DNA of 64,000 bases from Orbicella franksi (lineage: Eukaryota). This document shows, one piece after another, positions 1-64,000 of the stretch (the first letter of the stretch is position 1; each line of letters begins with the position of its first letter). The notes under the pieces were generated by a model. That model ran no database searches and was not told the origin of the DNA. It saw nothing but the letters and a program-made list of their open reading frames with translations. A program made the translations under genes and the position numbers. The stretch spans positions 23,002,001 to 23,066,000 of the forward strand of contig OZ116708.1 in assembly GCA_964199315.1 (NCBI GenBank), in the 5' to 3' direction.

Positions 1-220
1 GAGTAGGTTGCAACTTTTTGAATATTATTATGTATTTAATGAACGTTTTTTACACCTAGTTGTTCAAAGAGTGTAGAAGTGATTATTTGTAGTGAATATA
101 GACCCTTTTCCTTTTGTGTGCATTTAAATTATCCTCACTAAACTCGTTTGGGAGTAAAAATTCTTTTGAATTATCAACTCAAAAACGAGGTTATTCAGGC
201 TTATTTTAATACTAACCATA

Positions 221-873
221 GCTAGAAATCTCGGACAGCAGTGGGAGATGCTAAGACTTGATCTGCCACTCACAGAAGTTAAATTCGTGCGTGGCTGGCA
301 AGAAACACGCAATTGAACAACATGGCGTCACACCGAGCAATGCGTACTCGTGGGAAGAGATAGATCGGGCTTTTCACTGATTCAAAGTTTAGTGGGGCAT
401 TTCTATAAAGTAATTTATTTGAGTGTTTGGCAAACGGCCAATACAGATAAATTTATGTTTGACTGTGTTCAGTTCTGATTCTTTGCTTTGATTTTTGCGT
501 CCCGTCGTAGCGCCATCGAGAGAGCACAGTCTCAGATGCCCCATATATTTAATTTTTGGAGGCGAATAGACTTAAAAAGAGACTGGAACCTAGAAGCCAG
601 GTTACCCAGCGAAAAACAACACGGCAGGTCAAGGAAACAGCAAAGAAGTGTACTACTTTTCTGGTGGATTTCGCTGTACGGTTTTGCAGGTTTTGGGTCT
701 CGGTTAAACCAAAAGACAGTCAGTGAACATTTGGGACTTTGCACTGGAGTAAGGAGGTAAGTGGGATGTTAAATCTGTTTTCTCAGTAAATCTCTAAGTC
801 GCGAGGAATTGCGCGACTCGCTTTTTCTTAATCTGGCGTTTTCAACTGCGCGTACGTGTCCGAGATTTCTAGC
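221..873. mobile_element. Possible non-autonomous TIR element
   Basis: Perfect 17-bp inverted pair gctagaaatctcggaca (221-237) / tgtccgagatttctagc (857-873). No clear TSD was found. Confidence 0.35.
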
Positions 874-1330
874 CACGAAAAGAATTTATAATTGGCAGCC
901 ATTTATGAAAAGGGTCTACAAGATATTGTACAATAAAAACGCATTTGGTAAGGATGTTGTCAAATGTAAGGACAAATCATGCTCTATCATTGTCGTGAGC
1001 TGTCTTAAGGTGGTTCTCCAGCCAAGCTACAGGTGTTAAAGCCTCGTAGTACATCGAAGTAAAATCAGTGCTAGTGCCATTCAACCAGAAGAGAGTTATA
1101 AAATGATTTATCTTAAGTCAGAATGCATGTAGGTCATTTCAGAGTTACCATGTGCCTCTGTTTCAAAACGAGTCCACGTGCAGAACCTTTCATATGAAAG
1201 TGAGTCTGATTGGCATGAAAATGCAGGGAACTTATGGGGGGAACCATTTAAACAAATTAATGGTTTCGCACGCGAAAAGTCATTTTGACACAGAGGCACA
1301 AGGTAGCATGTGAATGGCCCATTGACTTAC

Positions 1331-4300
1331 TTTATACGGCGGTGTCGATAAACCAAGACACTAACAAAGACAACAACTGCTAAAAGGGAGGCAGGAAGCC
1401 CCACAACAAGGCCCAAGCTAAAAGATGTTGAATTATTATCTGCTCTCTGTGCGCTGCCGGGGCTAGGACGGGCCGGGACCTGGAAACGATAAAATAAAAC
1501 GCATTCGCTGCCAAAATTGAAATAACCTTCTACGAAGATGCTTTTTGAGTTCGTCACGCGTTTCATAGGAGGAAAGATTGTGTGACGAGGTAAAGGAGTA
1601 TGCACAGGAGGTTAAGAATTCGAGAACTAGTTGTAATCTCATTACCAAGCTCCTCTTTTTTTTATGTGATCCTCAAAAGGTAGTTGAATTGATTGAAATT
1701 TAATAATGCCATTTCTCTCCAAAGCTTGGCTCTTTCGAAACGCTATCAAATCTTATTGGCGATATGCATAATAAATTCAGTGGAACTTCTAATAGTATAC
1801 TGTGAGCTTAGTTACTGCTCTTCGGATCAAAACTCTTACGTTCACCTTACTATAGTTTTATTAAAAACAGACATTACGTCTGTCACAACATATTCAAAGT
1901 TCTGTTTCACTTAGTCAGACTGGATTATTGGTACAGTAGAGTAGATATCTGCTGTTGTAAAGATATATGGTACATCTCCAGTTATTCGCAATTTTTTAGC
2001 TAAAAATAGCTGACGAATGTAAACGGTTACTACGATAAGTTTTTATCGCGCCCTCGAGTTCGGCCAGGAAACATAATCTATCTTCTTTTGCAATCACTTT
2101 TTCCTTACCTCAAAGGGGGAGACTGTCATCGTATCTTGCGTCGTCGGTGAAGGAAATAAAGCTTTTTGTGGAGTATCGGAAACGGTCGGTTGAACCTCGG
2201 AGACAGTCGTTGTAGTATTGGTGGTGGTCGGCGAAGTACTGAAGACTGCAATAGAGACGGTTGTTGGAACAACAGAAACAGTCGATGAAGTATAGGATAT
2301 TGTCGGCACAATATCGGGGACAGTCGGTGGAGTATCGGAAACTGTCGACGAAATTTCGGGATCCGTTGATGGAGTATACGAGACTGTCGTTGAAGAGTCG
2401 GAGGCTGTCCGTGGAATATCGGTGACTGTCGGGAAAACGATAGAGATGATAGGTGAAGGCGCTGGTGTCGGGCTGGTGGTTGTTGATGGAGATAATGTCA
2501 AAGTTGCGTATAGCGACTTATTTGTGACTGACGGCTGTACAATGGAAGTTGATATAGGACCTTGAATGACAAAACAACAGCATGATTATGTTAAGCGTCG
2601 TTTAACTATCAAAAAAATATAATATATTGATACAATATGGAAGCCTGGGGTTACCTCCTTATATGGGCTATATAGGTATGTGCGGCCCCAAAGGGTTTGG
2701 TCTTTTAGCCGTATTGGTCAGAAGTGGGGTATCGATTTTTGCCATTTTGGTCTCATGGTATGGTTTTTGCATTCTACCCTTGAATTGGTTATGCTTTGTA
2801 GAAGAATCTACTTTTTCATCCCTATGGATAAGACCATAAACAAAGGCCCTTAACAATGTCTTTAACATCGGTCTGAACTGAGTAACTAGCTGATAAGGCA
2901 GGTCTTAAACAGGGTATTTATTTAAAGGCCAGGTCTTAATTAGGGTATTGAATTTTTGGTCAGGTCATAAATAGAGTATGGAAAATCGCAGATTTTTGTC
3001 TTAAATAGCGTAAGGGTTTTAAAAACATTTTCCTGGGAGTATTCCCCCTTCCCCCCCCCCCCCCCCCACCGGGTGGAAGCATAAAAAGGAAATTGCACTT
3101 ACATGTGAGTTTTCCTTCATATTTGAATAACAATCTCTTTCTTATAATGATGGTTTCACTATCAGAACAGCTGATCCCTAAGTTGATGATTCGTCCTCTT
3201 AAAAACTCGGCATCTGAAACACCCTCGTTAACCTGTAAACAAAAACAATAATCTGAATCAAAAGCTGTTCTTAAACGATATAAGATTTCCTTGCCTAGGT
3301 TGGACACAGAATACACTTTTTAAGTATGAAAATTAAAAAAAATATATGAGGAAAAACTGCATTTTAAAACGATATTAAATTGCTTATATGAACTAATACC
3401 AGTTAAACTAACTCAAAAAAAAACTTGGAAAAATATTGTTATAATAATCACGGAAAGCACGTTTTAGTATCATTTAAACCCCTTTTCAAAATTATAAAAA
3501 TAGCTATATTGGGAGTTTATTGACAACTGCCCTTTGCAACATTCGAAAGTTGATATTTTTTTCCTTAAGGCATAGATTGAATTGATAACAAAAGTTCCGT
3601 GGGTTGTTGAACTTATGAGAAAGAGGGCATTGATCAAGCTAGCCAAATGTATTTAATATAAGAAAATCACACCAAATAAAAAGCAAAAATGTTATATTAG
3701 TGGACTATTGACATACCAAGGCTTCTTAGCAGTGCAAAGTGTGATAATGCTTTTAGCCTGCGAGCAGGCTCTTTGCGTTTAAAGTTTTTTCAAACTACAC
3801 GATGTATTCAGGGGCGTAAGTAGGGGGGTCCTGGGGTGCCCGTTATCCCCCCCCCCCCCTTTTGGAAGCCTTTTTTAAGCAAGCAACCAACAACAGGTGG
3901 CAAGAACGTCATGACAATCTGGTGAGTACTCTCACTTTGGCACAGTGTGATCCCCCCTTTGAAAAATCCTGGCTACGCCCCTGGTATTTGAAGTTCATCT
4001 CACATTAAATAGCAAAACATGTCTTGGATGAAATCTCATTCATCGTCAGTTGCACAAGAATACCAATTGAAAATGACCAATAAATGGTTTAACAATGTGC
4101 GATGAAAATAAGAATAATCAAGGATTAATTAAATACAAAAAATGTGAAAATTTTGCACTGATATTGATATACTATTGATAGAAACAATGACGAGATTTTA
4201 TCATGATGATTATTATTATTTTTATCACCTTGATAACGAAAGGAATATCTTGATTAGTTTTCTGGATTGTAAACAGGCTGCTCCTGAATGGAACTTCTGA

Positions 4301-4438
4301 ACCATCACATCCGATATACAAAGACGTGTCTTCATCTACAACACATTGAGGCCATGGCGCTAGGGACAATGGTCTGCGGTCGCTAATGTTCAACATGCGC
4401 AGTTTATTGTCATTGTCCTCATCATCATTATCGTGATC

Positions 4439-4477
<39 letters not shown>

Positions 4478-6525
4478 CTCATCCTGATCCTCACCAAAAC
4501 CAGTGTACGTCAGCTGGTCATATCCTACGAAAAAATGCATTACGAGTGATTTAAGCGCCTTGATGAGGCTAACTTAGATACGTCGTGAGGAACGCCCCTC
4601 AGGTGTCCCCTCTATATGTGTAATTGAAATGCAATGTTCACGTGTTCACTTGAAGCTATTTGGTCCAGTTTTCTCTTTATTGAAAAGGGTGTTTGTCTGT
4701 TGCCAGGACTACAAGTCAGTGCCTCCTTAAGGGAAGTGTTATCCTACTGTCTGGCTTCGTTGAATGTGTGTTTTACTGTTTTGTGAAATTCGTTTCATGG
4801 AAAAAACTAAGGCGCATTTCTTGACTGAATAAAAGCTCTTATAGTTTAAAACATTCAAAAAAGCCTTGGCTACTATTTTTTTTCTGTTACAAAACTATAT
4901 TGTTACCTTCTTAGCAGGACAAATTAAAAGATCGGTAATTTTCACTCTCACTTTTTTTAATTAAACATTTACGCTGAGTAGCAATATCAAGTCCTTTTAA
5001 CATAATAGTTTGATATTCTCAGTCATTCAGCTAAAATGGATTCAACCGTAAATGTATCATTGAAATCAAGAACTCTTAACTGAAGGAACTCCTTAACAGA
5101 CCCGTACGAAATCGTCTAAATCTAAGACTACATACGCTTGTTTAATTATTTATTTATTCATCCATTGATGTGTATCGAGTTGTTATAAAAGTAATTAGGG
5201 AACTCATAGCGCAATATACTTGCGAGTTTATTATGGCTCTGTGGCGGTTTAATATCCTAACTAGTTGATCTGAGAAGTTTATTGCTCAGGGAAAACGGAA
5301 CAACAAATTAGAGTAAACTAAACTTTGAATAACTTATGTCTTTGTTGAAGTTGGAGCTAAATGACTGAGGTTAAATATGCAGTAAAAAAACATTCGATAA
5401 ATTGACGTATTAATTAAGTATTAAAGCATTTCACTCATTTCTCTCATTGTTGCGCATCTAATGAAACATTTCGTGTGCTTTTTATGTGTCCAATCATTGA
5501 TTGAATAATAAGAGCTTTTCGAAGAAGCAGTACCCCTGCTGATAGTTTTAGTACATAAAGAAAAGACGATGATCCGAGAATGTTCATTGTGTCGAAATTC
5601 ACTTGGCAAAACTCGAAGTTATATTTTGGTATGAACTATACCGTCATCAGACTACGTTATGCACACGAGGTAGCTATTAAATACGGTGTTAACAAAACAT
5701 TACGTATGAAAATTAGATACTCATAAGTGTGCAAATGTTTGTATATTGCACTCTCTTTGTCAGAGATAGCGTGTTGTGCAATCTACTGTATATCTTGAAT
5801 TCTGACAGTTTTAATTTCCACCTGATTCTTGTAACAAAGAATACTTTACACAGTTAGTCAGAACCAACACCACAGCAATTAGACTCTTCTCCTATAAGGG
5901 ACATACTACATCAAACGCCTGACATCTTCCTTCAACAAAGGACTCAAATCCAACAGAGAACTTTTCTCATGAGTATTACTTTTTGTTTTGTCTCTTCATT
6001 GTTATTATTAACACCAAATTTAAGAGCTACCATGCTTGCATATTCTAGTCTGATGACGGTTTTGTTCTTTCCGAAATGTAACTTCTGGTTTTGCTGATTC
6101 TTGTCTGAATTTCGACACAATGAACATTTTCGGATTATCATGATTCATTCTTTAAGAAAATCAGCTTCTAAGTCAATTAAGCCGAAGAGGATTATTTACT
6201 CACCAAGCAAGATACGGACGTTATCATTCTTTAAGCATCTCCATTCATTATTACTGAACATCAAAGTTGCATCCTCGTCGGAGCATGAACAAAAGCACCT
6301 TTCACCATGTTCACTTTTAACATCAGCGTTGAATCTTGCACAGTTTATGGAATCGCTTTTATCTTGATCACACAATGATGGAGGGATCTTGAACGAATCT
6401 GTGCCTTGCTGCCATCCGTCGTCCCCATCAGATCTTACTCTGAAAATCTCAAGATCCTCTGATATGGCGATAGCAGTGAAGTACATATTTATGATCAAAA
6501 TAAACTCGATCCTAAACATCTTCAT
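1331..6525 (-). CDS. Receptor paralog A (5' part): signal peptide, Cys-rich N-terminal domain, second Cys domain with poly-Asp insert, S/T/P stalk, TM helix; tail exons not resolved
   Basis: Exons 6525-6204 (MKMFRIEF...WRCLKNDNVRILLG), 4524-4229, 3232-3103 (VNEGVSDAEFLRGRIINLGISC...LLFKYEG), 2560-2109 (Thr/Ser/Pro-rich), 1479-1331 (TM SLGLVVGLPASLLAVVVFVSVLVY then RHRR). All junctions are GT-AG and in frame, with phases 1,0,1,0,2 as in B, C and D. Confidence 0.85.
3809..3983. mobile_element. MITE (175 bp) in gene A intron 2
   Basis: TIRs caggggcgta / tacgcccctg, flanked on both sides by gtatt (candidate TSD). Confidence 0.7.
4404..4492 (-). repeat. Coding (GAT)n-rich microsatellite encoding an Asp-rich tract
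   Basis: A (tca)n run on the plus strand lies inside exon 2 of gene A and translates as EDQDEDDDDDDDDDNDDDDHDNDDEDNDN. Confidence 0.9.
5568..6141. repeat. Diverged inverted repeat (arms of about 130 bp) in gene A intron 1
   Basis: tgttcattgtgtcgaaattca (from 5581) is the exact reverse complement of tgaatttcgacacaatgaaca (from 6106). Similarity extends through ccgtcatcagacta and ggtgttaa. Confidence 0.8.
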
Positions 6526-8219
6526 ATTTCTGAGTGATGTGTTAACCTCGCGAGTGAAATTTGAAGCGGCACCCTTAAAAATATATGAATTACTTGTCCT
6601 TTGAAACAAAACGTCTTTGCACCGTCATGTTGGTGTCACTCCTTCGCCCAAAAACTCAACACTTATATTGCTTTTATTCTTATTATATAAGAACCATCTT
6701 TGTCAACCTTGATTGTTCTAAATTACAGTTTTGAAATTACCCAACGAAACAACCTTAAATGATACTTAATGGCATCACGTTAATACAAGGTTTACCTCAC
6801 GGGTGGTTCTTAATCGATTTATGTCTTTGTTTATATATTGTTTACTTGTTGACCGCAAAGAATATTGCAGTTGTAAGCTATACCATATCCTTAAGTTTAT
6901 TTCAGTATGAACACTTTTTAATAAAATTTGATGAGAAAATCGCGTTTGAACACACGTATATACTATTTAAACTTCCTGGTACATATAATGTTATCGAACT
7001 AACGTGAGGTTCGTATTGGAGAAATATTGGTCGAGTTCTATTTTTTGCAGGTTTATGAACCGAACAGCAGGTGAGGTTCATAAACTTGCAAAGAAAAGAA
7101 CGAAACCAATATTCTCTAATACGGACCGAACAAGTTAGTTCAATAAAGAATTTATTATAATGGCTCTTTTTAAAATCTGCTGCTACATTGATGTGTCTCG
7201 GCGATCCATTCTAGGTAAGAAAACCATTGTGTTTGCGAACTTTTAACCGAAATTGTGCTCCAAACATGAAGGTAAAAAGATTTCCACTAACCAAAAACTG
7301 ATTATTTTTTTCGCAATGAATTGAAAATTGAAAACGCAATTCGCCGAATTAATTCGTGACCGGTCCATCTTAGCAGTCCATATTGCGAAATTCGAACTGT
7401 TAAGGTGGCCGAACACAGTTTTCTCGCGCGCTTTTGCTGATGCAATTGAGCGCGCGCACAAGGATTGCAAAGAGCGATCATTTTATTTACTCAACACCCG
7501 CACTATCTGTGCTATTTTTTCTCTATTATTGAACGCAGTGTATTGATGGCTTTAGTCTTTTATTACAAAGATATGTTAGAAAAGGTAGCGACGCAAAGAA
7601 ACCAGCAATTCTCAGCTTTCTCTTTGTTACCGAAAGAACCCAGTTAAATGCAGCGCATGCGCAGTTGCTCGAAAAATTGAGACCGATTGCTTTTGCAGAA
7701 ACTTGCGGATTTCTGACGATCCAGTCGTTAGAATTTCAAGAAATTTGGCAAAAAAATAGTTCAGAAACCGCGTGAATGATCTATCGCAAAAAATCTGAAT
7801 TTTGACGTAGGGAATTTTTAATAATATAGAACATGCGGTGAAAACGATTTACGGCGAATTACGAAAATCGCCTATGTCAAAATTTTATTAGAACAGTGTT
7901 GACAGAATGGATTTAATGTCAATTCGTAGTGGGCAAAAGATGAAAAAAATCTAACGACTGGATTGTTTTTTAAATAAACAAAAACCATTTTTTAAGCCTT
8001 GTTTTTAACCAGCCCCGTTGCCATGGCAACAGCACACACCTTAGCCAAAATGCGAAAATAAACTTTTCTGTGGTTAACCTTGACTCTTGCAAAAAACGAG
8101 CGCCAAAGCATAAATAGCTTAAAAGTAATGGTGAATTAGGCGTAGGCTCTTGAAAACTGTGTTCGGCCACCTTAAGGGAACGTAAACCAATCAGAATTCA
8201 ACGTAAATGATTACGTAAG

Positions 8220-8440
8220 TAATTAGAGGTGATATAAGCATGCCCTGAGTAGCCCTTAATTCATATTATGCAATAGTTTTTGATCCACTCTAGGTAAGGT
8301 AAGCGTATATTTCCGTTTCTTATGTCGCGTTTGCAAACATTTAATTTAAACTGTCCTTCAAACATGAAGGTAAGTAAGTAATCAGAGGTGATATAAAGAT
8401 TCCTTGAGTAGCCCTTAATTTCATATTATGCAATAGTTAT
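8220..8440. repeat. Direct repeat (about 60 bp x2), probably within an old transposon
   Basis: agaggtgatataag...tgagtagcccttaatt(t)catattatgcaatagtt occurs at about 8225 and 8384. Confidence 0.7.
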
Positions 8441-9459
8441 TATCTGGAGTATTTATGTAAGAAACCAAACTTTCCTACATGTAAACAATGCAACTAACGG
8501 GCTGATGCATCTTACACAAAAACAACTTTTTTAAATATTCATTTTGAGCTATTTCGATTTTGAGATCTAACTAGCAAAATGAAGAGGGGAATGTCAGGGG
8601 CCCACACCGCCATCTTCAGTACTAAGGCTGAGAGTCAACCTTTTCGTACCTTCTTTTTCTTTATTTTTAGAAATTAATCTGCTTCTGTCTCCCGGGAGTT
8701 TTGTGCTCTAACTTAAAAACGGTCAAACACAATACAACGGTTCAGTTCACGGCCTTCTGAGAATGTAGCCCATAGGGCCTAGCAACAAGTTCTCAGCAGT
8801 TCATTTTATTGTCGCTATTTTGTTTCTGCCCATTGTGAGTTCCATATAGCATTGTCAGTTTTTATATAAACTGAAGAAAGTCAAACTTTATATTTCAAGC
8901 AAGGAACTCAACAGAAGGGGCTTCACGGTATAGTGTTTCAATTAGTTCTTAAGAGAACCAATCATTGGTGAACACGTTGCTATCATTTTCGTGACAGTGT
9001 ATGTTACTATAGCAACAGTATGTTGGTGTCCAAAACCAATTGTTGGAGTTGAATCTATTTTTATGTAAGCACATTCCTTTGTTCCAATAAAAAAATTTAC
9101 ATGAATCTTGCCACGTGAGGGAAAACGCTCTATAAACTCGAGAGATACTTTATGACCTGCGAAAGCTTTCCCAGAGGGGAAACAAAGTGGTAATGCTAAA
9201 TTGAAAGGTGTAGTAGCCACTGTAAGTTATGTTTTGCAGGATTTCTGCTAACATGATCATCGATTTACATGGATATGTGTATACACGAAACCGTTTTTAT
9301 TTCAGTTGAATTAGTAAATAAATTAGTGGTGTTACAACAGTACACTGATTGGCCTTGAGTCTTCACAACAGCCAGGTCATTATTCTTTTATTGTTTATCA
9401 GTCGACATTTTTGTCTGTTAAATCTGGATCGGTTCGTGTGTTTTCTTGGGGACCTCTGG

Positions 9460-9941
9460 GTCAAGTCATCTACTGATATCTTGAAAATGTTTCGCGTTGT
9501 ACCCTTTATCATCTGCTCGGACTCCAAGGTAAAGTTCCTCCACGAGAACTGAGCTTTACATCCTCGCAATGGCCCAGTTCATTCTGTTTAATTGTTTCTC
9601 TACCTTATTGTTTGTCTGTTTACTCTGGGTCGAATTACACATTGAATCTTTTATGTTGCTGTATTCTTTATCATCCACTGGGGCGCCACGACAAAGTTTC
9701 TCCTCGAGAACTGAGCACTACATCCTCATAATGGCCCAGTTCATTCTGTTTCAGCGTAGATGGCCATCGACGAATGGTAACACTACTTGTTTCGCTGTTT
9801 ACTTTGGAACGGGTCCTTCGAGAACGTTTTACAGAGGTTCTTGAACATTTCTGGTGCCGCATCCTTCAACATCTGCTGGGATACCCAACAGATGAAAAGA
9901 CTCGTCCTCGAGTACTTTAAAAGATCGGATCATTGACGTAT
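9460..9941 (-). pseudogene. Decayed continuation of the gene B cytoplasmic tail in the presumed 3' UTR
   Basis: Beyond the stop the sequence reads DPIF/KVLED...QEPL*NVLEGPVPK (TAA at 9831-9829), then an in-frame 162-bp duplication with stops at 9720-9718 and 9558-9556 before SVLEE/SVLVEE. This matches the intact DPVYNVLEGP of gene C. Confidence 0.6.
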
Positions 9942-12900
9942 TCAGGAATCATTGGGTTTCCTCGTATCTCCAGGTTTAGATTTTTCCATCGTGTTGAAAA
10001 CCAGCTCTGCTGAAGATATCATGGTACCATATTGGCTAGGTCTTTTTGAACATTCCAGATAAGATTCCAAAGCATTACACTCTGGTTGTATATCATTTTC
10101 ACGACTCTTGGCAGGTCCATTGGCTCCTGGAACTGACAGCTCCTCTACGTGATTGTACACAGGTTGCCGTACACAGACTGGACCTTTCTTTTTAGGCCTC
10201 AGTTCCTTGTCTAAATCAGGATCTTTATAGACAGCAGTACACACAGGCTGTTGAATACCTTTGTCAGGACCCTTCACAGGTCCCTTGGCAGGTCCCTTGG
10301 CTTCTCGAACTGGCAGCTCCTCAACGTGATTGTAAACAGGCTGCTGTACACAGACTGGACCTTTCTTTTTGAACCTCGGTTCCTTGTCTAAATCAGGATC
10401 TTTATAGACAGCTGTATACACAGGCTGTTGATTACCATTGTCAGGAGCCTTAGTTGGTCCCTTGGCAGGTCCCTTGACGCCTCGTACTGAGAGCTCCTCC
10501 ACATGATTGTAAACAGGCTGCTGTACACAGACCGGAACCTTCTTTTTGGACCTCAGTTCGCTGTCCATATCAGGATCTTTATAGACAGCTATACACACAG
10601 GCTTTTGATTACCATTGTCAGGAGCCTTGGTAGGTCCCTTGGCAGGTCCCATGGCTCCTCGTACTGAGAGCTCCTCCACATGATTGTAAACAGGCTGCTG
10701 TACACAGACCGGACCTTTCTTTTTGGGCCTCAATTTGCTGTCATGATCAGGATCTTTATAGACAGCTGTACATACAGGCTGTTGAGTACCATTGTCACGA
10801 CCCTTGGCAGGTCCCTTGGCTCCTCGCACTGACAGCTCCTCCACGTGGTTGTAAACAGGCTGCTCTGCACAGACGCGACCTTTCAGTTTGGACCTCAGTT
10901 CGCTTTCAAAATCAGGATCTCTGTAACCAGCTGATTTCAGGCTGTTGTCATGTCCATAGGCTTGGTTTACCACAGGAACGCTCAGATGAGCATCAGACTG
11001 TTGGGTACCATTGTCATATTCTTGGACAGACCCCAGCGGAGGTCCTCTTACCGACAGCTCCTCCATTTGATTGTATACAGGTTGATCAGCACAGACCGGT
11101 CCTTTTGTTTTGGACCTCAGGTCGCTGTCACAATCAGGATCTTTATAGACAGCTTTATAGGCAGGCTGTTGGGTACTACCTGTGTCGTCATGGCAATGAG
11201 TATCGAGTCCCACAGGAAGGCTCGAGGAAGCATACTCAAGGCTTGGGTTGGGGGGAAAAGGGACTACGTAAGTTGACGCATAGTAATTTGCTGCAAAGAA
11301 AACAATGAAAGAAATAGGACTTAAAAATAAACTCTCTCGAGAAACGGTTCCTTAAAATAAATGGTGTCTTAAATGAACCTCTTGCTTTCGTTGAAAGGTC
11401 TTCTCACGAAACCAGTTTTGTAAAGGGACGAAATAAAACACAAAAAGGAAATAAAATGAGAAAGGAATTTTTGTCCAGCTGTGCCTGTCGTTATTCCATC
11501 GTTCTGTGATCACTCTTTATATCAACCTCCAATAAAGTTCTTGATAGGAATTCCTGAGTAGAAGAGTGTTTGTACCGGTTCAATATCTCAGTGCAGCCGT
11601 TGTAAACTAAATTTTTTCCAGTTTAATTATAAATTGCCATATAACCAGTAGTCTGAATTTCAGAAGAGACGGCTGAAATTCAGACTATATAACCAGACTT
11701 TCCTTTCCTTATTCCTTTCTTCTCCACTTGTCATGTATGGTTCTTATCATATGTGCATTGTCATTAATTATGTGTTGTTCTTCTTATTGTTGTTGTTGTT
11801 GTTGTTTACTCACATGCGTGCCTGATATCTTGCGCTCTGTGCCCACTCTCTGCTTCTGAGCTTGATTGTGCGTTCGCCGATGTTGTGTTCTGAGATAGAT
11901 ACAGGTAAACATTAGATAGGACAGATGAACAGTAAGACCCAGCTGCACACCATAATTATGGTGACTCAAACTCCTCACCTCTCTTTTCACCCTTTTCAAA
12001 GCAGGAAGCTTGGGCTTCTTCAATTTGCTGTGGACAAAATATTTGAAAATGATGGTCAAAAACAAAATATCAACGAACGTCTGCTAACATAGTCGGTATG
12101 TATAGCCCTTTGCATCTACTTGCATCATTTAAAAATAGCGTTAGTTCACTTGTCACCAATTTTTGACAGAATCACCTGACACAGCGTCCGTTACCTAGCA
12201 GTTTGTTAGTAGCGTGACCTGGCCCCTTTAATCAGTTCGTATGTCACAGAATCACCTAAAGAAGCATGACATGGCCACTTTAAGACCACTTTGTATGTAA
12301 CTTAATCACCTTCAAAGTTTCAGGGCACAATCTCAAGACCAGAACCATCTAACACAGAGTTCGTGACCTAGCGCCCTCGTAGCGATCTTGTTTGTAGCGT
12401 GACCTAACCCCTTTAATCAGTTTGTATGTCTCGGGATCACCTAAAATAACGTGTAACACAATCACCTGCAAAGTTTGAGGGTACAGTGCGGACAAGACGC
12501 AAAAAGCGCTTTCGAACGATTGTAACTACAAACAACACCAATTTGATAGACAACATCGATAAAGAGTATTCTCAGGTTCAACTGTGCTATTATTACACGA
12601 CTAAGTTAATTCAGAGGGCCAATAACTGAAATCAACCAATCAGATTGCTTCGTTACCGGTACAACATTCTCTATGATTTGAGCGGGTACAGTCCTGAATG
12701 ATCCCGCACGATCACTTTTGAAGATTTTCTGGCATTGTTTTGACTTAAGTCTCTGAAAGAATTTGCTTTGACATAAACCATTCCTTTCCTCATTATTAAA
12801 CTCTCTTTCCCTTCTGTTTTGTTTAACATCAGACGTAAGTATACGCCTAGTCGGCTCCCAGTCAGAATTGTGCGCTCGAAGTTTCCAATGTTTTTTCAGT

Positions 12901-15900
12901 CCGTGATCGTGGCATTTTTCTAAACATTTTCAGTCTCGCGTGTAAAAACGTTTTTTTAACCAATCTCACTCGGGACCGTACTAAGAGAACATGGGACCTT
13001 ATTGCCAAGATTTATCAAGACCGCTGGGGTAGATATTCTAACAGTACAGCCCTCGCGCTCAGTGAATAAGATATATTCATCTTTCTTGAAGTCAAAGTTC
13101 ACATACTTTAGATAGCCGCGTCGATAAGCAAAGAAGCCAATGATGATGACAACAGCTAATATGGAAGCGGTAAGTCCAGCGATGAGGCCCTGGGACGAGC
13201 TTGAATCATCTGCACCCTGCTCACGGCCAGGACGGGTGGGAGCCTGGAGACGAAAGAGGAAAGATGCATAAATTACTACCAAGACTGAGGTACCTGAATA
13301 ATGTATTGAGAAATGATATTCCTCTCTTTTCCAGTCAATTCAAAGCGGCTAATTGACAGCCCAGCAATAAGTGAAAATTTTGGTGACATTTCATTAAAGT
13401 TAGCTCAGAACGTTTTTGATACTTGCTGTTAAATCAAACACTTCATTCATCAGTCTCTAAGTAGGAGTCAAGTTAGAGAGTTTAGTATATTGATATGGGC
13501 CTTTTCTGATATTTGACTAATTCAAAGCTACTTTTGGAAATAGATACGCGTGATTTAGTTCATTGAGAGTGCGGCAAAATAAAGAGATCTTATAAATGTC
13601 AAATGCAGATAAACTAAATTCTAAATAAACATTGTTTTCTGTGGTTTAATTTAGTGTTAAATAAATTTCAGAGAGGCCCATGACTGGTTCGTATATTCTG
13701 CAAAACGTTTAGCCAGCGGTTACAGCTGATAATGCAATAGACGTACTATCAGTCGAACGTCGGAGACCGTCGGTTGAACATCGTTGACTGTCGGTCGAAC
13801 ATCGGAGACTGTTGGTCGAATATCAAATCCGTTCGGCATTGCGGTGTAGACCACAGGCATGGAAAGTGAGGCACTGCGTACAAGTTTCAAATCAATTACC
13901 GTGTTTCCAGCCATGCCTGTTCCTTTGGATGGAAATAATTTCAAATTTCTTTCTCCTGGCTTTGTTGTAACTTTGGGTGGTAAAGTAGGTGCTAAACCTA
14001 AAATAAAAATATCAATGCCATCGATATATATCTAATCAGCGTAAAATGCAATATACCTTTTCACGATTTCTGACGCCATCTTGCTTGGGGCCAAACATGA
14101 CAAAAATCAAGGTAAATGTATTAGGAAAATGGAGAATCTAAGGTCTAAGAACTCACGGAAAATTCGAGTTCTGAAGTATTCGCGGGAAAATTAAAGACAT
14201 TTGTATGAAAAATTAAAAGTCCAATTCTTCCCTTACAGCAAACCTTTGTTCTTCAAATTTGGTTAAAAAATCTTCTGCTGGGTATCTTTTCCTTGTATAT
14301 GTAATTCATAAAATACTCAGAACATAAGTCAATAGTATTGGGCATCGAACTTTTTTTACTTTTTCCATACATTTACTGTAATTTTTGCTTTGTTTGCCCC
14401 CCAGGCAAGATAGTGTCAGAAACCGTGAAAAGGCCTATCACTCAATCTTTTTGCTTCGGGGGACGGGGGGGAGCGGGGGGGGCTCTATGCAAAAGGAACG
14501 AGGATAGTCGTTATCTCGTGTGGTTTTACACGTTCAAGACGAAACGCTATATCTAAGGGCTTTTACCTTTAAAATATCTTTTAAAGCTTTCAAGGTGATA
14601 GTTTATATCGATTAGGCATCTACAAATGTCTTCAAAGATACATAAGCATCGGATGACGTCTTAGATGTCTTCAAGGTCACTAAAGCTCCGAACGTTAATT
14701 TGTCTGTTTGTGTCGGGGTGATTTCTCCTAGGGTTCAAATAGAGCTTTAGTAACGCCCGGATTGTTCTCCTTTAGACGTTTACTAGAAACTCATTAAGTG
14801 AGCCTCTCAGCTTAAAACTACTTTAATACGGTCACCGCCGTTAAAAAGAGCAAAGATTAGTGGACTATAAGTGTTCGGATTAACAGGGCTTAGTACTCGA
14901 ACTTACATTTGATATTTCCCACATATTTAAACAGCATCCAACGGTTAACAGGACCATTGCAAACCACTCCGAGCTTGATGATTCGTCCCTCTAACAATTT
15001 GGTGTTTGTTGCGCCGCCGTTAACCTGCAACGTGTAACAAGAGAGGAAGGTTGTCGCTATGCAAACCCTGAAGATTATGCAAATGACATTAGAAAAGAAT
15101 TTACACGTGTTCTACCCTATCACCCTACTCGACCCAACGAGTAAGTCGGGCTTGATCTAGTTGTCTGCGGCCCCATACCCCACTAGGGGCAATAAGGATT
15201 GATAATGATGATGATGATGATGATCTAGCTGTCTGTTTCTATTTTCGCCTGGTCTTGGACTTGGTCCAGGCCAGAGTGATTCCCCATAACTTATTACCAT
15301 GTCGTGAATAACAATGCCCAGGGCAGAAAATTGCATTATGCTGGAATCAGGCCTCGTACCTCTCGGATCGAATGAAAACGACAATTTACAATGAGGTTAT
15401 GATTAAAGTTTGCTCAAATCCTAGGGTCGAAGGAAGCATACGTTACATTGGTCTCGGTGCTTAACTATACTATGGCATGGAACGACAAGGAATATAGTGT
15501 CATTTATGGGATCAGAGAAATCCATTGCAGGTTATCCCCCTCCCGGCCCTCCCCATCCCCCACGGACTTTTGTAAGGTTACCTTAACTATTCCAGTAAAA
15601 ACCCACGTGTAAGAAACTATAATTTATTTTTGAAGTTCTTGGTTTTTGTATTTTGGGGTAGTTATTGGCAAGTTAGGCTAAGTAGGTTGTTATTTAGGCT
15701 CTCAATTTCTATGAAGGACATATAGTTGTTGATTACTAGAAAAAGAAATAAACTTGGGTTTGGTCCTTGAATATGCAATATTTATTCACAACTGTATTAT
15801 GTATTTTCTTGTAATATAAATTTGCAATCTCAAAGTCACACTCCCTGGTTAAAATGTTTATCATAATTTAACTGTAACCCACATATAAGAAACTGCTTGA

Positions 15901-18900
15901 TCTTGCTTGACTAAACAGGTTCTTCTATTTTTGTATTTTTGTGTTTATATTTCTGTGGTAACTTCACAGATCATTTAAACCATTAGGTTCTTAGACTTAC
16001 TTAGGTTGTTACTCTAAAATCTAGTCTCACCCTAAGAAAATAAGGAGGAGAATCTCTAGGATCCCCATCAGGTACGATAGAAAACAGGTTCGTGTTGTTG
16101 AATGGAACTTCGGAACCATTACACCCAAAATGTCTTGAGGATCCCACATCAACTCGACAATTTTTCAGACTCGAAGGTAAAGACACTCTCTTGTAGTTGT
16201 TGATGTACACAAACCGTATCGGATAGTTCAGTCTCTCGGTCTCAAACAGGATATAGTGTGTTGGATTATACCCTATGGAATGAATGAAAATCATGCGTTG
16301 AAAAAATGTGTACCTCAAGGAGACTGATTTGGCTAGGCAAAATATACTACACCTTCTAAAAAATCATTCTGTGTTTCATCGGTCTCTGCTTTCATATTCT
16401 ACAACGTTCGCAACCAGTCAAGAACATTACAGTAGAATTTTCCGGAAGGAGAAACCTCCGGAGCCTCCTTTTGATATCTCCGGGTAAGCTATGGGAGGTG
16501 TTCCCTTACTAGGATTTTTAAACATAGAGTCCCCGTTATGGGTAGGGGAAGGAGGTCTGAGTATCCCTGATATCGTGTTAATTTTTGGTCGAAATATCCC
16601 GTACCCGGTAAACATCCTGCCCAATTTCAAAAGCTAACAATTTTCTTACTGGATATCCCGGAAAATCTGTTCTAAATATCCCTTATCCGATTAATGTTCC
16701 CCATGAAAATTCCGTATCCCGTAACATATTTACCTTAGGTTCTATAACCATTTCGTATCCAAAAAACCTAATAAGGCCTCAATACAGAGTAGTTCAGAAC
16801 AATGAGTTTTTGTCCTGCTATGTGAAGTGTCCTTTGAGGGGTTCGCTCCCATACTGAAGGCAAAAACTGTGGTACTAATGAATGGCCGTGCAGGACCGTT
16901 ATTCAGTATTCCATCATGGACCCCATATTGAAGGTCAGAAAAAATATGTATGGCATTTCTATGTGGTCAGAGGCATGATTCAGGCGCTTTATTGGACGTT
17001 TTCCTTGCATTCCTTATAGGACAAGACAAGACAAACGCAGTGTTCGTGAGACCAAGAACGAGACCATAACTAATCGAGCAGTATTGCATTCATTGAGGTA
17101 AGCACGTAGTTAATTGTATCCTAAAATACCTAAAGTGTTGTCCTGTACCAACGGAGGAGGATCTAGGGAACTCAAGTGGCAGATAATTGTCAATTTCATC
17201 CCCACCCAGTCCTTTCCCTCCTTGTGAAAAAGCAAGAAAAAGGTTTACTTCATTTCCCCATGTTTTTGAGCAAGACAGATTGCATCTTTCCTTAATTTTA
17301 GATCTCGTTTGTGAGCACCACTTGACTGACCACCGAACAATATTAAAGTAAAAATATGAAAAGCACGAAAATCTTAAATCTTTCGAACGAGATATCATCA
17401 CAAAGTGAATTTTTAAAAAAAAAAATTGAAAAGGCATTTCCGATCCAAGATTTAAAGGGGCCCGATGGTTCCTATTGAATATGCGTCAAGGATGCGAGGG
17501 AACTTTTGCTTGAGCAATAAATAAACTCATGAACTACAACTTTTGCTATCTTCGAAAGCATTTAGATATCTCTAAATCTTGGTAGTAGATTCTTCTAAAA
17601 TTCGATAAGAATATTGGTATAATGATGAATTTAGAAAACACTTATCGATCATTTGGCAGATAAAACCAAACACGTACAGTATGACTTGAGGCTATAGAAG
17701 TTTGGCTTTGTGTCCAAGCTTTGAGCTGGAGATCGAAGTACACTAACGTAATCATTTGAATATCTAGTAGTATATCAAAACCTCAAAGACTGACTCCAAT
17801 TTTATCATGGCAATGCCATACCATTCATTTAAAGTTGTTGGACTTTAACTTAGATGCAGGCTCTCCAAATTCAAAAGCCTTTAACTTCGATCGTTTAGAA
17901 AATAACATTTTTAAAATAACTCCGCTTCTTCTTTAGCACAATAAGACACACCCAGTCTACTTCTGTGTATCGGTTTAATGAAAGCTCAGATTGCTGATTA
18001 GTTCTTCTGGTATCATCTGCGTTAATCTTCAAACAAGAGCCGGTTTCTTTTGAAAAATTCATGCTAATGAGATTGATGATCCCACGCAAATTAATTAATT
18101 AATTAATTAATTTAAAATCTCGAAGTCTAAATTGAAAACTGAGGACCTTTTTTAAATGTTTCGTGAACCTTTAGCTAACATAGTTAAAGGATTTATGAGA
18201 ATCACCGTTTTCTCCCAGTTCTTTACGAGAAACTGAAATAGAACTTCGTTTAATCTGGCCATCACAGGGCCACCAAACATGACAAAAACTAGTCAGTCAT
18301 ATTTAGGGCGTAAGAGTTCTTAACACAACAATTGGCTGGCCATTTCTCTTAGCTAAATGGAAAGAAGCTGGGCTTCAACGAGGGGTTGAACGATATTATA
18401 AATTTTAACAAGTTTCCATGATTTAATTTACAAGATCTAATTGATTTGATGTAACAATATCGACCTTCTTGCGTGAAATCGCTCCGATAAAAATCCAAAG
18501 AATCCAAACAAGCTAAAACTGTTTTCCTGGGGAACAAAGCTATGTTTTGAGATAATCTTATGGTTTAAGTAAGAATTAAGTATATTAAAACTCCGATGAA
18601 CTATTAATACACCTGTCATTTACTAACCAAACAGTTGACGAGCCTGGAAGTTGTTTACGCATCTCCAATCACTCCTGTCGAACATGAAAGTGGCTGCACC
18701 GTAAGGGCATGAACAGTGGCATGCACTCTCTCTATGGGCGTTGAAATGAGCACAGTTCATTCCCCCTTGGTTGCACAATGAGGGAGGGATCTTGAACGAG
18801 TCTCTCCCGAACACCCATCCATCCTCCCCAAACGGTCTTGGTCTGAAAATCTCGAAATCCTCTGATATAGTGATAGGCGTCAAGTAAATCAGAATTGTTA

Positions 18901-18928
18901 CGGTAAATTCGATCTTCAATACGTCCAT
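9942..18928 (-). CDS. Receptor paralog B, about 840 aa, type I membrane protein with six tandem Tyr-motif repeats in the tail
   Basis: Exons 18928-18628, 16272-16031, 15024-14907, 13997-13747, 13243-13107 (TM GLIAGLTASILAVVIIIGFFAY then RR), 12027-11979, 11889-11814, 11290-9942. Sum is 2523 nt = 841 codons including the stop. All junctions are GT-AG, and exons 1 and 5 are clearly similar to gene A. Confidence 0.85.
10090..11170 (-). repeat. Coding tandem repeat, six units (mostly 177 bp / 59 aa; 165-bp and longer variants) in the gene B tail
   Basis: ggatctttatagacagc recurs at about 10219, 10396, 10573 and 10750 (177-bp spacing). The protein has six Y[KR]DPD and six PVYN motifs. Confidence 0.95.
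13750..13822 (-). repeat. 21-bp coding repeat (x[RQ]PTV[SN]D) in the gene B stalk
   Basis: IRPTVSDVRPTVNDVQPTVSDVR; related PTVSD/PTVPD units occur in the gene A stalk (2109-2420). Confidence 0.8.
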
Positions 18929-19996
18929 TTTGCGTAAATATCAGCCTCACTAGCAAAGAATACCGTCTTGGAAAAAAGTCAGTTATCGCGTCCCTTCATC
19001 GTTGCACAAACGTCTTCTCACAAGAAACTGAAATTCAGTCCTCGATGCGTTCAAATATGTTTCTGCTTTCGATTGTTTTCATTGCACTTCGAGAACTGTC
19101 TGTTTTTATCGTACCTTGTAAGTCATTGAAGCCAATATGGGCATTTCCTCATAGCTACCAGCCAATATAACTCGTAAACACAAGATCTAACTCCCTTTTT
19201 AGGTAAAGAGCTATTCAATCAATTCACTTTTCCAAGTGTTTTTTCGTATTGTTTGCTGGTTGGGTGCATATTGCAGCAAATACTCCACCTGTTATTGCAA
19301 GGCTTTTTATTTTTATGGAATTTGAATCACTCACTGATGAGCTTCGAAGAAAACTGAGCACACTAATACACCCAGTGACAGATAATGAATTCAGTCTAGC
19401 GTCTTAAATGCACCACGCTTGCTGGTTTACCTCTATAACCACAGACGCAAACACACATGGGCGTCACGTAATTAAGAAAGAAAACATATCCAAGCGTGGG
19501 AAAAATCGCTCGATTCAAACCAAGAGTTCTGTATATGACGTCAACAGCTGAAGGGCTCTTCCCAAATCAACCGACCAATCACTTGACTTGTTCCTGTCCT
19601 CTCTTACAACTGACTGATGGGCAACCCTTACAACTGTTTCATCAGTAAGAAACGTCTGGGTACCCATCTTGTCTGCGATGGTGCTTACCACTTCGCTCCA
19701 CTTTATCCTGATGGTCTCAATGGGGCTAACTGGTTAACCACAAAACAGGACAAACATTTAGTCGTTAGGCGTAAAAAATGTTTAGCCACGAAAGTGAAAG
19801 TCTCAAGATCTCTTGTCAAACTTTTTGTGTATTGTCTTTTGGTTTGGTAGTAAAAGAAGAGTCTGGAGTCTTTCACATACTCGTCGACTGCACTCCAATT
19901 CTGAAAACACAACTACGAGATCATTTCTTCACCGCACATTTACTTATTAAAGTTAGAAACTATTTACAGTCTCTTTATCAGCTATAAAAGCAGCAA

Positions 19997-20120
19997 GTCT
20001 CGTCTAAACACTAGGAGGCCGGGATTCGGAGAATTCGAGACAGTTATGCAAACTCGAAACGCAATCGTGAGTTTGCATAACTTTCGAGAATTCTCCTAAC
20101 CCCGAGTGTTTAGATGAGGC
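19997..20120. mobile_element. Palindromic foldback repeat
   Basis: Nested inverted arms tctaaacact/agtgtttaga and gttatgcaaactc/gagtttgcataac. Confidence 0.65.
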
Positions 20121-21142
20121 TAGGTAAACACGCAAAAAGTCCTTTCTTGCTTTTATATAAAATATTTCTCAGAAATGCGCGCAAATCTAAAACGTCACAA
20201 CCGTGTTTACATACTCTCATCTAAACACAACTATCGACCAATGAGCGCTCGCGTAGTATCTCATTTATTTTATAATAAGCAATTACCTACAATCTTTGTA
20301 ACTATTTATTAGCTACATGTATTCACTATCTGTTTACAGTTTTTTCCATCTGTTTATTGTCTCAGTGTTTAACACAGTAGTCATCTCGCACTTGTTGTCG
20401 ATTAACTTACTCATCGCTGAACTAAATATAGATATCTTAAATAAAAAACACCACATTTGCAAACACGATGTAACGACCAGGAGTACGATATTTCCCATAC
20501 TTCTGAACTACTTTACAAATTTGTTCGTTCCTTTTGTTTTTCATGGTTTGTTTGTTTGTTTGTTTGTTTGTTTGTTTAATGGCTTGCTCGTTTCTTTTTG
20601 GGTGACCAAAAAGCAAACAAGGGTTAAATAAATTAAGTACCTTAAATTATTTTCTTCAATTTTGCCCATCCATTTCTGCTTTTGTCTTCCCTATGTTTCC
20701 TTAGAGTTCTTCACAGTTTCAAGTTGTTATTGCCATTTTCCAGTTGATTTTATAAGCAGTCGGTAAAAGCTGAAATTGCTTAAAATTGGCTGACCTAGTC
20801 CCTTACAGAAATATATATTTACTATTATACATGTAGGTATCACCTAATTCTCATACCTAACATACAAAGAAATGTATGGTATAAGTAAGAAGAGTTCATA
20901 TCTGGATTTTCGGGATAACAAAACCCTCGCCTCCTTCTACAGCCTACGTAGCAGGGGTACATGTATAAAAGCACGCGGCGAATGAGTGCGAAACAATAAG
21001 GAGCAGGAGGAAGGGATGAGGCAAAAAGATTCCTTTTTTTCCACCCCCTGCCCTCTCCTCGTTTATTGCTCACCCGTCCCCGCTTAGCCCTAGTTTTTGC
21101 TCACCCCAGGTGCGCTCGTTCGCTCGCTCGAGTCTCCTTTTC

Positions 21143-24100
21143 TTAAGCAACTGCGTACAAAAATGTGTTACTGTTATTATCCTGTTGCTTGGTATTGTAC
21201 AATGTGTCATTAGCCGTTTCTTCTGTCTTTTCCGGTTCAGGCCCCTCCAGGACGTTATACACAGGGTCTTTTTCAATGCTAGAACAAGCCTTTTCAGTGT
21301 CTCTCGCGCCCTTTGGTAAAGGCTCCCCCAAAACGTTGTACACGGGAGTTTCTTTGTGACTAGGATCAGAGCTGTTGGGTTCATCCTCGGTTACTGTGTC
21401 AAAGACCTCAATCAGGTTATACACACGTTGTTCCACGCTCAAAGGAACATGATTCTGTTTTACTACATTGGAAGCATAATCATAAGGGCTGTCTGAGGTG
21501 TTAGTATTTAGGTCCTCCATCATGTTATAAACACCTTGTTCCACGCTTAAGGGACCAATGTTACGGGACCTTTCTGACGAAGCAGGATCGACATATTCAT
21601 AAGAGCTCTCTGAGATGTCAGTATTTAGGACCTCAACCATGTTATAGACACGTTGTTCTACACTTAAAGGACCAACATCGCGGGACCTTTCTGACGAAGC
21701 AGGATCGACATATTCATAAGAGCTCCCTGAGGTGTCAGTATTTTGACCCTCAATCATGTTAGACACACGTTGTTCTACGCTCAAAGGAACATGGTCGTTG
21801 TTCCGTTCATCGGAACCATGATCACAAGGGCTGTCTGAGGTGTTAGTATTTAGGACCTCCATCATATTATACACATGTTGTTCCACACTGAAGGGACGAA
21901 AGTCGCGGGACCTTTCTGACGAAGCGGGATCGACATATTCTCCTGGTTTGCCACTGCATTCTGAACATAATTCGTCCACGGTACTGTAAAATGGTTCCTC
22001 TCTGTCGAGACCGTTATTATCAAGTCCTTCAGAGGTACTGGGTGCGCGAGGGGAACGCAAATGAGCCCTTTCGTCTTCAGATCCACCGCCGTTAGGGACG
22101 TCGTAATTTGAACTGTATATTGCTAAACAAGAAGAACAAATGTGAAAACTATTGTATTTGACTAAATTAAAACTTACAGTACAACCTCGTTTCCAAGGCC
22201 AATTTTAAAGGGAAAAGCCCGGAAATGAGGTTGTTTACAATACTACAACAGCCTTCCCTCCCCCTCCCCTCCATCTTCCTTACCCCACCCCGTCGAAAAA
22301 TTTAAATGACAAACCAATGACTATGACCTAATCAGACTGCAATATAGCCTGTCATACAGGAGTATTTTGACGAGCGAGTGCATTTGTTAGCAGGTGAGGT
22401 CCATCCTGGATTCAGAAAACAGAGGAGGCTTGAAGTGAGAGGAAAAAACCCTCTTAGGAAGTAGGAGTGAGGCTTAATGTCGAGCGACAAGGGAGGAGCA
22501 GAGGTCTCCAAGATGGCTGTCAGGTAAGCGAACAACTTCATCTAACTTTCAACCGCATGGTAAAGGCCTACGCATTGGACTGTTATGATTCCATTTACTT
22601 TTGGTAGTTCAAGGAAGGGCGTTTATCGGAGATAGGGTGCTAATTAGGGATGGGACGTTTGTATCTTTTTGAACACATACATTTGAATGGGGTACAACAC
22701 TATGCAGTGTAACACTATGACACAAAACAACAACAGATACTTTCCCTCAACAACTGTACGTAATAATAGGGTCTTTGATAGTCATAATGTTCAATAATAC
22801 GTTCAGATTATAAAGCAGACATTCGTCTAGTCAGTCTACTCTACGTCAATGTCTTGAATGTTAGTTTTGCGATGGGGGGGGACAATTATTGGGATGGAAT
22901 GCATATTGGAATAGGGGCGCTTACAAAAAAAAAAGCTGCACTCAAGAAAAAGAGCTTATTAGAAAGGGGGCGTTTCGGATCATTACCGGGTATGTGTCAA
23001 ATGCTGCATGTTTGTGATGTTACACGAAAGAATCACACTTACCGGATCTATAGGTACTGAGTGTCTCGTAGCCCTCATTTTGATCACGAGGCTGGGATCC
23101 TGAGTCTGATTGAGAACTTTGAACTTCAGAGATGGTGCGAGGATGTTTTCTGCGAGGAAAAGCCACAAAGTTTGTTTGTTGGTTGTTTTTTTTTTTTAAA
23201 AAAAAAAGAGCAGTTGTGCTTTGTTAAAGCATAACTATTCCCAAAACGTTTTGAAAATTTGTTTAGCAAGTATGGATCTGAGTCCCCAAAGGGATTCGAA
23301 GCCATAACCTCACAGACATGGGTCGCATTATTGTACCCTTATTGTACTGAGCTGAAGGAATCTTTCATGGGGGGAGAAGCAGCGTAAATGAGGTAGATGC
23401 ACATACGCTGATATTGAGAAAAATGTCCCAAATATTTGCGACAAAGGTGTAGATGTATATCAAAGTATAGTTACCTCGCACTGTGCCTTTGGTAAATTAT
23501 GATTCCAACCAAGAGAACAATAAGAATAATACCGACTGTTACTCCCACAGTAACACCCAGAGATGCCGGGCCGCCGTCATCGGCAATGCTTTGGTCAGCA
23601 GCTACATTTGGAGGAGTAAAAACCTGCAAGGAGAAAAATTAAAAGATCGGCATTCGCTTTTAAGATGATACAGTAAATCAGGGTAAAAAAAAAGTTACTG
23701 GAATTTTGCCAGTTTTGGCAGGTGACAACTGAAAAGAGAATTAAAATAATCGAGAGCCAGAAACGAGAGAGAAACCTTAAAGATTATTTGCATTTTTTAG
23801 TACACAAAACAGACGGGCCAAATATCCGCGTTACACAAATAAATAACTTATATTTGCCTCAAGGTGAAGCAAATTGTTACTGTTTTACTTATCGTTTCAA
23901 ACAACTGAAATGAAAAGTCGACATTTAAGATGATGGTCGCTTGGCCATCTCCTGTCAACATTAAAAAACCACGAGATAAGGAACAAATGTTACCCCTTTG
24001 GTTGTTTATTTACTAACATTTCAAAACGTGGTATGAGATATCAGAGTTTAAGGTCATATCTTTCTTGACAACGCAGGATTTTAAAAAAATGATAACACGT

Positions 24101-27100
24101 GGAATTACTGACTCTAAATCAAGTTTATTTTCTTGCTTGCATTGCTATGTTAACAAAAGGTACCTGAGTTGGATTCATTCCCAGGCCTGCCTCTGGTAGA
24201 GCAGATTTTAACACCATGTCGACCACTGTTGTTGTTGTTGTTGTTGGTGGTTGCGTTACTGTCATAGGGCCTATGTATTAAAGTAGCAATACCATCAAAT
24301 CTCTAAATTATGATTGGATAACCGATACTTTATGGAAGGGCATCACAGTTTCTATAAATGGCCAAGAGAGACTTTCCGTATATGACGAAGTGCGAATTTA
24401 AGTTTCCATGTTTGGCGACTGTTACTCTCTGAAAACAAGATGCCGGACGTTACTATATTGTGCGGATAAGAGTTAACGTTTTGGTCGTTACAGGCTCAAG
24501 ATGGCGCTGCCAAGAGGTCTGTGAATAGCTAAGCTAACTGGATTGTTGTCAGTTTCACTGGTAAGGTATTTTTCTTGAATTATAAAAGTGCTAAGTTAAA
24601 AGCTTATGTGATTGTAAGTAACATTTTAATTTGCCTTAATACCCTTGGTATGGTGAATGGTGTTGAAAGTTCCTCTCAGTTCGCGTTATTATTTTCCAAT
24701 GTCGCTACAGTAAATATAATGGTACCACTTGCGTTAAAATTATAGCGGAATTTTAAGGCGTGAATGCACAGCAGTTTTTACGTGCAACCATGGTAAAAAC
24801 TTACAGCTGGTTGTTCCTTTCAACTTGAACAACAGGCAGTAGTTTTGATTGGTTTGTTGACCCTCCGGGCTGCAACTTATTCCCAGGTTGATAATTCTTC
24901 CTGCGAGTGGGCTGTTTGTGGGAAGATCGTCAACCTAGTTTGAAACATGACAAAACATTAATATGAATAATAATAAATTATAAATTATAATAAATTAATA
25001 CTTTAAGAGGAGGCCTCCAATTACCTAGAGGTGGTTTCAGGAGGATCCTCCAAAATTTAAAACTATACATTAAATGTCTAAAATACAGAAAGTAGTAAAA
25101 GCTAAAAGCTTAAGATACAGCTAAGGTTTTTGGGTTTTGGATAGTCTTAAACACGAAGGGGCTTATATCCGAGGGGGCTTTTAAGCGGAATAAAAAAAAA
25201 CCGTTTTTCAATAAGCTACAGCAGTGCTGATCGAAATAAATTCTTCATTGAATTTTAAAGTTCTAAAACATCATTATAGATTCATTTCATTTTAAACTAA
25301 AAGAGGCCTTTATCCGGGGACTTACAGGTAGAGTGACCTGTAACTGTGGAGGGGGGGGGAGGGTTATAAGCGCTAGTTTACGGCGGTATAGACAGAAAAA
25401 AATGCCAGACGAAAACGTGTCGTCGATCGGTATGCACCTCAGACGCAGTCATCAGACCCAGCCCACGTTAAATGTTCTGATAAAACTTTCCCTAAACGGA
25501 GCAAACAACACTTATTGTAATAATTACTGAGTCAAAAACTACGACTTTTTCCACACATTTTGCTTGTTTTTACCTCAAGCTCATTATTGCGAGGGTCTTC
25601 TTCAATATCAAACGTGTTTTCCATTGATGCAACTGTGTCTTTATTTCCATCGCAGTCCATGTACCATGAAGAAATCGTGTTTATTTTACAGTTACTTCCC
25701 GTCAAATCTAATTTTTTCTTGTTACCACTTCCCAGCAAGCTCAGCTTATCGTCATCTCTCTCCTTATCAAAGAAAGTTGGCTGGCTACACCCTGAAAAAT
25801 TTTTCAAAAAAATGAATGTTATTAAGTCGGAATCCACCAGAAGTTCGAGTAACAAGTGAACAAAAACTTTATACCAAGATTATTTACATTGTATTGCAAA
25901 CTTCTGTACGACTATTTTAAATATTTCGATCTCAAAAAATTTCATTTCTAACAACACCAAACGTCGAAAACAAATTTTGAACTTCGTATGAAACACTTGA
26001 AAGTACTAGTGAAATGGAACTGATGATCAAATTTTACCTGTGTTTGCACAATTTCTTTTCTCGCGTTCCCATGGGGAAATTGTTTTCGGTATTTAAGAAA
26101 ATGAAAACAGGACTATAAAATACTTAAAATTATTTTGGTGCAAGGTTTTTGGCCATTAAAACTGAAATTGCTCCATTTCCTGTTAGATTTCGCCTTAAAC
26201 ATTTTGAAGGCGCCATTTTCTTCCTTGAATTTTTGATATTGGGTTATGTTTGTCTAACACGTCATTGGTAGAAAACAAAACAAAGGCTGACACGAAAACA
26301 AGTCAAATGTCTTCACGTATGTTCATGTTTACAAAAAGTAAATTTAAGGGAAAAAACTTTTGCTGAGGTAGTATTCACTCGATTCTCTTGATCCCCTTCC
26401 GTTCCCTCACGTTTCAGCTCTCGTGAGAGCCACTGGTAGCACTCTTAATCTCAATATGTATTAATTGGATAATATTTGTTAGAAATGAAAAATATACGTC
26501 ATTACGACAGCGAGCTACTAATCTTCTTAATCTTATTAATACTTTGAAAGATATCACGATATCGTAAAGAGAAGAAACACATAAAAAGGAACTAGAGTAG
26601 AACTATAACATCGCTATCTTATACATTTTTCTAAGTTGTAAAGCATGTTAGAGAAACATTAAGCCCGCAGTTATGTTACTGAATGAAATCCGGCTTAGAC
26701 ACAAAATTAAAACATGCTTCAAATCGTCAACTTTTGCCAGCGAAGGTAATTCTGTGAGCCCTTATCAAGCTTTGAGAGCTACTGAATTAAAACAAGCTTG
26801 CTCATCTGTGATTGGAACTGTTACAAATTTCAGGTAGCTTAAACTAAAAAGATAAATTAGATGGCTGATAGCCTTAATAGCAGAGCTTACCAAAATGCGT
26901 TCTTGTATCTTCATCTCTAAGGCAAGACCAAGACTGCTTGTAAACCGAAAAGGTCGCTTGCTTGTCACGGCAGACACATTCACATCGTTTACCATTCGCT
27001 GCAGTGGCATTATATTCACCGCAGTAATCGAAAGCATTGTTGTCTTCGTCACATTTCGTTGGCGGAATCGTAAAAGAATCCCACGGTGTTCCCCTGACGA

Positions 27101-27182
27101 TTTGAAAATTCTCCGAAGAACAGACCTCGGTCAGAAGTAGACAAAACAGCGCTATGGATTGCTTCAAAAGCAAAATCTTCAT
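21143..27182 (-). CDS. Receptor paralog C, about 660 aa, type I membrane protein with Tyr-motif repeats in the tail
   Basis: Exons 27182-26891 (MKILLLKQSIALFCLLLTEVCSS signal), 25791-25574, 24934-24805 (GRIINLGISC...CLLFKLKG), 24270-24164, 23623-23475 (TM LGVTVGVTVGIILIVLLVGIIIY), 23149-23043, 22122-21143. Sum is 1983 nt = 661 codons, with the same intron phases. Confidence 0.88.
21400..21945 (-). repeat. Coding tandem repeat in the gene C tail, mixed 117-bp (39 aa) and 108-bp (36 aa) units
   Basis: gatcgacatattc recurs at about 21586, 21703 and 21928 (spacings 117 and 225). The protein has EYVDPASSERSR x3 and SVEQxV[YS]N x5. Confidence 0.92.
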
Positions 27183-28748
27183 CTCCGCCGACAATGATGG
27201 TTTTAACGCAAATTGAAAATAAATAAAGAAGTGTATAAAAGAAAAACGGCTACGCTTGGACAATTGCAAGCTGTTAAGATATGCCGGAGATCTGATATGT
27301 GCTTCAACGCTCGTCGAAATTTGAAATGAACTGAAGAATGGGTTGAAACCTTGCAGTGACGATTGAGAGTATCGCAGGTAAGCTAAAACTGGTCATCTCT
27401 CAAAACTGAAAAATATTGGACTTATTGTTATCTCTTCAGGTTCGTGGTTTTTGATATTGGCCTAAGCAAACTCTATATTTACCAGCAAATGGCAACATTT
27501 TGTGGGGCTATTTTGTAAGGATTGACGTAAAACGTTCCATTTCCTTCCTTTGCAGCGATATTGCAACTTCAAGTAATCAGTGATGGATGTCGCATCTAGA
27601 ATAAGTTAGCCACAGATTTATTAATTTTTTCGTTCGTTCTCTCTCTTAATCCTCCCAAATCTTAACCAATCTCGTTCCTTTTGCGTTTATCTTAGTTTCC
27701 TGGAATCAGTTTGCCTGCTTAACTGTTCTTTTGTACGTTTCCTTCGTTTTAAGGGTGAATTAAAAAGTTGTGAAAATGACTTAATATGCAATTAATAATT
27801 AATGTGCTCCAATATATTATACCCAAGATATGACCACCTCGGAGAATATAAGAGGTCATTTGCATTAATCCTTTGTGAAGACCCTTGAAAAGCCGCCAAA
27901 GGTATTTCGGAGCGGAAATTGTAATTTCTCAATTGGCTCAAATCAGGGAAAGATATGCGAATTTATATGCTGGTTTTTAAGATATAGATATTGCGTAGTT
28001 ATGCTTTTACTGTTATTTGTTAACTTAAGGATATCGAGGATGTCAATTCAAATAGAATAAGTTCATTTACTATAGATTATGTCAGCGTTTTTAACATACA
28101 AGCATTTTACTTGTCATTGAGTTTTAAGCGAAAATGTGAAATTGAAAAACACCGCATGCGTGACTGCCACGAAGTATTGTGAAAACTAAAACTTGATATT
28201 GTACCTCAAGATACAAGATGTGGGTTTCAGATCTATTTCCCGCGGAAGAAGAACTAATGATTTCCGTTTCAATCAAAAAGGTTCTTTTTTCCTTGAAAAG
28301 AAGTGGCAAGCTAACCTATCTGCCTTTTGAGAACATTATGGTGTGATAATGTTACTTCTGTAATAGAGATGGTCAATTTCTATAAGCATGCGGATTATCA
28401 TAATAAAGGACATATTTATAGTTCTTCATTAAAATAGCGCCATTGACGTAATCGCTTAAGCGCCTCCTCTCTGCCACTTCATTGAAATATTGAGTCGTCT
28501 GAAATTACACTTTTTGTTGAAATAGAAAGTGCAAGTTGAATTAAGCTTTTAGATAGTTTCAGAGGTGCGAAACGAAAACAACAACAAACACATTATTCAC
28601 CCAGGAAACGTTTTAAATTTTGAACTCGGAGTTGCTAAGTGCAATTCATTTCTTTGTGAAACATTTAGAGGCGACATTTTTCAATCTGAATATCTTTTCT
28701 GTGTGCGAGCAGTTTAAATTCTAGCTCTCTAAGGCTCCTTCCTTTCTC

Positions 28749-29102
28749 CGCCGGAGAAATTTGAAAACGCAGCTTTATTTCTCCGGTTAGGCCTACTGTC
28801 TACACTAATCCGTCACGAAAACGGAGCTCTTCGAAAACGCTCTTCAAACCGGAAGAATTTGAAAACGCTGGCTTTGCGTTTTCGTGGGGACGGAAAACGT
28901 AGTGAAAACGGAGCTTTTCAAAACGATGACGTAACGATAATGTAATTTTCCCTGATGGAGTTTTCTTCAAACACAAATCCAAATTGACCGGTGATTGTTG
29001 CGTTTTCAAATTTTTCCGGCGTAGTGTGGACGGAAAACATTTGATGTGTTTTCAGGATGAAACCTCCGTTTTCAAATTTTTCCGTGTATTTGGACGGGGC
29101 CT
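28749..29102 (+). mobile_element. Interspersed MITE-like repeat, copy 1
   Basis: Internal repeats of ttttcaaatt/aatttgaaaa. The segment ggttaggcctactgtctacactaatccgtcacgaaaacggagct recurs inverted at about 50033-50076. Confidence 0.75.
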
Positions 29103-31334
29103 GAGCAGGTCGTCTTCTCTTAATGAGGTGTTTTTTGTCTTAAATTCACATCTCCATAAGTCATATCGTCTACAAATTATGTGTAATTAATTACCGAGGG
29201 TATAAACTTTAGGGAACAGCTGTATTACATGGTAAAATTGTAATTTAAAGCCACAAAAGTTTGACATTTTGCAGGCTTAGTACACGGTCGCCTACCCTGT
29301 GAACAAGCTTCTTCTGGGAAGTAAAGACCATAAAAAAAGAAGAGAAAACCTAGCAAAAGAAAGGAGACGAAGTGGCAGGAGGTAAGAGATACAGAAAGCG
29401 TTCAAGGTATAGTCAGTCAGAAATAGTTAAGGTGGCTGGCAACAGTTTCCAAATAAACACTTTCCAGCAATTATATTTTGACGGATCAATCTTATACTAC
29501 AATTCTTTATCAAGTGATGTCAGGTTTACAATATTTATATCACTGAAATGCCACCCAGTCATTGATGGACAAGTTTTGGCTATTTCATAGGATAACAGGT
29601 TATAAATAAAATAAAAATAAATACTGTAGGACTCTCTAGTGGCACTTCCCACGGAGAGGCTTGTCTTCCACTATTTCCAGATCGAAATGGCATTTAGATG
29701 TGTTGGTTTCCATAGCAACAGATAACTTCTTAAAAGTACGCTCAATTTTACTCTTCAGTGCTTCTAACTCAAAAACAATTTCGATAACCTTTATTTTTTT
29801 TTTCTACTTTTGAATGCTCAGCATTTTTTAAGATGCAACATTTAGCAACGTTTAAAACATTCTGTCGGGAAGGTTCGAAAGTTCACCGCTGGAAAGTGCG
29901 AGAAACTGTTCCCAGGCACCCTAAATAAAGGCATGTAGACTATTAAAGTTACAAAAAAAAAGGCATTATAGTGCTTATATGTTATTGAGACACCAGTCTC
30001 CAATCCATTCTTGGATTGTTACATCATCTTGGGTATTAGCACTTAGAATATTTCCCACGGCGCATTTACCAAAATAAGATTAGGCTGTTAATAACAACTA
30101 CCTTGAAGGGGCCGATATGAACCTAGTAATTAAATGGCCTGCCTCAAAATAAATTCGCAGTTCGGAAGGTCGCTGGTTCGACCCCTGGCGGAGGACTTCA
30201 TTAAAATTTTTCCTTATCCCATCTCAGGTCAAACTAAATAAGTTCTTTTTTGTTAAACGTCTATCCAACAGTGGGTTACAGTAAAATCTCAATAAAGCCA
30301 CTCCTTTCCTCTTCTTAAGCCCCCCTGTTCCCTGTTTCTTTATGAGAGTAAACCTGTATCACCAAGACTTGAACATAGCATGGCCCAAACGAACAAACAA
30401 AGCATGTCCAAACTAAAGCAAATTAAACATAAATCTCAAGATCAGCATTTGACTTAATAAACAAACATTACAAAGGATTATTTCTTTTCAATTACTTTAG
30501 CCTACACTGACCTTCATCATGGGCTATGAAAGCTTTCCTCGTGCAGTCCCCCCTGTTTGCCCCTATTCGCATCCCGCGCTTTAACCTTAGCTCCCTCCTA
30601 CTTTCCCCGTGTAATCCCTGTAAATTTCCCATGCGTTAACATGTCCATCGTTTAACCTCATGCAATTCCCGTAATTTCTGCGCGCGTTAAATCGGGTTTT
30701 CCGTGCGTTTTACCACGGGCATCCCGTGAGCTCCGCTACACACAACCCCCTGTGTTTCATCGCGGGTTCCATGTGAGCTTGCTACTTACTTGCTCGTGCT
30801 ATCACTGTAGTTTCTGCTATACCTATGCTCTTCAATTACCCCCCTTCCACTTCTCCCAATTTCCTTCATTTGTTTACCCTGCGTACTCATTTGCGTTTCC
30901 CACAATTTCTCAATGAGTTCCCCTAAGGTCGTCTCATCATTATACGTCATTCGCCAGTTAGGTGCCCTAATGCGTTTGTGTTTCAGTTATACTCCAACTG
31001 CTAAACGGAGAGCAGACGTATGAGAGGCACAGACAACAGTCTGAAATAGATTGAAAAAGTTTAATAGAGACAAACTATTACTGTTACAAGAAAAATAATT
31101 ATTAGTCAAGAGTATCTATATATTAGACGCTGCCTCGTTCTCGGACGTCTCTGTCTTTCTTCAAGGAAAATGAGCGCGCAAAGGAAGAAACGGGGTATAC
31201 CAGTATGCCATGTCTATTTCACGCTCAGATTTTTTTCATGGCACATCATTGTTGACAAAGCAAAATCAAACTGCCACCACTACATTTTAGATGCATATAT
31301 ATGAACTTAGTTTAGAGCCTAAGTCACTATATCA

Positions 31335-31420
31335 GTCCTTGTAGTTCAGTTGTTAAAGCATCCGAATGAAGTGCGAAAGGTCGTGCGTTCAACGCCCCTA
31401 GGGGAAGCGCTATTTTTTTT
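31335..31420 (+). mobile_element. Degenerate tRNA-derived SINE head
   Basis: A-box-like gtagttcagttgttaaagc and B-box-like ggtcgtgcgttcaacgccc, followed by a T-run. No complete cloverleaf can be drawn. Confidence 0.35.
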
Positions 31421-34400
31421 ATCCAATGCTCGTGTTACAGTGCGTTTACTGAAACCGGGGCCACCCAGACAATGAAAACCAATCAAATGGCACATCTGAA
31501 ACAATAGATTCCAACATTTTCAAATCCAGGAAACTCATTTTTCTATCCTCTATAAAGAGAAGGGTCAAACCTAAGTTACCGTAGAGTTCCCAGATGCCAT
31601 TCCTTTCCCTTTGTTAAGCCCCCTTCTTTTAAGCTAATAACTAATATGTGAAAACTTTGAGGAAGCATGGATGACTTTGTACATCGAGTGGAAATTCAAA
31701 CAAATCTTCGCGAAAGTAAGAGTCGGCAATGGACTTAATAAACAAACTTTATTTAAATGCAAGGCTAATAAAAAAAACGGTTGTTTTTGAAATCTTTTTT
31801 AATTTGGCCCAGAATTAGGGACACTTTGCATAAAAGGAGCCCATATTGGAATAACAACACTTATATATTAAGCCTCACATTAAAAATCCTTTGTCTCAGG
31901 CTTAGGATGTATCGGATTTTTTTTCAAACCTAGGCGCAATTTGTGGAAGTGCTTATTAGTCCTGCCATTTAGTGTGGCATAAGGATGAACAAATAGTGTG
32001 ATTAAAAAAAATTAAAGTATTAATCGGGTATTGTACACTGTGTTTACATGCTTAGATGAACGCTATCGAATTCCTTTTTGAAATGAAGGAGAGGAATAGA
32101 ATCTAAAAACTGTAAAACAGTGAATAATATTTGAAAAACGGCCTTTTTTGTATACTTGGCTCTTGCGGGTTCACGTAGACTCTATAGAAACAATGAAAAT
32201 GCAAAACGTTCTCAATGCAAAGCGTGCAAAGGGTGTTGTCGCTAAAATTCGTGACGTATTTATTAGCTGATTGGTCTAATCTTATTTTGCATATTCATGA
32301 TGACTGTTGCTGACCTGAGTTACTTGTTTGTCATTTTGAGATGTTTGCCGTCGGAGTAAGATGTGAATGCTCCCTTCTACACGAGAAGCAAATTCTTACT
32401 TTGAAGAGGAAGTGGCGTCCACGTTTGGGGAAGAGAAGTCGGTTGACACCCATTTCTGTCAATGGTTAGTATCAAATTCTTTGCACTCTACCTAATTCGC
32501 AAGTAATATTTCAACACAAAATACCAGCTTCAAGTCCTACCACGTGCGCTTGACCGACTCGCCGCTTTACGTTTCGCGTTGAACTTCAAAACAACGTCAT
32601 AGTTTTAGCAACGGAGTAAGCCTTACGATAGAAAGTAGTTCAGGAACCATACGAGACGCTTAAGTTCATAGCAGTTACTTCGACGAGGTTTTGGCCTTCG
32701 TTACGAAAGTGGCGTGTCTTTGTCAAACTTTGTCTTGTACTTGTCAACGCGCACTCGTGTTCAGCAGTTCACTGTGAATTCTTTATTCCTCGTTTACTCT
32801 TTTGTTTCCACACTTGGGTTTGTTCCTTACCCAATTTTAATCTATTTTATTTTCAGAGGTTTGAGGATATCAAAAGGATCCAAGCAGGGAGGATGAAGAC
32901 AAAGTTAAGAATTTGAGAATTTGGTTAAATTGAAATGTTTCCGATAACAAATGGCAGGCTTGTAACCTAAAAGGTTATATTCGAGATCAAAACTTCGTAG
33001 TCTAAAATCATTTTGATTTTTTCACGTTTTGTTTTTTTTTTCTCGACTGAAATATTTGCATTCGAGTGACATTCGGGCGCGGAAAAAATCTCCGATTCGG
33101 TGGTTAATGTTGATTAATTCTGCCATTTTTGCCGGAAAGTTTTCAACCACTTTCGAGTTATCATTTAGTACATGTTTTCAAATTGTGGGGAGTTTTATTT
33201 GTAGGATTGAGCGATCATCAATTTGATTAGATTAAATTTTATCGGTCGGCATTTGCATGCTTTAGTACATTTATCTTGTCAGACTCGAGTATTGTTTAAT
33301 TTTTTTTTTTCAAAATTCCAAATTATTTTACAATCGCTCAACTCTCCCAAGTTTGAAAACCTGTTAACAGGCGATTACCTTTGTAGAGTATTTTAAGGTG
33401 GCGCTGCATGTTGAAATCAAACCGTGATCATGTCAATCAAAACAAATTATGTTGTGACATAAATTGGGCAAACAATTGTTGAATTTCTCCAAAATCGCAT
33501 TGGGCACTGAAGTTTTACAAAGGCTCAATTTCGATTTATGATGCGAATTGTCTGATGGAGGGCAATGCCCTTGCTCAAAAACAATATTACATGAGTGGTC
33601 GATGAAAATTGTTTTAGCTTGAAAGCTTACCCTACTTGGTTTAGCTATTAAACGCTCTAAGTTATCGAAGAATTTCTATTTCTCAAATCTTCACATTTTC
33701 AGACACGAAATTAAAAAGTCTCTTGATCGATTCTGTGCTTTGCAGTCGAACACACGTGAACATTTTTAGATTTTCTTTTTTTTTTCCAACATGGTCACCG
33801 AGCTTCTACAAAGTAAACATATATTGCTATTAAATTATGATGTGAATTGTACACTTGTTAGAAAAGCAATTTCCTTGCTCAAATTAATTAATGAGCCAGC
33901 TCGTCTGAAAATGCTGCAGCTTGAAGTTAATTAAAAGTGCTCCGTGTGACTATCAAAGAATTCCTATCGTTTCTTTTTACGTCAGTTGAAAATTTGAAGC
34001 ACTTCAACTTATTCCAGGAACCGTTTAAGATTCGTTAGTAAATTTGAATTTGTTCGCAACTCCGATCCATTCAAATAAATTTCTGAATATTTGAAACATT
34101 TGTTGACATGATCACATATTATTGGACGCTTCTTTCCTTGTTTAGCTCGTGTTAATTTTTTTTTTCGGTTTTGCGCACGTGCAGTAAAATGCGTGAACAT
34201 TTCTTTTGACGTTTGTTGTGTATTCACATGCAGAGCCACCTTGAATAAATAATTTTAGGAGAGGATATTGGGTTTCTGGATTGATGTTCGTGTCTAGAAA
34301 GTATTAGATTTATCGGCAGATATTGTGTTATACATCTTTGTACGGAAACCGTTCGGTTTAAATTGTCTCTTCGGAACGGGACTAAGCGTATAAATATCAA

Positions 34401-34479
34401 CCAGAAACCAAATATATCCTCTTGTTTAACTTCCAGCGAGGCTGTACTGAATTATGTCTGGTATCAAGCAACTCTTTCA

Positions 34480-35160
34480 ATTATCGCTTTTCGAAAAATG
34501 TAGATATAATTATCTGATTTTCAAACTGTTTTGGCTGTCATTTGTACTATCAGATCTTTTGCTTTTTAAGAAATGTAGTTTCAATTGTCTGAATATTCTA
34601 AAGTTATCATTTGGACTGGCAAACTGATTTTTAATGAAAATTTTCACGAATTGACCTGCTGCTTTTCAATAATGCAACTCCAATTGTTTGATTGTTCTAA
34701 AATTTTATTGCTTTCGTCCACAACTGGCAGATTTTTCAGAAAAATTTCACTATTTCATCTTTGATTTTCAAAACTTAGGGGCAATTGTCTTATTCTTTGA
34801 AATATTTTATTTCTATCGTTTTCTACGGACAAAAATTTTCCAAACACTTGTTATTAGCTTTATTGCTTTTCAAAACTGTAGTTTTGTCTGATTTATTTTT
34901 ACTAAAAATATTAACCATTACATCATTGAGTTTCAAAACTTGGTTCCGATTGTCTGATCTTTAAAAATTTTATGGCTATTGATTTTATTCACATGTATTA
35001 TCATGATCGTAGCTTCAATTGTCTGATGCTTCTAAAATTTCATCACTTTCGTTTGCTACAAACAAAAATTTTCCAAAAACATGCCATAAGCTTTATTGCT
35101 TTTCAAAATTGTAGTTTCAATTGTCTGATTCTTCTAAAATGCTGTTGCTTTCATTTGAAA
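34480..35160. repeat. Degenerate AT-rich minisatellite (units of about 70-100 bp)
   Basis: Variants of ttcaattgtctgat(t/g)cttctaaa recur about seven times; ttattgcttttcaaaa(c/t)tgtagttt is seen twice. Confidence 0.7.
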
Positions 35161-35469
35161 AAGTTTTATTACAAGTTTTATTACAGAAGCCATAGGATAT
35201 ATAGTGATACATTTTGAAGCTTGATAACCAGACATTAATCTTTAACACCTCGCCGGAAGTAATTTCTAGAAGATAACGAAGCAAGCCATGAACAGTTCTT
35301 TTATAAATTGAATTGGCCTGTAATTTGTCGGGTATTGATATTTCACCTCGGCTTAAAGTGACGGAAGTTCTAAAATTATCCAAATACTACGACCAGATCG
35401 AAATTTTAGCGGTTTCATTTTCGTTAGAGTAATCGGATTCATGGCTTGCCTTTGTTATCTTCTTGAAAT

Positions 35470-35835
35470 ATATTGCATGATGATATCACGTTAAATAGTT
35501 AAGCTGTGAATGACGGGCAGCTGGAAACCTATTTACAGAAATGGGAAGAGCAAGTTAAAATTTGTACGACTGCAACGTTTCTGCACAACATTGAGAAGAC
35601 GGCGACATTTTGGAATCGCTATAGTTCAGAGAGTTTATTTAGTTGGGGCTCAAGCTTCCCGGCTATACAAACTCTCTTAAATATTTCGATTTAAAAATGT
35701 TTTCACCCTCTCAATGTTGTGCAGAAACATTGCAGTTGTGCAAATTTTAACTTGCTCTTCTCATTTCCGCAAATAGGTTTTTAGCTGCTCATCGTTTTAA
35801 GGCTGACTATTTAACAAGATATCATCATGGAATAT
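35470..35835. repeat. Long imperfect palindrome (about 365 bp), followed by a second hairpin at 35831-35946
   Basis: Arms catgatgatatc/gatatcatcatg, gaagagcaagttaaaatttg/caaattttaacttgctcttc and tttctgcacaacattgaga/tctcaatgttgtgcagaaa. The second hairpin has atataccatcttgaacacaaac and its exact reverse complement. Confidence 0.9.
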
Positions 35836-36309
35836 ACCATCTTGAACACAAACAAATATTAACTGGATTCAAAATCTTAGTTTTTTTGAAAGACTCGGAT
35901 GATTGGAATCAAATTTTTTTCGTTAGTTTGTGTTCAAGATGGTATATGTTGAACATTTTTTGGCGGGAAAAATTCAAGGGGGTACCTGCTTAAAATTTTT
36001 GTCAAAAAAGTTGTCAGGGGAAACGCTGTGCAAATTTTTTCCAATTTTCCCGCCAAAAGTCTTAGTATATATAGGGCAAATTTTTTTGATGACACGTTTG
36101 TAATCAATTTAATTGAATTTCACTTAACTAATTAACTATTGCAAGTAGAAAATTAATGATGAATAAAACAATTGAAATGAAACACTTGTTGGAGTACTTT
36201 ATTGTTTGAAATAGTTTATTTACTCAATAAAGAAATACACAGTGGAATAAATATTGCATTTATTGACTATTAAGTTAAGTATAATTTATAATTAACTTAC
36301 ATTTTTTTA

Positions 36310-36570
36310 AAAAATTTGGCGCCGTATTTAGTCTTTTGGCGGGAAAATTAAAAAATTTTGAACTGTTGTTAACAAGAAGTTTTTTTTCAAAAAAAAATTG
36401 GCGCATGCGTATTTTGGCGCCCGTATTTTTTCTAAGTTTTTTGGCGGGAAAATTAAAAAAATTTAAACAGATGTTAACAAGAAGTTTTTTTTTTTAAAAA
36501 AATTGGCGCATGCGTATTTTGGCGCTCGTATTTTTCCTAAGTCTTTTGGCGGGAAAATTGAAAATTTTTA
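36310..36570. repeat. 105-bp tandem repeat (about 2.5 units) containing TTTTGGCGGGAAAA
   Basis: The motif starts at 36334, 36439 and 36544; further copies are at 35958 (+) and 36045 (-). Confidence 0.9.
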
Positions 36571-39500
36571 AACGTAGTTTGGTACGTGAAAGACCTGAGC
36601 AAAAAATTTCATTTCAGATTAAGCAACCAAAAAAACTACAACTGGTAGAAAAACTGAGTATTTATTCATCAAAAGGTTAGGTAGAATTAAATTTCATCCA
36701 GGAAATTCTCTGTAGTTTGCATTTAATCTTCCAGAAATTGTTTCAATGCTTAATTTTCAACAGTTTGATGAAGAATTATCGAATTGTCCCTAGCGACAGC
36801 GGTTTTTAACTAATGTAACGTCTACCTTTTGGAAAAATTAATTGTTTGTCTTTGCTTGTCCCTCTTCGATTAATTCTGGCTTTATGACGCTGAAGAACGA
36901 ACCCAGGCACTCTGAAAGAAATAAACAAAGAAGAATTAGAACTATTAGGTTTGATCAGATTGTACAAAAAGTAGTTAAGATACACGAAAGCGAAAACATG
37001 AACTTTGACGTTCAAAGCTACAATTTTTACTATGCTTATGCTTATGTTTTAACGGCGGCGAAATAAACTTCTCCGTTTTAATTTAAGTTCATAACAAATT
37101 CCAGCGACTGATGTCAAATGTAGAAAACATCGAGACAATTGCACACTGTTAGACATAATAATAATAATTATTTCCATTCCCGAGTTTCCTTTGTTTACTG
37201 TTGAAAACTATTTTAAACTGAGCATTTCAATGTTCCTGCAGTCTTCTGAAGTCTTTAGCCTTTACTATTTCAAACCGCGTGCTTTAATTTTTCCCTGAAA
37301 TTTTTATCGCAAATGTCGCATATTTTGCTAAAAGATCGTATCTAAATATTGATGGCAGCTCGAATTAGAAAGAACTAAATTAGCGCAAAAAAAAACTGAG
37401 CGAATCGATCTGACTGACCGAATAATTGCGTTGTCGGCTTGTTTTGTCAACTCGAAGGTATTTTGAATTTTACAAAATTTATAACTTACAAGACAATTGG
37501 TCACAAGACCAAAAGTGGATGCTGAACGAAGAAAGTTTTCTTGAGCTCAATTTGAAATTTTTCGCTTTTTCCACATGCAGAACTCGAGTTTGTTGTTTCT
37601 GCTGCATCAGTTGTTGATACTAGTAGCACATCAAATGCACGTGCTTAAGGTGGAGCGGTATAAATTTAAATATAGATTTAGAAAAAAATCTTCCTGCTTT
37701 TTATCACCTCGCTTTTCCATCCTTTCAATTCTTTAAGATTGTAGTAGAGCAATATTCAAATCTATGCTAGTTTCCGGACAAGAACATTCCAAACAAGAGG
37801 CTTGATGAGCAGAACAATTGCCTTGAATTCATTATTGCTAAGATCTTTTCGCACATTTTGCCTGACATGCAAAACAACAACATGAGATTTTTTCGTGTTT
37901 TTCGTGTTTTTGTGTTGGCCTGATTAAACGCTATCTTTTGTAGGATAGTACAGAGACACTACTGAAATACATCCAGATAACTGCGAGATAACTGCTAGAT
38001 TAACTACTAGATTAACTGCGAGATAACTGCGAGACTCAATGCACAGTGAATTTTAAGTCCTTTTAATATGTGTTCTCTAAAGGTTGCACAGCTGTTAAGC
38101 AACTGAACAGCGATACGGTTGTAAAAATGAACCAGGTTATGACCAATCCGTCACGATCGACTTCATTACCTATCAACTTAGAAAGCTAGAAATCTCGACA
38201 ATTGAGTCGCTAGCGATCGTTAAATTACAAACATGGACGTATATAACCCAGAGATATTTGATGTATAGACCGACGGTGTTATGCAAATCTATTGACGTCA
38301 GCTAGGGAAACAATATTCATGTGTTTATGTCCAGTTCATTAAGCTGTAACCTAAAGCGCTGAATATTGGTGTCGTACATTTTGCAACAAAAAATGAATGA
38401 TTTAATTCCCAAACCGTCAAATGAGCAGAAAAAAGCTTATAAATATAATGTGCAATCGCACGTAAGAACACGTAATAGTCTTTGCTATAAAAATCACAAA
38501 ACGCTTATAGTTATTTTTAATTCTTTCTTATTTTCTAAATTAATCAAAATTGAAAACAAATGTAAGCGGTTACAAAAGCCATGTCACGATATTTTAATTC
38601 ATTTTTTTCTTATTTACACCGAATTACTTTCAAAGTGAAGAACAGAACTGCACTTGAAAAAGGGTAGAAAGCAGGCTTAGTGAGCGTCCTTCAGTAAACA
38701 CATAACATGGTCCTAACAAGACAGCATCTGGCTTCCATTAAATATCAAAAGTAGCGTCACAAGTGTACGGAATGATCTCCTTATTATCAAAAAATCAAAC
38801 TTTTCCTTATTTCAACTTACACTCAGATCATGCTCTGGATACACTACAAATAAGAAGACCGTCTATATATGTTGCAATGAGAGCTACTAAGCTTAAGACA
38901 AAGTTATCTTTAGGCGTGTGCCCGATTTTTCGTATAACTATTCAACTTTATTTTGCTTGGTGGTCGTAGAACTGATATTTGTCCAAATGGCAATTCCCTT
39001 GTTTCTGTATTACCTTGAGAATCAGTTGATAAAGACCGCATTTTGCATTTATAAAAAGCAACTATCAATTTCAAAAAGATAGTTTACAAAATGTGAAAAG
39101 CTGAGCGAAATCGAATTTTCGACCCTCGCCGCGAAATTAAGAATTTGTCTGATTTTTACAGGCATACACTCTTAACATAATTATATAGATCAATCAATGG
39201 ATAAAACATACCTCATATCGCTATCATATCATCCATGTGACATAAAAATCTTTGTTCCCAATTCACCAACTCAGCTTCCTCTCCAACACGACTCCCTTCA
39301 TTTCTCTGAAATAAAATGAAAAGTATTTAAAGTATTGCCAACCCTGTAGTGGTGTTCATAGATAAAATTACCAAGACCATGCGAAAATAGGAGAATCTAG
39401 TGTGAGGAAAATATCTTCTAGTGGAATTGAGTCTGTCATTCAAAGTCTTAACTCTTTCGTTAAAACTGATGCAGGTAATGTTGCCTTAGATGGTGTAACT

Positions 39501-42500
39501 TTTTAAATTTTCTTTGAGATGGGAGAGGGGCATGCCCCGCCCTTCTCTTCTTCAGTCAGTTTAACAAGCTGTTACAGCCCCTTGCTCCCCGAATTGTCTG
39601 GTTACACCCTTGGTAAGTCTATTTTGTCCAAGCGGTCAAAACATCGTCGAAAAATATTTTTACTCAATTGGGTTTTGCAACGATTTTTCCGTTAGTTGGA
39701 ACTTAGCTATATAGATGTGAAAAACACCTCAACTTTACTTCGTCTATTCATTATTGTTAGTTTTGGCCAATTGAATCTTTCATTTGGTCATTTTTCCCAA
39801 AAAAGAGTTTTCCAATTTTAGATGATGAAAAACGCTATGGTCCTGGAATGACCCCAACACCAACGCAAAGCCCCATTCGACTCGTCTCATTTTTTATGCA
39901 AGCCTGCAACTTGTAAACCCCCTCCCCCCCCCCCCTCCCACCAGCCCTTAAAGAAAAACGCAGTGATGGGATGTGTTCCGAAGAAAGCTAAGGATTAAAA
40001 TTGCCTCTATACTAAGATTTCCCCTAGAATAACTGTATACATTACAATTACCAAAAAGGTGCTTCACCACCTCAAGTAGGGGGGGGGGGGGACAGTAGTG
40101 TCTTGATGTACAAGCTGCCAATCATTGTTTGAATCAAAATAAACAGTTATTGTTACCTCGTGATTTTGAGCTTGTTCCACACATGCGGTTCAGAGTCCTT
40201 TTCAGCCAGTATCCAGAAGATGATGAACAGTTGCATCTCGTATATAACTGAAAACCAAATCAAGCAGTGACGTCAAATGTTTGAAATCTTCTACCAGACA
40301 TTTCCCACACCGGTCTCTAAACGTTATTTCCCTGCATATCCGACACAAGCCTTCAGCCCTTCAACACCCAACTCTTTTGCTACAGACTATAACAAGGCCC
40401 TCCCTAGGAGGTAAGGTAACCCTAGAGTTAGGGTTACCCTAACAAGAGGGTTATAACCCAGCACTTCCAAATTTCTTGCTAATTTTCCAAAGGAATATTT
40501 TACTTACCTTTTGGCTTTTTTGCGCTAATTCCAGAGATATAGTGGACAATCTGCTCCAGGCGCTTGACTAAAACAATCAAAAGTGTCATCCTCCATGCCA
40601 CCTAAAATGGTAAAAAAATAAAGTATTTTTAAACTACATGAAAGTTTACCATAGATCTCTCCTTCCCGTTAATTTCTGACACGTTATCGTGTCCCGCTAT
40701 AACTCGATGTAAACAATATCTTTGTTACCTTACGGCGTTGTCTCTTGCTTGAGAAATCGAGAAGACGACTGCAAAAAGAGATATGAGCATGACTCGTCAA
40801 ATTCCGGAAAATATACATTCCCACGCCAACTCCCTGTAAAATATAAAAAATTAAACTTATATGTAACGTCAATAATGCACTAGTGAAACAATAACAACTT
40901 CTCTGAACAAACACCCTAGCTAGCTCATCAATGGGAAAAATCAACTTGTTTAAAACACCCAATGACTTTAAAGTATAAGAATTTTGCGTCAAATGTTAAA
41001 AAATGTATTGAAGAGTGAGCGATTAGTTTTGTGTCACAGTCGAAGCCCGATCTTCGAAACGGAAACTTCACGCGAAAAATAATCCTTTTAAAAACATAAC
41101 TCAAAAAAACTTTCGTATATGACGATTTTTCCTTTTTGTAACGAGCACAAAAACGAAAGATTCACCCAAAAAACAATTCCATAAAATCAGGGTGCAGATC
41201 TCGCTCGAAGACAATTTCAACCATGTAATTCCAGGTAAACAACGTTTAAATATGCAAATATAAACTTCGGTTTCGACGTAGTGGAGCAATTAAACCGTTT
41301 TGAATTCTATAACACGTTGGGAATGTAAAAGGTAAAGAAATAAACGTCTTTCAACAACATGCTTAGAGAAGACTAAATGTAAGGAAACTATAGAAATGAG
41401 TTACCTCGACACTGTAGACAGTGTGCTTGAAAGTCTGCATCTCCTCTGCCAATAGATATGTATACATTCAGCATTTGTTCACTGCCCCCTTTCAGTGCAC
41501 GGTAAGAGAAAGGCCTCCTGGTCGTCGTTCAATACATACATTTTCCACGCAGGAACTAGTGTCTTGAAGATTATTCAACGGAGAATCAAAGCAACTTTAC
41601 TTTCCCGTCACTCGGCAGTTGCCGCGTGCGAAGTTAAAGATGAAATATGAATAGTAATGAGTGAACGTAATTTGAATTTCAAAAAGCTTCACCAAGCAGT
41701 AAATTTGCGGGAAGACTAGAGCGATTTTTGCTCTTTACGACTCCTATGTTGTTTGTGTGAATTTTTTGAAGATCTTTTTAGAGGAAACCTACGTTTATGA
41801 GTTCTGCATGATTCAGAGGAATACGGTTTGATAACTGTTAAGATTAACTTCTGTTTTGGGGAAGGGGAGGGTGAGTTGCTTGTCGCGCCCATAGACTGTC
41901 TGTAACCCTGTTTGTTAAAGAGTCAGCAAAATTTAGCACTTTAGAGATATAAAAAAATCATACATATGGCCGCATTTTTTGTTTATTAAAAGTGATGGTG
42001 AGCCAGTACTGGTCGGTAATTACTAATGACGGAAATTTATAAGTAAGTGTTAACACCACAAGATCAAGAGTCATACGTGAAAGAAATCCACATGTGGGGC
42101 TTATTTCGTGTCAGTAAAAGGGAACTTACGGAAATAGTGTTAACCTAACTCTTGCCCTTTAATTACTTGTAACAACGTGAACTGAATAAAATTGCTTCTC
42201 TACTTGAGGAGGTCCTTCAGGGTGGTCAAGTCTTATACTTCAAGTTAGAGTTTTTAAATCGTGTTTGTATGTTTAAAGGAAATCTGCTAAGATTAACTTT
42301 GAAAAACAAACTATGTTAAGGTTTAATTAAGATTTCGTCCGACTGTCTTCAATGTTTACCTGACAAAGAATGAGCTTTACATAGTTCTGATTTTATTTTT
42401 CTTGTCCAACATCTCGGGATAGAGAAAAGCGACATTTAAGTTTGTCCCTCTTCAGATCGAGAATTCCTTCTAAGATCTAAGCTAAGCTGCTTTTTTCAGT

Positions 42501-42842
42501 AAAAAGGAATGACATTTTTGACATTTACTTTGTTTAACGGGTGGCACAGTGGATCTGAACAAGCGTAATACCTCCTTGTTCCTGTCTTGTCATTTCTAAA
42601 AAAAAACAAACAAACGTGAAATGGCCAAGTTCTGGGTTACGGCAGAGAAGGTTTCAAGCCTCTTTGCCTTTAGCAATTATTTGTCTATGAGAGACAAACT
42701 AAAATCATTTAGATTATAGCGAGACCTGACTCGCTTCCCTCAGTTTGATTGCCGTAGTTTCTTGAACTCTTTTAATAGTTTCCCAAACACGATAGTTCAA
42801 GTTTCAAACTATCCATGCGACTCAGTGGAAGTCAGTATAGAA

Positions 42843-45800
42843 CTAAAGAGTCAGTTTAAAGAAAGTCTTAAACTTTTTCAAGGAACTGACTTTAGTTTTG
42901 TTCTCTTTGGACTTTTCGTGCACCGTACATGGATGCCTTTCCAGTTGCTCGATCTGTCTTTTGGAGGTTTGAGATGTCTTGTTCAGTTCAATTGATGAAT
43001 TTAAATTCTCTTCCAAAGCGTTTGCACAACACCTATTATCACAGTCTTCACTCTGACCAGGGATTGTTCTTTCCTCAATGAGCAATGAAGGTCGCAATCG
43101 TATTTCCTCAAAGAGGTCCTCAGGAGCTTCGGACGTTTCTATGTCTAAGTCCTCAACTAAAATGTCCCTTAATGTGTATCTCTCCCTACGTTCCATGTTT
43201 GAAGGGCCCTCCGCAGTACTTGATGATGGCGCGCTCGTACATGTAGTGGGCCCATTTTCCATTGTCTTATCCGAGCCCTCGTGGTGTAAGGGCCTGGCTT
43301 GAGGCACAGAATATCTCGACGCATATTCCACTGCCAAGGTGTTCAAATAATAAAAACGTAATTTAAATAAGAAATTAAAACATATTGTGTGTTTAGTATC
43401 TTCAACAAATCACTGAAGGTCTGGGAACGTTCGAAAATGTGTTTGATCATCCTCGGAACACTCCGTAAGGGTTCGTAAATGATCGGAGACCGTCGTTGTA
43501 AATTTTGAGTAATTCAGTCTTCAATAAGCTTCAATAATTAGAGGACGTCCACTAAAAATAATCCAAGCACTTGTTTTCCAAAATTTCCCATTTTCAAATT
43601 TCCAAAACTGATCTTTTCATACGACAAACACGAGATTAAATCTTTTCAGTTTCTAAACTTGAAATATCAATTTTCTATACGCATTGCCATACAATTCTTT
43701 CGATGCAGTTCTAAGAATTTGGCGGTACATCAAGGCAATATCACTTAGCTAATGATTTCCTGTGTTGTCAACACCTGCCTTCTCGGCATTTTATTGATTT
43801 GGTAAAACCTCTCCACAACGGCCACCTTGGGGACAGAGGAAAGTGACCATTGTGTAGAGGTAGCCGTTTTGGGGAGGTGGGAGTACAATATGACACTTGT
43901 ACTTTTTCAAATGGTTTAACATTTTTAAATGCTTATTGTAGCATGTAAATACGTAACATATCAATAAAACAGAAACCAAACAGAAACAGAGACCAACGAC
44001 GCGCAGTGTACATGGATCACGTTTTGTGACCTTTTCCAATAAAGATGGGCTTTTGTATACACCGCTCGTCAGACGTTAATTAACTGGCCGTTGTGGAGAG
44101 ATTTTTCTGTCAATCTGGACGCGTTTTATTGGCCGATGCCGTTGTGGCGAGATGGCCGTTGTAGAGAGGTTAGAATAAGAGAAAATGTATGGGCTTTTCG
44201 CCAAGACAAAAAAAGTGGCCATTACTTAGAGATGGCCGTTAGTGAAGACTCGACTGTATTCTGTAAACGTAAAAATTAAATATTAAGTTAAATCATCTCA
44301 CCACTTTCTAACTTTTTCCCCAGGAGATTCTGATATCTAAGAGCATTATCCAAGGGGGTTAAAGCAGAATCAGTGTGTACATTTGTACCAGCAATGTGTC
44401 CAAATGGTTCGGCATATATGTTTACCGCGTCATGAGGCTTTTTGGCGTGGTTTGAAGGTTCTTGGAACTCAATCTGATCATCTTTTTGATACACAGCATT
44501 TGAAACTAAGCAGATAAAAAGTTTATGATTAATCATGATGACTTTTACTGAAGATACGGGTAGACATCTATGGCCTAGTTCACGCTATCTAGCAGCATAA
44601 CGACAAAAACATAACGACACAAAGAGGACGTTCTGTTGTTATGTTTGCAGTGTGAACATTAAGACATAACGACATAATAGCAACATAAGGCGGACATGAA
44701 CATAAAGAAATAAGGAAAAAGAACTGACGTTTCCTTATGTCTTCATGTTGATGTTCACCTCACCGACATAAGTGATCACATCGTTATGTAGTCATGTCGT
44801 TAGTATGAATCAAGCGTAACACGGTTTTACATCACTGAGAAACCAGTGACACTCCTACATGCACAATAGCATGGAGAGACCTTTAGTAGTTAATGCCTTA
44901 GCTATTATCGTAAGGCTTAAAAAATAAAGCATGGAACTGAAAGAAGTCAGTTATTTCTTTTTGATTTTTTTGTTAAATCTTACCTGATCCCTGAGTTTCA
45001 TTTACACCTGAAGAATTTCCCCTCTCAACCAATTCATAAACAGAAACATTTTCTTCACTTCCATGGATGGTAGCGTCCTGTATGGGCGTGATTTAATTGT
45101 AAGTGAGTAAAGAGTTTGCATCAGGCCAGTGGCCCATATACAGCCGGAGCTTATATTATCCCAGTTTCTGTAATACTGATGAAACGACTACAGCTTGGAG
45201 TATATCTACCCCCTCCCCCGCCCTTGGATGGGCTGCTATTCCATCACAAGGTTACCCCCAGCGTTAAATTTGCCAGTACCCATTCATACATCTTGGTGGA
45301 CGGCAGCGAGAGTGTCCTGCCTAAGAACACATGGCCATTCTCAAATGAGTTTAAACTGCACGAATCATACTTTAATTATTCCGGTTTGCCATAATCACTC
45401 GAAATAAAATGTTCCTTTTAAATCAATATGAGTATAACTTCGCACGTAAGAACGCTGAAATTGACTCACCTCACTAAAAGAGTGTACCCTGTCTAAAAGA
45501 GAAGTAAACGAAAAACAGTTTGCTATGTACTTTCTAACTTATTAGGGGTAGATGTTTTTCTAGCTTCGCTTTGTGTCCAACTTAAACATATTTTAAGTTT
45601 TAAGCCCTGGCCAAACGGACTCGCAAGCAGACAACGTGGAAAACTTGGGTCTACTTGCGAGTCCGTTTGGCCAGGACTTGCGTGCACTTGCGTTGACTTA
45701 CGCTCACTTTGGTCGAGATCAAATTTGCACGCAAGTCGACGCAGGTCTTTCACGGTTTGGCCACCCAACCCAAGTGAACGCAAGTTGAGAGACGTCCTTA

Positions 45801-48800
45801 TGCCTGTTATTAGCCAATGAAATACAGAATATGTCTGCCTTGACATGTTTTTTTGCGACTTGCTTGTACTAGTCTGTTTGGCCACCCAACGCAAGTCTCT
45901 ACTTGCCGCAAGTTCAACTTGCGGCTACACAGTCTTACAAGTTTGAAACTGAAAGCAGTCAGGAGTACCGCACGCACACCAGGGTTTCATCCACAGACTT
46001 AAACAACCACCTTGTACAGCATAATAACAGTACCACATGAAAGTACTGCTCAATAGCTTTCGTTTGAATGGTCACACATTATAGTTTTATCTTAAGATTA
46101 AAATTTATAACCTTTTTGTACAGCATGACAAACAGTACCACATGAAAGTAGGGTCACAATCAGACATCTAAGAGCTAAAACTCCCTGGTATAGCGCAGTT
46201 AGTTAACAGTATCACATGACAGTACTTCTCAATAGCTTCAACATGAATTATCTAAAAAGCGTAGAATTCAGCCACAGATTAAAATATACGATCACATTAC
46301 GTGACCCTTTGGTTTGGATCTAGTCAGAAAAGGCTTAAGGAATCCACAAGAGCTGTCCAAAATAGAAGAGGAACTTCCTCTAGTGTCCTTATAGAACTAT
46401 TGGCCTTTAGAGTCTAATACTGAACAAAACCGCAGCACCCCTTCTGATGTTTGATCGACTAGCATGAACTAAACGAAATGGCTAGTGTTCCAATCGCGGT
46501 CGTTTTATCATACCGTTATCATAGCCGCAATCAAACGTACTCGATCGTTATCTACCTGGCTATTAAGCCATCGTTGTGGCTTCGTTAAAGTTATCATGTT
46601 CAAGCAATAGTGATTTTCTCTCGCATAGGAACTAAATCACAATCTCATTTCCGATTTCTTGAATAATATACTGACTCTTCCATTCGATTCTCAAAAATAA
46701 GCGGCCTCTGGACCTTTCATGCGGAACGCTCTACAATATATTTGAAAAACAATTAAGGCCCAAGCAAGTTTAATCAGGAAGAAGACCAATAATCAAACGA
46801 AAACTGTATCAGATTTTTCTTTCGAAAAAGGGAAATCAGAGAATTAAGTCTATAGCAATTTTATAACTGAATTCAAATCAACCAAACAGTTTCCTTTTGA
46901 ATATTAGCCCTAGTAAGGAAATGTGAGAGCACAAAGGCAAACCAGAACTTTTTTAGACTTCGGTGAGATTCTAACCAAAGATTTTCGGATTAGATTACCG
47001 TTGGTCTCGGCTATTAAATTACAGAGTTGTCAAGGCCAGATTGGAGTAGGTCGTGGGTTATTTCGATGGTTATTCTTAACAAATAAAAACAAAAGACTAG
47101 CTAACCTTCTCCGTCCCCGTCTCTGTCAGCTCCAACACGTCTGAAAAGAAATACAATTGTACATGGTTTGTAAAAAGTCTTTAATAGTGTTAAGGAAATG
47201 GTTCGTAGTTCTTGGTTTGAAATAGTCTTGGTCAAAAAAAACCCACTCGGAAAAAAAAAATTCGAATACTTACATCAAATGACCCATTCTTCTGGCAAGG
47301 AAACACAACAGAAGTGAAACAAGGATGATTAAAATGCCCGCCATGATTCCTGGGATCACAGCCGTCAACATGATCCGGCTCATGGATGGGCTCATCTGAG
47401 GAAATGAATTGAATTAAGAATGACATATTTAGTCAATGTACTTAGCCTCGAGCTACACTGAACTACTAAGTTTCGAGGTGTCACACTCAAACAGACGAAA
47501 CAAACATTACAAATAAACAAAACAAGGCTACAAATCTCAACTGGTGGGAGGCAGAACGGTTAGTTATTCACAATGCGTGATTAAGGCCCAGGTCAAACGT
47601 CGAACTTCACATAAGACGAATTAAACTGAGCGAAGTACGTTCGTGATATTAAATTTCGACGTTTGACTCAACAGAGTTTGTCCGACTGAATTTAGATCTA
47701 AATTCGAATTAAGTTCGACGTTTCACCAAACGGTCGAGCTTTACTCGTTTGGATCGACTCAAATTGCAATTATAGTTCGTCTCTTGTGATGTTTAAAGTT
47801 TGACCTGGGCCTATAACTAACGACTACCAAGAGAACCTCCATTTAGTGGCAGGGTCGAAGGCTTGAAAACTGAAACTTGTATAGCTCTAGATTACAACAC
47901 CAATACCTTAAACCACTCGTAAAGACACAAACGGTTAAGTCCTGCAAGTCGCACACAAATGTTTATCAATTATATTTGCAAATATAAGCGGCTTTTTGTT
48001 ATATGATTTTTGAAAATAGCCTACGAGCGCACGAAAACCACTCTCATCCAATCACAGAGCGCGTTTTAAAAATATACTTTTCGTTATAAATATCTATTAA
48101 TATCTAAGGGTTCTTGCGGTGAGAGAAAAATGCGGCAAGATTTTGTCACGAAAAGGGGAAGGCAATTTCACAGCCCCTGTCGTATATAAAACAGTTAAAT
48201 GAGCGAAATCAAGACTATAACCTTACCTTATCTATCATGGCTTTTTGGTCTCCATCTCCTAAAGTTTGATTCATTCCAATACTTTCATTTACAAAAACCG
48301 AGCTAAATGCTGTTATAGTATTAGTCGAGTGTAGAACAGAGCGCGAAGTCATTCGTGACAACACAGACTGGGTTGAATCCATTTTTCCACGAAATATTGA
48401 AAGTTCTTCATCGTTATCAACAGGTGTCGACTGAATACTTGTGTTACCGGTCAGTGGCTGGGAAATTGTATTCGCGGAGAGAGATACAAACAATGATAAT
48501 CCCTCGTTAGATATTGTCTGAGGTTCTCGGAATAAAGGCGTGGTGGCTACGCGTACAGTTTGTGTCGGCCTAAATGAAGTAGCAACTTGGTTGATAGGTG
48601 TGATACTTGTGTGGCTAACACTTGAAGGTAACGTATATGAAGAGGATTTCCATGTCAGCGAGAAGCTGTGAGTTCGTGATGGTTTATATGAAATGGTGGA
48701 TAAGGTGTAAATTTCTTTGTGCGATGTGCTTGAAATCCAATATGGCGAAGCTAGCATCGTTAAAGACATCGCAGGCAATAACTTTTTCCGATTAAATGGA

Positions 48801-51800
48801 CCTGTGGATCAAACACATTAGAGGTCACGAATAAATTATCCTGCAGGCCACGAATAAATTATCCTGAAGGCCACGAATTAATTATCCTGCTAACAAGACT
48901 GACCTGCACAACGGGCACTTTGTCTTGGTAATTGAAACATGCAAAAAGCTGTTCCAAGACAACTTTTAAGAGTCAGGGCTTAATATACTGTGTAACCAAT
49001 GTACCAATGCTTGTAATCTTTTTAAGAGTAAAACAGCTAAAAAATAGTCCCTTACGAGTAAGAGAACAACTTTAATTACAACTACAAATGGTACGATGAG
49101 TAAACATGACGACGAAATAACCCAAATTTACATACACCAGACTTAATCAAGGACCCGGTTCCAAGGCTATCATCTACACCTTTATTGGGGGGAAGGGTGT
49201 GGGTTCAAATGAGTTGAAGAGTGTAGTTTCAGGATCATATATAGACCTTCAACTCGCTGGAAGTACCAAGTTTCCTCCGGCCTAGAGGTTCGTTAGTATA
49301 AAGGCTAAGTGCCCCACGGTTTCCCATCCAGCAAAAAGCCGGATAGGATACAGATATTTCGAGGAACAGCCTCTGATAATTAAAAGTACATTACGGTATC
49401 ATTGTCTATGGCAAGGTGCTAATATTCTATCATGTTTTTGTTGGTGAACAGCTCATAGGCCCAGGAAAATAAAATACAAGGAAATATCAACTTACATTTA
49501 ACGGATCCTCTAAGTTTAAAAATCAAACAAGGCTCTCCATTGGCCGGAAGACAGGTCAAACCAAGTTTTATTACACGGCCGTTCAACAAAGATGAGATGT
49601 TCTCATTGTCAACCTAGATAACGAAAACATGAAAAAAAATATTATTTTGATAGAGCAGTGAAACAACTCATATTATTTAGAAAGTAAACTAAGACGTTCA
49701 AGGAGCCGTTCAATATAACGAAAAGGACAACAGAAGTGTTTATCAAACTTGGCTTCGTTCACATGCACTACGCCCGAGAAACTTGAAAACGGAGTTTTCA
49801 CTCCGAAAATGCATCAAATGTTTTCCACCCACACTGCGCCGGAGAAATTTATAAACGCATCAATCACCGGCGGCAGAAAAGCTTGAGAGCACCCTTAAGG
49901 GTCAGGGTTAGTGACATGATTATCAAGAAGTCGTGGTTTTCGAGAAACTTCATTTTCAAAATGTTTCTCGTCCACACTAAAATTCAAAGGCGGCTTTTTC
50001 AAACTCCTCCGGTTTGAAGAGTGTTTTCGGAAAGCTCCGTTTTCGTGACGGATTAGTGTGGACGGAAGGCCTAACCGTAGAAATAAAGTTGCGTTTTCAA
50101 ATTTCTCCGGCGTAGTGTAGATGGGTCCATAAGTAATTTTTACGATAACCTTCGTGTAAATGTTAATATCAATATTGCGCTTTGTTTTGAAGAGAAACTA
50201 TGTTTGAAATTTTTGACGACCCAAATCAATGCTATATAGTTTCTCGAAGCCAATATTTTCCCGTCATATGACAGACAATTAACAAATGTTGTCAAATAAA
50301 GAAGTATTGCTATATATATATTACATAATTATGTGCCAAATAGCAATGTCTGCTTTTGCTCTCGCACGGTTTTGGCCTCCAAATGGTATACGATCAAATC
50401 TGAAGGCAACCGTGCTGCTAAAATTTGGGTAAATTCCTCCTCTTTATACACTCTAGGTAAAATTAAATCACTTGCCTTTAAGATGGGGCTATCCATACAA
50501 CTCTGATTTAATCTAAACGTGTTCAGCACGGACATTTTGTCAATGGGACGCCAGGTTCCGCACTCAAGATACATTGAAGTTGATTCATTAATGGTACAGT
50601 TTTTGGATGGTAGTACGACAGCTCTTTGATCTCCTTCCTTGAGAACTTCCAATGGGTCGTCGACTTCAGTATCCGAAGAAAATTGAAATCCACAGCCTGC
50701 GGGGCATAATATTTTAACAACATAAACCCAGACTAAACTATCAAACACATTTTAAGGTTTAACCTTCAAAAATAATCAAATCTTGTTAGCCACGCGAAAA
50801 ATGTTTGGCTGACTAGTTCCAAACTTCTAATCTAGCATTTTGCTTGACGATTTTCGTTCATCCAAAATGACGGTGGATTGTTAAGAATTAGCCGGGCTTT
50901 GAAAAGCTATTACTTGGTTCTCTTTCTTAAGATGCTCTGATTTCAGTTAAAATGGAAACCATTTAAATTCCTGATAAATTGCTTTATCACTTCCTATACT
51001 TTATTCTCAGATTGTAAAGGATGATCAACTGTCTCTATATACAGTAATTAAGCGACAGGTTCTAGCAGAAGACGTATTCATGTTTAGTTATTGGATAAAC
51101 ATTTCGACTGTGCTCGAACCTGGCCTTTACAGTTCCGTTGGTCGTCACCATAGGTGCAGTGATGCAGAAGTCATAACTACTCCGTTTTACCTTGCAATAT
51201 TGAAGTCATCGGCAATATTTAAAAATATAACTTCCCGGAGGGCTAGTGGTTGATATTAAATTTAATATAATGATACTGCGGGGGAACTCCAGTTGAGTGT
51301 TACCGCACGTGAAATACACGACATCAAAACAAGAACTATCGTTCCACTCGAAACTTTGCTACATTATGCAACTTTTTCAGACTTCAGAACACTGTTTCAC
51401 CTAACGTTCACCTAACTTCCCCCGGGGGTCCCTTAAATGGGCTGTATAGCCGTTTTGGTCATGGCTTTGGGAAGCGGGCCGCACACCCCACTGATTTTTC
51501 TTGGACTACCCTCTGGGAAAACAGCATGCAGACAATCAGTATAGTGCGTACATCTCGAAATGCACGTGCGTGACACACTTTGATACATTTCTAAGCCAAT
51601 TTTTCACTGAAACGTCAACGTGAAATAATCATATTTTGGGTATAAGAACTTAACAACGGTGAAATCTCCATGTTTCGATTTGGATCTAAAGGTGATATCT
51701 CTAGTTATTCAGTAACACAGTCGGCTGTGGCGTAAATTAAATAATTCCTCTAAGATACTTACATCAGTTTGTTCTATGAATTGCGCGTTATGCAATCATA

Positions 51801-52480
51801 TGTCAGTGTCAAAACTTTTTTATGTACATATGTAAAACTTTGAATCAAAGTTTAGTCCAAGTTTCAATCTTTCATTCTCCATTACACAAATTCCTGTTAT
51901 GTTTGATCAAACTGAGAATATATATGGTGTCGTTGCATCAACACCATTGCCACGCACAGTTGTTGATTTCTTAATTCTCGACACCTGTTTACTTAATCCT
52001 GTATTGATATTGTAGAAGGAATTAAGATTTTTATCACTTTTAGGAGTTAAAGTAAATTTAATTATTAAGCGGAAACTGTCGGTTAGAAAGCAAACAAAAA
52101 CCTTAACGCACAAGTTTTAGAGTATATGTCCCATAAACTTTGAAGATGTTTAAATACCTACCTTCACTTTGGCGAAGTTCTCCGTTATCCACACATTGCC
52201 ACTTTCCATCAAAAAAGCCAAATGTTGAAGCTTCACTTTTACATTCGCAATGAAGTGTGGAACTTGAGTTTATTCCTCTCGGAATCACAGCATTGAAATC
52301 TTCGCATTCAAATTCCTTGCTTCCAAAATTCATTCCACCATTAGCTCTAACCCGAAAGCCATCTACTACTCCATTGTTCATAGCCTGAAGGGATGGTCTA
52401 TTGATCACAATTTTGGCAGAGGATTCTTTACTTCTTTTTACCATTAGCAAAAAGCAAATGGCAAAAAAGGCAGTTTGCAT
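42843..52480 (-). CDS. Receptor paralog D, about 693-701 aa, type I membrane protein with a long S/T stalk
   Basis: Exons 52480-52162, 50696-50476 (GC donor), 49613-49496 (GRVIKLGLTC...CLIFKLRG), 48801-48227, 47395-47274 (TM AVIPGIMAGILIILVSLLLCFLA then RR), 47140-47106, optional 45007-44984, 44505-44302, 43330-42843. Sum is 2082 nt without the optional microexon, in frame. Confidence 0.8.
43800..44259. mobile_element. Possible Tc1/pogo-type MITE
   Basis: Left end aacctctccacaacggcca; right part has repeated tggccgttgt(g/a)gagag and ends in ctcgactg-TA. Confidence 0.45.
45601..45930. mobile_element. Non-autonomous repeat with internal inverted repeats
   Basis: ggccaaacggactcgcaag / cttgcgagtccgtttggcc inverted pair and repeated tttggccacccaac. 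Confidence 0.6.
47585..47811. mobile_element. PIF/Harbinger-like MITE (227 bp)
   Basis: TIRs ggcccaggtcaaac / gtttgacctgggcc, flanked by TAA and TAT (imperfect 3-bp TSD). Confidence 0.65.
48826..48890. repeat. 23-bp tandem repeat x3, about 25 bp from the gene D exon 4 acceptor
   Basis: cacgaat(a/t)aattatcctg(c/a)aggc is repeated three times. Confidence 0.9.
49751..50128 (-). mobile_element. Interspersed MITE-like repeat, copy 2 (gene D intron 2)
   Basis: Reverse-complement match to 28749-29102; termini cactacgcccgagaaa / tttctccggcgtagtg. Confidence 0.75.
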
Positions 52481-53337
52481 CGTCCTCGATGAAATAGGAA
52501 ACTAATATCTGGTTTTACTTACTGAAAAAAGTAACCCAGTTTAAGTCAGTAAACAATTAACTTAAACAGGGTTTTTCGTGCATGCGAAGTTTCGAACTCT
52601 ATAATGCCTTTTCAATAAAATGATCTTGTAACAATTTTACACAAATAGAAAGTTGTGAACACTGGTCATCAAATATCGGACGATATACTTGATAGCATAT
52701 ATTGCCTTTTGTAAGTAATTTCCTTTGCGCCTCTCGTTTGCTCAAGTGGGAACTTTCAGGGGGCATAACGATTTGATCAAGAAATGATCCTGCAAAAATA
52801 TTCCCCGCCGAGAATAAAATAATTTATTACCAGCGGACAATTAGTTTATTAGCATTTCAAGAATGCACCATTGCTGGTATTCTCCGTTCGATTCGTTTTT
52901 GTCAGACATTAAATTACCCTTCGATTCAATTCAATCAATTGAAACGTTATTGTTCGTCACATTCTTTTTAAAGTGTCTTTTCATTCAGAATTAGAAATAT
53001 TTAATGTTTACATTTCAACAACGTTAAACAATTTACTGATGAACACAGTTAAGACTATTGGCCAATGAAAAGGGTTTTATTTTTGCAGTTTTTTCAAACT
53101 TTCGAACAAACAAATGTCGGCCTTCACTTCAATTCAATTGCGTCATTTATTGTTCGTTGCATTTCTTTTCAAGTGTCTTTTTATTCCGAGTAGAAAAATT
53201 TCCTGTTTACATTTTTAAAACGCTAAAAGAAGAGTATTGGTCAGCAAAAAATGCCTTATTTTTGTACATTTTTCCACGTTGTTGAACAAACAAACGTCGG
53301 CGAACTTTGAAACAGACAAGTATGAGGTTGATATTCG

Positions 53338-53581
53338 CAGGGCCGGGTTGTTCTAAAGCCGGTTAACGCTAACCCAGGATTAAAAGTTAACCGAAATATT
53401 AATTTTTCCTGCATTAAAATGTTTTTCAATGCTTATTTTTCTGTAGCTTGAGATTATACAAACTCAAACTAGAAGAAAAAACAATATAAACAGAAAACCA
53501 CACCGATAAGTTAGTAAACTGAAATAAAAATTCTCGCCAATCTTGTGTTAGCTAAATCGGGCTTTGGACAACCCGGCCCTG
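53338..53581. mobile_element. MITE (244 bp)
   Basis: TIRs cagggccgggttgt / acaacccggccctg. Confidence 0.7.
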
Positions 53582-54460
53582 CGAGTCGTTCGCGATTAAT
53601 TATGGAAAACTTACCCTAAATCAGTTCATTCTATAGGTAACACTTGAATATTTTGGACACAAATATCAACAGTATCCAGGACATTTTTATACAAGTTTAG
53701 CTTCGCTGATAATGCCGGAAAGAAAAGGAATTAATCAAATACAGAAATTGTACTAAGTTAGTAATAAATGCAATTATATTTTCCCCGAGGAAAGAATTTT
53801 TATATATTTAATGAAGCCCCTAAACTATGTTTGTTGTTCTTCACGTTATTGTAGTCACTGTTTTGGTATACAAAGAAAACCAAAGAATTTCAAGCTTAAA
53901 CTATGTAAGGAATTTCAAGTCATTAATTTAGTGTGGGGATTCAAAATTGTCCGGGGACTGGGAATTGTTTACTTCAGTCACAACTGAACGCCACATTGTT
54001 TATATAGATTGTGCATTGCAAAGATTGATTGACTGTTACAAGTATAATGTTTTCTAAGATTAAGGTTCTTACAGTTCTTGTATATGACAGTTCAAAAGAA
54101 CTGTCACATACAATTTTATTACAATTATAGCTCGATATATTTAAGTCCAAAAATTACGTACAGCTTACAGCTAAAATTCTCAAGGAAATTCTACATTCAA
54201 AATTCAGCTCTTCATAGAGTGCTTGAAATTCACACGCTAGATTTCCAAGGAAAATAAACCACATTACTGAAATATAGAAAGAGTGGATAAAAACACAAAC
54301 GTGACGTCATTTCCGGATCTCGAAGCCTTACCATGACGTCATTTCCGACCACCAAATTAAAGCTTTTTTTTAAAGCAAAGCAGTATACATTCACTCGCTC
54401 CTCTAAGGGAGCAGATAATTTTAATTTCAAAAAAAGTAACAAAGATAAAACAGAGTGACT

Positions 54461-57400
54461 TTATTTTCTTGTGAACGCCCTTCGAGGAGTTTCAGTAGTT
54501 GTCTTTCTGAGTGGCTGATAAACTGACCGTGTTGGTTTCTGAAGGGGCTGGTAACCACTCAGTTCTGTTACGCCCTCCATGGGCGTACAACCGTTCGTCG
54601 GAGCCGGTGTGCCCTCAAGGGCCTGGTACCCAGCATTAGGGCCCTCCAAGGAGTGGTATAAAGGGCCGTTTGTTTTGGGATCCTCGTGTGGTCTGCTTTT
54701 TTCATCTTTTAAAGGTAGGTCAGTTGTGTAACTATAACAATACTCATCGTTGTTGTCTAAGGTATCACTACTGCCGGCAGCGTCTGTGAATCTCTTAAGA
54801 TTCGCGTCTTCGTAAACAGCTTCCTTTTTCCGCCCTTTTGAAGGCGAACCAATCGCTGCGCGCTCCTCTTTCAACACAGGCTCGTCATAATCGGAATCAG
54901 ATCGGAAGCGCTCGGACGACTGCTCGTTCTGACCGGACAATGCTCGGTCCATAATCGTGCCCATTCCGTAGGGTCCTTCCAACACCTGATATAAAGGCGT
55001 ATCAGGCGGTCGAGAAATGGTGTCCGTGACGTCTGAAATTTTACGAGAATCTACCAGAAAATAAACGAGGAAAGATTTAGACTCACTTGCACGACAAGAA
55101 AGAAACAAAGTGAGGCACAGCAAATACGACAGTGGATTTGCTAGTCTTTGTATTCTCTCGTGGGTCGAGAGGCAGAAAACCTGAGAACAAATGGCAGTGG
55201 GAAAGCTGGAGACAAGAAAACTCCAGTGCCCTCATCTCCAATGCCCTCGCGCTACTTTTTTCCCGCGCTCTTGGCGTTATCGACCATAGCTCATTGCGCC
55301 GTTACCCAGTATCAACCGCATGGCTACGAATTATAAAAGCGTTATTTACCTGTGGTAATAACTTGGTTATTACATCCGTTAATTGCAGCCGCCTCCACAG
55401 AACCCAGAATGGGATTTCTTGAATCTTTTCTTGGTTGGCGCTCTAACCAAATAATCTCTTCCGAGCTAATAGTATCGCTTGGAACTGGGAATAGCGAAAG
55501 AGAGAGAAACTTAAAAGTCTAAGAGCTAATTGAAACGTAAGATAATGGTGGAACATCCTCTGAGATGTCTGTCCCAAGCTTTCCCATTTCTTTACTATCC
55601 TATTCCGTTTTGTTGTGCAATTTCCTCGTTTCGTGTTTTTTTACTCTGGCACGAAGTTATCTGGAAATATCTTTCGTTTTTGACTCATTTTCATCTGCTG
55701 GAGTACTCTTCACTAGTATCCCTTATGAGTCTAGCTATTTTTAATTACCTTCCAAGTTAGTTAAATCCAGTCTGCTTATCAAATCGATGTAAATTAAATG
55801 CTATGAAAATAGAAATTTAACCAAACCACACCTTGAGGCAGAGTTGGCCATTTTTGGTGATTTAAGCTTCCCCTAGAGTTAAAAATAATGTTATTTAAGT
55901 ACAAATTAGTAAATCATTCTTTGCTTCCTTGAAATTTTAGATTGTGGAGGGGTACCAAGGGGGGGTGACAGCCAGTTCGCTAAGGTTCCCCTTTACTTCA
56001 GACCAACATAAACGTATATGATTTTCCACACCCCATTTAGACCCAACATTTTAAATACCGTTGTGGTACGCTGTCGGATAATTTATTTCAGCTTTATAGT
56101 GCAGCAAGCACTAAGATGAATGGTAAGGCAAACCGTTGTTGTACATGTGAGCCCTAAAATATTGTAAGGTTACCTTTTTTGGTTAGGAAAAAGGAATCCT
56201 ACATTAACAGGAACTATCTTTTTTGCTACAAGTCTTACATCTATCCTTAAAGGATACACGTAAGATAAAAGAGAAATGAACTTTAGAAAGCTTTAGTGTC
56301 TTGGAGTCTCGGTCGGCAACCCAGAACAGCTTCAAAGGCTTCAAGTTGTAAATGCTAAAATGAGTTCTGTACAAGCAGGAAAGCGCACCAAAAACAAGAA
56401 CACAAACTTTTGGTTTCTGTCCGCGGTTCATAAACACCTGTGTTAAATCTCCTCTCCACGCACCCACTGAGAAACAAACTTGACAGTTTGACTTCAGTTC
56501 TTGTATTGAGCGTTTAATTTTTGATAAGAGCTCTAGAGAGGACAAAATGTTCAGACTGCTTGTCAACGTATTCAAAGAGTGTCTTTTGAAATGATTTCTT
56601 TTCAGCTCCAGTATTACCTTAGGAATTAGGTGAGTTTGGAGCGAGAAGTAGAAGCAGGCTACACTGTCTGATAAGCGAGGAAGAAGGAAAGAAGTGCCAC
56701 AATTAGTTAAGAATGCGATTAGACAATGTGGTGCTTGTTTCTGATCAGAAGAGGGAACATTTAGTGGCTGCAGGAAATAAACAAAGTTACGGTCACAGAC
56801 TTTGCGCAAACTCATAAATATGAGGGCTAAAATGACTAAAATGCTCTTATTAGACAAGACAAGCTCAACATGTTATTCTCTCAAGTGTACTTGTCATACA
56901 TTTCGGACACCCACCTTAATTGAAGTTTAATTTATGGTACTGGGAAAATGTTTTTCGAATGATCACGTTTATTTTTTTGGTTTGTTTTAATTTGTTTGTT
57001 TGTTTGTTTGTTTTTTAAAAGCTACCTGGAACATTATTCTACACATTATATAAAGTACAATTTTCTTTAATCTTATCAGATCAGCTGATCGTATTAAGAT
57101 AGGGTTCTTTACAGATACAAATTCAGGCATAACCAAAAACAAAAGTTACAAAACAATAATAATTAAAAAAAAAAAAACTTACGAGCGCTTTCTTCTCCAA
57201 AAGCAAAATAACACAACCCCCACGACACAGATAAAAGCAACAACTCCCGCAATTATGGCTGACAACATCAGAACGTTCAGTCTACTTGCCTCTGCCTCAC
57301 TTGAATCAATATCCTGGAAATTGGACCACAAAAATCACTGTACTGCAGACTACTTATCTCGTACTCATACCTCACTCGGTTTGAAGCTGCTTGCATGGCC

Positions 57401-60234
57401 GTGGGAGAACTGTGTTCGAGATTAGCAGGTTACAGTGCGGATAGTAGTACGGTTATAAAAGGAAGGCTTAATCTCGGGCGGTGGGAGAGGGGGCGCAACC
57501 CTGCAACCTCCCCCTAGATCCGCCCTGAAGAGGATATACTGGGGGTGGGGAATGAGGGTGCCTTGGCGAAGGATAATTTCACACGTGGCCATATGGAATC
57601 TTCAAATGGGTGAGAAATGACGCGTTTTTAAAGGGGCTCAGTCACGGTATTTTGAGTTATTTTGGCCACATACAAAATTACCTTTAAATGGTAGGAAACC
57701 TGAAAATAACAGTTTAATAAGATAGAAAAACACCAAAGAGATTATGATAAACCATAAAGGAACAAGGATGGCTAAGGATGGAGAAGATTGACACGGATTA
57801 CAAACGACGAATTTGAAAAATTGAGGCTAAACTTTTCAATATGCGCAAACCGTGACTGAGCTCCTTTAACAGATAGCTATCACCTAAAATCTGCAAATTT
57901 TACTGATAGCTGGGAAAGAGGATGAGATTTTATGTGATTATTGTGAATCGCGGAAAATTAAACTGACGACTGATATTCCAGCACCCCCATCAAAGACCCT
58001 CTGTTATTATTGCATAAATTCAGTAAGGAAACATTTTCCGATGAAAGTTTCCAGCCTGGATTTAAAGAGAATAATTCTTATTTAATTACGCACCTGTCTA
58101 GTTACGTTGTTGGTCCTCTTTGTCGTCTGGGGAATACTAGTTTTTTCTAAAAAAAAAACCAGAAAATTTCAATTCCTTGTCGAAGCTCTCAAAGTTCCGC
58201 ATTGTTGTTGATTATAATTTAACGCGCGCATTAGAAACATGGCGGAAACTTTTTAGCGACTAACTTCATCAAGACATAAACAGTAATTACAAATAATCAC
58301 GAAACATACCTAGCTTTATTGCATTTTCAATTCCAGCGACGATACAATTTGAATGAACATTGACGCATTGACCACGCATACTTTTTTTTCTTAATTCGAT
58401 CTTTTTGGACTTTGCATGGTAAAGGACAACCAGGAAAAATTTCAGAAAATTGCCATATCAACATAATATCAAAAGGAATTACTTTGAATATCTTGTAGAG
58501 ATTGGCTGCATTTCACTAGCGCTGGAAAAGAGTCAACCTTTATCATGCGCAAGAAGAAGGCAACCTGCGCCAAGCGCGTGAAAACATAGAAACTATCTCA
58601 GGGGTGTTATAAGTCGCGAAAGCCAACACTCGTACGATCAGTTACAGCTTAAAGTTCATTAGCTACAGTGAATTATTATAAAACTACTTTTATGGAGTAA
58701 ATACCAAACATACCTTTTGTTCCAGTCGTCGTTTTTCCTTCTTCAGCAGAAGTTGAGTACAAAACGGTCGCAGCCGTTGTCTGACGGGCGGTCGTAGTTG
58801 AATAAAAAATGGTGGCAGCCGTTGTCTGGCACGCAGTCGTTGGCTGGCGCGCAGTCGTTGTCTGGCGCGCAGTCGTCTTTTTTGAAAGTGTCGCAGTTGT
58901 TGGCAATGGTACAGGAGGTGACGAACAGCATTTGCACACACACGTTTTTCGGCAGTTCTTTACCAGATCAGCGGTGGTGGCTGGTCTCCAACAGTTTCCA
59001 AGTTGCATTTGACAATACTGGTCGTTATAAATGTTGACACACGCTGTGAAGAAGTTACAGTCATAACTTTTTAAAAAGAACTACATCGCTGATTGCGCAT
59101 CTTGAAGAAGTCCTCTTCGGCTTATAATTCCTCGACTATTCACAGACTCCCTATTTTCAACGCGAGCGAAAGAAAAAGCAAGCGCGAGCGCGAAGAACAA
59201 GGGGACGGCGTTCAACGATCGAATAAAAATACGAGAAAATAGCGGGCTGTGAAAAGTCCATATAATTCTTCGTTGGTTTTATTCTACCTTGAAAAAAGCT
59301 TAACTAAAGTTGCACTCAGTGCAGGCCGCTGGCCTAAGGGCACTGCCGGACCTTACCCCGTTTCCATGGCATTAAGTGAAAAGGAGCGTGGCTACTCCCC
59401 GGCCGTGCAGAACGGAATGCTAATACATCACAGTTTAGCCTCCATGATTTTGGGAAGTTTCCATCACAGATCGCTGGTTCCAATTTTTTTACCAGAGACA
59501 CTGTGAGATCCAAATGTCTTACAACAGACCGCAGTGACTCCAACGAGGGCTAGAACCCAGACCAATCAATCTGCCGCCGTAGTTAGTAGCACGAACTATA
59601 AAGCCATTGCTATTTCTGTCAGGTTTTTTCGATTTGAAGAAGACTTATTATATATTGTTAACACTCGATACCGCAACAAAGTGTTGCAGACTGGGCCGTG
59701 GGTATAAAACATCAGTGTATAGACTGCAAGTGCGATACACATAAGCATATAGTACAATAGTTCGCAGCTTTGCACAAACCCTCGTGAATGAATCAATTTT
59801 TATAGATGGTCGACGAGAACTAAGGCAATGATTTTCCAGGGAACGTTTTGGGGAGAAGCATACACTTAATAGTGCGTAGCTTTGCACAAACCCTTTGCGA
59901 ATGAATCAAATTTTATAGATGGTCGACGAGAACAAAGGCAATGACTTTCCAGGGAACGTTTTGGGGAGCAAAGCAACTAGCCTTTAAGTTTTCGCTGTAG
60001 AAAGTACGCATGGTCTCCGTATGTTATGAATCAGAAAGCTTATGGAAGTTAATACTGAAATTAAAGCTACAGTAACAACAACAACAACAGGTACAAGAGT
60101 AACTCACTCACCAGGAACTCCCAAACACACTTGACAGCTTTTAGGACAATTTTGAAGCATCCATAATGGATTTCTTGTACACTCGCCCTTGTTTGCCTAA
60201 TCAGAACATTTATTGTGTTTGTCAACACATGCAC
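54461..60234 (-). CDS. Gene E: ShK-domain type I membrane protein with a Tyr-motif (ITAM-like) tail; 5' exon unresolved; in-frame stop in the first ShK exon
   Basis: Exons 60234-60112 (CVDKHNKCSD*ANKGECTRNPLWMLQNCPKSCQVC), 59043-58714 (ShK-like CVNIYNDQYC...NCRKTCVC plus Thr-rich stalk), 58146-58094, 57313-57183 (TM AIIAGVVAFICVVGVVLFCFW then RRKR), probable 55771-55749, 55484-55350, 55050-54461. Junctions are GT-AG and phase-compatible. Confidence 0.75.
57632..57865. mobile_element. TTAA-targeting MITE (Kolobok- or piggyBac-type), gene E intron
   Basis: TTAA|aggggctcagtcacgg ... ccgtgactgagctcct|TTAA. Confidence 0.8.
59767..59970. repeat. 112-bp tandem duplication in a gene E intron
   Basis: gctttgcacaaaccct...ttttatagatggtcgacgagaac...tttccagggaacgttttggg occurs at 59767 and 59879. 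Confidence 0.9.
60112..60234 (-). pseudogene. ShK (ShKT) domain exon carrying a premature TAG
   Basis: Six-Cys ShK pattern C-x6-C-x8-C-x9-C-x3-C-x2-C. The codon at 60199-60197 is TAG, at a position usually Trp in ShK domains. The exon is 123 nt, phase 1-1. Confidence 0.75.
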
Positions 60235-63089
60235 CTGAAAAGCAGTACGTGTTGCAATCTCATATAAGCAACGATCTCTACCCTTGCCCTTAAAGGGCCC
60301 TAGTCAGCAACACCTATGTTTTTGTTTGCGTGCGAAAGTTTGGCTATTATATTTTATTCACAGTATGTCGATCAAAATGAAGGAAATCACTGTGAAACTA
60401 CTTAAGATAATTAAATATACTTTCAGGAACACAACTTGCAGTAAAGCATGAGACTTCGCTTCACCATGCAATGTCAGTAATTTCGATGGGACCGAAAATG
60501 GCGAAGGTTCACTAAGGTCCTTTAACCTATGAATACACGAGGGCACTATGAGCGTGGGGCTTATCCGACCGTAACCAGTCGTGATTTATTTGTTTTACCC
60601 CCTGCCACACCCATCTTGCAAGCACAGTGAACAAACCAAGCCAGTGAATCTGTTTGAGCAACTTTGATGAAGAAACGATAGCATATGAGAGCTCAAGGAA
60701 AGTCCCCAGGGTGGGAGGAAGGCTACAGAAACAACTGAAACGATCGAACCAACAAAACGAAGTGGTCGCATTATAACCCAAATGTCAGTCAACAGCTAGC
60801 CAGGCGCAGCGTGGAGGCCTGGGGCTAAGATTTAACCTCGTTTCCAGGGTCCTCTCTCTATGACCCTGAGAACGGGGTGGATTAAGTTATTCCGTTATTC
60901 CCTGGGAATATGAACTTTGATTTATTTGATTTTCGGGTGAGGGGAGATCGAGATTAAACGGACATCCTGCACGCGTAAATCCAGTCATTACACTCTGGCA
61001 TTCAAGCTTCTCTCGCCCAAAAACACATGAATAGTGACTGCGAAAGAGCCCTTATAGTAAAGATGATAATGTCCCTGATATGTTGTTTTAACAATTGCGC
61101 GCGGAAAATACGCGGGAATAATTATAGCTGGGAAAACTTTTGATCTCAATGAGTATCTATGCCCGAGGCAAAGCATTTAAAATGTACAGAAAAAGTAAGA
61201 ATCTAACTGAAAAGTTGACTGCACGTTTAAAAGAAGAAACAATATTTATTAGTTTTGCGCAATAACTTGAGTTTTACTTTTGTGGCTCATTACCAATCAT
61301 ACAGTTCCTCATTAGAAACGTTTTCCGCGAGAGTTCATCCGTTTTAATATGAATTTTACAAGCTTTTAAATAAGAGTTCTAAATCCATTGAAAATAAAAC
61401 GCATTGGGATAACTTGTACTGTCAAGTCAAGCACAACATTGTACGTATTTGATTACAAAAATTGAGCAATCAAATTTGAAAGTAAACAAATAAAGAAAAT
61501 GAAAGAAATAAAATACCAGCTGTCTTATGGTTGCATGGCAGGCATGTCTTTAAATTAGCTTTCCGGGAAAGCAAAATCTGTTATTATAAAACCAGATCTT
61601 ATTAGCTAACGACGGGTCCCTGAAGCCGGCTGGGGCTAGCAGAAGGTGGGGAGTGAAACGTAATAGGGTAACGCAATGTCTTTATTGAGGAAGCATTGTG
61701 CAAGAATGGTTTAATAAAGGCATTGCAACACGCCACAAAAATGCCAAAATCAGAAAAATAGGACCACATTGAGGGATACAGTGCGTTATAGCAATTTCGC
61801 AGAGAGCACTGCCCGGAACACTGTCATTTAGAAATTGCCATCAATGAAAGCTATAATTACTCAGTGATTACTTAGAGATAAGTAAGTCAATACTCTACGA
61901 GAACACAAGTGTATGTGAAGGGCCTTGAAAGGCTTTCAATATCTTTAACTTCCCTTTTAAAATAGTAAACATACTCACGCATAAGTGTGTCTAACCTGCA
62001 ATGAAGAAGTTGTCTGGGCGTAACACTCCAGCAAAAATGAAGATCAATGTAATCGCGTTGATAATCGTCCGCTTTAAAATCATTTGGATGGTTCAATGTG
62101 ATTTTCTGCCACAACTCACAACTGTCCAAGACCACGGCCAGGACTAAGTCGTTTTCTGTCATCGAATGCTGTGCAAAAATCTAAGAGAGTGGGAATCGAA
62201 CGCCAACTTTAAAACCATTTCCTCACCGTCATACCGCAAAGAATTGAGGCCCAGAAATTACGAAAGATCGGCCAGTCTTTAGATTTGCACCTTTTCCTGT
62301 GACGTTGTCTACAAAGAATTATTTCTCTTTTCTTCTCGAGAAGTAAGCTAAGGCATGTTTAAGGCATGCTGATAAACCCGAACTATTCCTGTCATTTTGC
62401 CCCTCTAAGCCAGCCGAGAATAAAACAAACAGTTTGCTGAGTTTTGCGATCGAAGGTCTTCATTCATCGATCTCGCGGTAGGAAACTTGAAGATGTTGTT
62501 GAGAGACTTTTGCCATGGGTCAGTTTACGTATGTTTCGTTAATAATTATTTTTTCTATTAATAATTATATATTGAAAATGTAAGCTTTTGATTGCGTGCT
62601 ATGTAATATGCAGTTTTACACCTATCGTTGGTTTGCGCGATAAAAAAGGTTTTTCGCTTGTCAATTTGGTCACGTACAAAACATCAAACTCTGGTTGATA
62701 CGGTCAATAGATTTCTACGAAATTTTTCTGTTTCAAAATTAGAACCGGAGGCTATTTATTAATAAAATTAACAATACGTGGTCCACCTCCGCCCCTCCTC
62801 ATTGTTTTGGGAACGTGGCTCCCTTCCCACCCCTCCTTAATCACAAATAACACAGTATTATGTCTTTGTAGGTTTTCTTTCACATAGTTACCTATCTTCC
62901 TTGAGATAAACTACCATGGACAAAGCGAAAATGTCCATTATTCGTCGTTCTTTTCACTTTTAGTTTCGCTTTTTGCACGCTGTAGTTGTATAGCCACTAT
63001 CCCGTCCCACCCCCTGCAGTGGAAGATTCTTGAAATTTTTGCATGAAGCTTTACTTGACGTACCTTCCGGAAAAACAAATCGATTTCTA

Positions 63090-63530
63090 AAAATGGCGGA
63101 CGAACATGACCTCGCGCTTGAAACTCTTCTCCTGTTTATTACTTGAGTTTTATGCGTAATACTTGCACAATACGCTGGCCAAAACGTGCTACGGCCTACG
63201 AAAGAGAGTTGGATTGAGCTCAAAAAGGTTTAAATCGTTATCAGCTTACTCTTAACGACCAAAAATAGCAAATGAGCCAATACAGTTAGCGTCGCTTCAT
63301 CGACGAATGAGATTCGAGAACATACAACAACAAGAAGCGATTATTCAGGGCTATCAACAGCTGTGTGAGAAGAGCTTCATACCTGACACGAAAAATAGTT
63401 CTATGGTTCAATGTGGCAGCTTTTTCAATTTAATCTCGAAAGGAAACTTTAGAACTGGATTGCGTTATTTTCAACTGAATCGTGCTTGCCAGCTCGTCAG
63501 ACGTGCGAAACAAAGCGACTTCCGGTGATC
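63090..63530 (+). mobile_element. Possible decayed PIF/Harbinger transposase N-terminal fragment
   Basis: MADEHDLALETLLL start and an IIQGYQQLCE...FFNLI segment recall Harbinger N-termini. The frames are broken and the call rests on recalled similarity only. Confidence 0.3.
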
Positions 63531-63845
63531 AAGGTATAAAACATAGTTGCGGAGCTTAAATTTCCTGAAAGATCGACAGTTGTGTGTTGTGTGGGAAGTA
63601 TTTCTGCGTTCAAGATCAAGAAGTTACTGATTCTTACGTGAACGTGGCCGGAATTTCAAGTGTATACACCGTTTTAAGGCTTGTTTCGGTAGACTACAAC
63701 TACACCGATCGAATAAGTTTTTCACAGACGAACAAATTTGAGACGTAAACGTTGCCTTACTAGCAAGACTGACGCGAACATGTGGGATAGATATTATGTT
63801 ACGATGCGGAACAAAGCTGGAGAGTCTGAGTTTTCGACGGGCAAC

Positions 63846-64000
63846 ATGAAGCTGGAAAAAGCGAAGTTTTATATACAAGCTTTTGTTTTACTTTATTTGT
63901 TTGTGTATACATCGGCGGAGGCACAGTTAGGATGTTCGGTAACCCGCGCTCGATTTGGAGATCGCTTTGTTTTCTTCAATTACTCAGGAACTTGTAACAG
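63846..64000 (+). CDS. Paralog F, partial first exon (signal peptide plus start of the family N-terminal domain), runs off the window
   Basis: Open frame MKLEKAKFYIQAFVLLYLFVYTSAEA-QLGCSVTRARFGDRFVFFNYSGTCN. A hydrophobic signal is followed by the R...DxF...C motif seen in A-D (for example C: QIVRGTPWDSFTIPPTKC). It is absent from the ORF track because it has no stop in the window. Confidence 0.6.
   Translation, partial: MKLEKAKFYIQAFVLLYLFVYTSAEAQLGCSVTRARFGDRFVFFNYSGTCN

Follow-up and report, generated by a model that had tools for sequence, protein, structure and literature searches.

Gene E, which lies on the minus strand of the 64,000-nt stretch of Orbicella franksi DNA analysed here (the window), is a genuine, transcribed, single-copy coral gene encoding a membrane protein whose outer domains are toxin-like (ShK). 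The phosphotyrosine motifs of its cytoplasmic tail are clearly under constraint, as far as the aligned orthologues tell, and the tail is proposed, with a probability of about one half, to be a phosphotyrosine docking platform with an ITAM-like double site at its C-terminus.

Gene structure and the ShK ectodomain

Gene E spans 62083-54464 and consists of 8 exons with 495 codons, the product being a 495-residue type I membrane protein in which a signal peptide, a canonical ShK (ShKT) domain, a divergent ShK-like Cys module, a Thr-rich stalk, a transmembrane (TM) helix and a cytoplasmic tail of 259 residues follow one another. Spliced contigs were obtained from four RNA runs of three studies, and single contigs of 1.4-1.8 kb connect the ShK exons, stalk, TM helix and tail through canonical splice sites, so that the ShK exons and the tail belong to one gene, as the sequence-only reading had supposed, and not to different transcripts. 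Every intron has GT-AG borders, and the exons form a closed reading frame.

The start codon and signal peptide are encoded by exon 1 (61996-62083, phase 1 at its end), which a tblastn search with the N-terminal end of orthologue P0021 located at 83% identity over 30 aa; it has a GT donor and closes the frame with exon 2, and about 72 nt past exon 2 are present in RNA contigs, in support of exon 1. Exon 2 (60112-60234, phase 1-1) carries the canonical ShK domain and is spliced to 59043 in the RNA contigs of all four runs. Exon 3 (58714-59043, phase 1-1) encodes the second, ShK-like Cys-rich module (59041-58925) and then a Thr/Pro/Ala-rich mucin-like stalk, which continues in the short Thr-rich exon 4 (58094-58146, phase 1-0; RNA joints 58146>58714 and 57313>58094) and is probably O-glycosylated. 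The TM helix (57280-57197), followed by an RRKRS stop-transfer sequence, is encoded by exon 5 (57183-57313, phase 0-2). Then come the juxtamembrane exon 6 (55832-55872, 41 nt, phase 2-1), based on RNA contigs of X1, X3 and X9 and on the frame, with a GSLNxQK motif kept in orthologues; the cytoplasmic exon 7 (55350-55484, 135 nt, phase 1-1; RNA joint 55050>55350 in 4/4 runs), with a conserved EEIIWLERQ motif at 55461-55435; and exon 8 (54464-55050), with the Tyr-rich tail and the stop codon (54466-54464).

The phases that had been read from the letters alone for the 59043 exon (1-1), the Thr-rich mini-exon 58146-58094 (1-0) and the TM exon 57313-57183 (0-2) are borne out by this model. The range assigned at that time, 54509-59043, does contain the motifs, TM helix and stalk, but exons 1 and 2 lie upstream of 59043, the cytoplasmic exons 55872-55832 and 55484-55350 had been overlooked, and the last exon starts at 55050. 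The model also corrects a truncated public one, that of Orbicella faveolata, which starts at a Met within the first ShK module because of an assembly break.

The six Cys of the first module (60229-60125) are spaced C-x6-C-x8-C-x10-C-x3-C-x2-C in the window, and Pfam ShK (PF01549) recognizes the module in orthologues P0021 and P0019 with 37 bits (cut-off 20.9; 4e-9), in line with the earlier reading of an ShK-domain membrane protein. This exon 2 domain is the sole Pfam-grade ShK module of gene E; the ShK exons had been placed within the range starting at 59043, where the only Cys-rich exon is not recognized by Pfam ShK. That second module is highly conserved. It gives no Pfam match at E<=1 and no relevant match in a PDB profile search, hhalign aligns only its NCxK[ST]C end with the first module (probability 7%), and its AF2 model, with a pLDDT of 37.6, is unusable; from its ShK-like Cys spacing, it may be a divergent ShK domain. 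Apart from ShK, Pfam returns only sub-threshold mucin-type matches (Endomucin, Podoplanin) for the product.

As in modular ShKT proteins (PF01549), such as membrane-anchored MMP23, astacins and CRISPs, the six-Cys ShKT domain serves in gene E as an extracellular module of a non-toxin protein and is encoded on a symmetric phase 1-1 exon, but those proteins, unlike gene E, are proteases or secreted proteins. No protein combining a ShKT pair, a mucin stalk and a signalling-type tail was found in a literature search. As far as we know, the Lys-Tyr channel-blocking dyad of the ShK toxin is not evident in gene E.

Orthology and the neighbouring genes A-D

The whole architecture, from signal peptide, ShK and ShK-like modules through Thr-rich stalk and TM helix to tail, recurs in Orbicella, Oculina, Pocillopora, Desmophyllum and Montipora, and gene E is therefore old within stony corals, to which it is restricted as far as searched. 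In Oculina, too, it adjoins the A-D family, with E next to D. The sequence comparisons thus describe an old orthologous stony-coral gene adjoining that family rather than a recent exon-shuffled member of it.

The sequence-only reading had proposed the latter, namely that E arose within the A-D cluster when ShK exons were swapped onto a tail that B and C also have, making it an activating counterpart of ITIM-bearing D. Genes A-D and gene E are indeed neighbours on the same strand and share the order of stalk, TM helix and Tyr-rich tail; B has the same phase 0-2 TM exon, and BLASTP aligns a 9-residue P[LV]YxVLEGP motif of the E tail with C (PVYNVLEGP in C; pairwise E 0.02). The likeness to C ends with this motif; the tail profile does not match C, and no similarity to B was detected by BLASTP. 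The tail-family HMM has no other match at E<=10 in the rest of the window, and across the whole genome the profile finds just one locus, gene E itself. Because the profile misses B and C and the tail is single-copy, a shared tail with a swapped ectodomain is unsupported. Moreover, the ectodomain exons of A and D find matches in each other and elsewhere in the window, none of them in 54-62 kb, so that E and A-D are unrelated in both ectodomain and tail; the complete architecture is already present in Montipora, the E-next-to-D arrangement already in Oculina, and protein searches found no E-type tail with another ectodomain. On these comparisons, an origin within the cluster is largely refuted and has very little probability left.

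Tyrosine motifs and the proposed docking tail

The motif coordinates reported earlier, 54658-54617 for a first pair YHSLEGPNAGYQAL (YHSL-x6-YQAL) and 54553-54509 for a C-terminal pair YQPLQKPTRSVYQPL (YQPL-x7-YQPL), are exact in the minus-strand translation. The same strand encodes a PLYQVLEGP motif (54971-54997) and its repeat PLYHSLEGP (54638-54664), YDEPV (54875-54889) within the conserved SDSDYDEP, with Tyr in 10/10 non-gap sequences, and a triple-tyrosine motif, EYCYSY (54728-54745), that is invariant or nearly so. Both matches to the ITAM pattern Yxx[LI]-x6-8-Yxx[LI] lie downstream of the TM helix on the same transcript; when the 259-aa cytoplasmic domain was shuffled 100,000 times, at least one match occurred in 1.4% of the shuffles and at least two in 0.016%. 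When twelve tails were aligned, five of the six invariant columns were Tyr (hypergeometric p 1.4e-6).

The two pairs fare differently among orthologues. In YxPL-x7(9)-YxPL, both Tyr are kept in 12/12 tails, and this is the only pair conserved in all; the first motif never departs from Leu+3, the remaining Pro+2/Leu+3 positions are nearly invariant, and the spacing is 7 except in two sequences, where it is 9. The pair is also kept in full-length Montipora. Six of the twelve tails (P0005, P0008, P0010, P0012, P0013, P0016) have YQAP or YRAP as the second half of the first pair, and so do full-length Oculina, Pocillopora and Montipora; ITAM spacing of this pair is confined to Orbicella and close relatives. 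The D/E-x-x-Y of the strict ITAM consensus is absent, as had been noticed from the letters; a conserved D/E stands at -4 (TELSGY, IDPSGY), not at -3.

It had also been remarked that SxYQPL fits the ITIM pattern, and SVYQPL and SGYQPL do match [SILV]-x-Y-x-x-[ILV]. The C-terminal motifs might accordingly be read as ITIM-like sites recruiting an SHP-type tandem-SH2 phosphatase, in an inhibitory or dual-function receptor; Ser, Thr or Leu recurs at -2 of the last Tyr in orthologues, and further tandem-SH2 loci lacking a nearby kinase match exist in the genome, e.g. on C3. This is improbable, however, given that the first motif has varied residues at -2 (N, S, T, A) and that the Tyr-to-Tyr distance of 11 residues is that of ITAMs, ITIM pairs usually being separated by 20-30 residues.

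A similarly low likelihood attaches to the idea that YxPL and GYxxL are sorting signals (YxxPhi for AP complexes, GYxxPhi lysosomal) and not phosphotyrosine sites, and would control how a mucin-like surface glycoprotein is endocytosed or delivered to lysosomes. Every YxxL motif fits YxxPhi, two have a Gly in front (SGYQPL, AGYQAL), as in LAMP-type signals, and the ectodomain is mucin-like, with the sub-threshold Endomucin and Podoplanin matches. Yet a tail of 259 residues with about ten conserved Tyr, many in acidic kinase-substrate contexts, exceeds sorting needs, and the strict x7 spacing of the C-terminal pair is conserved.

In the phosphotyrosine docking reading, engagement of the ectodomain would lead to phosphorylation of nine or ten conserved tail tyrosines, several of which stand in acidic contexts (SDSDYDEP, EAVYED, DEYCYSY), and the phosphorylated residues would recruit SH2 proteins. 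YDEP, which resembles the Nck/Crk-type SH2 motif pYDEP, could dock adaptors of that type, and a tandem-SH2 protein would find an ITAM-like double site in the C-terminal YxPL-x7-YxPL, with the genome's Syk-like or Shark-like kinases, or alternatively an SHP-type phosphatase, as candidates. Tandem-SH2 kinase loci are present on C14 (SH2-SH2-kinase, Syk-like) and C7 (SH2-ankyrin-SH2-kinase, Shark-like), and both retain the FLxR arginine. When the last 42 tail residues were docked, without phosphate, to the two Syk-like SH2 domains, the model gave an ipSAE of 0.46 against 0.01 for the best control, with a partner pLDDT of at least 50 and runs that agree in at least 66% of contacts; 5 of 78 solved complexes scored 0.60 or less, as did all 4 of the mismatches that passed, and 0.46 is rated weak. 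The score may stem from the model's recall of solved SH2-ITAM complexes.

Several known systems offer comparisons for such a tail. A type I membrane protein with YxxL-x7-YxxL close to its C-terminal end is what gene E has in common with the vertebrate ITAM chains CD3 gamma/delta/epsilon, FcR gamma and DAP12 and with Drosophila Draper; in the ITAMs of CD3 gamma and delta, too, YQPL forms the first half-site. Draper signals through Shark, and the genome of gene E has a Shark-like kinase. There is, however, no homology to the vertebrate chains or Draper, and gene E differs in its much longer tail, about eight further conserved Tyr and the acidic residue at -4. LAT/PAG-type adaptors and the YDxV-Nck sites of nephrin likewise present many Tyr in distinct SH2-type contexts on one tail, which the conserved YDEP, YE[DE]x and YxxL contexts of gene E resemble by functional analogy, not homology.

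Among cnidarians, Syk and Shark kinases and ITAM-bearing receptors have been documented (PMC9546547, PMC5978004). Like gene E, the Hydractinia Alr proteins are single-pass membrane proteins, several with divergent tails bearing Yxx[IL]-x6-9-Yxx[LI] ITAMs or ITIMs, and the same genome encodes Syk, Shark and SHP homologues (PMC9546547). Alr ectodomains consist of V-set/I-set Ig-like and Fn3-like domains in a large polymorphic hydrozoan family (PMC9546547), whereas gene E is a single-copy gene of stony corals with ShK modules and a mucin stalk; it has no sequence similarity to Alr, and Pfam finds no Ig match in it. Cnidarians possess Syk, Shark and downstream CBM components, with few candidate ITAM receptors beyond Hydractinia Alr, and gene E is a compact candidate of this kind, single-copy, stony-coral-wide and transcribed in several reef-coral data sets.

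A nonsense codon in the reference haplotype

In this assembly, an in-frame TAG at 60199-60197 (residue 42) replaces the conserved ShK Trp, which the orthologues have at this position. The assembly DNA has A at 60198 (gene strand), and every RNA contig in 4/4 runs has G, giving TGG; transcripts from other colonies are intact, and the assembly haplotype is probably a null allele. A-to-I editing of the TAG to UGG (Trp) in the mRNA, which would leave the reference copy functional, could account for A in DNA and G in all four RNA runs, but it is most unlikely. The same RNA contigs show A>C, G>A and T>C differences from the window elsewhere and therefore derive from other genotypes, TAG-bearing words occur in only two runs of one study, and other DNA-type runs under the same species label carry 1/4 TAG-bearing words. 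This distribution fits a rare nonsense allele, and if the allele is confirmed, colonies with and without intact gene E could be compared.

The fullest version of the signalling proposal is a rather doubtful one: a stony-coral-specific ShK receptor with a working C-terminal ITAM that recruits the Syk-like or Shark-like kinase within the CBM pathway, and a reference colony that is a natural null. If true, gene E would be one of the postulated unknown upstream ITAM receptors of the cnidarian Syk/CARD-CC/Bcl10/paracaspase pathway, and the null allele of the reference colony could be used for studying its function. The ShK ectodomain is small and should express easily.

Gene structure and transcription of E

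The gene for the ShK-domain membrane protein, E (62083-54464, minus strand), is transcribed as a single unit. Its tail exon is present in 11 RNA runs, and when RNA contigs of four runs from three studies were aligned to positions 54380-60379 of the window, single contigs of 1777, 1773 and 1433 nt were found to traverse the gene from the ShK exons through the tail. The segments so joined, all on the minus strand, are an upstream ShK exon (60237-60112), a Cys-rich exon (59043-58714), a short Thr-rich exon (58146-58094), the TM exon (57313-57183), two cytoplasmic exons of 41 nt (55872-55832) and 135 nt (55484-55350), and a last exon running from 55050 to beyond 54380; every joint reads CT..AC on the plus strand, that is, GT-AG on the gene strand. 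In addition, the contigs carry about 72 nt of further 5' sequence beyond the exon of the first Cys module (ShK1), and exon 1, which supplies the ATG and the signal peptide, was located at 62083-61996 (minus strand) by tblastn with the N-terminus of a full-length orthologue. Together the eight exons form an uninterrupted exon-to-exon frame of 495 codons; the splice sites are canonical and the phases, in order, 0-1, 1-1, 1-1, 1-0, 0-2, 2-1, 1-1 and 1-end. The ShK exons, the TM exon and the tail are thus parts of one gene, as the sequence-only reading had supposed when it placed ShK and tail exons in one transcript. The phases it had given are correct and the exons it listed stand, but it had missed the upstream ShK exon, the 41- and 135-nt cytoplasmic exons and the start of the last exon at 55050.

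In the assembly, codon 42 of E is TAG (60199-60197, minus strand), at the conserved ShK tryptophan, which is W in orthologues, whereas all four RNA runs have G at 60198 (gene strand), giving TGG. Since these contigs also depart from the window at other sites (A>C, G>A and T>C), they represent other genotypes rather than edited copies. An 85-nt probe around the TAG was complete only in two runs of one study, a weak result given that it comprises only 4 indexed words; in the other runs labelled with this species, DNA-type and RNA alike, one of the four was present. These two runs are probably the source of the assembly, and the TAG most likely represents a rare nonsense allele carried by the sequenced colony. 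In O. faveolata, the public model LOC110068563 begins at a Met inside ShK1, not on account of the same stop, but because the scaffold is broken inside exon 2 by a single N, and that break is uninformative on the TAG. In the O. faveolata locus (L010, from GCA_002042975.1), exons 6-8 are also present twice (8319-9581 and 14372-15780 of L010), flanking a 3750-N gap; both the duplication and the single-N break are assembly artefacts, which account for a public model that is truncated and over-long.

An apparent alternative joint, 58149>58717, in runs X6 and X9 does not reflect alternative splicing, since a single-base difference at 58716, at the end of exon 3 (AAG versus TAG, Lys to Ile), accounts for it. 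One X6 contig is unspliced over 55350-55793, from exon 7 into the exon 6-7 intron, by intron retention or as pre-mRNA. Intron 4 holds a MITE-like element of about 242 bp with terminal inverted repeats (57628-57869), for which a first look at the genome gave 2946 candidates, the 40 scored copies being 96-98% identical; RNA contig depth on it is 10,000-57,000, numerous contigs end loosely at its borders, 57628 and 57869, and Rfam returned no match on 54000-62500, the element included. Inside intron 2, the stretch 59180-59379 has a depth of about 240, against 5-15 on exons, with loose ends at 59208; a further repeat or a small transcript could lie there.

Protein layout and tyrosine motifs of the tail

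The E protein consists, in order, of a signal peptide, ShK1, a second Cys module (ShK2, exon 3), a stalk, a TM helix followed by RRKRS, and the tail. ShK1 has the pattern C-x6-C-x8-C-x10-C-x3-C-x2-C, and Pfam ShK is found on E orthologues at 4e-9. ShK2 is very conserved and its Cys spacing is ShK-like; Pfam searches of its exon and of the tail gave no match, hhalign of ShK2 against ShK1 gave a probability of 7%, and a PDB profile search with ShK2 returned chance matches only. The AF2 model of the two-ShK ectodomain, built on a 3-sequence alignment, had a pLDDT of 37.6, too low for use. The stalk spans about 90 residues, 47% of them Thr, Ser or Pro, with sub-threshold Pfam matches to Endomucin and Podoplanin. 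The tail has 259 residues, 11 of which are Tyr, and an ESM Atlas feature search with it gave no lead, the best score (0.86) falling on an unnamed cluster.

Minus-strand translation of 54440-59140 reproduced the tail motifs originally noticed, YHSL-x6-YQAL (54658-54617), YQPL-x7-YQPL (54553-54509) and PLYQVLEGP (54997-54971), together with the Cys-rich exon from 59043, the short Thr-rich exon and the TM exon. When the 259-residue cytoplasmic domain was shuffled 100,000 times, 1.4% of the shuffles had at least one Yxx[LI]-x6-8-Yxx[LI] and 0.016% had two; five Yxx[LI] among 11 Tyr were attained in 0.3%. The ITAM-spaced pairs are therefore real and not an effect of composition.

Conservation distinguishes the two pairs. 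An alignment of 12 tails, 35-74% identical to that of the window, has six columns without variation (Y, Y, Y, Y, L and Y); five Tyr in six such columns, when 11 of 190 tail residues are Tyr, corresponds to p = 1.4e-6. The conserved motifs are SPLYxVLEGPN, SDSDYDEP, EAxYE, DEYCYSY, GPxYxx[LVI]ExPN-x-GYQA[LP] and, at the C-terminus, [DE]xxxYxPLxKxT-x3-YxPLKK. Both Tyr of the C-terminal pair are kept in 12/12 tails, at a spacing of x7 (x9 in two sequences), with Leu+3 of the first motif invariant and the remaining Pro+2 and Leu+3 positions nearly so. In the first pair, YQAP or YRAP stands in place of the second YxxL in half of the tails (6/12), and likewise in the full-length Oculina, Pocillopora and Montipora proteins. 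Of the two ITAM-spaced pairs originally proposed, only the C-terminal one is thus conserved as such, and it constitutes the ITAM-like element of the family. Two reservations of the sequence-only reading hold as well: the acidic residue lies off the canonical ITAM position, at -4 in the C-terminal element, and SVYQPL also satisfies the ITIM pattern. A C/T polymorphism between runs, at 54588, gives TGT (Cys; window, X1 and X3) or TAT (Tyr; X6 and X9) on the gene strand within NG[C/Y]TPM, Tyr being the state in most orthologues.

Relatives and neighbours of E

An exhaustive phmmer search with the E tail returned 16 representatives, one of which, a bacterial cadherin-like/FG-GAP repeat protein of 2848 aa (P0011), was rejected as a spurious compositional match. 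Searches of a word index, one using a Pocillopora fragment and the other a full-length alignment, found stony-coral proteins only. Members occur in Orbicella faveolata, Oculina patagonica, Pocillopora verrucosa and P. damicornis (annotated mucin-5AC-like), Desmophyllum pertusum (annotated ShKT domain-containing protein), Montipora foliosa and M. capricornis. The full-length Montipora, Pocillopora and Oculina proteins and the full-length transcript-assembly orthologue (P0021) have the complete architecture of E; among the proteins found by either kind of search, none carries the tail on a different ectodomain. These species presumably span both major scleractinian clades, in which case the gene would predate their split.

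The proposal that E is an exon-shuffled member of the cluster of receptor-like genes A-D, on a tail common to B and C, is not supported. With all filters off, the tail-family HMM matched E only in the six-frame translation of the window, and the E locus only in the whole genome. BLASTP of the E tail against that of gene C recovered the resemblance noted around PLYQVLEGP, P[LV]YxVLEGP, 7/9 identical (pairwise E 0.02), and nothing beyond this nine-residue motif, while gene B gave nothing meaningful. Moreover, A and D have ectodomain exons with paralogues in one another and at other loci of the window, but not in E. The neighbourhood recurs in Oculina, where E is preceded by a divergently oriented gene encoding a Sha_B_N domain and followed by a D orthologue (L012, 23169 onward). 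E is thus a long-standing neighbour of the A-D family rather than a recently shuffled sharer of their tail. Phase 1-1 exons are expected for any metazoan extracellular module, and those of the ShK modules do not date a shuffling event. In a simple splice-site scan of A, B and D, clear for B only, the TM exon of B had phase 0-2, as in E. In the tail encoded by the last exon of the downstream neighbour D (44291-44584, minus strand), LRYQNL conforms to the ITIM pattern.

ShKT modules are common among cnidarian modular proteins; what is new in E is that paired ShK-type modules and their mucin stalk are combined with a strongly constrained Tyr-rich tail that has an invariant ITAM-like end. Judged from the sequences searched, the family appears to be single-copy and, among the proteins found, confined to stony corals. 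Its public annotation is uncharacterized or mucin-like, and no account of it was found in the literature searched by locus name and for coral proteins joining ShKT and ITAM.

Tandem-SH2 proteins and the proposed role of the tail

Searching the genome in six frames for SH2 domains revealed several tandem-SH2 loci, which were resolved by tblastn, the kinase Pfam scan having scored 136 of 1774 candidates, none of them a tandem-SH2 locus. On contig C14 (~9.311-9.324 Mb), two complete SH2 exons are followed by tyrosine-kinase exons, no ankyrin repeats being seen at the locus, and on C7 (~10.513-10.529 Mb) the order is SH2, ankyrin repeats, SH2 and kinase. By domain order, the former is Syk/ZAP70-like and the latter Shark-like, and the FLxR arginine is retained in 4/4 of their SH2 domains, in agreement with the Syk and Shark genes published in cnidarians (PMC9546547, PMC5978004). 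When both SH2 domains of the Syk-like kinase were docked with the C-terminal 42 residues of E, the ipSAE was 0.46 against 0.01 for the best control, in a score range (up to 0.60) that includes only 5 of 78 solved complexes yet all 4 passing mismatches; the partner had a pLDDT of at least 50, and contact agreement between runs was at least 66%. The job was unlike the tool's calibration and the pass may reflect memory of solved SH2-ITAM complexes, so that docking lends weak support, a small nudge, to binding of the tail by Syk-like SH2 domains.

Beyond the established gene structure, transcription, domain content and conservation of E and the presence of tandem-SH2 kinases in the genome, we propose that the tail may serve as a multi-site phosphotyrosine docking platform, in which the C-terminal double YxPL site would engage a tandem-SH2 protein and YDEP, which we take to be an SH2 motif of the Nck/Crk type, would be a candidate site of that kind. 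The output could be activating, through Syk or Shark, or inhibitory, through SHP. The main rival explanation treats E as a mucin-like glycoprotein and takes its YxxL motifs for sorting signals of the YxxPhi or GYxxPhi type; with a paired C-terminal site kept in every tail aligned, we consider this improbable. A docking platform of the proposed kind would resemble the Hydractinia Alr family, in which single-pass receptors bearing an ITAM or ITIM are known from a cnidarian (PMC9546547), the motif of E being putative.

Further SH2 loci were observed. A tandem-SH2 locus on contig C3 (~11.035-11.040 Mb) lacks a kinase exon in the 20 kb of sequence covered and may be SHP-like. On C12 (24622457-24629539 and 24758309-24759409), three intron-poor SH2+tyrosine-kinase ORFs lie within 140 kb, one of them a single ORF of 395 aa; retrocopying or tandem duplication of a Src/Fes-like kinase may have produced them.
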